From: Eledone cirrhosa
Lineage: Eukaryota
Direction: 5' to 3'
Length of the DNA: 64,000 nt
NCBI GenBank assembly: GCA_964016885.1
Contig: OZ024741.1
Coordinates: 100,254,001 to 100,318,000, forward strand
Shown here: in pieces, positions 1 to 64,000 of the stretch
How the letters are laid out: each line of letters starts with the position of its first letter
Numbering within the stretch: position 1 is the stretch's first letter
Notes under the pieces: model-generated
What the model was told of the DNA's origin: nothing
Database searches by the model: none
Seen by the model: only the letters and a program-made list of their open reading frames with translations
Translations under genes and position numbers: made by a program

Positions 1-496
1 GTTCGTGTCGACTTCTCTGACTTGTCACCTGCACTTCCTCCTTGACAAAGTTCCACTGCTTCATCCTGGAGACGAATAGCTCTGCATTGGACTTGGTCAG
101 ACCCATATCCCTGACCAAGTCATTGACTTCTTTTTGGTTTGGGAAGTGAGGAACTTTTTCTGGTACCCCAGTATCAATAAATCTTTTTAATCCACTTTTT
201 AACAATGTTATACTTTATTGCACTTTTATAATTTTCTTTAGGTATTACTCTTTATTTTATAATTTTAATTTAACCTGAAACATATATAAAAAAAATCATT
301 TAACATAAGCAAATTAAACTTACATACAACGTAAAATCCAGCATACAAATAATTCTAGTGAATAGCTTAGAATTTTTACAAACCCAAACTTTTAACTGTT
401 TAATAGCACTTTTTTTATTTATTTGGGACCTAAGCAACACAAACAAAGTGATTACAAGCCAGGAACAGAGAAATATTTTGTTTTTGTTACACGGTG
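1..496 (-). mobile_element. DNA transposon fragment: transposase-like piece at 1-178, probable terminus at 496
   Basis: Minus-strand translation of 178->1 is IDTGVPEKVPHFPNQKEVNDLVRDMGLTKSNAELFVSRMKQWNFVKEEVQVTSQRSRHE. This matches the NDLVRDL.LSK..AELL.SRL.QWN motif of a widespread invertebrate DNA-transposon protein family. CACCGTGTAACAAAAAC (minus, from 496) resembles a terminal inverted repeat start. Confidence 0.55.
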
Positions 497-689
497 AATC
501 AGAGAAGAGGTAGGTGTAAAAGCCAAACTCGCTATCTTCAATCTGGTTTTAGAGTCAACCCTTACCTGTACTCATGAATCTTGCCTAATGAACGAAAGAA
601 TACGATCATGAATACAAGAAGACGAAGGGTCTTTGAATTATTGTTACTCTATAACGTGCGTTGCACAAGGATCAGAGAATCGCTTCAGT

Positions 690-968
690 AGGAAACACTA
701 CTTCTCCGAATTGAGAGATCAAACCTCCGGTAATATGGGCATGTGGTTAGAATGTCTCAGGAAAGAATCGCTGATCAAATTTTATGCGGATCTCAAATTC
801 ATGGTCCTGGCTGCTGAGCCGAAGATGGAAACATTGCAAGTAGGGTATGGAGATTTTGGTGTGTGTTAGGGTGGGAGGAGGTGAACTCAAGGTGGAGTAG
901 GATTAAGAGGGTTTGTAGGTTTGTAGACGATGGAGTCAGAGAGGGTGTGGTGAGTGTGGTTGATAAAT

Positions 969-1001
<33 letters not shown>

Positions 1002-1570
1002 AGAGAAAAAGAGAGAGAAAGAGAGAGAGAGACTGAGAGAGAGATATCGGGAAAATGGACAAAAATAATTGGGCGGTAGGGAAGATGACGACAGGCGGGA
1101 AAGACTGAAAGAAGAAAAGAAAGAAGACAAGCTGCACAAGGGAAAGTGTGGTGGTGACGATACAATCGTCGATATACCACAGAAGTGGGTCCAGTATTTT
1201 GGCAGAAGCTCTGGAACTCCACGTAGCCAATGAATAATTTGACGTATTTCTGGCCTATTCTGTTCCACATGTCTACGCCAGAGACGTACTGCTAACAATC
1301 TCTGGAAAACAAAATCCCGTACAGGGTGAGGACGATCTCAGCCAGTCGAAGAATCAGGGTATACAGGGCGCAAATCCCAAAAGTGTAGGACAGAGCAGAT
1401 GTCATCATCATGAGGGATAACGGTGTAGACTGATGTGTTTTCCAGCGTGAAGAGAAGGCGAGAGGAGAAGAGACAGACTTGAACAGTCGAAGAGCATGAT
1501 TAGTCTCATGGATGTGGGAGAGGAGGTGGGTGACTAATAATGTGAGGAGGGTGTCAACGTAATGTGTGCG
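690..1570 (-). pseudogene. Decayed Penelope-like element reverse transcriptase (Neptune-type)
   Basis: Frameshifted pieces HETNHALRLF, ILRLAEIVLTL, KYVKLFIGYVE, YIDDCI (RT catalytic YxDD), FPDISL, VYKPT and SSHP appear in the order expected for PLE RT and thumb. A (GA)n tract interrupts the region. Confidence 0.8.
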
Positions 1571-2159
1571 TGTGTATATGTGTGTGTGTGTGTATGTATG
1601 TAGAAAAGTGAGCACAATGTGGCCAACACTCGGACAAACGGAAACCATCGTACGTTTAGAAAGAGTGGGAGAAAGAGTTACAGAGAGAGACAGACATACA
1701 TATACAATACATATATTTATATATACTTGCATATATAAACGTATAGATCTAAGAATATAACTGTTTAAATATCGTTTCTTCAAACCAAAAACTCCATGAA
1801 TTTGAAATGTCGAAGGAAAATGTATTTAAATTTCTTGACGCACATGAAAATAATTAAATTTCTTTACATATATGCACATGCTACCACATCATCGATTCCT
1901 TAAAATAAATTCAAAAGCCGTTCATCACAATGCCAAAATCTACAACAGCAACATTCGTTAAACAATTGTTTCCAACTACCAACAGCAGACTACCCATATA
2001 ACCCAATCTATATTTGTAAACATTTGTATGTTCTAATAAAATTCATTTTAACAGATAAAAAAATAATCTTGCCTGTGAAATTAAGTTACTACAATACATA
2101 TTCACGAAACAGCACCTGCTAAATGTCTAATAAGCCCCTCTAAAAAAATGTCTAAATTA

Positions 2160-2370
2160 TTCTTTCCACATTTTGTACAAGGCCAGTAATTTAAAGGGAA
2201 GAGCAAATCGAGTAAATCGACAGCAGTGCTTAACTGGTACTATATTTCATCAACTCCGTAAGGATGAATGGCAAAGGTAACTCCGGAGGGAGTTGAATAT
2301 AGACTGTAAAGGGCCGTAACTGAATGGCGTAAAACATGTCTGACGCTCTACCGGCATTACCAATCCATTA
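2160..2370 (-). mobile_element. Old, diverged copy of the tRNA-derived SINE
   Basis: Aligns by eye with the young SINE copies (caaggccag...actggtac...gtaaggatgaatggcaaagg...ctctacc...ccaatcc). Confidence 0.7.
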
Positions 2371-2511
2371 CCCTAAATAAATGTAAAAACTACGATCTCA
2401 AGATTAATAGAACCTTGTCTAATAAACACCACACACTTCTGATTTATCATATGTAATATATATATATGTATTTTATTTTCACATAGAGAGGCAGATATGT
2501 ATGCATGCTGT

Positions 2512-2615
2512 GTGTATGTATGTATGTATGTATGTATGTATGTATGTATGTATGTATGTATGTATGTATGTATGTATGTATGTATGTATGTATGTATGTA
2601 TGTATGTATGTATGT
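2512..2615. repeat. (TATG)n microsatellite
   Basis: Direct reading, about 25 units. Confidence 0.95.
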
Positions 2616-2988
2616 TATTCTTTCTCTTAATTTCGAGTACATTTTTGACCGGCTACCTTCCTGGTAGCAAGGTTGTAAAAGAAAAGAAATTGTCATCCCT
2701 TCGCAAGAATGTTTTGAAAATTTTGAAGTTACCAGCTATCGCAGTCATTTGTAGTCTATGAATTAGGAAGCTGCACTCATTGTCCATAAATCTAAGCTCA
2801 GTGATACTTTGGCCCAAGCGGGTTGGTATATAAACTCTAGCTCCAATATTGATAGGTATGAAGCTGAAGGTGTATCTTGGATACTGGATTTGCAAACTCC
2901 TCATCAATGTTCCGTAGATATCCTCCTTCTCTTGGATTTTTCTTACAACGTTGACATCAAGTGGGCAGCTGATCTCTACAACAGAGCA
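2616..2988 (-). mobile_element. 5'-truncated non-LTR retrotransposon of the restriction-like endonuclease (R4/Dong/NeSL-like) type: C-terminus and short 3' end
   Basis: Open frame CSVVEISCPLDVNV..K..EKEDIYG.L......IPINIGA..YIP..L......IHRLQ..AIAG..KIFKTFL resembles the RLE domain C-terminus. (CATA)n flanks both sides. Confidence 0.75.
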
Positions 2989-4214
2989 TGTATGTATGTA
3001 TGTATGTACGTATGATTTATGTAGGGATAGATGGATGGAGGAATGTATGAAAAAATGTATGTATATATGTAAGTATAAAACAACGCTTCTTTTCACATGA
3101 ATTCTGATAATAAAACATTTAAAAGCTCACTTAACCTGATAGATATAACAGCTAGATCAAATGCTTCCTGCATGAAACACTAACGTCATAGAAAACGACG
3201 CATCAAATATTGTGCTGCGTGCAGTGTATACAAGAAATATATATATTGGTTTAAGCTGAAAAGTTTTTGACCAAATGTCTTTACGACTAACATCAAAATC
3301 AGCCGCTGAATCTACCGACAGTTACACAGAGTAAAATAGTAGAGAGATGCAAGTTTCTGCAAGAAAATATTTGTAACTAAATGATATTAAGGAATGATTA
3401 ATAAAAATAGAATTGAAAAAAATGAACAGTGAAAAAACCTCTGATAACTGAACAACTTCTCGTAATGCTTACGGCGAACTGAATGTATTGATCTCTTTCA
3501 GGCTTCTCTCTCTTTTTCTCCCTATATGTCTTTCTTTCTCTGTCTGTATCTGTCTGCTTGTCACTCTTCTCGCTTGCTCTGTTTTTCCTTCCCTTCCCTC
3601 CCTCTCTCTCTCTCTCCTCCTCTATCTCTCCAACTCCTTTCTCTCTCTGTGTCTCATTCTCTGTCTCTCACTCACTCTCTTGCTCTTGTCTGAGTCATTA
3701 TCTTGAACTCGATCAACTATAATATAGGCTTGCTGTTACATGATCACATTTCCACCCCACACACGATATTAATCAGAAAAAAAATAGGCTATAGAGTGTA
3801 GAAGTATATTATAGCACCATTAAACATGTACCCAACAGTAATGAATCAATTTTTTTATCTCTTACAGCAAATTACATTTTCTCTCTATTTTTTGCTCCCT
3901 CTTTCTCATCCTCCGTTTCACTGCCTCCCAAGTACTTACTATCCTTCTGTAATTTTCTTCACAATTTCCCTTACTTGGTTACTCTATCACATGTTCGATT
4001 TAGCATAATGCAGTAATGGAATTTTAAATAAATACTACTGTTATTATCATTATTATTGTTGTTTTTGTTGTTGTTATTGTTTTCGTTTGTTATGATAAAC
4101 TTTTCGTATTGTCAATCGTTGGCCAATAGATAAAGTACCGTTCAAGTATTGGTGTTGATTTAATCGATTATCACTTCGTTTCAAATGTTAGTGCCCTTAT
4201 CGACATAAGGACAA

Positions 4215-4400
4215 TTCTTCTTCTTCTTCTTCTTCTTCTTCTTCTTCTTCTCACCCCCTTCATCATCATCATCATCAACATCATCATCATCATCATCATT
4301 TTCTTCTTCTTCTTCTTCTTCTTCTTCTTCTTCTTCTTCTTCTTCTTCTTCTTCTTCTTCTCCCCCCCCCCCCTCCTCATCTCCACCCCCTTTCTTCTTC
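4215..4400. repeat. Compound (TTC)n/(CAT)n microsatellite
   Basis: Direct reading; it explains the poly-K/E/D ORFs. Confidence 0.95.
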
Positions 4401-4859
4401 ATAGTCTTCTCAGTAAAATCTTAGTAAAATCTCAAGTAATCTTAGGAGTTGTCTATTATTCAAGGGTAGTAATCGACAACTCGTGGTTTCTAGCTCGTTC
4501 GCGTTTATCAATACAACACATTTCCCACTTCTGCTGAGATTAGGTTTGTGACGTTGGTTACAACTTTACAAATTCATAGCGAAAGGCTTTTGAATGTTTT
4601 TCATAAACATCCCATATAATATTTAATATACTATATGTACATATACAAGGAATAATTAGCTATATAAAAGAATATATTAAATGTGGAGCTTGTCAGCAGA
4701 TATCAGAAATGCAACAAAACTGCTAATGGTGATGATAATGCTCAACACTTTCCTCGATGTAAAACACGAAGGCAGTCTTATCATAAGTAAAACAGCTGTT
4801 CTTCAACACAATAAGTAGCGAAAACGTTTCGATGGATGCGTGTGACAGAGGTGCAGCCT

Positions 4860-5110
4860 GGAAAGAAATGCAAAATCGGGACTTTCATGGAACACGCTGG
4901 CAACATGCTCTTCGATTCCCGGCATATATGTGTAGGTTTCCAAGGCTATTATGTTCTCCATCCCTGTATGTGTGATGTGGTGAATCGAAGATTGCGGTAT
5001 CTGCATCGACAGCATAATGTGAATCTCAGCGGAAAGAAGCTTAGCGAAAAGCGGGTAATGGTAACTGAGATACGATTGTCAGTGAGTGGTCGGAAAGGGA
5101 AATCAGATTT
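4860..5110 (-). pseudogene. Possible degenerate Gypsy-type integrase zinc-binding fragment
   Basis: HHITHTGMENIIALETYTYMPGIEEHV resembles LH.GHPGI..MKALAR.YV.WPGID.DI. Heavily decayed. Confidence 0.3.
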
Positions 5111-5299
5111 CCTCTTTGTTGTGGCAATGGTGAATGAGATTGTTTAGTAAACAGGATTGAATGTACTAAAAACAGACACTTTAATTTTCTGTTACTCATA
5201 ACAATCCTTTCCTAATTGCTTTTGTAAGCGATAGGAATCGTACAATTACGAAATACATGTACGCACCTCCCTTATGTGAACTACATTTTATATCACCAC

Positions 5300-7430
5300 A
5301 GCTTTATTTAGTCTCACATACAGTACATCGATGTCAGTTACCTCCTTTTTCTTTATTGCCCCCCACCCCATTTTCATATGAAGACTGTAGTGTGTTTTAT
5401 AATATCTCAGAAAGTATCGATACGGCACATTCTCTATATCCTGCTGCAAATATCTTTGTGTTAGGTGACATTAATATCCATCATGTTGGCTGGCCTACTC
5501 ATTCTAACACTACTGATGTTGCTGGCTGACTTACTTTCAATATTTCAGTTACTCAAACTCTCAGGCACATTGTCAATTTCTCTAATAATTTTCTCGATAA
5601 TTCTGTTCAATAAGCACACACCATCATCTATGTCTTATCTCTTAACCTGGTTCTTGCCAAACATCAAACTGTCTTCTTGGCAATTCCGTTCATGTTGCGG
5701 GATCTATCGAAATATCCATTGATTCTTCTATTAGTCTTGATCCTCGTATTCACAAGACTTCTTTTTGTAACAATCGAACTGACTGGATCCGTTTCATGAT
5801 TTTCCTTTGAGTGGTATCTTTAAACTGCTCACTTACAATTGTGCTACTAAGGTTTTATAGTCAGTGAAAATGCAATTTATGATATTGTGCTATTTTGCAG
5901 ATACAAGGTAAAACTTCAGTCAAATTGGTTTACACCTGACGGCTGAGGTGCTATTGTCCACTAGCACTAACAGCATGGTTTCCAATGTCACCTTAAAACA
6001 TTATCTACATGAAACATTTTATCCTGATAGTATTCTTGTCCTCGGCTTGTGAAACTATTTTTCCTGAACTAGCTCCTGATCTATCTAAACTTTACAAATA
6101 CTGCTTTCCAGATTCTTGCTATAAATATTGTTGAAAATTATCATCTGTTCCAGTTTTTATGAAACCTGGGGGAGACGTTTGGTACTTCTATCTATTGACA
6201 TATTAATTTCTGCCTCGTTTTGTTAAAATGTTTGAGGCTTTAATAATATCTGAATGTCTTAAGCTCTTTACCTTACTTGGCCTGCTTTCAGATAATCAAT
6301 ATGATTTTTGTTTCTCACAATGAACTTTTGATGTTTTAACAATTAGCGCTGAGAGTGTCAGCCCCGCTGGAGATAAATTTGGTGAAGCTAAGTCTATTGC
6401 TTTAGATATTACTAAGGATTTTGTCAGGGTTTGGCATGTTTGTCGCTTTCATAAGGTGAGAGGTTATGAGGTTTCTGGGAAGATTGTAAAACAGATTCAG
6501 TCTTTCTTAAAAAATCATGGACTGGATATTGTCTTGAATGACCAGTCTTCAAGATGTTGGCTCAATAACGTAGGTGTTCATCAACGCTTTATTCTGTCCC
6601 CTGTTCATAATCGTTTTCAATGGTCTTCTCGATGACATTGTTCTGTTTGATATCTACGCTAATCATTCAACTCTCTTTCTTGTCTTAATGGAATATCTGA
6701 TGTGTTTGATAAAATTGAATTTGAAGCTTGAATACGACATTCGATATGTTGTTGAGTACGACAAGCAAATGGTTGTTAACTTTAATATATGTAAAATTAC
6801 ACCACTATAATCACCATATATCACAAATTTTGGCTTCCATGTTTTCCAGGAGAGCAACTCCATAAACCTTCTTGAACAAGAATGATTATATCATATCGAT
6901 AGCCGAGTTTGCTGCCTAGAAATTTGTTCGCTTTATCGTGCCAAATATATCCTCTATATTCATACATTTACCATTCGTGCATGTGTTGGGTACTATTGAC
7001 ATATCTGACTTAGTGGTTTTCCGAGTCTAGATTAAATGCAATTAAGTATCGTCATCATTATTAGTCCTGAAGTATCATATCAGATTTATTCATTATCGTA
7101 CCGTAAAAACATTGCCTCTCTTAATAAATAGTTTATTGGGAACCGTTCTGATGATCTTTCATAATAGTTGCATCGTCTTCATGACTTTAAACGAAGCAGC
7201 TATTTGACGACTAGATCTCATTCATGTACAGTTAAAATACTATAATCGCAAGTTCTATTCTAATAGGTTTCCCATCACACATAATGCATTTATCTTCCAC
7301 TACAATTTCCCAAAATCCCAAAGCAACATCAATCAATTTCTCTTTCCTTGACATATTTTCTCAGTGTTTCGTCCTTCACCCCTCTCAGTAACCCCTTGCA
7401 ATTTAGTGCCTTTATTTTCTTCCTTGAGGT
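5300..7430 (+). pseudogene. Decayed CR1/Zenon- or Jockey-group LINE ORF2 (AP endonuclease + RT)
   Basis: DCSVFYNISESIDTAHSLYPAANIFVLGDINIHH (endonuclease); SDNQY.F, ALDKFGEAKSIALDITK.F.RVWH and DIYAN.STL (RT motifs) with many stops and frameshifts. Confidence 0.8.
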
Positions 7431-7529
7431 GAGCAATAAAGAAAAATTAAAATTAAAATAACTGTGAATGACTACAAATAGGCCGTTATATAAGTGTCTT
7501 GCTGTTAGTGAGTTGGATTTGCGATAGCA

Positions 7530-9470
7530 TGTCATGAAGTCGTAGACTAATATTCTATTAGGTGGAGACGTTCTCTGGCAATGAACGGAAATAATACCTC
7601 ATTATGAGGAACGGTGAGAACAATTACACACAAAGACAAAACCACGTAGATAGTATAACAGAAGTCGTAGACTAAAATTCTATTTAGGAAATGGAATGAT
7701 TCTCGGCTACAGAGTTAAGAATAAAATAAATAAAATACAGGGGTAATTGAAATATATATATATATACACGCATCCAATACGTACATACACAACCATTACT
7801 GAAAACACTCGCTATGGGTATGCAAATACAAGCACGTCAACCCGATTCCTACAATTACAGTTAGTACGAGCTACAGAGTTGCACGTGTTCCTACGGCTAG
7901 GTAATTTAGCTAAATTTGAAGCTGTGATGTTATGTGCAAGTTTAGGAATCGTAGAGTAAGAAATTTTAATGGTATTTCTATTAAAATTTTTCTATATTTA
8001 TGAGCTGGGGGGAAATGGCTTCATAATAAGGGAGAGAAAGATCTTAGCTAATGGTGTGGCCACCTCCATATTATATGGTGGGTTATTTTTCCTATGTCTA
8101 TTCTCGTACTCTGTATATGCTACCTTATCCACAAATCCACTCCGAGCAAGAGCTTCATTGTAATATGTGGAATGGTCGTTGAAAATATGCTCGTTTGTAG
8201 ATAGACGGGAAAGCCTCAAAGAAACGTTTCTTACCAGGTTCTTGGTTATGCTGGCAGGATGGTTAGAATGCTTACTTAATTAATTAAGAGTAGCATTCGG
8301 CTTTCTATACGGGTAGTGCAAGCCATACGACAAATTGAGGGTAACGTCGAGGTAATTAACGACTGAGAGGTTGGCTTCAACCTGTATGGAGAGGTTGAAG
8401 CCTTTAAAGAAGGCTGTGAGTTCTTTTCTGAACCTGTCACAAGCACGTGGGCCGCAATTTGTCATGGCCAAAAGACCGTCATCACGGTACAAACCACCTC
8501 CCACGTTGGGGAATTCCTCCTTGATAGAGAAAAGAAGGGAAAGGCCGATAAGATCAGTAACCTCCGCAGAATCACTGGCGCCCATACTCACGTCGAATGG
8601 GGTACTATTAGATTTGTTTATCCAAATAGAGTCGTCAAAATTAATTACCAACTTATGGGCATTGAGGATGACATCAACTTCGAAATCCTTAACCGCTGTG
8701 AGTGTTTTAGCGAAATTGAAGCTCTAAGTAGAAGTGGTAAAGTAATGGAGGAATAGTAATTATTGATGTATGTCGAATTGGATAAAACGTCAATGTTCCC
8801 TGTTGCATAAGCCGTTGAACCAATCAATCACCGCGAAAGAATTGTTCCACGGTGCAAGAGGGGCTAAACTTCTAATTTCAGGTATTCTATCTAAAATCCT
8901 TTTACTAAGTCTACTTAAATCGGATATATATAACAGATTAAAGTTTAAGCAAATAATTGCTGCTTTCACCCTTAATAGGATTTTCTGAAACTAAAAAAAT
9001 CAATCTGTGAACGCAGAAGTAAATATTTCGAATAAAATTGCAACCGAAGGAAGATAGGAATACTTAGGTTCGTGGACACGTTCCCAGGCAAAAGAAGATA
9101 ATACGTCATTATTTGGAGCGGGGAAAACAATTACACGCAAAGACAAAACCACGTTTGTGGTATAAATCGTGGACTAATATTCTATTAGGTGTTTCGTGGA
9201 GACGTTCTCTGGCAATGAACGGAAAAAACAAAGGTAGTATCGTCTTCCTGTCTTCCTTCGGTCGCAACGTTTTTCGAAATATTTACTTCTGCTTTCACAG
9301 ATTGAATTTTTTAGTTTCAGAAGATCTCGTTAAAGGTGAAAGCAGCGATTCTTTGCTAACACTTTAATTCTGTTATTTTAATAAATATGTGCTCTACGGT
9401 TCTTATATATTTGATATATATTTATCCTTATCGAACCCTCTTTGAATATTAGTCTTCAAATTTATTATTA
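7530..9470 (-). mobile_element. Naiad-type Penelope-like element: internally deleted RT flanked by pseudo-LTR pieces, with an inverted pLTR arm at 9230-9470
   Basis: RT at 7835-8930. Segments 7530-7740 and 8930-9230 match 39840-40330, and 9230-9460 is the same sequence in the opposite orientation. Confidence 0.8.
7835..8930 (-). pseudogene. Naiad-clade PLE reverse transcriptase/thumb fragment
   Basis: FDVSMGASDSAEVTDLIGL...GLYRDDGL...VNYLDVTLNL...PYRKPN...SNHP...RLSRLS...FNRNTIKISYS...CNCR. The YRDDG catalytic motif is typical of Naiad PLEs. Frameshifts are present. Confidence 0.85.
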
Positions 9471-9763
9471 TTACTATATATATATATATATATATATAAA
9501 CCGAAAAAATGAAACGAAATTTCATTTCCCACTCTTAGTACGGCTGTTACTTAAATATAAGTATGTACAAGTACATACATATATGTATACAGACGTACAG
9601 TAGTATGTATATATGTATACATACATGCACACATATATATATGTACGTATGGATTCACCGAACATTTATGATAATACTCGGTGTGTTTGTAAACAAACAT
9701 CCCGTATTAAGCCGTAGTGTGTAGCAACCATCGTTGCTCGTTTGTTCAACTCTGACAAAGGAA

Positions 9764-9804
9764 CGCTGTACTAGTTTCAAGCTTATTAGCTATCGTCAGC
9801 AACG
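9764..9804 (-). ncRNA. Type I hammerhead ribozyme
   Basis: Reverse complement reads cgttg-CTGACGA-t agct aata agct t-GAAAC ta GTA-cagcg. Confidence 0.8.
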
Positions 9805-10065
9805 TATACGTTCCTGCCAGATTGTTGAACGTATATACTTACCTTATGCATATTAACGGCTATACATATATGTATGTACGTGTACATAATTATATTTAAT
9901 TAACAGCCGTACTAGGAGTGGGAAATGAAATTTCGTTTAATTTTTTCATTTTATCGTTTTCGGTTCACCCGGCCGATTAACCCACTCGATATGCAAATTG
10001 GGCTACTCAGCCGTTAATAAACATAAGGTAAGTATATACGTTCAACAATCTGGCAGGAAGGTATA

Positions 10066-10106
10066 CGTTGCTGACGATAGCTAATAAGCTTGAAACTAGT
10101 ACAGCG
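10066..10106 (+). ncRNA. Type I hammerhead ribozyme (minimal, palindromic stem III ACTAGT)
   Basis: Stem I cgttg/cagcg, core CTGACGA, stem II agct/agct, GAAAC-ta-GTA cleavage triplet. Confidence 0.85.
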
Positions 10107-10487
10107 TTCCTTTTTCAGTGTTGACCAAACGAGCAACGATGGTTGCTAGACACTACGGCTTAATACGGGATGTTTGTTTACAAACACACCGAGCATTATC
10201 ATAAATGTGTTCGGTGAATCTAAACGTACATATATATATGTGTGCATGTATGTATACATATATACATACTACTGTACGTCTGTATACATATATGTATGTA
10301 CGTGTACATACTTATATTTAAGTAACAGCCGTACTGAGAGTGGGAAATGAAATTTCGTTTAATTTTTTCAGTCTATCGTTTTCGGTGCACCCGGCCGATT
10401 AACCCACTCGATATGCAAATTGGGCTACTCAGCCGTTAATATGCATAAGGTAAGTATATACGTTCAACAATCTGACAGGAAGGTATA

Positions 10488-10528
10488 CGTTGCTGACGAT
10501 AGCTAATAAGCTTGAAACAAGTACAGCG
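10488..10528 (+). ncRNA. Type I hammerhead ribozyme (second tandem copy)
   Basis: Same fold as 10066; loop III reads aa instead of ta. Confidence 0.75.
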
Positions 10529-10729
10529 TTCCTTTGTCAGTGTTGAACAAACGAGCAACGATGGTTGCTAGACACTAAGGCTTAATACGGGATGTTTGTT
10601 TTTCAAACACACCGTGTATTATCATAAATGTTCGGTGAATCCATACGTACATATATATATGTGTGCATGTATGTATACATATATACATACTACTGTACGC
10701 CTGTATACATATATGTATGTACGTGTACA

Positions 10730-10779
<50 letters not shown>

Positions 10780-11524
10780 AAATTAATTTAATTAAAATAA
10801 GTTAAGGGAGTCATGTCGGAAACATGCGCCATATCCACCTTAGATGTGTAAACACAGATAGTTAAATCGCCTCCCTTGCTGTAGGACCGAGATTTGACTA
10901 CTGTGACTTTACGGATTAATGGTGGAATCTATTTCTTTAATGAAATATATACAAGGACGTGTAATAATTTTTTAAAAGGTAATATTTGAAGCTCTAGTTA
11001 AACTTTAATTAATTACCTACCTAGCTATGCGTGATTACACACTTTACTAATTATTCCCTGTGATTGTTTCATGTGTTTATTTTAAATATATATATATATG
11101 TCAATCAATTTCTAGTTGATATAAATATATATATATATATATGTGTGTTTCTGTAGGTGTATGTGCGTATGTGTGCGCGTATGTGAGCTTGTGTGCGTGT
11201 GTTATTGTGTGTGTGTGTTGGCTACATCTACCATCGTCATCCTTCATCATCATCCACTTCCTTATTGCTTAGATCAACAATAGCCATACTGTTTACTGTA
11301 TCCTCTGACCCCACCTCCACCTCTCTCGATCTGCTCCTTCTTTTCTAAAGCACAGTCAATATTTTGCATTTTTTTCATTTTCCCCGTCAATGTGGGCATG
11401 CATACACTCAAAGACACAAACCTAATGATCATTATAATGATACGGTGAAGATGATGGTTGTAATACTCTCGGTGGTAGTTATGATGATGACGATAATCAT
11501 GATGGGGATGAATATGATGGTGGG

Positions 11525-11608
11525 AAGAAGAAGAAGAAGAAGAAGAAGAAGAAGAAGAAGAAGAAGAAGAAGAAGAAGAAGAAGAAGAAGAAGAAGAAGA
11601 AGAAGAAA
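11525..11608. repeat. (AAG)n microsatellite
   Basis: Direct reading. Confidence 0.95.
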
Positions 11609-12929
11609 GTGACGACTAGGGGGACTGATATGTCGATAATTATGATCATCACGATAAACATCGTTGTCAACAACACTTTCCCACGCTATCATTATCAGAA
11701 TTAACATTATCATTAACTTTGATTCTTTATGTAATTTCTTCTTGCAAAACAACAAAGACATCAAAAACAAAAATATCATAAATAAATAAATGATCCCTGA
11801 TGTATAACTAATTCAAAAGATTAAAAAAAAAAAAAAAATAGATCTTTGATTTTTTTCTACGGAAATCAGGAATCCAGGAAGTGATTAACTTTCTGTTTAT
11901 AGCCACAAAACGCTTTAATTTTTTTTTAAACTGACTTTCCTTCTTACAAAAGGATTGCAAATTTTTCTCGAACCAGAATTCGTTAAATCTTCAGGTCTCC
12001 ATTACACTCTGATAAACTGGAAAAGATCATGAAAAAACATGAAAAAGAAAATTATAAAAAGGGAACGTGGAAAAAATGCTTAAGAATGAGAAAAAAGTCG
12101 TGATAGAAATAAGTGATAATAGACATGTAGTATTAAATGCATATTTCGATTTTTAGCGATGCACGAACAACATCAAAATCACAGTAACACGTTCGTTGCA
12201 TGTAACAGTGTATTCAAGAACAAGGCGTGGAATCACGAAACAAATTTACTTTCAAATGAGTGATATTTCTTTATGTATTCTGGGAATCGTCATCCTACAA
12301 TGAATAACGAAAATGAAAAATACTTCAATGAATTTTGAACATTACATGCAATAAGGGCGGCGCATTTAGCAGATATATTATGGATATCGCAAAATTATTT
12401 TTTGGTAATTGATTCAATTCACATCTAAACACTTTATATTTCATCCTCTTGGTATTTATGTAATAAATACCAAGCAAGAATTGCTAGTGACCAATTTAAT
12501 TGACTTCGCCTTTGACTTCACAATATTTTGTGGTATACAAATATGAAATATCATATCACATAGGCATAAAGCCAGAATTTGACGGGTGTATCAATCAATT
12601 ACATGAACTACAATATTGTACTATATTTTACTTGTACCGAATGGATCAAAGTTGATTTCGCTGGTATTAGAGCAGAGAAAACAAATGGCCTCAATTAAAT
12701 AAACCAAGGTATTCAACCCAATGTTCTAAAGAATGTGTCAAACCACAAAAGTATCAGTAACATTATAAAATATCGGAATTAATGCGTAATTAAATAACAA
12801 GAACTGTGGTATTTAGTTACTCCCACTTATTTACGTAAATAGCATCTCGATCATTTAAACATTTAAAAAGTCTTACATTTGTACTAAACTATCATTTCTG
12901 ATGATGGTTATACAAGAGGGAGGAACTAG

Positions 12930-13260
12930 TCGCATGAATCGCTTGCATTGCTAAGTTCGTCTATGGATTTGATGAATGGTCCTGAAGAAACAAAAACAAA
13001 AGCATGAATACGAGTTGATAAATATCTGGTGAATGAAAGGAGAAAAAGATAAATGTTGTAATATCGCTTACCCAGACAGAGGACATGCTGCACTACATGT
13101 TGAAGAAAAACTACAACTAACGAAAACAAAGCAGTGTAAGGCAAATTAACCATGGTCGAAACTCCGCAGTGAAAAAGATACGATGCGCTTAACTTCTTTA
13201 GTGTCGTAGACGAGATAACTCCTCCTAACATGTATGCATTCCACCAGTTCATAACTTCAA
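12930..13260 (-). pseudogene. Very old LINE RT fragment
   Basis: LFHCGVSTMVNLPYTALFSL resembles a decayed GVPQGS.LGP.LFS motif. Confidence 0.3.
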
Positions 13261-13749
13261 AACTAGTTTATTGATGTGACGTTTGTCACTCATTCAGATA
13301 TATGTCGTTAATAAATATTTCTTTAAAAAAAATAGTCATTTTACTGAAAAAGATGAACCGGCACAGCACCTCCTGCTGTGTAAAATATATGCGGCAGTCA
13401 ACATGTTAAGGGAAGTCCTAGGCAAAATTGAGCAATGGTAAAACGGAAAAAAGAGGTATAAAATACGGAAAAATGAACTCTTTACTGTAAATAACACAGA
13501 TAATTTTAGCGAAAAGCCTGCAGATAAGAAGATATAGAAAATAGGTTATACCACAATAATCGAATACAATTCTTCCACAATTTTAAAAGAGGAAATGAGA
13601 AGAATGTTGTTCTTAATGCTAGCCAGGCATATCATTTATGGAATGGGATATGCGGAAATACTGTGATGCATGGAAGGGATACCCAGTGGATAGGATCCAT
13701 CAAGACAGAGATCCGAGGAAGAAATAATCAGAGAGACATTACTATAGCA

Positions 13750-14200
13750 CAGTAGATGTGAAGGATCAAGTGGCCAAGGGATCAAACAGTAAAGATCCTG
13801 GTTCAGATGGGATCCAGGGCTTTTGTTATATGCCACTACACACAAACAGGGATATCATAGTCAAAACCACAAAAACAAAAATGTCTCCAAATTTATGTAT
13901 CTCCACAGATGAAAATACAACTACCAAGAAATGGGGAAGGCATACATATATAACAATTTAGAGATAGATATAACCTGAATGTGAATGATGAAAACAGAAA
14001 TACGTCTAATGATATCTGATCTGAAAATTATAAAAAGAATACGCAACCATATACATAACCAAATGCCCCAGACTTTCAATTATATGCAGCTTAGAGAATA
14101 CAGCACTACTAGTCACTGTGCACATATTACGACGAACACTACAAAAAATAAAACACTCTACACATACCGAAGACCCACAGAGTTTTACTCGATAATGCCG
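13750..14200 (+). pseudogene. Possible very old RLE-type LINE RT fragment
   Basis: KDPGSDGIQGF resembles KAPGPDGIQGFW (RT domain 0). The remainder is only weakly similar. Confidence 0.25.
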
Positions 14201-14233
14201 TGGTGACACGCAATAAAATTAAGACTAATAATA

Positions 14234-14269
<36 letters not shown>

Positions 14270-14470
14270 GTGGTGATGACGATGATGACGATATACAAAT
14301 TACTGTAATAATAATAAAAAAACAAGTGCATCACTGATAATTTTAAGAAAAATCTTAAGAAGGCAACAGAAGAATAGATTAAGGTGATAGCGACAATGAA
14401 GATGTGACAGAAAATTGATGGAAAATAGAGAAAGAAGCAGAAGAATATTTGCAATAGCAACAGCAGCGAC

Positions 14471-14471
<1 letters not shown>

Positions 14472-14538
<67 letters not shown>

Positions 14539-14552
14539 CAGCAGTAGTAGTA
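14472..14552. repeat. (TAG)n microsatellite
   Basis: Direct reading. Confidence 0.95.
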
Positions 14553-14685
14553 GTCAACGCTGACAAGAAATTGTAATTATTAAAAATGGCCTGTTTCCTG
14601 CGACGTATAAGACGCGTAGTTTGAAATGTTTGAAATCTTCAAAAACGCAGACATGAGCATCCTGAATTTTTTTCTATCAAATTGT

Positions 14686-14797
14686 ACACAGCCACACTAC
14701 AGCACGTCCTACACAGCCACACTACAGCACGTCCTACACATCCACACTACAGCACGTCCTACACATCCACACTACAGCACGTCCTACACAGCCACAC
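14686..14797. repeat. About 24-25-bp minisatellite, about 4.5 copies (CCACACTACAGCACGTCCTACACA-)
   Basis: Direct reading. Confidence 0.9.
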
Positions 14798-15547
14798 AAA
14801 AGAACATGCACATCGTTTTCAGTTATTCCTTTATGTGTGTGCTTGTGCTTGTGTGCGCATGTATGTTTGTTTATGTGTATGTGAGTGTGTTTGTGTCTAA
14901 ATTTGACAGAAGCGTTGTCACGCAAACTTATTCAGCTGCTCCTTGTTTCATCGCAAATATGACAGCGACTGATTTTACAGATTTCCGGTTTGTCAATAAC
15001 TAAATTCAAATCGGCGAGCCTAGTAATCAAATTATAAATTGAATTAATACTATGATGCCATTTTCGAAACCAAATTAAATTTAATGGCGGTCATCTTCTT
15101 CCGAGGTTGGTTATTTTTCAATTCAAATAATTTGCTGTTTGTTTCTTGATTTAAAAAAAAAATTAAATGCTTGCATATATGCATGTATGTATGTATGTAT
15201 GTATGTATGTATGTATGTATGTATGTATGTATGTATGTATGTATGTATGTATGTATGTATGTTTGATTGTATGCATGTTTAATAATAATAATAATAAATC
15301 TGTAAGAATATCCTCCTAGTACGTATATGTGGATGTGTGTATGTGTGTGCGTGCATGGATATATTTTATTTATATATATGCATATGTATGTGTATATATC
15401 TGTGTGGATGTATATATGTGTGTATGCATGTGTATGTTTGTGAGAGTGTATGTGTATGTGTGTGTGTATATATATATATGTGTGTGCGTATGTGTGTATG
15501 TATATATATGTATGTTTGTGTGTATGTATATTATGTATATACGTATG

Positions 15548-15610
<63 letters not shown>

Positions 15611-15739
15611 GGAAGCAGGAAATTGTTTATTGTGATCCAGTTCGTGGTTAAGAAAGCCAGTTTCATGGATGGTTTCAACGTACGGTTAGGGGTAACTCCA
15701 CAAGTTCGTAAGAATTCCGTACAAACTTGGAGTATAAAG

Positions 15740-16042
15740 TATAAAAGAGAAAACACAGGTAAGCATTAAGAGAATGATTTTATCCAGGTATTTACGACCG
15801 TTTCATTGGTAAGTGCAACCTTATATTGCTATACTGCAAATAGCAGCCACTCAATTATAATGTTGTTCACGTCCAAATTTTCAAAATTTCACTATTTTGA
15901 AAATTTGGACGTGAACAACAATTATAATTGAGTGGCTGCTATTTGCAATATAGCAATATAAGGTTGTACTTACCAATGAAACGGTCGTAAATACCTGGAT
16001 AAAATCCTTCTCTTAATGCTTACCTGTGTTTTCTCTTTTATA
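15740..16042. repeat. Near-perfect fold-back, about 148-bp arms, carrying the 3' half of an HHR (GAAACGGTCGTA)
   Basis: 15740-15887 is the reverse complement of about 15895-16042. The right end runs into (TA)n. Confidence 0.9.
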
Positions 16043-16246
16043 TATATATATATATTTAGGTTTGTTGGTTCACCACTGGATAGAACTGGTCATTCTGTAT
16101 GGTCAATCTCGATGTAATATTATGGATAGCACTCAACGTAATGCAACTCACCCGTCTTTGTTTGTGTAGTTGGTGGTGCGAGTACGGAGTTAATTATTAT
16201 AAAATAACAGGAGGATGGACTGGCGTAAATCCTTGAAAGGTTTATT

Positions 16247-16304
16247 ATACTATGATCATTTCAATGACTCGGTTCATTATGAATCCGGTGATATCATCAG
16301 GTAT
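16247..16304 (-). ncRNA. Type I hammerhead ribozyme
   Basis: Mirror copy of 16517-16574. Confidence 0.7.
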
Positions 16305-16516
16305 TCAAAATAAAAGAAAGGTATATAACAGATAAAATCCATGGGGCTGAAAATCAGAGACAAGAGGACGACCGACTATTTAGCAGCTTCTACCTCAGTT
16401 GGCCACCCTCGAGTGCGGCCAACTGAGGTAGAAGCTGCTAAATAGTCGGTCGTCCACTTGTCTGTGATTTTCAGCCCCATGGATTTGATCTGTTATATAC
16501 CTTTCTTATATTTTGA

Positions 16517-16574
16517 ATACCTGATGATGTCACCGGATTCATAATGAACCGGGTCATTGAAATGATCATAGTAT
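16517..16574 (+). ncRNA. Type I hammerhead ribozyme (palindromic stem III ATGATCAT)
   Basis: atac-CTGATGA-(ccgg..ttcat a atgaa ccgg stem II)-GAAA tgatca TA-gtat, followed immediately by AATAAA. Confidence 0.75.
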
Positions 16575-16626
16575 AATAAACCTTTCAAGGATTTACGCCA
16601 GTCCAGCCTCCTATTATTGTATAAAA

Positions 16627-17525
16627 TACTAGCAGTGGTACCCGGCGTTGCACGGGATAAAGTATTTTGGAACGCGGGCTGCCAACAGACCTAATCGTGG
16701 AAAAACTGCATGCGTAGACAATATGTAACGAAAATAAACCGAATACTCTGATGGCTGGATTATCTTTAAGATTTTCCTTGATGAAGAAGGAAATATGAAT
16801 TTTTTTTAATGTGCATAATATGCCTTGAAATTTCGGGAAAATCGGGTAGACGTAACGCCTCCAAAAAGCCCCCAAAAGCTGAAAAAATGAAGTTTTTCAC
16901 CTAATGCGGGCCCTAGACCATAAAAAAAGTTGGATTGCTCACGGTATAAAGAAGAGACTGACTAATACATATTTACAATCTCAAGGAAATCAGTCTGACG
17001 TAACGACTAAAAAAAACCCTAAAAACCCGAAAAAAAGCAGATTTCAACTAATGCGGGCCCTAAGGGATCAAAGGGTTGAATTTGTGTATGTGCATAACAC
17101 TCCATGAAACATAAGTAATATACATGTAAAGTTTGAAAAAATTCGGTTGGGTACTTCTCAAGTTTTAGGGATTCAAACTCACAGACACACACACACACAC
17201 AGACAGACATCCTCAGGAAAGTGACGTAATGCAGACATACAGACATACAGACATATATTATAAGGGCGCAACGTTATATGTATGTATCTAACTAAAAAGA
17301 GAAAGACTAAAAATTATAGAGAGATATCGTTAAATCGCCTAATGCTGTCCCTAGGGCATTGGAAATTTGAAATTGTTTTTGCTCAGAACACTCCCTGAAA
17401 CATAAGTATTATATGTGTAAAGTTTGAAAACAGTCGTTAGGGTGGTTCTCGAGTTTTAGGGATTCAAACTCACACACACACACACACACATACATCCTCA
17501 GTTTTATATATATAGAAGACTAGCA
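16627..17525 (+). mobile_element. Helentron/DINE-like non-autonomous element
   Basis: Starts TACTAGC...ACCCGGCGTTGCACGGG, has internal (CAGA)n/(CA)n, and ends ttttatatatatagaagacTAG. This is the architecture of Helentron-associated interspersed elements. Confidence 0.55.
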
Positions 17526-17555
17526 GAAAACCACCCACCGGGTGTTTTCTGCTAG

Positions 17556-17770
17556 TATATATATATATTACACACACAGAAATGTATATATATTTCTGTG
17601 TGTATATATATATATATTACACACACAGAAATGTATATATATTTCTGTGTGTATATATATATATATTACACACACAGAAATGTATATATATTTCTGTGTG
17701 TATATATATATATTTCTGTGTGTGTATATATATATATATTACACACACACAGAAATGTATATATGTTTCT
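17556..17770. repeat. Tandem palindromic minisatellite (ACACAGAAAT..ATTTCTGTGT with TA spacers)
   Basis: Direct reading, about 4-5 units of about 40-42 bp. Confidence 0.8.
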
Positions 17771-18070
17771 GTAGCACTTCTTAATTCCCCCCTCGCTCCC
17801 TTCCGCTATCCCCCTCTTGTAGTCTGTCTCTTTCTTTCACTCTCACTCTCTATCTACGCGTGCGCAAAAAACATTCGCACGCGCGCACGTGTTTTAGCGT
17901 CTATTAACTCTCTCTCTCTCCCTCTCTCCCTCCCGCTATCCCCTCTCGTAGTATTCTCTTTCTTTCAATCTCACTCTTTCTCTACGGGTGCGCAAAAAAC
18001 ATTCGCACGCGCGCACGTGTTTCCACTGTCGGACAGACAGACAGAGAAATTGCTGGTTATATATTATAAG
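17765..18070 (+). mobile_element. Short non-autonomous element; related copy at 18905-19065
   Basis: Shared gtttctgtagcac...cccgctatcccc...ccactgtcggacagacagacagagaaattgctggttatata in both places. Confidence 0.6.
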
Positions 18071-19061
18071 GAGATTACATATACATATGTAACTATGTAT
18101 ATCATCATCATCATCCCCATTATATATATATATAATATGGGCCGAAGCCGAAAAAAATTTTGTTTGGCAGCTCTAATTGCGCCTTAATTTTATTCAAAAT
18201 ATTGTATACTAACATATTCGAATACCAGGCACTATTGGAATCAACAATAGCAGCGTCCTGAGGGTCATTACAAAACACAAATTCGCGAGAATTAGTGTTT
18301 AAGGCTTGGAAGGTGGTAAAAAAATCCACAAAATCTTCCATTCTTTTAAAAAAAAATTTAGTTTTAATAATATTTAAATAACTGGCGGTTAGAAAAAAAT
18401 ATTCCTATGAAATTTTAATCATACCATTAGGTGTGAATAAGGAAATATTTTTTATTGTCAAAACAATTGTTCAAAAGTTAAACTTCAATTTTTTGAATTA
18501 TTTCCAATCTTTTCATGAAATTGAACACTGAACATTGGCTGCTGGAAATGGAAATTAAATCGTATTTAATTGTATTTAAATTTCTAACCTTATTTTATTA
18601 TTTATATTTTTTCAATAAGAAATAAAAAAAAACAAAAAAAAAAATTGAAGAAAAAAATTGAACAAATCAAACGTAGGTTATGGAACTGCGCAATCTGATT
18701 AATAAATTACCTCATCAGCAGCAACATTCTTCAAATGGTCCTTATTATCAGCAGCAACAACCACAAATTCAATGGAAACCTTCTTCGCATGGTGTCAAGT
18801 CAGAACCGCCTCGAACTGGTTATTTCTGGCTTGTGCAAGGTGTCTCTATAGCAACCAGCGATTCCCCCGGCCTCAGTGACCAAAGTCAGTGGAGAGGGGA
18901 AGGTAATGTTTCTGTAGCACGTGTTGTAGCGTCTATTCACTCTCTCTCTCCCTCTCTCCCTCCCGCTATCCCCCTCTCGTAGTCTGTCTCTTTCTTTCAC
19001 TCTCACCCTCTCTCTACGCACGTGTTTCCACTGTCGGACAGACAGACAGAGAAATTGCTGG

Positions 19062-19181
<120 letters not shown>

Positions 19182-19182
19182 C

Positions 19183-19477
19183 TTAAAATAACAGATTAAA
19201 GTTTAAGCAAAGAATCGCGGATATTTTACGTCGTGAAGTGGTAGTATATGTTATGTTAATACCACTACTTATTCGTATAGTTAAGTATATATTACCTGTA
19301 TGTTTTGTGAAGGGAACGTTTTCACGAACCAAAGTATTGTCTTCCTGTATTCTTTAGGTTGCAACGTTTTTTTAAATATTTACTTCTGCGTTCACATATT
19401 GACTATTTTAGTTTCAGAAGATCCCGTTAAGGGTGAAAGCAGCGATTCTTTGTTTAAACTTTAATCTGTTATTTTAA

Positions 19478-19478
<1 letters not shown>
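19183..19478 (+). mobile_element. Miniature Naiad-derived element: short inverted arm + deleted 3' UTR + HHR, within (TA)n
   Basis: 19183-19217 is the reverse complement of 19443-19477. The interior matches 40760-40860 (reverse complement) and 41800-41960. Confidence 0.75.
19410..19460 (+). ncRNA. HHR-like motif with CAGAAGA core
   Basis: agttt-CAGAAGA-tccc gttaa gggt-GAAA gca..tgt TT-aaact. Confidence 0.55.
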
Positions 19479-19574
<96 letters not shown>

Positions 19575-19734
19575 TTTACGCATCGAGAAAGAGAAAAAAA
19601 GGAAGGATAGGTGATACATGCAGTTATTTGCCAAATAGCGTATGGTATGCACAAGCTGCTCAAAACTAGCGCCGGCAGTATTAAATATTAGAAGTGTTAA
19701 TATTTAGTGGGCGAGAGAGTTAGCAGAGCGTAAG

Positions 19735-19963
19735 CACGTGGAAAAGTAAGAAATCGGAGAACAGACCGTTAATACATGTTTATTTAAAACAGCACCTACG
19801 TACGTTTCACCCAGTTGGGCTTCTCAAGGGCATAAATAACCAAAAGTGTTCCTTACATTGCTCGGAAATGGTTTGGGGGGGTTAAGTTCACTTTTGGTTA
19901 ATTATGCCCTTGAAAAGCCCAACATGTATTAACGGTCTGTTCTCCGATTTCTTACTTTTCCAC

Positions 19964-19966
<3 letters not shown>
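19735..19966. repeat. Fold-back element with a U3-A8 variant HHR on the minus strand (19792-19833)
   Basis: acgtggaaaagtaag...catgtt / aacatg...cttacttttccacgt arms. Minus strand reads TTGAGAA gccc aact gggt GAAAC gtac GTA. Confidence 0.8.
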
Positions 19967-20020
<54 letters not shown>

Positions 20021-20214
20021 TGTTTGTGTGTGTGGGGGGTGGGGGTGCTATTTTTATTGATTTATTTTTTAAAAAGCTGTAACCCATAATCAATGTGGTG
20101 TGTTAACTGGCTTACCAATGTATACAGAGAGTATATTTGCCCTACGTATCAGGAGGACATTCGGCATACATCAGAAACAATACTGAAGGTAAAGGATAAG
20201 CAATGATAATAATA

Positions 20215-20690
20215 ATTGTTTCTACTTTTGGCACAAGGTCAGCAAATACCCAATACATTACTGGTACTTTATTTTATCGATCTCGCAAGGATGGAAGGCA
20301 AAGTTAACCTCGGCGGGATTTGAAGTGAGACTATAAAGGGCCGTAAGTCTATGCTGCAAAGCATGGCGTCCGACCTTCTACCGATACTGCCAATCCCCCG
20401 CAAATATACAATGATAATAATTGTTTCTACTTTTGGCACAAGGCCAGCAAATTACCCAGTGCATTACTGTTACTTTATTTTATCGACCCCGAAAGGATGA
20501 AAGGCAAAGTTAACCTCGGCGGGATTTGAACTCAGACCGTAAAGGGACGTAAATATGCTGGAAAGCATGGCCTCCGACTCTCTACCGATACTGCCAATCC
20601 TCCATCTTTGATAATAATAATTGTTTCTAATTTTGGTACAAGGCCAGCAATTACCCAGTGCATTACTGGTACTTTATTTTCTGGTACTTT
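20215..20690 (-). mobile_element. Cluster of three tRNA-derived SINE copies (two near-full, one 3' fragment)
   Basis: ttgtttctacttttggcacaaggccagc...gaaaggcaaagttaacctcggcgggatttgaac...ctaccgatactgccaatcc repeated. Confidence 0.9.
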
Positions 20691-20929
20691 ATCTTCTTCT
20701 TCTTCTTCTTCTTCTTCTTCTTCTTCTTCTTCTTCTTCTTCTTCTTCTTCTTCTCCACCTCCTCCTTTTTGCTGCTGTTGCTATTATTGTACATTTATTG
20801 TGTTTTTATAACGCTTTTTCTGATTTCCGCCCTATATTCTACCACCTTATACACATCCTTCATATATTCGTTTTATTTACACAAAGACGCTTGTGATTAT
20901 CTGCCTGTTAATGTATATTTGTAAATATT

Positions 20930-21007
20930 CTAGAGTTTGGTTATTTGAATCACGTATTAGTGTGTCTACATGATATCGTCTGTTGGAAGGCGTGTCTGAG
21001 TTCATAT

Positions 21008-21069
<62 letters not shown>

Positions 21070-21125
21070 AAAAAGAGATGAAATCGAAAATGCAACTGGA
21101 GTCTTATTTTTTTTTTAAATATATA

Positions 21126-21189
<64 letters not shown>

Positions 21190-21395
21190 AAAATTTATGA
21201 CCACGATGGCAGAGCTCAAGCCGTTTCAACGGCTATTTCTGTAGTCCAGAAATAGCCGTCGAAACGGCTTGAGCTCTGCCGTCGTGGTCATACATTTTCC
21301 TATATATATATATATATACATGAACTCAGACGCACCTTCCGACAGACGATGTCATGAAGACACAATAATACGCGATTCAAATACCCAAACTCTGA
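20930..21395. repeat. Diverged inverted pair (20930-21010 vs 21318-21395) enclosing later insertions
   Basis: agagtttggttatttgaatc...ctgagttcat versus atgaactcag...gattcaaatacccaaactct. Confidence 0.7.
21186..21303. repeat. About 55-bp-arm hairpin in (TA)n containing the HHR 3' half (GAAAC GGC..GCC GTC)
   Basis: Near-perfect inverted repeat. The same motif occurs at 21795-21840 (minus) and 34051-34092 (plus). Confidence 0.85.
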
Positions 21396-21519
21396 CGTCG
21401 GGGTCATACATTTTCCTATTACCCACTCTAGTACACTAAGTATTGAGTACTCTGGTGCGTTATGGTCTATCTGGTTCCTTACCACAACTCCTTCGTTATA
21501 TATATATATACATACATAT

Positions 21520-21700
21520 AATTGTTTCTACATTTGGCACACGGCGAGCAATTACCCAGTACGTTACTGATACGTTATTTTATCGACTCCGTAAGGATGA
21601 ATGGCAAAGTTAACCTCGGCAGGATTTGAGCTCAGATCGTAAGGGGACGTAACTATGCTGGAAAGCATGTCCGACCCTCTACCGATACTGCCAATTCACC
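21520..21700 (-). mobile_element. tRNA-derived SINE
   Basis: Matches family consensus. Confidence 0.9.
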
Positions 21701-22089
21701 AATGACGGAAGTGTGGTAAGGAACCAGGTGGACCTTTACGCACCATAGTACTCGATAGTTTGTGTAGTAGAATGGTGAATAGGAAAAGGTTCTGGACCTC
21801 GACGGCAGAGCTCAAGCCGTTTCGACGGATATTTCTGGACTAAAGTCAATTTTTAGCGTGGTAATGAAATAGCCGAGATTTTCAATTCAATTCCGATGGT
21901 CTGCCTCAGGGTAAGCGATAGAGGCAGCCTATCGGGCTTTTGTAGCCTTAGTACCCCCACCCCCGTGAATTCTATATAACATTGGCTGAAAACGCAACAC
22001 CAGCTAAACATGTAGCAGCTGTATTAGACTCTATAATTTTTTATTTGATAATTTTCAGATTCCTGTATAATTATATTTTCGCTAGCCTT

Positions 22090-22280
22090 ATAGTTAGCCT
22101 ATTTCATCCACACTCCTTAGAATTTGCTGCATAGAATTTACTTTTAACGCTTCACCGGCTTCACCCACTCCATCATTGTTCTGCGGGCAAGTTGAGAATA
22201 TAGAAATGGCTTCTGCAGGACAGATCTGTTTCATTCGAAAGAAATCATTACATATGTATATGTGACTTTTACGTATACAG
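22090..22280 (-). pseudogene. Possible decayed Tc1/mariner transposase fragment
   Basis: FFSNETDLSCRSHF is weakly like FSDEA.F...G.VN. Very degenerate. Confidence 0.2.
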
Positions 22281-23705
22281 CACATTTGACAAAATATGAG
22301 TATATATCGGAGTTTCTATGTTTGTGCTGCAGATATTTCAGTGTGCAAAAGAGCAGGTGCATTTTCTGTGTTCTTGTGCATATACGAATGTGGGATTGAA
22401 TGCATCCGCAAATCTGCCAACAGATGGTGTTTCTTATTATTTTACGTGTGTATGTGTGTGTATGTACGTGTGCTTAAATGCATCGGTGTGTGTTTCTATG
22501 AGTGGCTGTTGTAATGCTGTAGTGTATTTAATTGTGCGTGTTGATATATAAGTGTGTGATGTAGTGGTACAGCGTCTTTCACTGTGCTGTGTGATTATAG
22601 ATGCGACGATTGTGAATTTTAGTACTTCGTGTTTGAGCGTGCATATCATTTTAGTGATAGCAACTTAGTACTCACGTGTACATACAAGTGTGGATGTGTA
22701 TTTATTTTAAAATCGGTACATATATTCATTTGTGTGTGTATGTGTATTTCTATATGAACACTGGTGTGTATGTGCATGAAAGATTAGATTCAACTCAAGT
22801 TCGTAGTTTATGCGTAAGTCAGGAATGATAAATTAGCAACAAAAAAATGTGAAGCGAAACATATGATGATTTAAACCAACAATATTTTCGACAGCAAATA
22901 ATAAATAATATCCAAATAATTAAATAAATAATAATAATAATTATTATTATTATTAAGATGTTATTGATAATGATAATAATAATAGGAAAGAAAGATTGGC
23001 CCGTACGCAATGTACTTAATTTTCCCCTCATTGTCGATTTTAAATCCAATTAAATTAAAAACTACATTTTAATTAGTATTTTAGTTTCGAAATTAATGAA
23101 ACTCTGGTGATAGCCGCTGAAACAATAATTATTATCATTGATAATAATCTTAATGTTTTTGTATTTCTTTAAAGAACAAATGAAAACAGGATCTATAAAT
23201 AGCAACACCCAGCAGATATATTTGCATTCTAGGAACAAAGAGAACATTTAGGTAAGGAAATAAAATTGAATTTTAGATGACAAAGAAATCAAAGTGTCGG
23301 GGTCAGTTTTTTAAATTGTCTGTATATACATATACTTTTAAGACTAAGGATGTGTTATATTAATGAAATTAATGTAATGTGATTTTTGTGGCCGAGGTAG
23401 ATTTATAGTGTCTTATGAAGAGAACTCCAAATGTCATCCCGAATACGATACAAGACGACGGATGTAGTGTATTTACATGTACAGATTTCATTATATTTAC
23501 TTTTTATGTTATGATGTAAAGCAAATATGAACTGTGGTAGCGGTTCCAGATCTATTTACTAGTGTATTTTTTTTAAGAATCTGTAATTGGAATTTGTTCG
23601 ATAAATGTACGATTTGCATATACGTATTAACTATTCATTCAATTGTCCCCGAAATAAATAATTGTCCCCTACAAATAGTCGCACACAGACACGGACCCAG
23701 TCACG

Positions 23706-23753
<48 letters not shown>

Positions 23754-23757
23754 AGTC

Positions 23758-23792
<35 letters not shown>

Positions 23793-23864
23793 ATATATAT
23801 TATTAGAAAGTTAGTTTTTTTTTACAAAATGAAATATAACCGAGGTATCCTACACGAGTGAAAG

Positions 23865-24530
23865 TATAAAGAAAAAAAGATGAAATCGAAAATGCAACTG
23901 CAGTCTTATTTAAAAAAATATATATATATATTTATTTGGTTCCTTTACCGGTTTTGCAGTTCTTCTGCTTTTCAAAAGTAGAGTTGAGATGGAGAGTCTG
24001 TGGTTTTTCTCACATCTGGTTGGTCTTTCAATGTTACTTGTTTTATATGTAAAAAGTGGTTCGAAAAGCCAGGTTTTTAGAGAAGTAATTTGATTGGTTG
24101 GTCAATAATTATAATAAATTTCGCGACAGTTCGCGTTACACAGTTCTTCAAACAAAGGGGGGGGGAGCTCAGGTTGTTTTTTCATATATGAGTGTTTGAA
24201 TTTCTTTTTAATTTAAAAAAAGGGGGCTCACGAAGGCTTTTTTTTAATAAACGTAATTTGATTGGTTATAAATTAAATTATGCTTCTCACGTGAACATGT
24301 TTTCATTAAATTTTCGCGCCCTTATTTGGAAATATATTCTGTAGCCGTTTAGGAAAATTTTATGACAAGCAAAAGTTAATGGTCAAGAGAAATAGGATGG
24401 GAGAATTGTTCTGGTTCAGTGAATATTGTTAGTTCGCTGGGGTGTCAGAATTCGGATTTTCTATTGAAATAAGGAAAGTAAAGATATGCATGTTTATATG
24501 TGTGCTTGTGTGTGTGTGTTTGAATTTCTT
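23865..24530 (-). mobile_element. PLE pLTR-like element with a U3-A8 HHR remnant (23943-23979) and CCAAT/E2F-like motifs
   Basis: Shares its end (aaagatgaaatcgaaaatgcaact) with 21065, 24560 and 39262. Minus strand reads ctt TTGAAAA gcag aagaa ctgc aAAAC cg GTA aag. Confidence 0.65.
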
Positions 24531-24598
24531 TTTACTTAAAAAAAAATATATATATAAAGATAAAAAGATGAAATCGAAATTGCAACTGGAGTCTTATT

Positions 24599-24668
<70 letters not shown>

Positions 24669-24716
24669 AATATAAATATATATACATATATATACATATA
24701 TAAATATATATAAAAA

Positions 24717-24799
<83 letters not shown>

Positions 24800-25513
24800 A
24801 TACATTAACAGAGAAAGCTTTAAGTAATACTCTGACCGGCTTCCATCTCACTCAACAAACATTAGGATATACTTCAGTATAATCCCAATTTTACGTTTGG
24901 GGTGCTAACTATATGTATTTTGCGGATAGCCAGTTGTAAATTTTATATGAGACATAATTAAAATACATCTCCCTTTCCAAACAATTGTTTCATTATAAGT
25001 TTTCTACAAGTTGGGAAAATGTGTCCAGGTTATGTAGAAGCCTACACATAGTCCGTAGGAATATATGCAGGTGGGCACTTATAAATCATCAGTGGATGCC
25101 CGTCAAACATCAATATAAAAACAATTTTGTTACCGATATCCAATGATCAGCGATGGTGCCCTTCCGTGTCAGAATGACCGACAAATTCGAAATTACAGCA
25201 GTCTCAGAATGAGAAATTTCACACTGTCATCAAGTGGAAAGGGGAGGTCATCGCAAAACATAAGAAAATAAAATAATATGCACGCGGGTCAATTAATTAT
25301 TTCAATAAATTTAACCTTGCGTGTGAAGAACTCAATTAGATTTTTAAAAAATAAATATATGCATGTATTATTTATACACGCATATCGGTATTTTTTTAGG
25401 CTAAAAACAGAGATAAGATACCAGAATAACAATCAATATTTCATACAAATAATAAATACGGAAAGTTACACTTAAAAGGTATCTGGAAATAATCATCTCT
25501 GGCCAAATCAAGA

Positions 25514-25544
<31 letters not shown>

Positions 25545-25548
<4 letters not shown>

Positions 25549-26550
25549 TACAAGGATCGGAATTAATGTATTCTGCAGTTCAGAGTAATAATAATTGTTT
25601 CTACTTTTGGCACAAGGCCAGAAAATTACCCAGTACATTACTGGTACTTTATTTTATCGACCTCGTAAGGATGAAAGGCAAAGTTAACCTTGGCGGGATT
25701 TGAATGGCAAGGGCCGTAACTCTATGCGTCAAACATGGTGTCCGACCCTCTACCGATACTGCCAATCCACTAATAATATTACCTCAAAGAAGAACAGAGA
25801 ATTTTCAACTGAGTCAAATACAAATATATTACACAGAGAGAAGTGTGTTACACAGTGAGATGTGTGTAAAGAATTATTACATGTGAGTTTAACCGTTACT
25901 GTATGGAAAACAACACCTACAGGTTGGCAATTAAATAGAAAGAACACTAAGTCAGAATCAAATCTCCGAAGTAGAGTTTTAAATTACTAACCTTATAACT
26001 ATATGCTTGTTGATACGAATCTATTTGGTTTCGCCACTGAAATGTGTAGTGTAAAAGTCTACAGGGACCTCAGTCAGCAAGTGTGGAATTGTTAGCTACA
26101 CATCTAGCCTAATGGAAAGAGATAACGCAAATATACACGCTGCCCAGGGCAGGGTGAAAACACGTGTTATTTGCATCAAATAATGGCTCTCATGAATTGG
26201 GGAAGATGCTAGAGTGAGCAGCCCAACCATTCGAATTTATTAGCTCAACAATTTGGAGCTCGTTAATTATACAAGGATCGGAATTAGAGTATTCCGCAGT
26301 TCACAGTAATAATAATATTAGCTCAAAGAAGAACAGAAAATTTTCAACTGAGCTCAAATACAAATATATTACACAGAGAGAAATGTGTTACACAGTGAGA
26401 TGTGTGTAAAGAATTATTACATGTGAGTTTAACCGTTACTGCATGGAAAACGGCGTTTTCCATACAGTAACGGTTAAACTCACATGTAATAATTCTTTAC
26501 ACACATCTCACTGTATAACACACTTCTCTGTGTGTAATATATTTGTATAT
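25545..26550. mobile_element. Element with a direct repeat (25545-25910 vs 26265-26450) and a terminal about 95-bp-arm hairpin (26358-26548), between (TA)n tracts
   Basis: Hairpin centre is ggaaaac-ggc-gttttcc at about 26452. A SINE interrupts the first repeat. Confidence 0.8.
25594..25770 (-). mobile_element. tRNA-derived SINE inserted into the preceding element
   Basis: Matches consensus. The uninterrupted site is visible at 26305-26320; TAATAAT is duplicated. Confidence 0.9.
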
Positions 26551-26555
26551 ATATA

Positions 26556-27066
26556 TAAATGGAATAGAATGAAACGAAATTTCATTTCTCACTCTTAGTA
26601 CGGCAGTTACTTAAACGTAAGTATGTATGTATGTATGTATACGTACATACATATATGTATACAGACGTACAGTAGTATGTATATACATACATACATGCAC
26701 ACACATATATATATATGTACGTATCGGTTTACCGAACATTTATTATAATGTTCGGTTTGTTTGTAAACAAACAAACAGCCCGAATTACGCCGTACAGTGT
26801 TTAGGCAACCACCTCACCCTTTTGTTCAACACTGACACAGGAACGATGTACTAGTTTCAGGCTTATTAGCTATCGTCAGCATCGTATACCTTCCTGTCAG
26901 TTGGTTGAACGTCTGAAAGTATATACTTTCATTATGCATATTAACGGCTTAGCAGCCTAATTTGCATATCGAGTGAGTTTAGTCGGCCGGGCCCACCGAA
27001 AACGATAAATGGAATAGAATGAAACGAAATTTCATTTCTCACTCTTAGTAAGGTAGTTATTTAAAC
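26556..27066 (-). mobile_element. Diverged monomer of the 422-bp HHR family with about 60-bp terminal direct repeat
   Basis: Homologous to 9500-9860 and to the tandem unit. aaatggaatagaatgaaacg...tagta occurs at 26557 and 27007. Confidence 0.85.
26844..26884 (-). ncRNA. Type I hammerhead ribozyme
   Basis: cgatg-CTGACGA-tagctaataagcct-GAAAC ta GTA-catcg. Confidence 0.85.
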
Positions 27067-27644
27067 TTTTTTTAAATATATATGTTAAGTATTACCGTGG
27101 AAAAGGTAAAGGAAACAAGAGTGCTCTATGTATAGTCCAGAGCTATTACATTATGTAATAAACAAAACATTATAATTATTCCATTACCCAAGTTAATCTA
27201 GTTTCGCACATTTTTCTATTTACTTTTTATAACACAATTTAAAAATATTTTTACTTTGTATTTTCAATTTTACTTGATTTTTATTTTTTATTTTTTATTT
27301 ATATCTAGGTACGTATGTATTTTATGTGTGTATACATGCCTATGATGGCGTTCAGACGCATGCGTCCATGTGTCTATATGTAGATGGCTTTATTTATGTT
27401 TATGAATGTTTGTATGCGTAGACATATTCATATGAGTGTGCCTATGTATGTATTTGTATGCGTACTCATATTCATATGAGTGTACCTATGTATGTGTGTA
27501 TATATATTTATACATATATATAACGTTAACCCTAATTATACGTTCTGTTTCTCTGTTTACATGACTTTTTTCTCGTTATTTTATTTCAGCTCACTTTCAT
27601 TTATAATATATTCTAATTTAATATTTTGTATCAAAATTAAAGAT

Positions 27645-27715
27645 TTACATCTGATGAACGACTTCAGATGCCTTTGTTAGAATCGTCTGACTTCGTGAAA
27701 CATTGGGTAATGGAA
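27645..27715 (+). ncRNA. Type I hammerhead ribozyme within an element with inverted ends (27150-27195 vs 27700-27745)
   Basis: ttacat-CTGATGA-acga..tcaga...tctga..tcgt-GAAAC attgg GTA-atggaa; stem I has 5 of 6 pairs. Confidence 0.65.
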
Positions 27716-27758
27716 TAATTATATTGTGTTGTTTATTATATAATAATTATATTGTGTT

Positions 27759-27809
<51 letters not shown>

Positions 27810-27884
27810 CGAAAAAGGGATATTTAATTTGTTGGTAATTCAACAAATATAAATGTTTATGACTGATTCGAAGCATTTAATATC

Positions 27885-27929
<45 letters not shown>

Positions 27930-27933
<4 letters not shown>

Positions 27934-29119
27934 TAATCTATAAAGCTCAGTGTGTGGACATGCTCCTTTCTTATAGAAATCTACGATATAGAATTTCTTC
28001 AATTGAAATTTACAATTCAGTTTTCGAAATAGCATCGATTGCGTCTTGGCACATCTAATTTTTTCAATTTCACCCACAATTACGCAAAAAATAGATAAAA
28101 CTCAATATTTTACGATTTTTCTCTGTCATTTAAACTGCTAAACTCTTTCTACTACCATTCAAAATCTATACAACTTCATACTTTCTGCTACTTTCTCTTT
28201 CGAAGCTTGATGGTGATACTGTCCGTTTTATTCTCTCATATCTGCTTCCCTCTATATACATCCCACACATTTTGCTACTTTCTCTTTTATACTTCAACTT
28301 ACTGATTTATTTCCAAACGCATACAAACACACACTTACTTCAAATGATAAACAAAACATTTAAAGAGAGAGAGAGAGAACGTTTCTTATTACATAAAGTA
28401 CCAGTAATGTACTGGGTAATTTGCGGGCCTTGTGCCAAAAAAGTAGAAACAATTATTACATTTCATACGAATTATTACATTTCATACGAAACGACAATTA
28501 TTCAAAAGCAACAGATACATTTATTCAACAACAAGCGATAAATCTTTTTTAAAACCTCTTTTCCAAACGCATACAAACACACACTCACTTCAACAACAAC
28601 AACAACAATCTGCCTTTTATAGATAATATAGATTATGATGATAAACAATAATATCCTCTATGAGGTCACTAAACCTGCTAGAAACGGCAGCTAACTCTCC
28701 CCCACACCACACCCCTCACTACTGTCTTAAATTTAGAAAACATATCTTCTATGGGGTCACTAAACCTGCTAGAAACAGCAGCTAACTCACCCCATATCAC
28801 ACCACTCCCTACTGTCTTAAATTTAGAAAACACACAGACAACCATTCAGAACAACTCCATCGCAGCTCTGTTGTTCGGCTGGCATCGTCTACGCGCGTGT
28901 TGCGCAAGTACTGTGAAACAATAAATTTCAACACTTTTTTGCACAGAGATAATATCCATAGGCGAAACTACAATTGTCACTGCTGGCGCAGCTCCTGCTT
29001 CCAGGTCTGCAATTCATTCACCCAGTGCCTGGCAGACAAAAAAGTTCTGCCATAAAATGGGGGGTGCAACCTAACTTTGGTAACTTAATGACCCCGAGCA
29101 ACGCCGGGCTTTAATGTTA

Positions 29120-29122
<3 letters not shown>
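27930..29122 (-). mobile_element. Helentron/DINE-like non-autonomous element(s) with nested fragments
   Basis: Ends ccccgagcaacgccgggc...ttagta, the reverse-complement counterpart of the 16627 start. Contains a SINE 3' fragment (28390-28455) and a duplicated about 90-bp repeat (28657-28832). Confidence 0.45.
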
Positions 29123-29167
<45 letters not shown>

Positions 29168-31061
29168 TGCCACCACAGCATACACACAAACACATGCTCC
29201 CCCCATCTATCTATCTATATATATATATTCGAAAACGATCACGTATAGTTTACTTTGCGGAGAAGACTATGATTTGTCACTTACATTGACCTCGATATAA
29301 GCCTAGATGTTAATCGCAAATGTTAAATTTTATAATCCATATAAAGGAAATATGCGTAATCTCTTAGCAGTCTTTCCTACATAGAACATACTGTGCGGAG
29401 AATATACGTACATCTCCTTTTGTGTATACTCTCAGATTCACTGTCTTTGTCCAATTTACTATGCTTATCGAGCGTTAGCACCAACCAGGGATATATTCAG
29501 GTGAAACATCTGATCGCCTGAACAAATCTGACGGTCTGTTAGTGTCCTTGATACGATATGCCGGGATCTTGAAGTGGTCCCACACACGAAGTTGATGAGA
29601 TAGATGATAGAACAAGGAAAACAATAACCATGCTTAAGTCATTACACCTAAAAGCAAATGAACAGTTTCTAGAAATAAGCTTATAAGTGTTAAAATATTC
29701 TGCAGAGGAGGAGGAGGAGGGGGAGGAGAAGGAGAAGAAGAAGAAAAAGAAGAAGAAGAAGAAGAAATAGGCTATCATCTGATATGCAGTACGGCTGCTC
29801 GAAGATGTTATTTATTTTTGCTCTCTCTTGTTTGTGGTATAAATTTTGTTGTCTTTCAACGATAAATGCAATCATACATACATAGAAAGAAACTGGAACG
29901 GAAATCATGAATATGTAACATAGGGTAATGCATTATGCCATTATAAATTGTTAAGGTTAGCGCAAGATTGACAAGTGTTCTAATCTCATCTTATTTCAGA
30001 GATTGAGATCAGAAGTTGAGTTGATGTATCGCTCAAGATTTAAGCAATAACCTCAAGATTTTCAATAATAACAAAACATCTATTTACAATAGAATTTCTA
30101 AAAGAAAAAGAAATACATCAGCATCATCATCATCCTCAACGTCATTAACACAGAAAAATCTGCTGAAAGAAACATACAATAGCATCAACGATATCGAAGT
30201 ATATAGTTACAATTATATATTGATCAACAACAGCAATACATTTGCAAATGTATTTCAAGATTACAAAATAACTGTGACCTAAGAGGTCATGACACAATCA
30301 ATTAATTGATGAATATGATGCTAATATTCACCGTCAACTTCGTCAGCATCCTATTCCTCTTTCTCCATCCCTCCCCCACCTACTTCTTCAACTCCTTCCC
30401 GCTTACATCTTCACCTCCTCTTTCTCCTCCATATCTTTCCTTTCCCCTTCCTCCTCCTCATAAACGTCGCACTCATCATTGACGATTATTTGTTCTTAAA
30501 CCTGTATTAATAAAACAATGAAGTACACTAACAATACAATCGTCACGAATAATGCAACTTCGCAATCAGCATCAACAAAATACGCCTTTAACAATGACGA
30601 AAATCACAACAATACCATCAGCCAACTCACCATCACTGCTACAACTACAACCAAGTCCAACGGTAAAAACACCCACACAACCTCATCTAACTATATTTAA
30701 TATATACATATAACAAGGCAACCTTTCGAGTATTCTTCTCTGACGAAAAACAGGAAAAATCTGCACGAGTGTAATAGTAAAATGCGCACATGACGCCATT
30801 GGTGTTTTAAATAAAAAGTAGAGTAGAAGCGGAGATGTATACCCCTTCGACAAGGAATTTTCTATTTCAGTAACAAGTATACAATTTTAGCAGCCAATCC
30901 AATACTTTTGGAATGATAGGATACGTACCTATCTGCCTGGAATAAAGTATAAACAACATGGATTTGGGGGGGAGGAGATAAGGCAGCTATAAGTGATCAA
31001 CTTACATTGACTTACATGATCAAATGCATCATCTTCTTAAAGTTAAATACGTGTGTAAATT

Positions 31062-31241
31062 ATTGTTTCTACTTTTGGCACAAGGCCAGCACTTGGTACT
31101 TTATTTTATCGACCCCGTAAGGATGAAAGGTAAAGTTAACCTCGGTGGTATTTGAACTCAGACCATAAAGGGTTGTAACACTTTGCTGCAAAGCATGGCG
31201 TCTCCATGGCGTCTGACCCTCTACCGTTACTGCCAATCCAC
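31062..31241 (-). mobile_element. tRNA-derived SINE
   Basis: Matches consensus with a small deletion. Confidence 0.88.
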
Positions 31242-31336
31242 GTAAATAATGACGAATAAAACACTACCATACTTTTTAAATTTTCAATTCAGCAGATGGC
31301 TGATCAAAATAAGGTCTAATACTCTAACCAGAAACA

Positions 31337-31404
<68 letters not shown>

Positions 31405-31409
<5 letters not shown>

Positions 31410-32053
31410 TAAACGGAAAAGAAAATGCTGACAAATTGTTCACAGTGAAAAATAGTTTAATTGGGAATAAGTGAGAATTAGTAATAGTATTGGTTAGTAT
31501 TCAGTTTTGGTTTTAAGTTTTAGCGGTTGCGCATTTCCAATGCTTTTCAAAAATAATTTTGAGATAGAGCGTCCGTGATGTTTGCTCTAATCTGATTAGT
31601 TTTGGAAATTCTACCTGTTTTTATGTTAAAAAAGTGGCTCCAGCGGTATTAAAATAAGTTTTGCGCCAATTCGTGTTGCAAAAATTCTTCTGGTCAAAAC
31701 AATTTTGATTGGTCGGTAGAGGTCATGTGAATGTTAAAAATTGATTTTGCGCCAAATGTAGGTTTGTGTCGGCTGATTGAGAAGTCACTGATAAATAAGT
31801 CTTTCAAAACAAATATGTGTGTGTGTGTAGTAGTAGTAAAGAGGTTCGTTGTTGATAAGAGTCAGCAGGGATGTGTCTGCGACCGCAGCCTGTTGACAGT
31901 TCAAATGCCTATTAAGACAAGTGTGTGTGTGTGTGTGTGTGTAGCAGAGTAATTTGTGGTAGAGGGATGGTCATTAGGAATGTGTCTGTAAGTGTGTGGG
32001 GGATATTTTAACATGTTAAAAGATATTTTTCAGCTCTTGTCTTATACGGAGGA

Positions 32054-32085
<32 letters not shown>

Positions 32086-33086
32086 CTCTTTGTATGTTAA
32101 TGTACGCGTGTGTATGTGTGTGTGTATATATGTGCGTGTGTGCGCATACACGTGTGTGTGTGTGTGTGTGTGTGTGAGAGAATGTGTGTGTGTGGGTGGA
32201 CCAGTAATTATTTTTGCGGTACTGGTGAAATGGTGTACATTTTTCGATATTTTCAGTAAAATCGATTCTCTCAATAGAACATCAAAAACCTTAATAATAA
32301 AAGGTGTGAAATGATATATAGTATTGGCATAATACCAAGGTGTGTGTGAGTGTGTCCAGATTGTACGTACTGCAAGGGGAATCCATTAGGCCTTGCCGTA
32401 TTGGAATACCTGTGTATAAATATGTATCTGGAGTGTGTCCAGAAATTGTATACCTGTGTACAAATTGTATACTTGTGTACAAATTGTACACATGTATCTG
32501 GAGTGTGTCCAGACTGTACGTACTGCAAGGGGAATCCATTAGGCCTTGCCGTATTGGAATACTTGTGTACAAATATGTATGTGCCCATCAGTGTGCAATG
32601 CATGTGTGCGTTTATGTATGTGTGTGTGTCGGCACGTTTATATCTATAGACATCAAAAGGTATGCAAATTTGTGTATTATTGTGTTGCACCATAGAACAT
32701 GTGTGTTTACGTATGTCATTGTGTTTATATGTGGGTAGAGATGTATGCTGATGTAGGTATGTATGTTGACATGTGTATGTTGTGGGTTCGTCTTAGGGAG
32801 AAGTGTTTAGACGGGGTCCGTATTTGTCAATAAAGTAAGATTCCTTGCTGATGCGCTGGGTGTGGGTGGCATTATCTTTAAATTTGTAGAGGGGAAAGTT
32901 TCTGAAGTTGGGATGATTTTGGGCGGCACAGGTATCAATGTGTTCACTCAGTGGTATTTTCCTGTATTCCCGTATTTTAATTTGGGATCTATGGACAGTC
33001 ATGCGTTGACGGAGGCTGTTTTTGGTCTGGCCTATGTATTGTTCTCGACAACCTGAGCAAGTTAATACATATATTAGATTTTCTGA
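31405..33086 (-). mobile_element. 5'-truncated Neptune-type PLE: endonuclease end + long CA-rich 3' region + degenerate HHR (31518-31554), between (TA)n tracts
   Basis: GIY-YIG frame, then a 3' region with a 161-bp duplication (about 32350-32580), CCAAT/E2F-like motifs and TTGAAAA gcatt gga aatgc GcAAC cg cTA. Confidence 0.7.
32793..33086 (-). pseudogene. GIY-YIG endonuclease domain of a PLE (5'-truncated, frame uninterrupted)
   Basis: SENLIYVLTCSGCREQYIGQTKNSLRQRMTVHRSQI...LSEHID...RISKESYFIDKYGPRLN*. Confidence 0.9.
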
Positions 33087-33219
33087 TATATATATATATA
33101 TATATATATCTCTGATTGTTTAATTTATTAATTTTTCATTGAGCCAAAACGTGACCTGTTGCAAAACATATATATATCTATGACTTTATATATATATATA
33201 TATATTTATAAATAAATAA

Positions 33220-34035
33220 ATAAAATGCAGAGTTAATAACTCATACTGATACCCTGTAATTAACAAACTCAAAGTATAAATACTGAGCATTTCAATAATA
33301 TATGTAGTAATAAACACAGTAAATCGTGTGTCTAAAATTACGAGGGTTGAAACACCACATTTTTTTCAGAAATTTAATCACAATTCTCAAGGCGTAACAT
33401 ATTAAATCCATAATCTGTCCGGGAGATATAATAGTTATTGAGGCGGTCTGTATATATTTTATTTTATTTTAATTTATGTATATTCCGTTTGCTTCTGATT
33501 AAATTTCTCAAACAAATGTGGTATTTCAACTCTCGTAATTTTAAACACACGATTTACTGTGTTTATTATTACATATATTATTGAAATGTTCAGTATTTAT
33601 ACTTTGAGCTTGTTAATTACAGTGTATCAGTATGAGTTATTAACTCTGCCTTTTATTTGTATTGCGGCTCCCTACTAGGTGAGCTTATAAGTTGGGTGTA
33701 TTAGGCTATTGTTTCTAGCCAATCCACTCACGCCACTTTTGACTTCTAGCACACGAGGTGAAATATTCATTCGTGTGGCTTTGGCTTTGGTGTTTGTTTC
33801 ATTTAATCTATTCTCTCGCTGATGATGCCCACGGATTATCTGTTACAAACACAATTCTCAGGGCGAAACAGATTAAATCCTTAATCTGTCCAGGAGATGT
33901 AATAGTTAGTGAGGCGATCTGTATATATGTTCATTTATTTTATGTATATTCCGTTTACTTCTGATTAAATTTCTCAAACAAATGTGGTATTTCAACACTC
34001 GTAATTTTAGAAACGATTTACTGTGTTTATTACTA
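33220..34035. mobile_element. ORF-less HHR element: inverted arm (33220-33375) plus about 473-bp tandem unit, in (TA)n
   Basis: 33222-33365 is the reverse complement of 33515-33657. 33378-33570 is repeated at 33851-34033. Confidence 0.8.
33812..33897 (+). ncRNA. Type I hammerhead ribozyme with a long stem III
   Basis: tctctcg-CTGATGA-t gccc..gggc-GAAAC agattaa atcc ttaatct GTC-caggaga. The partial copy at 33417 has GTC-cgggaga, which pairs fully with tctctcg. Confidence 0.8.
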
Positions 34036-34634
34036 TATATATAGCCGTCGAAACGGCTTGAGCTCTGCCGTCGGAGTCATACTTTTTCCTATATATATAT
34101 ACATATAAATATATATATATATGTGTGGGGGTGGGGGGTTATTTATATGCATGTATGTATATGCGAGTGAGGAATGATATGTGTATGTATGCATGCATGT
34201 ATTTATACATGCATGCATGGAAATTGATATATACAAATACTCTAGTAGGAATATATTTGTCTAAATGAAAACGTATGTAGGTCTAGTGTTATTCAAACAA
34301 ATGATTCTTGTGACGTACATTCATGTATCCCTGGTATAAACGTGTAAAATTGCACAGTACTCGCTATTTCCTGTTTGGCAAAGAAATCGTTGAATATTGA
34401 AGTATACACACACTCAACATCATATGATTGGAATATGCTCGTCAGACTGTGTAATATTATGTTTCCACTTAGATTTTGACACCAGTTTCTCTTTCGTTGA
34501 GAAATGAACTTTGAAGTGTCCCATTTTCGATTATCATCATCAAACATCATCATCACCATTATCCTCAACATCATTACCAACAACATCTTCCCCATCACCA
34601 CAGCCAATCCAGCGTCATTATTTTCGATATAAAG

Positions 34635-34818
34635 GGCGGTGGATTGGCAGTATCGGTAGAGGGTCGGACGCCATGCTTTCCAGCATAGTTACGTCCTTTT
34701 ACGATCTGAGTTCAAATCCCGCCGAGGTTGACTTTGCCTTTCATCCTTACGGGGTCGATAAAATAAAGTACCAGTAATGCACTGGGTAATTGCTGGCCTT
34801 GTGCCAAAAGTAGAAACA
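34635..34818 (+). mobile_element. Full-length tRNA-derived SINE with target-site duplication
   Basis: A-box TGGCAGTATCGG (34645), B-box GTTCAAATCC (34710), central gccgaggttgactttgcctttcatcc..gtcgataaaataaagtacc domain (Meta/MESC-like by recollection). ATTATTTTCGATATAA flanks both sides. Confidence 0.92.
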
Positions 34819-34837
34819 ATTATTTTCGATATAATCA

Positions 34838-35015
34838 TTTGGAAGTATCGGTAGAGCGTCAGACACCATGCTTTGCAGCAAAGAGTTACGGCCCTTTATA
34901 TTCTGAGTTCAAATCACGACGAGGTTAACTTTGCCTTTCATCCTTACGGGGTCGATAAAATAAAGTACCAGTGATGCATTGGGATAATCGCTTGTCTTGT
35001 GCCAAAAATAGAAAT
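34838..35015 (+). mobile_element. Second SINE copy in tandem
   Basis: Matches consensus. Confidence 0.88.
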
Positions 35016-35687
35016 TATTATTATTATTGTTGTTGTGAATTGGCAGAATGGTATCAGAAAATATGAAAATGATGCTTATTATAAGTGGGAATGAAACCGT
35101 AAAGCAGCTCATAACAATAGAAAAAGTAGTAGACAGCATCTTTTACTTTCAATCCTGAAGCAGATAAGTCAGAATCCACCGCAATTGGCAGTTATTAAAA
35201 CTTAAAATATCAGTGTAAATGTACAAAACTGCAAGTGCACATATCCATGTAGCAAAGAGATTTCCCCAATATCACTGAATATAGAAACACTCACCCACAT
35301 TTTATATTCAAATTATATAAAACAAGTCTTTAACTGAAAAGAATGCCATCCTCGACTTTCATCGCCAGAGAAGCAAAATAATAAAACGTTTTTTTGTTTT
35401 ACAACCATATACACCACAATATAAAAATACTAAAATACTAACAGCTGAAGTTAGGGCTCGCTTATCGTTATGAAACGCTGGAGTAAATGTGGGAAACGCT
35501 GGAGTAAATGTGGGAAATATTATGAATGCATCCGCATATTATTTGGAAATCAAACAAAAATCTGATTGAAAATAAATATTTTCTCATAGCAGATTTTTTT
35601 ACTACACGCACACCTGCATATATGTACATATGCGCACACATATACACATACACACGAACACACACACACATACGCAACACATACACA

Positions 35688-35748
<61 letters not shown>

Positions 35749-36829
35749 GCAGATAGGAATTTAACATTCTAAACAAAAATACATCCTATCGCTTAGTGTA
35801 AATAACTTATAACTACACATACATACATCCACACATACTCTCACAAACACACTTACATACAAACAAAAGTATATTTTATGCACGCTTCTATGCGTTTATT
35901 TGTTTCTTAATCAATAATCATTCTATAATTTATATTGCTTTGCATTTGCTGCATGTGAGTATAATTTTTGTTATATAGAGTTTTACTGTCTTCGGTGTCT
36001 GTATTATGTTGTGGCTGTTGCAGCTACTGCTGTTACTGTTATTGTTATCATTTATTATTCGCATTCTTGATTCTACTATTCAGATGACTATTGTAACTCA
36101 TTTTCATTCTCTTTTCGTTTGTTGCCTCTAAATTTCTTTTCCGCTTTCATCAATGTCTCAGGGACTTCTTGTTTTGTTGTTTTTATGAAGTCTTCCTGAA
36201 TTTTCCCTTTTTGTTTCGTGATAGTGTTTGTCGTTATAGTCGTCATTGATTATAGTTTCCTTGTGTGGGATTATATTTTGATTTATTCATGCATTTGTTA
36301 TCATCGCTCTTGTTGATATCGTTATAATTCTTTCTTTACGTGTTTCATTGTTATTGATACTTTATCCTTTCCCTTGTTGCCAAGCGTATTGTACCCGTGC
36401 AATCTATTTTTAGTTCTAACGTCAATTTTTGTCTATAAATTGGATCATTTCTTGTCTATTCATCTCTCACAATATTCTACTATGTTCCTTACATAACTAC
36501 TATAATATTTTCTCAGAACTTTATGTATCCTGTATATACATAGGGAGCAGAAACTCAGGTTCCATGCTGTAAATAGGTCTGACAGAAATAAAAGCCAGCG
36601 TTTCTCAAATCAAAGACTATCATCATATATAAGGAAGGAAACATAAAAGAACTAAAGGAATATATATATGTCTCTAAAGCTTAGAACCCTTGCCTGAGCA
36701 GGTTTGCCCGGGAGCTATATAGTAAATAATTATCGATAAATCTGCTTTACTGCCTACTTAGATGCCAACACAACCGTCATTATCGCAAAATATTTACACA
36801 CGTTTAATCTACCTACTTCACTAACTTTC

Positions 36830-37120
36830 TCACAGATCAGAGTGACGCTCCAGTTAGAGCCGCTACTTCTCCAAATTAAGAGATCGCAGCTGTGATATTA
36901 TGGTGAGAATGTCTCGCGAAAGAATCACTGGTCAGATTTTATGGACAAAACCACCCGGATGGAGAGCCAGTGGTAGATTCGAGCAAGATGGTTGGATAAC
37001 ATCCATGAGCCTGGCTGGTCTCGTTGGGGGATACAGCCGTATCTGTAGGAGACGGTTGCTTAAAATAGGCATCACTTGAAGGAGTGCTTGAGGACTCCAA
37101 ACCCACGATCCTATCTGGAA
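36830..37120 (+). pseudogene. RTE-clade LINE 3' end (Expander/Rex3-like)
   Basis: EPLLLQIKRSQL..., RARWLDNI..PGWSRWGI.P...ETVA.NR..., matching the RTE C-terminus. Confidence 0.6.
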
Positions 37121-37129
37121 TGTATATAT

Positions 37130-37668
37130 ATATGATCTAATGAGGGACTCTCCCGTTGATATCCGACGTATGAGCGTCCAACAAAAGTTCACCTCATTGG
37201 ATGGTGGTGTCTCATGTGACATTTCAATCCAGCCAGTGACCCACAGACCAAGCCAAATAGGTCGTAAGGCCAATAGTTTATGGAGAGATTTGCAGGTATC
37301 AAGGCCCGTCGCTTCGACCCTGTTCGGTCAACACGCAATATCTACATAAGACTGGATTCAAAGCTCTTGATCGAACTATGACACCTTTCTCTCCAGTCCT
37401 TTCTGACAGCAGCAAATTGTTCGCAATCATGGAAAGGGATTGCAAGAGCAGTGAGATTTGATTTCAACTTGTCCATATATCGTAGCCATAGTCTACCAAC
37501 TTTCCTGTCGTCACTTATGCGGATGACATGGCCAGCCCAACGAAGCTGAGATTGCCTAAAAAAGTTTCAATTCCCCCAATGTTGTATTTGGTAAGGATAT
37601 CGGCGTTAGAGATTTCATCTTCTCGTACATGACCGGAGATAGACCTCAAACATCCCTTTTGGAATGTT
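37130..37668 (-). pseudogene. RTE/BovB-like LINE 3' end
   Basis: FQKGCLRSI...ISNADILTKYNIGGIETF.RQSQLRWAGHVIRISDDR...LRYMDKLKSNL...RKDWR. Confidence 0.75.
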
Positions 37669-37769
37669 ATGTATGTATATATGTATGTGTGTGTGCATAT
37701 ATATATATATAAAGAAAAATTTCGCTCTACATGGCTGAATATAATAAATGAGTTTTTCGAATATTAATA

Positions 37770-37952
37770 ATTGTTTCTACTTTAGGCACAAGGCCAGCAA
37801 TTATATAGTGCATTACTGGTACTTTATTTTATCGACCCCGTAAGGATGAAAGGCAAAGTCAACCTCGGCGGGATTTGAACTCAGATCGTAAAGGGACGTA
37901 ACTATGCTGGAAAGCATGGCGTCCGACCTTCTACCGATACTGCCAATCCACC
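37770..37952 (-). mobile_element. Full-length tRNA-derived SINE
   Basis: Matches consensus. Confidence 0.92.
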
Positions 37953-37954
37953 TC

Positions 37955-38480
37955 GTTTGCATTTATGCAAACAAGCCTCATTTTAAAAGTAGAATGAACC
38001 CTTCATTTTTTATCTTCTGTTGGCATGTAAATAGAACTGCAGACACTAATGTTTCTGGTTATCACCCTTCATCATTAGAGCTCACTGTTCACCTGCTAAT
38101 TTTTCTTTTTTTATTTGAATGTGGCTAAGCCGGCCATTTATCGCTCGTGTACAGGAAACTGACCGGCCAGTCTGCTGATATGCAAATCTGACTGATCAGT
38201 GGATCTACTAATATGCATATCTGACATATCAGCCAGTCTGCTAAAATGCTAATTAGGCCGATCAGTCACTGCATATTTTAGAAAATAGCATATATTTTCA
38301 TTAGTTCTGGCAGTTGGCCGGCGAACAGTGGGCTGTACTGATGAAGGTTGATACCCAGAAACATTAGTGTATTAGTGTCTGCAGTTCTGTTTACATGCCA
38401 ACACAAGAGCAATAATGAAAGGTTCATTCTACTGACATGGCTTTAAAAATGAGGCTTGTTTACATAATTGCAAATGAATT
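37955..38480. repeat. Diverged fold-back element, about 135-bp arms, with a spacer containing repeated Octamer-like motifs
   Basis: 37955-38090 is the reverse complement of 38322-38478. Confidence 0.8.
38330..38387 (+). ncRNA. Type I hammerhead ribozyme
   Basis: gggctgta-CTGATGA-a ggt tgat acc ca-GAAAC attagt(gtattagt) GTC-tgcagttc. Stem I has 8 of 8 pairs including G-U. Confidence 0.75.
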
Positions 38481-39217
38481 GAATGTTATTACTAATATTC
38501 GAAAAACTCAGATTACATATATATATATATAAAACAATGTTCGATTTTTTATTTCTTTTAAGCAATTTTAACAAACAATTCCAGAGATCATATACATCCT
38601 TTTGCATATATACTCTCATGTTCCCCTTCTCAAACCTACTATTGGAGCAAACATCCTATATTACATTTTAACAACCCCTCTTACCAAGTCCACGACATAC
38701 ATGATTTATATTTTTAATTGTAATTCATTTCAGTTAGGTTTCAAATGCCCATAGGAAGGTTTGAACTACGTACGCTATGTTTTTACTTCATCGTCTTTTA
38801 ATAGTTTTTAGTTTCATGCATACTTGGAGAAAGTAACGAGGAATTATTCAAGCGTATTGTTAGAAAAAAACGCCTGGAAGCGTATGTATTTTAAAATAGA
38901 ATGTTATGATGGCGAACACATTCCTTCGTTTAATTTTATGAATGATTTCTGAATTAATTTAAATCTACATTGACCCATTTTATGTAGTTCTGGGAAATAT
39001 TTATCAAGTATTTTTACTGAAAGAATGTTCGATGTTTATAAATAGCAATATTTACCAGGAGGGAATTTTCTCCAAGTTATATTTTTATCATCCACAAATC
39101 AGACTTAACCAACAGTTAAAATTGATATCTGTGATTCGTAAAATGACTCCGGAAGGATTTTCAAAGATTTAACTATGATCCTTTTTCAAATCTCCTTATT
39201 TGTATATTATAAGAATG

Positions 39218-39257
<40 letters not shown>

Positions 39258-39263
<6 letters not shown>

Positions 39264-39530
39264 AAAAAGATGAAATCGAAAATGCAACTAGAGACTTTTT
39301 TTTTTAATATACTTATTTGGTTCATTTACCGGTTTCGCAGTTCTTGTGCTTTTCAAAAGTAGAATTGAGATGGAGGGTTTGTAGTTTTTCTCATATCAGT
39401 TACAAAAACAACAAACCCTCCATCTCAATTTTACTTTTGAAAAGCACAAGAACTGCGAAACCCACAAATGAACCAAATAAATATATTTTAAAAAAAAGAC
39501 TCCATTTTCGATTTCATCTTTTTCCTTATA
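39258..39530. repeat. Fold-back element, about 125-bp arms, with a U3-A8 variant HHR on both strands
   Basis: Minus 39323-39360 reads tt TTGAAAA gca caagaac tgc GAAAC cg GTA aa. The plus copy at about 39434-39470 has a damaged stem III. Confidence 0.85.
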
Positions 39531-39587
39531 ATTTCACTCGTCTAGGACAGCTCGTTTTTTTCCATTTTGTAAAAAACACCTCACATT

Positions 39588-39645
<58 letters not shown>

Positions 39646-39647
<2 letters not shown>

Positions 39648-39720
39648 TGGTGTCCCCAAAAGTGTATACTCACTTTGATTACCTGTACAGGCATACGTGT
39701 ACAATGTTGGTGGGGACATC

Positions 39721-39723
<3 letters not shown>
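39646..39723. mobile_element. Tc1/mariner-type MITE
   Basis: Imperfect TIRs CATGGTGTCCCCA / TGGGGACATCCTG, inside (TA)n. Confidence 0.6.
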
Positions 39724-39766
<43 letters not shown>

Positions 39767-39873
39767 ATAATAATAAATTTCAAGACTAAAATCCAAAGAG
39801 GGCTCGATAAGGATAAATATATATCAAATATATAAGAACCGTAGAGCAAATATTTATTAAAATAACAGATTAA

Positions 39874-39924
39874 AGTTTAAGCAAATAATCGCTGCTTTCA
39901 CCCTTATCGGGATCTTCTGAAACT
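39874..39924 (-). ncRNA. HHR-like motif with CAGAAGA core
   Basis: Mirror copy of 41894-41944. Confidence 0.55.
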
Positions 39925-40872
39925 AACAAAGTCAATCTGTAAACGCAGAAGTGGATATTTCAAAAAACGTTGCAACCGGAGGAAGACAGGAAGACGATAC
40001 TTTGGTTCGTGGAAACGTTCACTGGTAAAGAACGGGAAAAAACGAATAAGATACGTCATTAATAGGAGCGGTGAAAAACAATTACGCGCAAAGACAGAAC
40101 CACGTTTATGGTATAAAAGAGGTCGTAGACCAATGTTCTGTTAGGTGGTTCATAGAGACGTTCTCTGGCAATGAACGAAAAAGAACGAAGATAATACGTC
40201 ATATGTGGAGCGTGGAGAACAATAGCACGCAAAGACAAAACCGCGTAAATGGTATAGCAGAAGTCGTAGACTAAAATTCTAACTAGGAGACCGAATGAAT
40301 CTCCGCTACAGAGTTAAGAACAAAGTAAATAAATACAATACAGAAGTAATAGAAATAAATAAATACATACACGCAAACAAATACGTACATACACAAGCAT
40401 ACGCAAAACCCTTACCATAGGTATACAAAACCACGCACATATAAATATGTGTGTGTGTGTATGCGTGTATACAAATAAATAAATAATTATATAAACGTAT
40501 ATAAATAAATAAATACGTATATAACAAGTGCACACACATACCTACATGTAAATACACGAATGTTCGGAGACGTAAGTCAACCAAAACATGAAGTACACAT
40601 ATACACACACCCTACATACGTACAAACCTGCATACTCACACAGACGCAAAACTCCCGTATACACATAGCCAAACCATATGTTCCAGAATAAAAAAAATAA
40701 AAAAATTTAATACGCCATAACATAAACAATCAAATATACGTACGAGAAGGTATACGTACCTTCACGAAACATACGGGTAATATATACTTACCTATGCAAA
40801 TAAGTAATGGTATAAACAAAACATATACTTAGCTCCCACATCAAGACGTAAAATATCCATGTATAGATCGTA

Positions 40873-41250
40873 CTATCCGTTAGGGTATAACGTGGGGCTG
40901 TAATACAGGAAAGTTTTGTGCAATTTATGTTTACAAGCCGAAAAGGCCTCAGAATTTTTGTTTAAGATGTGGTGTGTGGCGTACACTATTTCCAGGGCCT
41001 CAGCGGCGCAGAGGTTACATTTTCTTTTATTTCCGTTATATGATCTAGCCCTAGCTAGGATCTCCCAGTGTAACTTATATTAGGTGTGGTTGTCTTTTAG
41101 ACTCCAGATATAAGCTGAAAGTGACGTCATATTCCTTCTTAGAGGGTAACGAAAAGAATGGGTATGCGTGTAAAGACGCTGCTTGAATCTATTGGCGGTT
41201 AACCCTATGTAGGCCCTACGGGACGTGGGTGTTACAACCTACATTTGGTG
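40873..41250 (-). pseudogene. Naiad-type GIY-YIG endonuclease C-terminus (one in-frame TAA)
   Basis: RAYIGLTANRFKQRLYTHTHSFRY...TSLSAYIWSLKDNHT*YKLHWEILARARSYNGNKRKCNLCAAEALEIV...ILNKNSEAFSACKH. Confidence 0.88.
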
Positions 41251-41893
41251 TGACTTACGTCTCCGAACATTTGTGTATTTACATGTAGCTATGTGTGTGC
41301 GCTTGTTATATACGTATTTATTTATTTATATACGTTTATATAATTATTTATTTATTTGTATACACGCATACACACGCACACATATTTATATGTGCGTGGT
41401 TTTGTATACCTATGGTAAGGGTTTTGCGTATGCTCGTGTATGTACGTATTTGCTTGCGTGTATGTATTTATTTATTTCTATTACTTCTGTATTGTATTTA
41501 TTAACTCTGTAGCGGAGATTCATTCGGTCTCCTAGTTAGAATTTTAGTCTACGACTTCTGCTATACCATTTACCTGGTTTTGTCTTTGCGTGCTATTGTT
41601 CTCCACGCTCCACATATGACGTATTATCTTCGTTCTTTTTCGTTCATTGCCAGAGAACGTCTCTATGAACCACCTAACAGAACATTGATCTACGACCTCT
41701 TTTATACCATAAACGTGGTTCTGTCTTTGCGCGTAATTGTTTTTCACCGCTCCTATTAATGACGTATCTTATTCGTTTTTTCCCGTTCTTTGCCAGCGAA
41801 CGTTTCCACGAACCAAAGTATCGGCTTCCTGTCTTCCTCCGGTTGCAACGTTTTTTGAAATATCCACTTCTGCGTTTACAGATTGACTTTGTT

Positions 41894-41944
41894 AGTTTCA
41901 GAAGATCCCGATAAGGGTGAAAGCAGCGATTCTTTGCTTAAACT
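41894..41944 (+). ncRNA. HHR-like motif with CAGAAGA core
   Basis: agttt-CAGAAGA-t ccc gataa ggg t-GAAA gca gcgattctt tgc TT-aaact. Confidence 0.6.
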
Positions 41945-41960
41945 TTAATCTGTTATTTTA

Positions 41961-42010
<50 letters not shown>

Positions 42011-43415
42011 GGAGATAGATATATATATATTACTAAATAAGGAATGTCATCAGTGCTCGATGTCCTATAGCAATTAGTAGAGAGTAATGTGATGATCCGG
42101 ATAATACTGACCATAGGTATCTGACATTTCTTTCCTTCGCTTTTGGTTTAACATCCTATTCCTATATTTAATTTGTATATTTGTTCACCTAACTATCAAT
42201 AAACCTTTTCTTTGCTCTTAACTTGCATAGTGAGTTATATTTAAACATTAATGCACTTCGGTGTGAAATTTTTCTAAGTGAGATACAGTCAAAACCTTCC
42301 ATTCAGGCTGAGAAAAGTGCTAAAATCTGTCTCTAACTGGAAATATATTATTTGGTTCAAGTACATCATATAATCGACAAGTTATCCGTCACATTGAACG
42401 AATGATAGCAGGACAACTCTAATTAACAAAGCTATATCACTACAATTGTACGTTTAAAACTGTGTTACCACATCAGTACATACTATTTTAAATCAACACT
42501 CCTCCACTACATGTTATTAGCACGTTTGGCATGCTTATATCTTTACATTATCACAACACATAATTACACTTGTCCAAAACATAACCAACGATGAAGTTTA
42601 TAACACGTCACTTCATATATTGTATATGGCAGAAAATCATCCCTAAATTACAGCCCACCTTAAAAATGGAAAGACATACTAGACTACTCTAGCAAATCTG
42701 TCACCATCACCACCATCAACACCACCACCATCATCAACATCATTGCCCCCAACAACACTAAAATAACAGCAGCAATAGCAATAATAAAACAATAAAGAAG
42801 AGAACAATTCCAATAATGTCATGTATTCCTTTGACATATCTGTGAGACAATGATTCAATGACTGAACGTTGAGGTTATTCCGTACACATCAGATGATGTC
42901 AAGTTAACACGAGCCTCTGTCGTCTATAAATTAAAACCGACAACAATCAGCTCTGGGATTTTTTTTTCTCTTACATTTTGTATTCAAATTCATTTTCATG
43001 ATTCGAAAGACATATTTTCTTTAAAAAATATTATATCGGCTTTCGTCTATATTTTCTTATATATGTTTCTTTATCTAGATATTATTTTCTACTTTCTGCA
43101 TTTTATCTATTATAATTTTATAATTATTAATATGTGTATTGTCAAATATTTATTAATGTTCTTTTTTATGTCATTGAATTTTGTCCGCTATCGTGTTAGA
43201 AATCTCCCACTGATTTTGTACTTCGTCTTCGCAACATCGCCAACGTCTTGGGCTCACATATATTAACATACATTATCTCTGATGATGAAGATAATGATAA
43301 GAAACATAATAATAGTTATCATTATTTATTTATTGTTATTATCATATTTTAATATTTGTATTTCGTATTTATTTACATTGTTTAATATAATATACACACA
43401 CAATCAGACTGACAG

Positions 43416-43540
<125 letters not shown>

Positions 43541-43568
43541 TATATATATACACACACACACACACACC

Positions 43569-43617
<49 letters not shown>

Positions 43618-43983
43618 TTGTATACATGTCAGTCACTATAAAGTTATTAATGTTTATTTATTTTCGAAGATTTTTCCCCCACTCTATTCATTTACACATG
43701 CATCGTGTGAATTTTATCTTTCATAATCAATAATACACGTGTGTATCTCGCACTCCCAGACTCGCAGACGCTTACTCCCTCTCTGCTTCATACGGTCTGT
43801 CTCATTGTCAGTCTGTTCGTCTGCATTTCTCTCTTTGTGTCTATGCATATACTTTTTATACACACGCACACACACACATAGAACCGCTCACAAATACCAC
43901 ACACATGAATATTCGCATGCACTCACACACATTTACGAACGCATGCACACACGCATACATCTCTCTCTCTCTATATATATATG

Positions 43984-44087
<104 letters not shown>

Positions 44088-44541
44088 TATATACATTTAC
44101 AGGCATGGTTATATATTTCAATGTATTTTCTCCTTAACTTTTACTGCATTCTGTCTCATCAAATTTGTTTTTACATTTACTTTTCTGCAAATTGAAAATG
44201 TTTTTAGAAAAGGTCAGGTTATCCTTGCAAACTTCATAAATCATTTTCTAGAAATGAATGATCTAAACCAGTTTCTGAAATATTACAATCAACGTGAATG
44301 CCTCTCATTCAAATCTTCCAGAAATATTGAAACAGAATTTGATTTAGTTAAGTGCACAGAATGAACCTTTGCAACACGTTAATTCTGCTTTAGTTCTTTT
44401 TATTTCACTTCCTCAAGCCAAAAACACTTTGACGTATATACATACATCGAACAGTGCTTCATGAATGGCATCATATTCAGCCTTCAACTGCAACTGGAAT
44501 TTACAACGAACTATCTCTCTCTTCCTCTCTCCAACTATCCC

Positions 44542-44544
<3 letters not shown>

Positions 44545-44595
<51 letters not shown>

Positions 44596-44599
44596 GCAC

Positions 44600-44663
<64 letters not shown>

Positions 44664-44698
44664 GCGCGCGCGCACACACACATACACACACACACATA
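44545..44698. repeat. Compound (TA)n(CA)n(CG)n(CA)n alternating purine-pyrimidine tract
   Basis: Direct reading. Confidence 0.95.
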
Positions 44699-44849
44699 CC
44701 CCTTCCCCACATATATATGCATATTTGCGGCAGAGTTGTATGCCAAATTCTATGAAATATTTTCATATGCATACAAGCAATAAAGGCATTTAATCATGTT
44801 AGGACATATAGTCAAGACATAAAATCACCAACTCTGTCAGTGATGGGTT

Positions 44850-45900
44850 TGTGTAGTGATTTTATAAGCATATTTGGTGAAATGTTCTTGCATTTCTGTA
44901 TTTGTTATATTGGAACTAACCTTGAAAGTTTATGTCGATTTGCGGCAATATTTTAGAGATGAAGCTATTATCTTGATACAATTTCATGTTATAGACGACA
45001 GTCCCTTCATCCATTTTCCATCTCAAATAACATTCTCCTCAATTGTAGTCCAGCTATGTTGATGTGTATATATCACTGATGTGACTTGACACTTTGTTAA
45101 AATAAATTCCCTTCGTATATGCCTTCTATACGACAGATCAGGTCTATATTGTAACATTATAATAAAAATTGATCTCTATGCTTCTTCTATACATTATGAT
45201 TTTGAACTCGTTTTTCTCATTCGCTCACTTTTACAGCTTACTTTATCTCTTACCCTATCTTCATCGCAGCCCATACACCTCGTTATCTTTAGACACTGTA
45301 GCTGTCACTATTATATAAAGAAACAGCATAAACAGTCCCAAAGCTGTATAATATATTTCTATCTAGGCAATGGTATAGACACCATCATTAAAAATTAAAA
45401 TCCGGAACACTGTCTTGTTGACTTAGACCGACGAGAAATGGAGAAGAATTTGAAGGTTTTACCAGATTTATGTGCACTGTTTTCCCTCGGCCTTTTCTGT
45501 TACTTCTTAAAATTCAACTAATTTGTCCTATGCGTCTTTTCTACAAGCATGCTCATATATTTTAGACATGGGAATAATATACGCGCAGTCACCTATCAAT
45601 TGCTTTGCCTCCATTTATTTTGACATGTGGCGTTTAATTTGGACGATTTATCAGCTTCGATTTGCTGCCTGGAAACCATAAATGGAACTGAGTAGAATAG
45701 AAATTTGGTAGTATATACGTAGACACAGTAGCCACACGTTTCTTCGGGTGAATGAATCAGTATTCACATCGGCTTATCACAAATCAAATGTAGGATTTGG
45801 TCTGGTACTTCAGCCTGTCGCAAAATGTTGTTGAGTGTTCAGCAATTACCTCAGTAATTCAACGTGTTCTTCCTCATAATATATATTTCGATTAATGTTG
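44850..45900 (-). pseudogene. Possible ancient RTE-like LINE remnant
   Basis: The reverse complement near 45390-45425 (gtcaacaagacagtgttccggattttaattttt) resembles decayed VRQG.VLSP.LFN. No clean frame remains. Confidence 0.25.
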
Positions 45901-46619
45901 TACCTATCATCACCGGTGTTGTTTTTATATTTTACACCATTTTATCATCGGTAACATGTGAATCCACATCCTTTAAAGGTTGTTGCTCATCAAAATAAAG
46001 TCGATTAAATATATCACCATTTATCTTGTAATTGTAGGTTTTAAGGAAATAGTTATTCAATATGAAAAGCAAAAATAAAATAATAAAAACAACAGTTGAG
46101 GTCTCTACTGTAGAATAAGCTTTCCGTCTAAATGGCAGCTTTAGTTTCTGGTCTCATATGATAGTAAATGCAGTGTTACAAGTTCTATAATGTTTGACTC
46201 CATTTGGCTTTCCTTAAGATGAGGGTCTATGTAAGATTAGGCATAAGTAGAGTTGGTCTCCGCAGGGAAATATTGAATAGAGTAATTAGAACATGGTTTC
46301 ACAACAAAAAAAAAAAACTGATGTAAACCCCCGAAAACAACTTTAATTTCATTGAAATTAAATTAGTAATTACTCGCCTACCTTTCCATTTCCCAGTATA
46401 TGACACTTTTACATCACAAGAAAATACACCCCTGCTGAAAACATCCATACTTATATTTTAATTGGCGTAGACTATAAATTTGACACTGTTTTTAATCACG
46501 TTTTCTCTGTGTGACCAGTTTACACTTCAACAAAGATCAGTTACTCATACCATATATAGTAGTGTAATACATCATATATATGAGTAGAGAACACACATAC
46601 ATATGCTTATGCACACATT

Positions 46620-46664
<45 letters not shown>

Positions 46665-46747
46665 TTAATGTATAATACATAAATGTTTTCTACAGAACTA
46701 GAAGTGTTTCATTCGGTTACCCCCGATTGAACTCGGGATACACACAA

Positions 46748-46836
<89 letters not shown>

Positions 46837-47626
46837 TAATGCGTGTGTTGTGTATGTGTGTGTGTGAGTGTTTGATTGAGAAAGTGTGTAGGTATAAGTA
46901 GAGGAAGAAATGCAACGACATTAAAAATATATTCATTGAAAAATGTTTCCTGAAAGAGAATTTGTTTAGATAACGAAAAAACATCCAGGCAAGGCTGTTA
47001 TTTGTTAAGTTATAGAAATAAAAATATGGGAAATATTTAATCGCCACTTATCTAGAATTTAGTGTAAAGCAATTACTTCAAGTATATAGTCTAAAAATAT
47101 AATATCCATCTAAAAGTTTAGTACTTTTAAAAAAATACTCCAATATTTATATTATTTTGAAATATGTGCAATGTAACATTTATACTCGAAAATAATATAA
47201 TCGACAAAAATAATTTGATTAGAGTAAATCAATAAATCAATTAATGAATTAAAAAAATATTTTCAATCAGATCATTATAGTGGAGATGCTAAATTTGTAT
47301 ATACATATATGGTAAATTTCTTTAAGTCGTTTGGAAGCCTCGACAATGCAAATGGGTAAATCTCCGGGTAACAAGATCCGGTGGTGGAGAGAGAGATGTA
47401 AGTGGGTGTACGTTGAGATGCGTGGCGTGTATAAGACGTGTAGAGGAATGAAGCAAAGAACATAAAGGATAAAATTAAAATGACAACACGAGAGATAGTT
47501 ACCTTGGGAGAGATTTAATTGTCCCTATATATTTCGGATTCACATCCATCAAATGGGTTTTTTTCCGGGCGGGGGAAAGGTTGTCTGTCGGAAAGGTGCG
47601 AAACGCGTCCTCCGCTATCGTTGGTT

Positions 47627-47689
<63 letters not shown>

Positions 47690-48518
47690 CAATCGCCCAC
47701 AAACCCACAGAAATAAATGCACGCACACACACACGCAGACATATATATATATGTGACTTGCCATTGTTCGCAATCGTGTATCACAGATTGTCCCTAATTA
47801 TTCGTTCCTAGAAGTCAGCGTAATAATCAGGATGAAACAGTTCGAATATTATACTGCAGCTTCATCATTGTGTTAGTATTTCCCACGTGGCATAAATATA
47901 GGTAAAACGGGTTGAAAATGCAAATGGTGTTTTTAAGAAGGTTTACTTACAATAATTTATAACATTCCTGGTTTCACGTGGTCTTACTCAAATTATCAAA
48001 TTTTATTTCGAATATAATATAAACATTTTAAAACTACTAAAATGATAGAGGCATATTTTCTTTTAGAATAAATGTATGAAGTCCTTGTCTTATACTAAAT
48101 TCTAATAATTTACCATATTAATAACTGAGTAACATTTTTCAATTGCCTTAGCTTTTCATATTCATGGAACTTGTGAAACAAGTAACGTTATAATTGATTA
48201 CATTAATTTTTTTAAAAAGATGGCGTAGACATTACAATACAATACAATAGGAGTGAACATAATAGTACCACTGATGATGTTGCAGATGTGAGTCGAAAGA
48301 ACTTTGATTGACTATATTTGTATCTATATCTTTAACCGTTGGCCAATCAATGATAAAAATTGATTGCCAAACAATTTAACTATGGAGATATAAAAGATAC
48401 AGAAGCGAAAACCAACCAAACAGTGAGTGTATTCTGTTATTATTTCTGGCAATATTATTACAACAATATGACCTTCCCCATGTATAACAATATTTGTTTC
48501 GACACACGTATATATATA

Positions 48519-48614
<96 letters not shown>

Positions 48615-48732
48615 AATATATATATATATACATATATATAACATTTTTGGTGGTAATGTTAAATATCATCCAATTATAAGTATTATATTAGCTCAATGTA
48701 AGATAAAAAGTATATTACAATGCCGAAATACT

Positions 48733-49391
48733 TTATAAACAACAATCACAGAGGGTTTTAGAACATTTAATCACTTACGATCGTTGCATCCAAGCACAAG
48801 GCCGGATTCATAGTAAAGGTTAAAACACAAATAAGCTTGTCAAAATAGATTTTGAGGATACATAATACAAGCATAAGTATTTAATATAAGCATAAATATT
48901 TAATATACGCATAAACATTTTGAGGATACATAATATTAACATTCATGTAAGAGAAGATAGCAAATGTAGAAGAAGCATATGAAAAATATGAGCATATAAA
49001 TGCAAAAAACGCAAAAATGAAATTGGAGCAGCTAAAAGCATTAACAATGTTAAAAACATGCTAGTATAGAGAAATAGACTGCTATAAAAATGTTACGTAT
49101 AGTTCAAGGCATTTATTATAATTTGTAATGCTTTTAACTGCTCCTAATTTCATTTTTTTGCATTTATATGCACATATTTGTCATATGTTTCTTCTACCTT
49201 TGCTATATTCTCTTATACGAATGTTAATACGTACGCTTTCTTCCCATATTATGTATCCTCAAACTGTTCTTTGACAAGCTTATTTGTGCTTTAACCTTTA
49301 CTACATACTCCGATGAACCGGCCTTGTGCTTGGATGAAACGATGGTAAGTGATTAAATGTTCGAAAACACTCTTTGATTGTTGTTTATAAA
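48733..49391. repeat. About 660-bp imperfect fold-back element with HHR remnants on both strands
   Basis: Outer arms 48733-48866 / 49247-49391 and inner arms 48934-49045 / 49125-49230 are reverse complements. Confidence 0.85.
49306..49351 (+). ncRNA. Degenerate type I hammerhead ribozyme
   Basis: tact-CCGATGA-a cc..gg at-GAAAC gatg GTA-agtg. The mirror arm retains the palindromic ACGATCGT stem III. Confidence 0.55.
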
Positions 49392-49401
49392 TATATATAT
49401 A

Positions 49402-49711
49402 ATTGTTTCTACGTTAGACACAAGGCCAGTAATTACCCAGTGGCACTTCATTTTATCGACCCCGTAAGGATGAAAGGCAAAGTTAACCTCGTATATATAT
49501 ATATAATTGTTTCTACTTTTGGCACAAGGCCAGCAATTACCCAGTGTATTACTGGTACTTTATTTTATCGACCCCATAAGGATGAAAGGCAAAGTTAACC
49601 TCGGCAGGATTTGAACTCAGAATGGCAAGGGCCGTAACTCTATGCGTCAAAGCATGTCGTCCAACCCCCTACCGATACTGCCAATCCACCGATACTGCCA
49701 ATCCACCGCCC
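49402..49711 (-). mobile_element. Two SINE copies (one truncated, one full)
   Basis: Match consensus. Confidence 0.9.
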
Positions 49712-50319
49712 TTATATATATATATAATGATAATATACCGCCGTATATATATATATAATGATAATAAACAAGAAAGACGGTTTCATTTGTACATTCCTAT
49801 TAATTTTGTTATAAGTAAGGCAGTTGTATAACAACTGCCTTACGTGTTTTCTTCAGAGAAAATCCAAACGAGATGTAAATATCAATTGATATGTTACCGG
49901 TCATACGTGTTATTCCCTTCTCCGACCAGTAAGCATATCGGCTGATTGTTTTCTTCAATTGTTTTCTTTAAAAAAAAATGTATATATATATATATATATA
50001 TATATAAGCTAATTCAAATTTCTAAATTGAATTAAAACCTTTCACCAAATTTTCTCTCTTCTACATGATTTTTCGTCGCCTCATTTGCATCCTTCCGGTC
50101 GCTGACCCTAGATTCTCGTGCTACTTTTGCAGGTAATTACAATGCGCCCGGGGTGAGGCAGCTGTTGAAGATATATGATTATTTTCATTCATGATTACAC
50201 CACACATATACACACAGTTTATCAATAAACACACAAAACACACACACACGCATGCATGCACGCACACACACACACACAAACACGCACGCATACACACACA
50301 CACATACACACACACACAC

Positions 50320-50401
<82 letters not shown>

Positions 50402-53030
50402 CAAGATTATATATTTAAATTATTGGCTGCAAGTGGGAGATGTATGAAAATACATAAATATATAATATTTGACAGAAACGTGATGAAACCTAAATCCTAA
50501 ATCCTAATTTATAAATTTGAAGTGATCCCTATAGTGTGCTATAATTTAAACATATATTACACATAATTAGTGTATATAAATCTTTTGTCATTTGTTCCGT
50601 TCATTTTAATAATTAGGGAAACATAATTCCGTTTACCATTATTGATCTGTAAGGGAAAATCAGTTTCAATAAAATATTTTGACAATTTAAGACAAGACAA
50701 CCTCATTCACACGCATAGAGAAAGTGACAAACTTCTTCATGTACATACATACACACAAACTTATACGCACATGCTCAAAAACAACTTTACACACTTATAC
50801 ATTATTTTATGCGTGCGTGCGCGTGTGCTTTTGTATTTACACGTATACATATTATATTGTGTATAAGTGAGTTTTGTGCACATATATGTGTATGATTGTT
50901 TCATTGTTAAATCTGATAAATTTGATAATATATATATAGATTCATTAAAACCATTTCATAATAATAATAATAATGATAATAATGATAATAATAATAACAA
51001 TAACAATAATAATAATACTTTAAAAAAATATTTTGCAGCATCTTGTAGAGAAACAATGAAGTCAGACAAGCATAGAGATACGGTTATATATAGCGAGTAA
51101 TAAATCTTTAGGAATTTTTAATATCTTTCTGTAAAATAATTTTGAAAATAAAATCAATTTATAACTGATACTGCTATATAAAATTATAATATTTTCTTCT
51201 ATTTGTTTTTCCTGTTGTATATTTTGAGTTGAAAAACACACATATATGTCCTCACGAATACATACAGGCAAATAAACAAAAAGAAAATAATATAATACAA
51301 AAAATCAAAATCATTCAAAAATTATCCAGACTATCGTAAAATATTGGTCGTTCTTATGTGCCTGGAGCAAAAAGAATATGTGAAAGTTTAAATTATATAT
51401 CGAAATTTGTGGATTTAAATAGTTATGGTTCATTATATTAGGGAATAATGGAATTAAAATGATATAGTAAAGAAAGCATATATTACTTTTTTAAAAACAT
51501 ATTAACTACAGCTTTCAATTTTTTAAATTTCGAATTGTATTATTACCCGACAATTATTGTGTGAAAAAATATTGTTATTTTTTCTCCATATCTTTTATTT
51601 TATTTATGAAACACCAAGAAATGTTCAGTCTCATTTCGCGTAAAAGTATCACTCTTAAACTGACCTTTAAATTTTATGACTTAGTTTATCATATGGTAAA
51701 TGTATATGGCTCAGCAAATATAAATGCACATTTTTAATAATGTATGTAGGCAACTCTGTCTGAGTCATGATCTGTTATTAATGTCTCAATTTCTTCGTCT
51801 CTGTCTGTCTGTCTGCATGTATGTATGTATTCATGTATGACACTCTGATATAATATATCTGGGGTCAAATGATTCACTTGAAGTATTAAAAATAATTATA
51901 TACAATGAAAAGTGAACACTAATATAACCGATAAAAAATTATTCAATATTTAAGTTTTAATATACAATGAACATTAACATTTAGTATGTCTTAATCTCGA
52001 ATTGAATTGAAATGAAAGCAAAGTGTAGCATAGTTACAAATTCTGCCTTAATTAGGACCGAAACTCAGCGCGGCAAAATGTTTTCAGGCTACAAAACTCA
52101 AACCATACTAAAATCTAACAGCAAGTTATAAACATTATTTGCTTAATTTGTAGGTTATCGACATTTATTTTACTAGTTGCCGATCTACGTCTTTAGAGAC
52201 ATTCACTGAAATATTAACGTGCTATCAAATATGTATATACTGCTCTTGAAACAACAATTGTGTCTCATTCACATTATGTTTAAATATGTATATATGTAAA
52301 GAGGCATCAGCACCGTCTATATAAAATATATTTTATGTTATGTACTCTCCATGACAATATAGATGTTAATGTTTGCAAAATTAGAAGTTCCCTATTTTGA
52401 ATGGTCTCGAGAAATCAAATGATTGTTTTTAAATATCTTCTTCGACAAGGTCAGGAATACACTATTTTAATTTTAAACAGCTAACACTGCATAAACTCAG
52501 TATTTCCTAAATATTATTGAAGATCCAAATACATAGGTCCTTTTCGTCAGTTTCTATCGAGTGACAACACACATGATGAATGTATGAGATAATGTAAACA
52601 AAATTTTACAAAAATAAAAATATACATTTTCCGTAATCTGGAATATGAAATTAGAATGTGTGTGTTTATTAACACGCCCGCTGGAATTACAATTGAGCAT
52701 CGACTAGTTTAAATGGAAGACAAATATAAAACTAATTCGATTATTGAATTTACTTTTAAGTGAAAAATACAATCATTTCTACTGATTAATTCGGAGCAAA
52801 GGTTTAGATAAAACAAATTCCAAACGATAGATAGTCATGCTAGTAAGCAGTTAATATGTACAGTTAATGTGGAATAAAAATATCTATTCTTTTATCTAAT
52901 TGACAGCTGAAAAATAGCTGTCCTGTCTTGTCAGACTTTTGACATTTTCTTGAAATTTTGCCGAGTAGAATTCTTGAGTAGTTCATAATTGTTAGAGGTG
53001 ATAGGAAATATAGCTTATTATAATTCTTAC

Positions 53031-53094
53031 CTGGAAAACGTGACAGGCGTTTAATGCATGAATGGCGGCTGAAACAGAACTTTAAGCAAATTCC
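53031..53094 (-). other. Candidate 64-nt exon
   Basis: Minus strand has ttctttacatctacAG before and CAG|GTAAGA after, in a repeat-poor region. No recognisable protein. Confidence 0.2.
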
Positions 53095-53933
53095 CTGTAG
53101 ATGTAAAGAATAGTAATTTCATTGCATTTTCTTATAACATAAATACTTCTAGCATTTGAATTAAAATCATTTTTATTTAACACGATTCAACATTTATTTC
53201 TTTTGTTTAGTAAGATATTGGCTTAGAGCGAACGGTTGTGATTCACATGAACAAACTTGAATAAGAGATTTCCTTCCACGCATAAAAAAGTAGACAAATG
53301 TGTAGGATTGCATACAAATACATTGATGTCATTAGCATGATATTTTCCTAGTGACAGGGGCAGATGCATATCCGGGCATTTCATACAGTTGGTTTCACAC
53401 ACGCACAAATCAAACAACATTTGACGGATCAGAAATATATAAAAAAAAGTTGGAGATATCATTTGTTGTGAGCTAGATTTGAACAAGAAAAATAAATTAA
53501 TGTTTAGATTTTACCAATAACATTTCCCATATAATTTGACCATTCGATATTTGTTCTTGTAAGTTTCGTATTTGGGTGAGAAAATATATCAAATAGTAAT
53601 TGCAAGGATCGCCTATTGTTGGTAACACATTCACACATCATGCAAGGACGCCGGATTCCAGTTTAGCTGGATCTCTAAGAAGCTAATGAAACCTTATATT
53701 TTTTACTCCATAATATTAATATTATTGAAATTTGTGAATCACATGTTCGATGACGGACGGCCGATGGTGAGGCTATCTAGGTATAATACAAATATCGCCG
53801 GAGGAGATACATTTTTTTGAAGTAACCTCCTTTCTGATATTGTAAAAAAAAAACTCGGTTATAGTAAATTCTGGGAACGAGAAAGAGCGAGAAAGTGGAA
53901 AGAAAAATCCCTCCCCGTGTATGATAAGCAATT

Positions 53934-54500
53934 TATTCAGCTTATAATAATTGTTTCTACTTTTGGCACAAGGCCAGCAATTACCCAGTACATTACTCGT
54001 ACTTTATTTTATCGACCCCGTAAGGATGAAAGGCAAAGTTATTCAGCTTATAATAATTGTTTCTACTTTAGGCACAAGGCCAGCAATTAACCAGTACATT
54101 ACTAGTACTTTATTTTATCGACCCCGTAAGGATGAAAGGCAAAGTCAACCTCGGCGGGATTTGAACTCAGATCGTAAAGGGACGTAACTATGCTGGTAAG
54201 CATGGCGCCGACCCTCTACCGATACTGCCAATCCACCGCCCTATTCAGCTTATAATAATTGTTTCTACGTTAGGCACAAGGCCAGCAATTACCCAGTGTA
54301 TTACTGGTACTTTATTTTATCGACCCCGTTAGGATGAAAGGCAAAGTTAACCTCAGCTTATAATAATTGTTTCTAGTTTTCGCACAAGGCAAGCAAATAC
54401 CCAGTGTATTACTGGTACTTTATTTTATCAACTCCATAAGGATGAAAGGCAAAGTTAACCTCGGCGGGATTTGAACTCAGAACCTCAGCTTATAATAATG
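53934..54500 (-). mobile_element. Array of four SINE copies (one full, three truncated) separated by the same TCAGCTTATAATAA
   Basis: The spacer occurs at about 53937, 54043, 54245, 54353 and 54485. Confidence 0.9.
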
Positions 54501-54911
54501 AAAGGTAAACTGGACATTGGTGAAATTTGAGACCAGTGTAGAGTGTAGCGCAGAAAATATTACAAGGACTTTTATCCAGCGCTCTACATAATTTGAAAAT
54601 TCGAAAGTTTAAAATTACTTTGAAAGGGAAATATCCAGTTTGGACAACTGTACCTGAATGTTAAAAAAAAAAATGTAAACCTTTTAGGAACTAAGTTTTA
54701 TATTGGAAACGTGAAACAAAAATAAATGCATCAAAGACACAATTGGCCCAACTAGTAATGAAGTGAGTGGTTTGGTAGATCTTCTTTCTACTGTATGGAA
54801 TGAACAGCATTGACCATGTCGTCCGCTAGCCTTAACAGAATTTCACTATTACACAGACATACACACATACACGAACCAACATATATACATGTACGTGTCT
54901 ATATGATATAT

Positions 54912-54988
54912 CTTCTTCTTCTTCTTCTTCTTCTTCTTCTTCTTCTTCTTCTTCTTCTTCTTCTTCTTCTTCTTCTTCTTCTTCTTCT
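54912..54988. repeat. (CTT)n microsatellite
   Basis: Direct reading. Confidence 0.95.
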
Positions 54989-55103
54989 TTTATTTCCAGA
55001 CAACTAAGAAATTACAGAGTTATTTGGTGTTTTAGCTTCAGTTGCTAATCTTGCTATTGCTCTTGCTACTGTTTCTCCTGTTCATGCTTCTGCTTGTCTT
55101 GCT

Positions 55104-58100
55104 GTGGTGCTTTATGTCCTAGTGTGTTATATTGTAGTGTTTTACATAGGTGGTGTTTTATGTCCTAGTGTGTTATGTTGTAGTATTTTACACAGGTGGT
55201 GCTTTATGTCCTAGTGTGTTATGTTGTAGTGTTTTACATAGGTGGTGCTTTATGTCCTAGTGTGTTATGTTGTAGTGTTTTACATAGGTGGTGCTTTATG
55301 TCCTAGTGTGTTATGTTGTAGTGTTTTACATAGGTGGTGCTTTATGTCCTAGTGTGTTATGTTGTAGTGTTTCACATAGGTGGTGCTTTATGTCCTAGTG
55401 TGTTATGTTGTAGTGTTTTACATAGGTGGTGCTTTATGTCCTAGTGTGTTATGTTGTAGTATTTTACATAGGTTGTGCTTTATGTCCTAGTGTGTTATGT
55501 TGTAGTATTTTACATAGGGGGTGCTTTATGTCCTAGTGTGTTATGTTGTAGTGTTTTACATAGGTAGTGCTTTATGTCCTAGTGTGTTATGTTGTAGTGT
55601 TTTACATAGGTGGTGCTTTATGTCCTAGTGTGTTATGTTGTAGTATTTTACATAGGTGGTGCTTTATATCCTAGTGTGTTATGTTGTAGTGTTTTACATA
55701 GGTGGTGCTTTATTTCCTAATGTGTTATGTTGTAGTGTTTTACATAGGTGGTGCTTTATGACGAAGTGTGTTATGTTGTAGTATTTTACATAGGTGGTGT
55801 TTTATGTCCTAGTATGTTATGTTGTAGTGTTTTACATAGGTGGTGCTTTATATCCTAGTGTGTTATGTTGTAGTGTTTTACATAGGTGGTTCTTTATGTC
55901 CTAGTGTGTTATGTTGTAGTATTTTACATAGGTGGTGCTTTATGTCCTAGTGTGTTATGTTGTAGTGTTTTACATAGGTGGTGCTTTATGTCCTAGTGTG
56001 TTATGTTGTACTGTTTTACATAGGTGGTGCTTTATGTCCTTGTGTGTTATGTTGTAGTGTCTTACATAGGTAGTGCTTTATGTCCTAGTGTGTTATGTTG
56101 TAGTATCTTACATAGGTGGTGCTTAATGTCCTAGTGTGTTATATTGTAGTATTTTACATAGGTTGTGCTTTATCTCCTAGTGTGTTATGTTGTAGTGTTT
56201 TACATAGGTGGTGTTTAAGTCCTAGTGTGTTATGTTATAGTGTTTTACATAGGTGGTGCTTTATGTCCTAGTGTGTTATGTTCTAGTATTTTACATAGGT
56301 GGTGCTGTATGTCCTAGTTTGTTATGTTCTAGTATTTTACATAGGTGGTGCTTTATGTCCTAGTGTGTTATGTTGTAGTATTTTACATAGGTGGTGCTTT
56401 ATGTCCTAATGTGTTATGTTGTAGTGTTTTACATAGGTGGTGCTTTATGTCCTTGTGTGTTATGTTGTAGTGTCTTACATAGGTAGTGCTTTATGTCCTA
56501 GTGTGTTATGTTGTAGTATCTTACATAGGTGGTGCTTAATGTCCTAGTGTGTTATATTGTAGTATTTTACATAGGTTGTGCTTTATCTCCTAGTGTGTTA
56601 TGTTGTAGTGTTTTACATAGGTGGTGCTTTAAGTCCTAGTGTGTTATGTTGTAGTGTTTTACATAGGTGGTGCTTTATGTCCTAGTGTGTTATGTTCTAG
56701 TATTTTACATAGGTGGTGCTGTATGTCCTAGTGTGTTATGTTGTAGTGTTTTACATAGGTGGTGCTTTATGTCCTAGTGTGTTATGTTGTAGTATGTTAC
56801 ATAGGTGGTGCTTTATCTCCTAGTGTGTTATGTGGTAGTGTTTTACATAGGTGGTGCTTTATGTCCTAGTGTGTTATGTTGTAGTGTTTTACATAGGTGG
56901 TGCTTTATGTCCTAGTGTGTTATGTTGTAGTGTTTTACATAGGTGGTGCTTTATGTCCTAGTGTGTTATGTTGTACTGTTTTACATAGGTGGTGCTTTAT
57001 GTCCTTGTGTGTTATGTTGTAGTGTCTTACATAGGTAGTGCTTTATGTCCTAGTGTGTTATGTTGTAGTATCTTACATAGGTGGTGCTTAATGTCCTAGT
57101 GTGTTATATTGTAGTATTTTACATAGGTTGTGCTTTATCTCCTAGTGTGTTATGTTGTAGTGTTTTACATAGGTGGTGCTTTAAGTCCTAGTGTGTTATG
57201 TTATAGTGTTTTACATAGGTGGTGCTTTATGTCCTAGTGTGTTATGTTCTAGTATTTTACATAGGTGGTGCTGTATGTCCTAGTGTGTTATGTTCTAGTA
57301 TTTTACATAGGTGGTGCTTTATGTCCTAGTGTGTTATGTTGTAGTATTTTACATAGGTGGTGCTTTATGTCCTAATGTGTTATGTTGTAGTGTTTTACAT
57401 AGGTGGTGCTTTATGTCCTTGTGTGTTATGTTGTAGTGTCTTACATAGGTAGTGCTTTATGTCCTAGTGTGTTATGTTGTAGTATCTTACATAGGTGGTG
57501 CTTAATGTCCTAGTGTGTTATATTGTAGTATTTTACATAGGTGGTGCTTTATGTCCTAGTGTGTTATGTTGTATTGTTTTACATAGGTGGTGCTTTATGT
57601 CCTAGTGTGTTATGTTCTAGTATTTTACATAGGTGGTGCTGTATGCCCTAGTGTGTTATGTTCTAGTATTTTACATAGGTGGTGCTTTATGTCCTAGTGT
57701 GTTATGTTGTAGTATTTTACATAGGTGGTGCTTTATGTCCTAATGTGTTATGTTGTAGTGTTTTACATAGGTGGTGCTTTATGTCCTAGCGTGTTATGTT
57801 GTAGTGTTTTACATAGGTGGTGCTTTATGTCCTAGAGTGTTATGTTGTAGTGTTTTTCATAGGTGGTGCTTTATGTCCTAGTGTGTTATGTTGTAGTGTT
57901 TTACATAAGTGGTGCTTTATGTCCTAATGTGTTTTGTTGTAGTGTTTTACATAGGTGGTGCTTTATGTCCTAGTGTGTTATGTTGTAGTGTTTTACATAG
58001 GTGGTGCTTTATGTCCTAGTGTGTTATGTTGTAGTGTTTTACATAGGTGCTGCTTTATGACCTAGTGTGTTATGTTGTAGTATTTTACATAGGTGGTGTT

Positions 58101-61100
58101 TTATGTCCTAGTGTGTTATGTTGTAGTGTTTTACATAGGTGGTGCTTTATCTCCTAGTGTGTTATGTTGTAGTGTTTTACATAGGTGGTTCTTTATGTCC
58201 TAGTGTGTTATGTTGTAGTATTTTACATAGGTGGTGCTTTATGTCCTAGTGTGTTATGTTGTAGTGTTTTACATAGGTGGTGCTTTATGTCCTAGTGTGC
58301 TATGTTGTAGTGTTTTACATAGGTAGTGCTTTATGTCCAGGTGTGTTATGTTGTAGTATCTTACATAGGTGGTGCTTAATGTCCTAGTGTGTTATGTTGT
58401 AGTGTTTTACATAGGTGGTGCTTTATGTCCTAGTGTGTTATGTTGTAGTGTTTTACATAGGTGGTGCTTTATGTCCTAGTGTGTTATGTTGTAGTGTGTT
58501 ACATAGGTGGTGCTTTATGATCTAGTGTGTTATGTTGTAGTATTTTACATAGGTGGTGTTTTATGTCCTAGTGTGTTACGTTGTAGTGTTTTACATAGGT
58601 GGTGCTTTATGTCTTAGTGTGTTATGTTGTAGTGTTTTACATAGGTGGTGCTTTATGTCCTAGTGTGTTATGTTGTAGTGTTTTACATAGGTAGTGCTAT
58701 ATGTCCTAGTGTGTTATGTTGTAGTATCTTACATAGGTGGTGCTTAATGTCCTAGTGTGTTATATTGTAGTATTTTACATAGGTTGTGCTTTATCTCCTA
58801 GTGTGTTATGTTGTAGTGTTTTACATAGGTGGTGCTTTATGTCCTAGTGTGTTATGTTGTAGTGTTTTACATAAGTGGTGCTTTATGTCCTAGTGTGTTA
58901 TGTTCTAGTATTTTACATAGGTGGTGCTGTATGCCCTAGTGTGTTATGTTCTAGTATTTTACATAGGTGGTGCTTTATGTCCTAGTGTGTTATGTTGTAG
59001 TATTTTACATAGGTGGTGCTTTATGTTCTAATGTGTTATGTTGTAGTGTTTTACATAGGTGGTGCTTTATGTCCTAGTGTGTTATGCTGTAGTGTTTTAC
59101 ATAGGTGGTGCTTTATGTCCTAGTGTGTTATGTTGTAGTGTTTTTCATAGGTGGTGCTTTATGTCCTAATGTGTTATGTTGTAGTGTTTTATATAGGTGG
59201 TGCTTTATGTCCTAGTGTGTTATGTTGTAGAGTTTACATAGGTGGTGCTTTATGTCCTAGTGTGTTATGTTGTAGTATTTTACATAGTGTGTGCTTTATG
59301 TCCTAGTGTGTTATGTTGTAGTGTTTACATAGGTGGTGCTTTATGACCTAGTGTGTTATGTTGTAGTATTTTACATAGGTGGTGCTTTATGTCCTAGTGT
59401 GTTATGTTGTAGTATTTTACATAGGTGGTGCTTTATGTCCTAGTGTGTTATGTTGTAGTATTTTACATAGGTGGTGCTTTATGTCCTAGTGTGTTATGTT
59501 GTATTGTTTTACATGGGTGGTGCTTTATGTCCTAGTGTGTTATATTGTAGTGTTTTACATAGGTGGTGCTTTATGTCCTAGTGTGTTATGTTGTAGTGTT
59601 TTTCATAGGTGGTGCTTTATGTCCTAATGTGTTATGTTGTAGTGTTTTACATATGTGGTGCTTTATGTCCTAGTTTGTTATGTTGTAGTGTTTACATAGA
59701 TGGTGCTTTATGTCCTAGTGTGTTATGTTGTAGTGTTTTACATAGGTGGTGCTTTATGTCCTAGTGTGTTATGTTGTAGTGTTTTTCATAGGTGGTGCTT
59801 TATGTCCTAATGTGTTATGTTGTAGTGTTTTATATAGGTGGTGCTTTATGTCCTAGTGTGTTATGTTGTAGTGTTTACATAGGTGGTGCTTTATGTCCTA
59901 GTGTGTTATGTTGTAGTATTTTACATAGTGTGTGCTTTATGTCCTAGTGTGTTATGTTGTAGTGTTTACATAGGTGGTGCTTTATGACCTAGTGTGTTAT
60001 GTTGTAGTATTTTACATAGGTGGTGCTTTATGTCCTAGTGTGTTATGTTGTAGTATTTTACATAGGTGGTGCTTTATGTCCTAGTGTGTTATGTTGTAGT
60101 ATTTTACATAGGTGGTGCTTTATGTCCTAGTGTGTTATGTTGTATTGTTTTACATGGGTGGTGCTTTATGTCCTAGTGTGTTATATTGTAGTGTTTTACA
60201 TAGGTGATGCTTTATGTCCTAGTGTGTTATGTTGTAGTGTTTTACATAGGTGGTGCTCTATGTCCTAGTGTGTTATGTTGTAGTATTTTACATAGGTGGT
60301 GCTTTATGTCCTAGTGTGTTATGTTGTAGTATTTTACATAGGTGGTGCTTAATGTCCTGGTGTGTTATGTTGTAGTGTTTTACATAGGTGATGCTTTATG
60401 TCCTAATGTGTTATGTTGTAGTGTTTTACATAGGTGGTGCTTTATGTCCTAGTGTGTTATGCTGTAGTGTTTTACATACGTGGTGCTTTATGTCCTAGTG
60501 TGTTATGTTGTAGTGTTTTACATAGGTGGTGCTTTATGTCCTAGTGTGTTATGTTGTAGTATGTTACATAGGTGGTGCTTTATGTCCTAGTGTGTTATGT
60601 GGTAGTGTTTTACATAGGTGGTGCTTTATGTCCTAGTGTGTTATGTTGTAGTGTTTTACATAGGTGGTGCTTTATGTCCTAGTGTGTTATGTTGTAGTAT
60701 TTTACATAGGTGGTGCTTTATGTCCTAGTGTGTTATGTTGTAGTATTTTACATAGGTTGTGCTTTATGTCCTAGTGTGTTATGTTGTAGTATTTTACATA
60801 GGGGTGCTTTATGTCCTAGTGTGTTATGTTGTAGTGTTTTACATAGGTAGTGCTTTATGTCCTAGTGTGTTATGTTGTAGTGTTTTACATAGGTGGTGCT
60901 TTATGTCCTAGTGTGTTATGTTGTAGTGTTTTACATAGGTGCTGCTTTATGTCCTAGTGTGTTATGTTGTAGTGTTTTAAATAGGTGGTGTTTTATGTCC
61001 TAGTGTGTTATGTTGTAGTGTTTTACATAGGTGGTGCTTTATGTCCTAGTGTGTTATGTTGTAGTGTTTTACATAGGTGGTGCTTTATGTCCTAGTGTGT

Positions 61101-64000
61101 TATGTTGTAGTGTTTTACATAGGTGGTGCTTTATGTCCTAATGTGTTATGTTGTAGTGTTTTACATAGGGGGTGCTTTATGTCCTAGTGTGTTATTTTGT
61201 AGTGTTTTACATAGGTAGTGCTTTATGTCCTAGTGTGTTATGTTGTAGTGTTTTACATAGGTGGTGCTTTATGTCCTAGTGTGTTATGTTGTAGTGTTTT
61301 TCATAGGTGGTGCTTTATGTCCTAATGTGTTATGTAGTGTTTTACATAGGTGGTGCTTCATGACCTAGTGTGTTATGTTGTAGTATTTTACATAGGTGGT
61401 GTTTTATGTCCTAGTGAGTTATGTTGTAGTGTTTTACATAGGTGGTGCTTTATGTCCTAGTGTGTTATGTTGTAGTCTTTTACATAGGTGGTGCTTTATG
61501 TCCTAATGTGTTATGTTGTAGTGTTTTACATAGATGGTGCTTTATCTCCTAGTGTGTTATGTTGTAGTATTTTACATAGGTTGTGCTTCATGTCCTAGTG
61601 TGTTATGTTGTAGTATTTTACATAGGGGGTGCTTTATATCCTAGTGTGTTATTTTGTAGTGTTTTACATAGGTAGTGCTTTATGTCCTAGTGTGTTATGT
61701 TGTAGTGTTTTACATAGGTGGTGCTTTATGTCCTAGTGTGTTATGTTGTAGTGTTTTACATAGGTGGTGCTTTATGTCCTAGTGTGTTATGTTGTAGTGT
61801 TTTACATAGGTGGTTCTTTATGTCCTAGTGTGTTATGTTGTAGTATTTTACATAGGTGGTGCTTTATGTCTTAGTGTGTTATGTTGTAGTGTTTTATATA
61901 GGTGGTGCGTTATGTCCTAGTGTGTTATGTTGTAGTATCTTACATAGGTGGTGCTTAATGTCCTAGTGTGTTATATTGTAGTATTTTACATAGGTTGTGC
62001 TTTATCTCCCAGTGTGTTATGTTGTAGTGTTTTACATAGGTGGTGCTTTATGTCCTAGTGTGTTATGTTGTAGTGTTTTACATAGGTGGTTCTTTATGTC
62101 CTAGTGTGTTATGTTCTAGTATTTTACATAGGTGGTGCTGTATGCCATAGTGTGTTATGTTCTAGTATTTTACATAGGTGGTGCTTTATGTCCTAGTGTG
62201 TTATGTTGTAGTATTTTACATAGGTGGTGCTTTATGTCCTAATGTGTTATGTTGTAGTGTTTAACATAGGTGGTGCTTTATGTCCTAGTGTGTTATGTTG
62301 TAGTGTTTTACATAGGTGGTGCTTTATGTCCTAGTGTGTTATGTTGTAGTGTTTTTCATAGGTGGTGCTTTATGTCCTAATGTGTTATGTTGTAGTGTTT
62401 TACATAGGTGGTGCTTTGTGTCCTAGTGTGTTATGTTGTAGTGTTTACATAGGTGGTGCTTTATGTCCTAGTGTCTTATGTTGTAGTATTTTACATAGGT
62501 GGTGCTTTATGTCCTAGTGTGTTATATTGTAGTGTTTACATAGGTGGTGCTTTATGACCTAGTGTGTTATGTTGTAGTATTTTACATAGGTAGTGCTTTA
62601 TGTCCTAGTGTGTTATGTTGTAGTATTTTACATAGGTTGTGCTTTATGTCCTAGTGTGTTATGTTGTAGTATTTTACATAGGGGTGCTTTATGTCCTAGT
62701 GTGTTATGTTGTAGTGTTTTACATAGGTAGTGCTTTATGTCCTAGTGTGTTATGTTGTAGTGTTTTACATAGGTGGTGCTTTATGTCCTAGTGTGTTATG
62801 TTGTAGTGTTTTACATAGGTGCTGCTTTATGTCCTAGTGTGTTAAGTTGTAGTGTTTTAAATAGGTGGTGTTTTATGTCCTAGTGTGTTATGTTGTAGTG
62901 TTTTACATAGGTGGTGCTTTATGTCCTAGTGTGTTATTTGTAGTGTTTTACATAGGTGGTGCTTTATGTCCTAGTGTGTTATGTTGTAGTGTTTTACATA
63001 GGTGGTGCTTTATGTCCTAATGTGTTATGTTGTAGTGTTTTACATAGGTGGTGCTTTATGTCCTAGTGTGTTATGTTGTAGTAGTTTACATAGGTTGTGC
63101 TTTATGTCCTAGTGTGTTATGTTGTAATATTTTACATAGGGGGTGCTTTATGTCCTAGTGTGTTATTTTGTAGTGTTTTACATAGGTAGTGCTTTATGTC
63201 CTAGTGTGTTATGTTGTAGTGTTTTACATAGGTGGTGCTTTATGTCCTAGTGTGTTATGTTGTAGTGTTTTTCATAGGTGGTGCTTTATGTCCTAATGTG
63301 TTATGTTGTAGTGTTTTACATAGGTGGTGCTTTATGACCTAGTGTGTTATGTTGTAGTATTTTACATAGGTGGTGTTTTATGTCCTAGTGTGTTATGTTG
63401 TAGTGTTTTACATAGGTGGTGCTTTATCTCCTAGTGTGTTATGTTGTAGTATTTTACATAGGTTGTGCTTTATGTCCTAGTGTGTTATGTTGTAGTATTT
63501 TACATAGGTGGTGCTTTATGTCCTAGTGTGTTATGTTGTAGTGTTTTACATAGGTGCTGCTTTATGTCCTAGTGTGTTAAGTTGTAGTGTTTTAAATAGG
63601 TGGTGTTTTATGTCCTAGTGTGTTATGTTGTAGTGTTTTACATAGGTGGTGCTTTATGTCCTAGTGTGTTATTTGTAGTGTTTTACATAGGTGGTGCTTT
63701 ATGTCCTAGTGTGTTATGTTGTAGTGTTTTTCATAGGTGGTGCTTTATGTCCTAATGTGTTATGTTGTAGTGTTTTACATAGGTGGTGCTTTATGACCTA
63801 GTGTGTTATGTTGTAGTATTTTACATAGGTTGTGCTTTATGTCCTAGTGTGTTATGTTGTAGTATTTTACATAGGGGGTGCTTTATATCCTAGTGTGTTA
63901 TTTTGTAGTGTTTTACATAGGTAGTGCTTTATGTCCTAGTGTGTTATGTTGTAGTGTTTTACATAGGTGGTGCTTTATGTCCTAGTGTGTTATGTTGTAG
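55104..64000. repeat. 46-bp tandem satellite, about 190 copies, running off the window end
   Basis: Consensus ATAGGTGGTGCTTTATGTCCTAGTGTGTTATGTTGTAGTGTTTTAC; unit starts at 55146 and 55192. Confidence 0.97.

What the first reader, a model, noticed from the sequence alone, without database searches (positions are those of the whole stretch)
9498..10735. 422-bp tandem HHR monomer: retrozyme / circular RNA candidate
Two HHRs in the same orientation lie exactly 422 bp apart (cores at 10071 and 10493) with no ORF between them, and a third HHR lies on the inverted arm. Cleavage at both GUA sites would release a 422-nt monomer with ends suitable for circularisation, as described for non-LTR retrozymes. 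The palindromic ACUAGU stem III would permit dimeric HHR folding, although the second copy reads ACAAGU.
Basis: partly seen in the sequence, partly recalled or inferred. Interest (0 to 1): 0.75.

Follow-up and report, generated by a model that had tools for sequence, protein, structure and literature searches.

The report
Penelope-pasted hammerhead retrozyme repeat
This is one of thousands of copies of a small protein-less repeat that carries a predicted self-cutting RNA motif, and the fixed ends of its copies suggest that a Penelope-type jumping-gene enzyme likely pasted it in from a circular RNA, a known kind of element.

Summary
Type I hammerhead (HHR) cores lie at 10071 and 10493 (+, 422 nt apart) and 9799 (-), with no ORF of 100 aa or more. 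The unit belongs to a dispersed family: 9,371 exact 34-nt HHR matches in the 3-Gb genome, control 0. No autonomous Penelope-like element (PLE) carrying it as its terminal repeat was found in 124 PLE loci. It is a new member of the animal non-LTR retrozymes. 111 of 136 arms end at two sites 56 nt apart, about 215 and 270 nt after the cut site, mostly in (TA)n. Head-to-head arms use one site each (22 of 23 pairs; also 11 of 11 in an autonomous Neptune family). This matches the PLE 'tail' made by two internal reverse-transcription starts. Copies run through the cut site without loss (89% against 83% in a control), and units of one insertion share one haplotype. That fits a circular template, but an uncut multimer is not excluded. 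Cleavage, expression and circles were not tested, and the partner enzyme is unidentified. The scan noted similar families before in this and other genomes.

The parts
9475..9498 (.). Left (TA)n target tract, shared with the 3' end of the neighbouring Hydra-type PLE remnant
9496..9861 (-). Inverted arm, 0.87 unit (unit positions u330 to u422, then u1 to u275; u1 is the base after the HHR cut); ends at the far site B, with the tail
9742..9830 (-). Third type I HHR with extended helix I (core 9799-9769, intact ACUAGU)
9861..10735 (+). Direct arm, about 2.1 units (u182 to u219); joined head-to-head to the inverted arm at 9861; ends at the near site A
10040..10128 (+). HHR copy A: core 10071-10101, helix II AGC/GCU with a U-U base, helix III ACUAGU, predicted cut after GUA at 10101
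10102..10523 (+). Predicted 422-nt cut-to-cut monomer, 37.7% GC; folds as a circle at -128.6 kcal/mol (z -6.0 against 60 shuffles)
10321..10376 (+). 56-nt 'tail' between the two fixed end sites A and B (also at 9899-9954 + and 9496-9551 -); inferred to lie between two reverse-transcription start sites
10462..10550 (+). HHR copy B: core 10493-10523, private ACAAGU change in helix III
10730..10777 (.). Right (TA)n target tract
26555..27065 (-). Second insertion in the window, from a sister subfamily (about 82% to this one, 95-97% to its own kin); HHR core at 26879

Best explanation
This is one insertion of an abundant protein-less repeat family with a type I hammerhead motif in each 422-nt unit, likely pasted into a TA microsatellite by a borrowed Penelope-type enzyme copying a predicted circular RNA monomer. 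Shown in the sequence: tandem units, two head-to-head arms, 3' ends fixed at two sites 56 nt apart, variable 5' ends and (TA)n targets. Inferred steps: (1) loci with two or more units are transcribed. (2) The HHRs, probably as dimers through ACUAGU, cut out monomers, which a host ligase closes (as shown for coral, mussel and axolotl retrozymes, PMC7229834). (3) A PLE RT/GIY-YIG protein nicks both strands of AT-rich DNA and starts reverse transcription inside the RNA, one strand at site A and the other at site B. (4) Each copy runs round the circle through the former cut site for 0.1-5 turns and stops at a random point, and the two copies are joined at their 5' ends.
For: In 80 loci taken in genome order, 111 of 136 arms end in the A or B window (14% of the unit); 5' ends fall there 17 of 136 times, as chance predicts. 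48 of 58 A ends and 40 of 53 B ends run into (TA)4+. Of 36 head-to-head pairs, 22 are A+B, 1 A+A, 0 B+B and 13 have an unclassified end (p 3e-6 on the 23). An autonomous Neptune family shows the same rule in 11 of 11 two-armed loci examined. PMC11167929 shows in vitro that the PLE tail is the stretch between two internal RT start sites and that both strands are cut and extended. Target duplications of 9-13 nt are seen at 3 one-armed insertions outside microsatellites (L015, L139, L218). There is no run-off at the cut site: whole-genome exact counts are 6,672, 5,536 and 4,937, so extending 8 nt across the site keeps 89% against 83% for a control extension. Segments of one insertion agree at 26 subfamily-diagnostic sites 97% of the time (opposite arms) and 91% (tandem units), against 66% and 70% between loci. 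The HHR fold is kept: 96.6% of cells are paired in 114 copies, with a U-G/A-U/G-U exchange in helix I. None of the 26 diagnostic sites lies in the 31-nt core.
Against: Cleavage, transcription and circularisation were not observed. In the one PLE studied in vitro, HHR cleavage was not needed, uncut RNA was the main template, and no reads ended at the cut site (PMC11167929). An uncut multimer also explains the read-through and, if its source array is homogeneous, the shared haplotypes. Only 10 of 80 loci have two HHRs on one arm. Copy B here has an A-A mismatch in the dimer helix III. An A>G excess among variants shared within insertions (10 vs 2 T>C) vanished when recurrent alleles were removed (6 vs 8). 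22 of 295 within-insertion pairs are discordant, and two arms (L004, L211) switch subfamily mid-unit, so one template per insertion is not universal. The covariation is essentially one pair inherited by subfamilies. The partner protein was not identified.
Confidence: 0.6

Rival explanations
1. Same PLE-driven insertion, but the template is an uncut linear multimer (read-through of a tandem source array). The HHR is slow or protein-gated and no circle is needed.
For: PMC11167929: uncut RNA was the dominant substrate and the HHR cut only with protein present. 8 of 9 Xenopus dimers did not cleave in vitro. Helix III here is very weak. Long arrays exist as possible sources (dozens of units near C1:53.36 Mb). 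Read-through of the cut site is expected.
Against: The core is unchanged across subfamilies that differ by about 18%, and helix I changes keep pairing, which suggests selection for a working ribozyme. Since 5' truncation shortens every copy, arrays could not regrow without circular or repeated copying (inference). Related mollusc retrozymes are mostly circular RNA (PMC7229834).
Confidence: 0.25
2. The template is the cut linear monomer, and the RT jumps from its 5' end to the 3' end of the same or another monomer.
For: Some arms switch template. 3 of 236 segments start at or within 3 nt of the cut site (the sample was selected towards read-through).
Against: There is no loss of copies across the cut site genome-wide, and 220 of 236 junctions are seamless. 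The two clear subfamily switches lie inside the unit, not at the cut.
Confidence: 0.07
3. The unit is the terminal repeat (pLTR) of an autonomous PLE not yet found, and these are its truncated and tandem by-products.
For: The anatomy is that of PLE pLTRs (PMC8557442). Xenopus retrozymes match pLTRs. Only a small share of the PLE loci in this genome was sampled.
Against: 0 of 124 PLE loci and 0 of 142 unit-bearing loci show ORF, 3' UTR and unit as a recurring structure. The one candidate (L007) is 1 of 30 copies of a Hydra family whose 3' UTR normally continues differently. Units join u422 to u1 and B to u276 directly, with no room for an ORF.
Confidence: 0.06
4. An inert minisatellite amplified at the DNA level (slippage, unequal exchange).
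For: Some long arrays exist, and the unit has an internal low-complexity TA/TG tract.
Against: Copies are dispersed over many chromosomes and have fixed 3' ends, variable 5' ends, inverted arms and target duplications.
Confidence: 0.02

Closest known systems
Animal non-LTR retrozymes (Cervera and de la Pena 2020, PMC7229834: passages, section 14 and part 4 of 6 read; Li, Clavereau and Pollet, bioRxiv 10.64898/2026.07.22.740005: parts 1-3 of 5 read, supplements not seen)
   Same: Tandem non-coding units of a few hundred bases, GC below 45%, one type I HHR per unit, thousands of copies, mostly monomers and dimers, coexisting with PLEs; weak palindromic helix III and a U-U base of helix II as in the axolotl HHRs
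   Different: 422 nt is slightly above the 170-400 nt of the 2020 paper but within the 51-972 bp of the preprint. RNA and circles were not shown here. The fixed double 3' ends, inverted arms and one-site-per-arm rule are not in the parts I read. No parent pLTR was found.
EN+ Penelope-like elements (Neptune, Hydra, Poseidon): Craig et al. 2021, PMC8557442 (passages and section 11 read); Frangieh et al. 2024, PMC11167929 (parts 1-2 of 4 read)
   Same: Partial tandems, adjacent inverted 5'-truncated copy, a tail at one end only, (TA)n targeting, HHR upstream of two internal RT start sites
   Different: No ORF; tail 56 nt rather than 30-40; start sites about 215 and 270 nt after the HHR cut, farther than in the anole element, where the cut is 26 nt and initiation 111-118 nt into the ORF
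MRC1-type non-autonomous Chlamys elements (PMC8557442, passage)
   Same: Non-autonomous PLE with multicopy head-to-tail insertions
   Different: Those resemble their autonomous family at the 3' end, and most Chlamys lack canonical HHRs; here a canonical HHR is present and no matching autonomous family was found

Membership tests
Non-LTR retrozyme | [quoted passage not shown] | tested here: met
   copy B has one helix III mismatch
Non-LTR retrozyme | Short (about 150-1000 bp), low-GC, non-coding unit | tested here: met
   422 bp, 37.7% GC, no ORF of 100 aa or more
Non-LTR retrozyme | Dispersed multicopy family, monomers to multimers | tested here: met
   9,371 exact cores; 1-6 units in sampled loci and longer arrays listed
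Non-LTR retrozyme | No LTR, PBS or PPT; target duplications longer than 4 bp when present | tested here: inconclusive
   No LTR layout and 9-13-nt duplications at 3 loci; PBS and PPT were not searched
Non-LTR retrozyme | Self-cleavage in vitro | not testable with these tools
   Fold and conservation only
Non-LTR retrozyme | Expressed as unit-length linear and circular RNA | not testable with these tools
   No raw RNA reads were available
Non-autonomous PLE | Fixed 3' end with an optional tail, 5' truncation, adjacent inverted copy | tested here: met
Non-autonomous PLE | AT-rich or microsatellite targeting | tested here: met
   88 of 111 A/B ends run into (TA)4+
Non-autonomous PLE | Sequence homology to the pLTR of an autonomous family | tested here: inconclusive
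   None in 124 PLE loci from about 9 families; only a ~16-nt resemblance to a Neptune end; sampling is partial
Autonomous PLE | RT and GIY-YIG ORF between the repeats | tested here: not met

The most novel reading that the evidence does not exclude
The insertion scars record rolling-circle, target-primed copying of a ribozyme-made circular RNA by a dimeric Penelope enzyme that always starts one DNA strand at each of two fixed RNA sites. This would be genomic evidence for the retrozyme life cycle that has so far only been proposed, and a general one-site-per-strand rule that explains the PLE tail and inverted arm.
Probability: 0.45. Interest if true: 0.6.

Novelty: new member of a known kind. 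Interest (0 to 1): 0.38.

Why it matters
The element class is published. What this family adds is a large, young, countable data set on how such RNAs are pasted in: two fixed start sites used one per arm, and copying straight through the ribozyme cut site. This ties retrozymes to the PLE mechanism shown in vitro, and makes the open question (circle or uncut multimer as template, and which PLE helps) directly testable with a 422-nt RNA. I did not find the one-site-per-arm rule or an octopus retrozyme in six literature searches. The library lacks most subscription papers and I did not see supplements.

Tried and rejected
RNA evidence: no RNA holder was listed. The one run guessed to be RNA laid 0 contigs, and all runs were contigs. 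This is no evidence either way. Rfam: no hammerhead hit; weak miRNA hits come from the TA/TG tract and were rejected. Neighbouring PLE at 7537-9498 as partner: rejected. [quoted passage not shown] The 784-aa Neptune family as partner: inconclusive. Two direct junctions (L045, L135) pair a short end with a short end, against the one-each rule, so deletion between neighbouring insertions explains them as well. No canonical HHR was seen at its repeat-ORF junction. Apparent hybrids L139 and L215 are nested insertions. L007 is not a parent. Raw within- versus between-locus distance was uninformative because private mutations dominate and was replaced by diagnostic sites. The A-to-I editing signature was not robust. 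The TSD screen overall gave 16 of 140 against about 6% in shuffles, and most hits were in low-complexity flanks; only 3 were accepted. Four of 118 HHR segments with indels were left out of alignment A2. Several A-end calls sit in pure TA runs and are imprecise, and some of the 25 'other' ends are alignment breaks between subfamilies. The 80-locus sample is anchored on an exact HHR and comes from the first 43 Mb of C1.

Full report
Observation. The two + cores are 422 nt apart, with no ORF of 100 aa or more. Each reads CUGACGA, then U-AGC-UAAUAA-GCU-U (helix II with a U-U base), GAAA, C-UA-G and the triplet GUA. Helix I is long, about 22 pairs with an internal loop. Over 114 family copies 96.6% of cells pair, against 30-44% for slid controls, and one helix I pair alternates U-G (65), A-U (36) and G-U (7). 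Helix III is one A-U pair around the palindrome CUAG. PMC7229834 describes this layout in axolotl HHRs that cleave well only as dimers. A crude evaluation of the core helices favours the dimer (-4.5 versus +1.4 kcal/mol). Copy B's ACAAGU occurs in 4 of 230 segments and leaves one A-A mismatch in the dimer. Rfam does not detect the motif.

Family. The host is a 3.0-Gb animal genome; it is probably an octopus, which is my guess from recall and was not tested. The 34-nt core occurs exactly 9,371 times, control 0. The best copies are 94-96% identical. A sister subfamily at about 82% has its own near-identical kin and a copy at window 26555-27065, and a third variant has a 472-nt period. None of the 26 subfamily-diagnostic sites falls in the 31-nt core (part of that sample was selected on the core). 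The third variant changes only the variable core base, loop II and paired helix I bases.

Anatomy. I number the unit from the base after the cut (u1). This locus is a minus arm u330 to u275 (0.87 unit) and a plus arm u182 to u219 (2.1 units), joined head-to-head at 9861, with both outer ends in (TA)n. In 80 loci taken in genome order, 58 of 136 arms end near u219 (site A), 53 near u275 (site B) and 25 elsewhere. The 5' ends are spread evenly, with 17 of 136 in the same windows. Of 36 head-to-head pairs, 22 are A+B, 1 is A+A, none is B+B and 13 have an unclassified end. The autonomous PLE families of this genome also end at two positions before (TA)n, and a 784-aa Neptune family has one short and one long end in 11 of 11 two-armed loci examined out of 14 fetched. 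PMC8557442 lists partial tandems, an inverted copy and a one-sided tail as PLE hallmarks. PMC11167929 shows that the tail lies between two internal RT start sites. Three one-armed insertions outside microsatellites have 9-13-nt target duplications. Insertion by a PLE-type enzyme is therefore well supported (about 0.9, inference from these scars).

Template. Reverse transcription starts about 215-270 nt downstream of the cut and proceeds towards it, so a cut linear monomer should leave many copies ending at u1. Whole-genome exact counts are 6,672 for u9-34, 5,536 for u1-34 and 4,937 with 8 more bases across the cut. Retention is 83% for the control step and 89% across the site. The control step contains a CpG and a polymorphic site, so the test only bounds run-off at a few percent. 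Segments within an insertion share diagnostic alleles at 97% (136 opposite-arm pairs) and 91% (159 tandem pairs), against 66% and 70% between loci. Rare alleles are shared 13-19% of the time against 2% expected. Most differences between units are therefore later mutations. Exceptions exist: 22 discordant pairs in 9 loci, with two clear mid-unit switches. These data fit a ligated circle, as shown for mussel, coral and axolotl retrozymes, but also an uncut homogeneous multimer, which was the working substrate in the anole PLE assay. An A>G excess that would have favoured one edited RNA copied repeatedly did not survive removal of recurrent alleles. I put the circle at 0.6 and the uncut multimer at 0.25.

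Partner and origin. No PLE carrying this unit as its repeat was found in 124 PLE-centred loci or 142 unit-bearing loci. The adjacent remnant at 7537-9498 is a Hydra-type PLE that shares only the (TA)n tract. Two junctions with the Neptune family (L045, L135) are suggestive but break the one-site-per-arm rule and could be deletions. The helper is unknown; an abundant (TA)n-targeting Neptune or Hydra family is the likeliest (inference).

This locus. It is among the minority able to release a monomer in principle (10 of 80 loci have two HHRs on one arm). With about 5% divergence between its units and a helix III mutation, it is more likely an aged daughter copy than a source (inference).

Verdict. 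This is a new member of a known class, the non-LTR retrozyme or non-autonomous PLE. The end rule and the read-through count add modest mechanistic value, and I did not find them in print. Earlier scan notes report similar families and a similar reading; a search by sequence found no note on this family. Those notes are not independent support. Interest 0.38.

Noticed in passing
window 7537-9498 (RT remnant 8280-8723, minus); relatives at 19069-19518 and 39740-41968; fuller copy L061:7232-9133: Hydra-clade PLE family (DKT, CxCX5C, C-terminal GIY-YIG) with inverted arms ending in (TA)n; my scan found no canonical hammerhead in its repeat, although Hydra elements are reported to have one
   Followed up: partly
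window 32793-33119 minus; L031-L061, L229-L242: Very abundant young Neptune-type PLE (784-aa RT-EN frame plus an upstream frame, 13,139 first-look candidates, 1.2-kb 3' UTR); no canonical HHR seen at its repeat-ORF junction; obeys the one-short, one-long end rule
   Followed up: partly
window 55104-64000: 46-bp satellite, about 194 copies, 93% matches, with strong strand skew
   Followed up: no
window 38338; L036, L057, L064, L096, L100-L102, L108, L231: Several other recurring HHR-like motifs in unrelated (TA)n-associated repeats and in the 3' UTR of another Neptune family; folds not checked
   Followed up: no
L237 (minus strand, near 1307-1338 of the reversed locus): An isolated 32-nt copy of this family's HHR core sits inside another repeat without helix I partners; possibly a short template capture
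   Followed up: partly
G000:C1:53354800-53370400 and C1:50603100-50606400: A long tandem array (dozens of units) and a large two-armed array of this unit; candidate source loci
   Followed up: no
L004, L211: Single arms that switch subfamily in mid-unit, indicating template switching or recombination away from the ribozyme site
   Followed up: partly
window 10027-10036 and 10110-10118: A splice-donor-like AAG/GTAAGT upstream of the HHR and an acceptor-like site after it; the donor is absent from the sister subfamily, so probably incidental
   Followed up: partly
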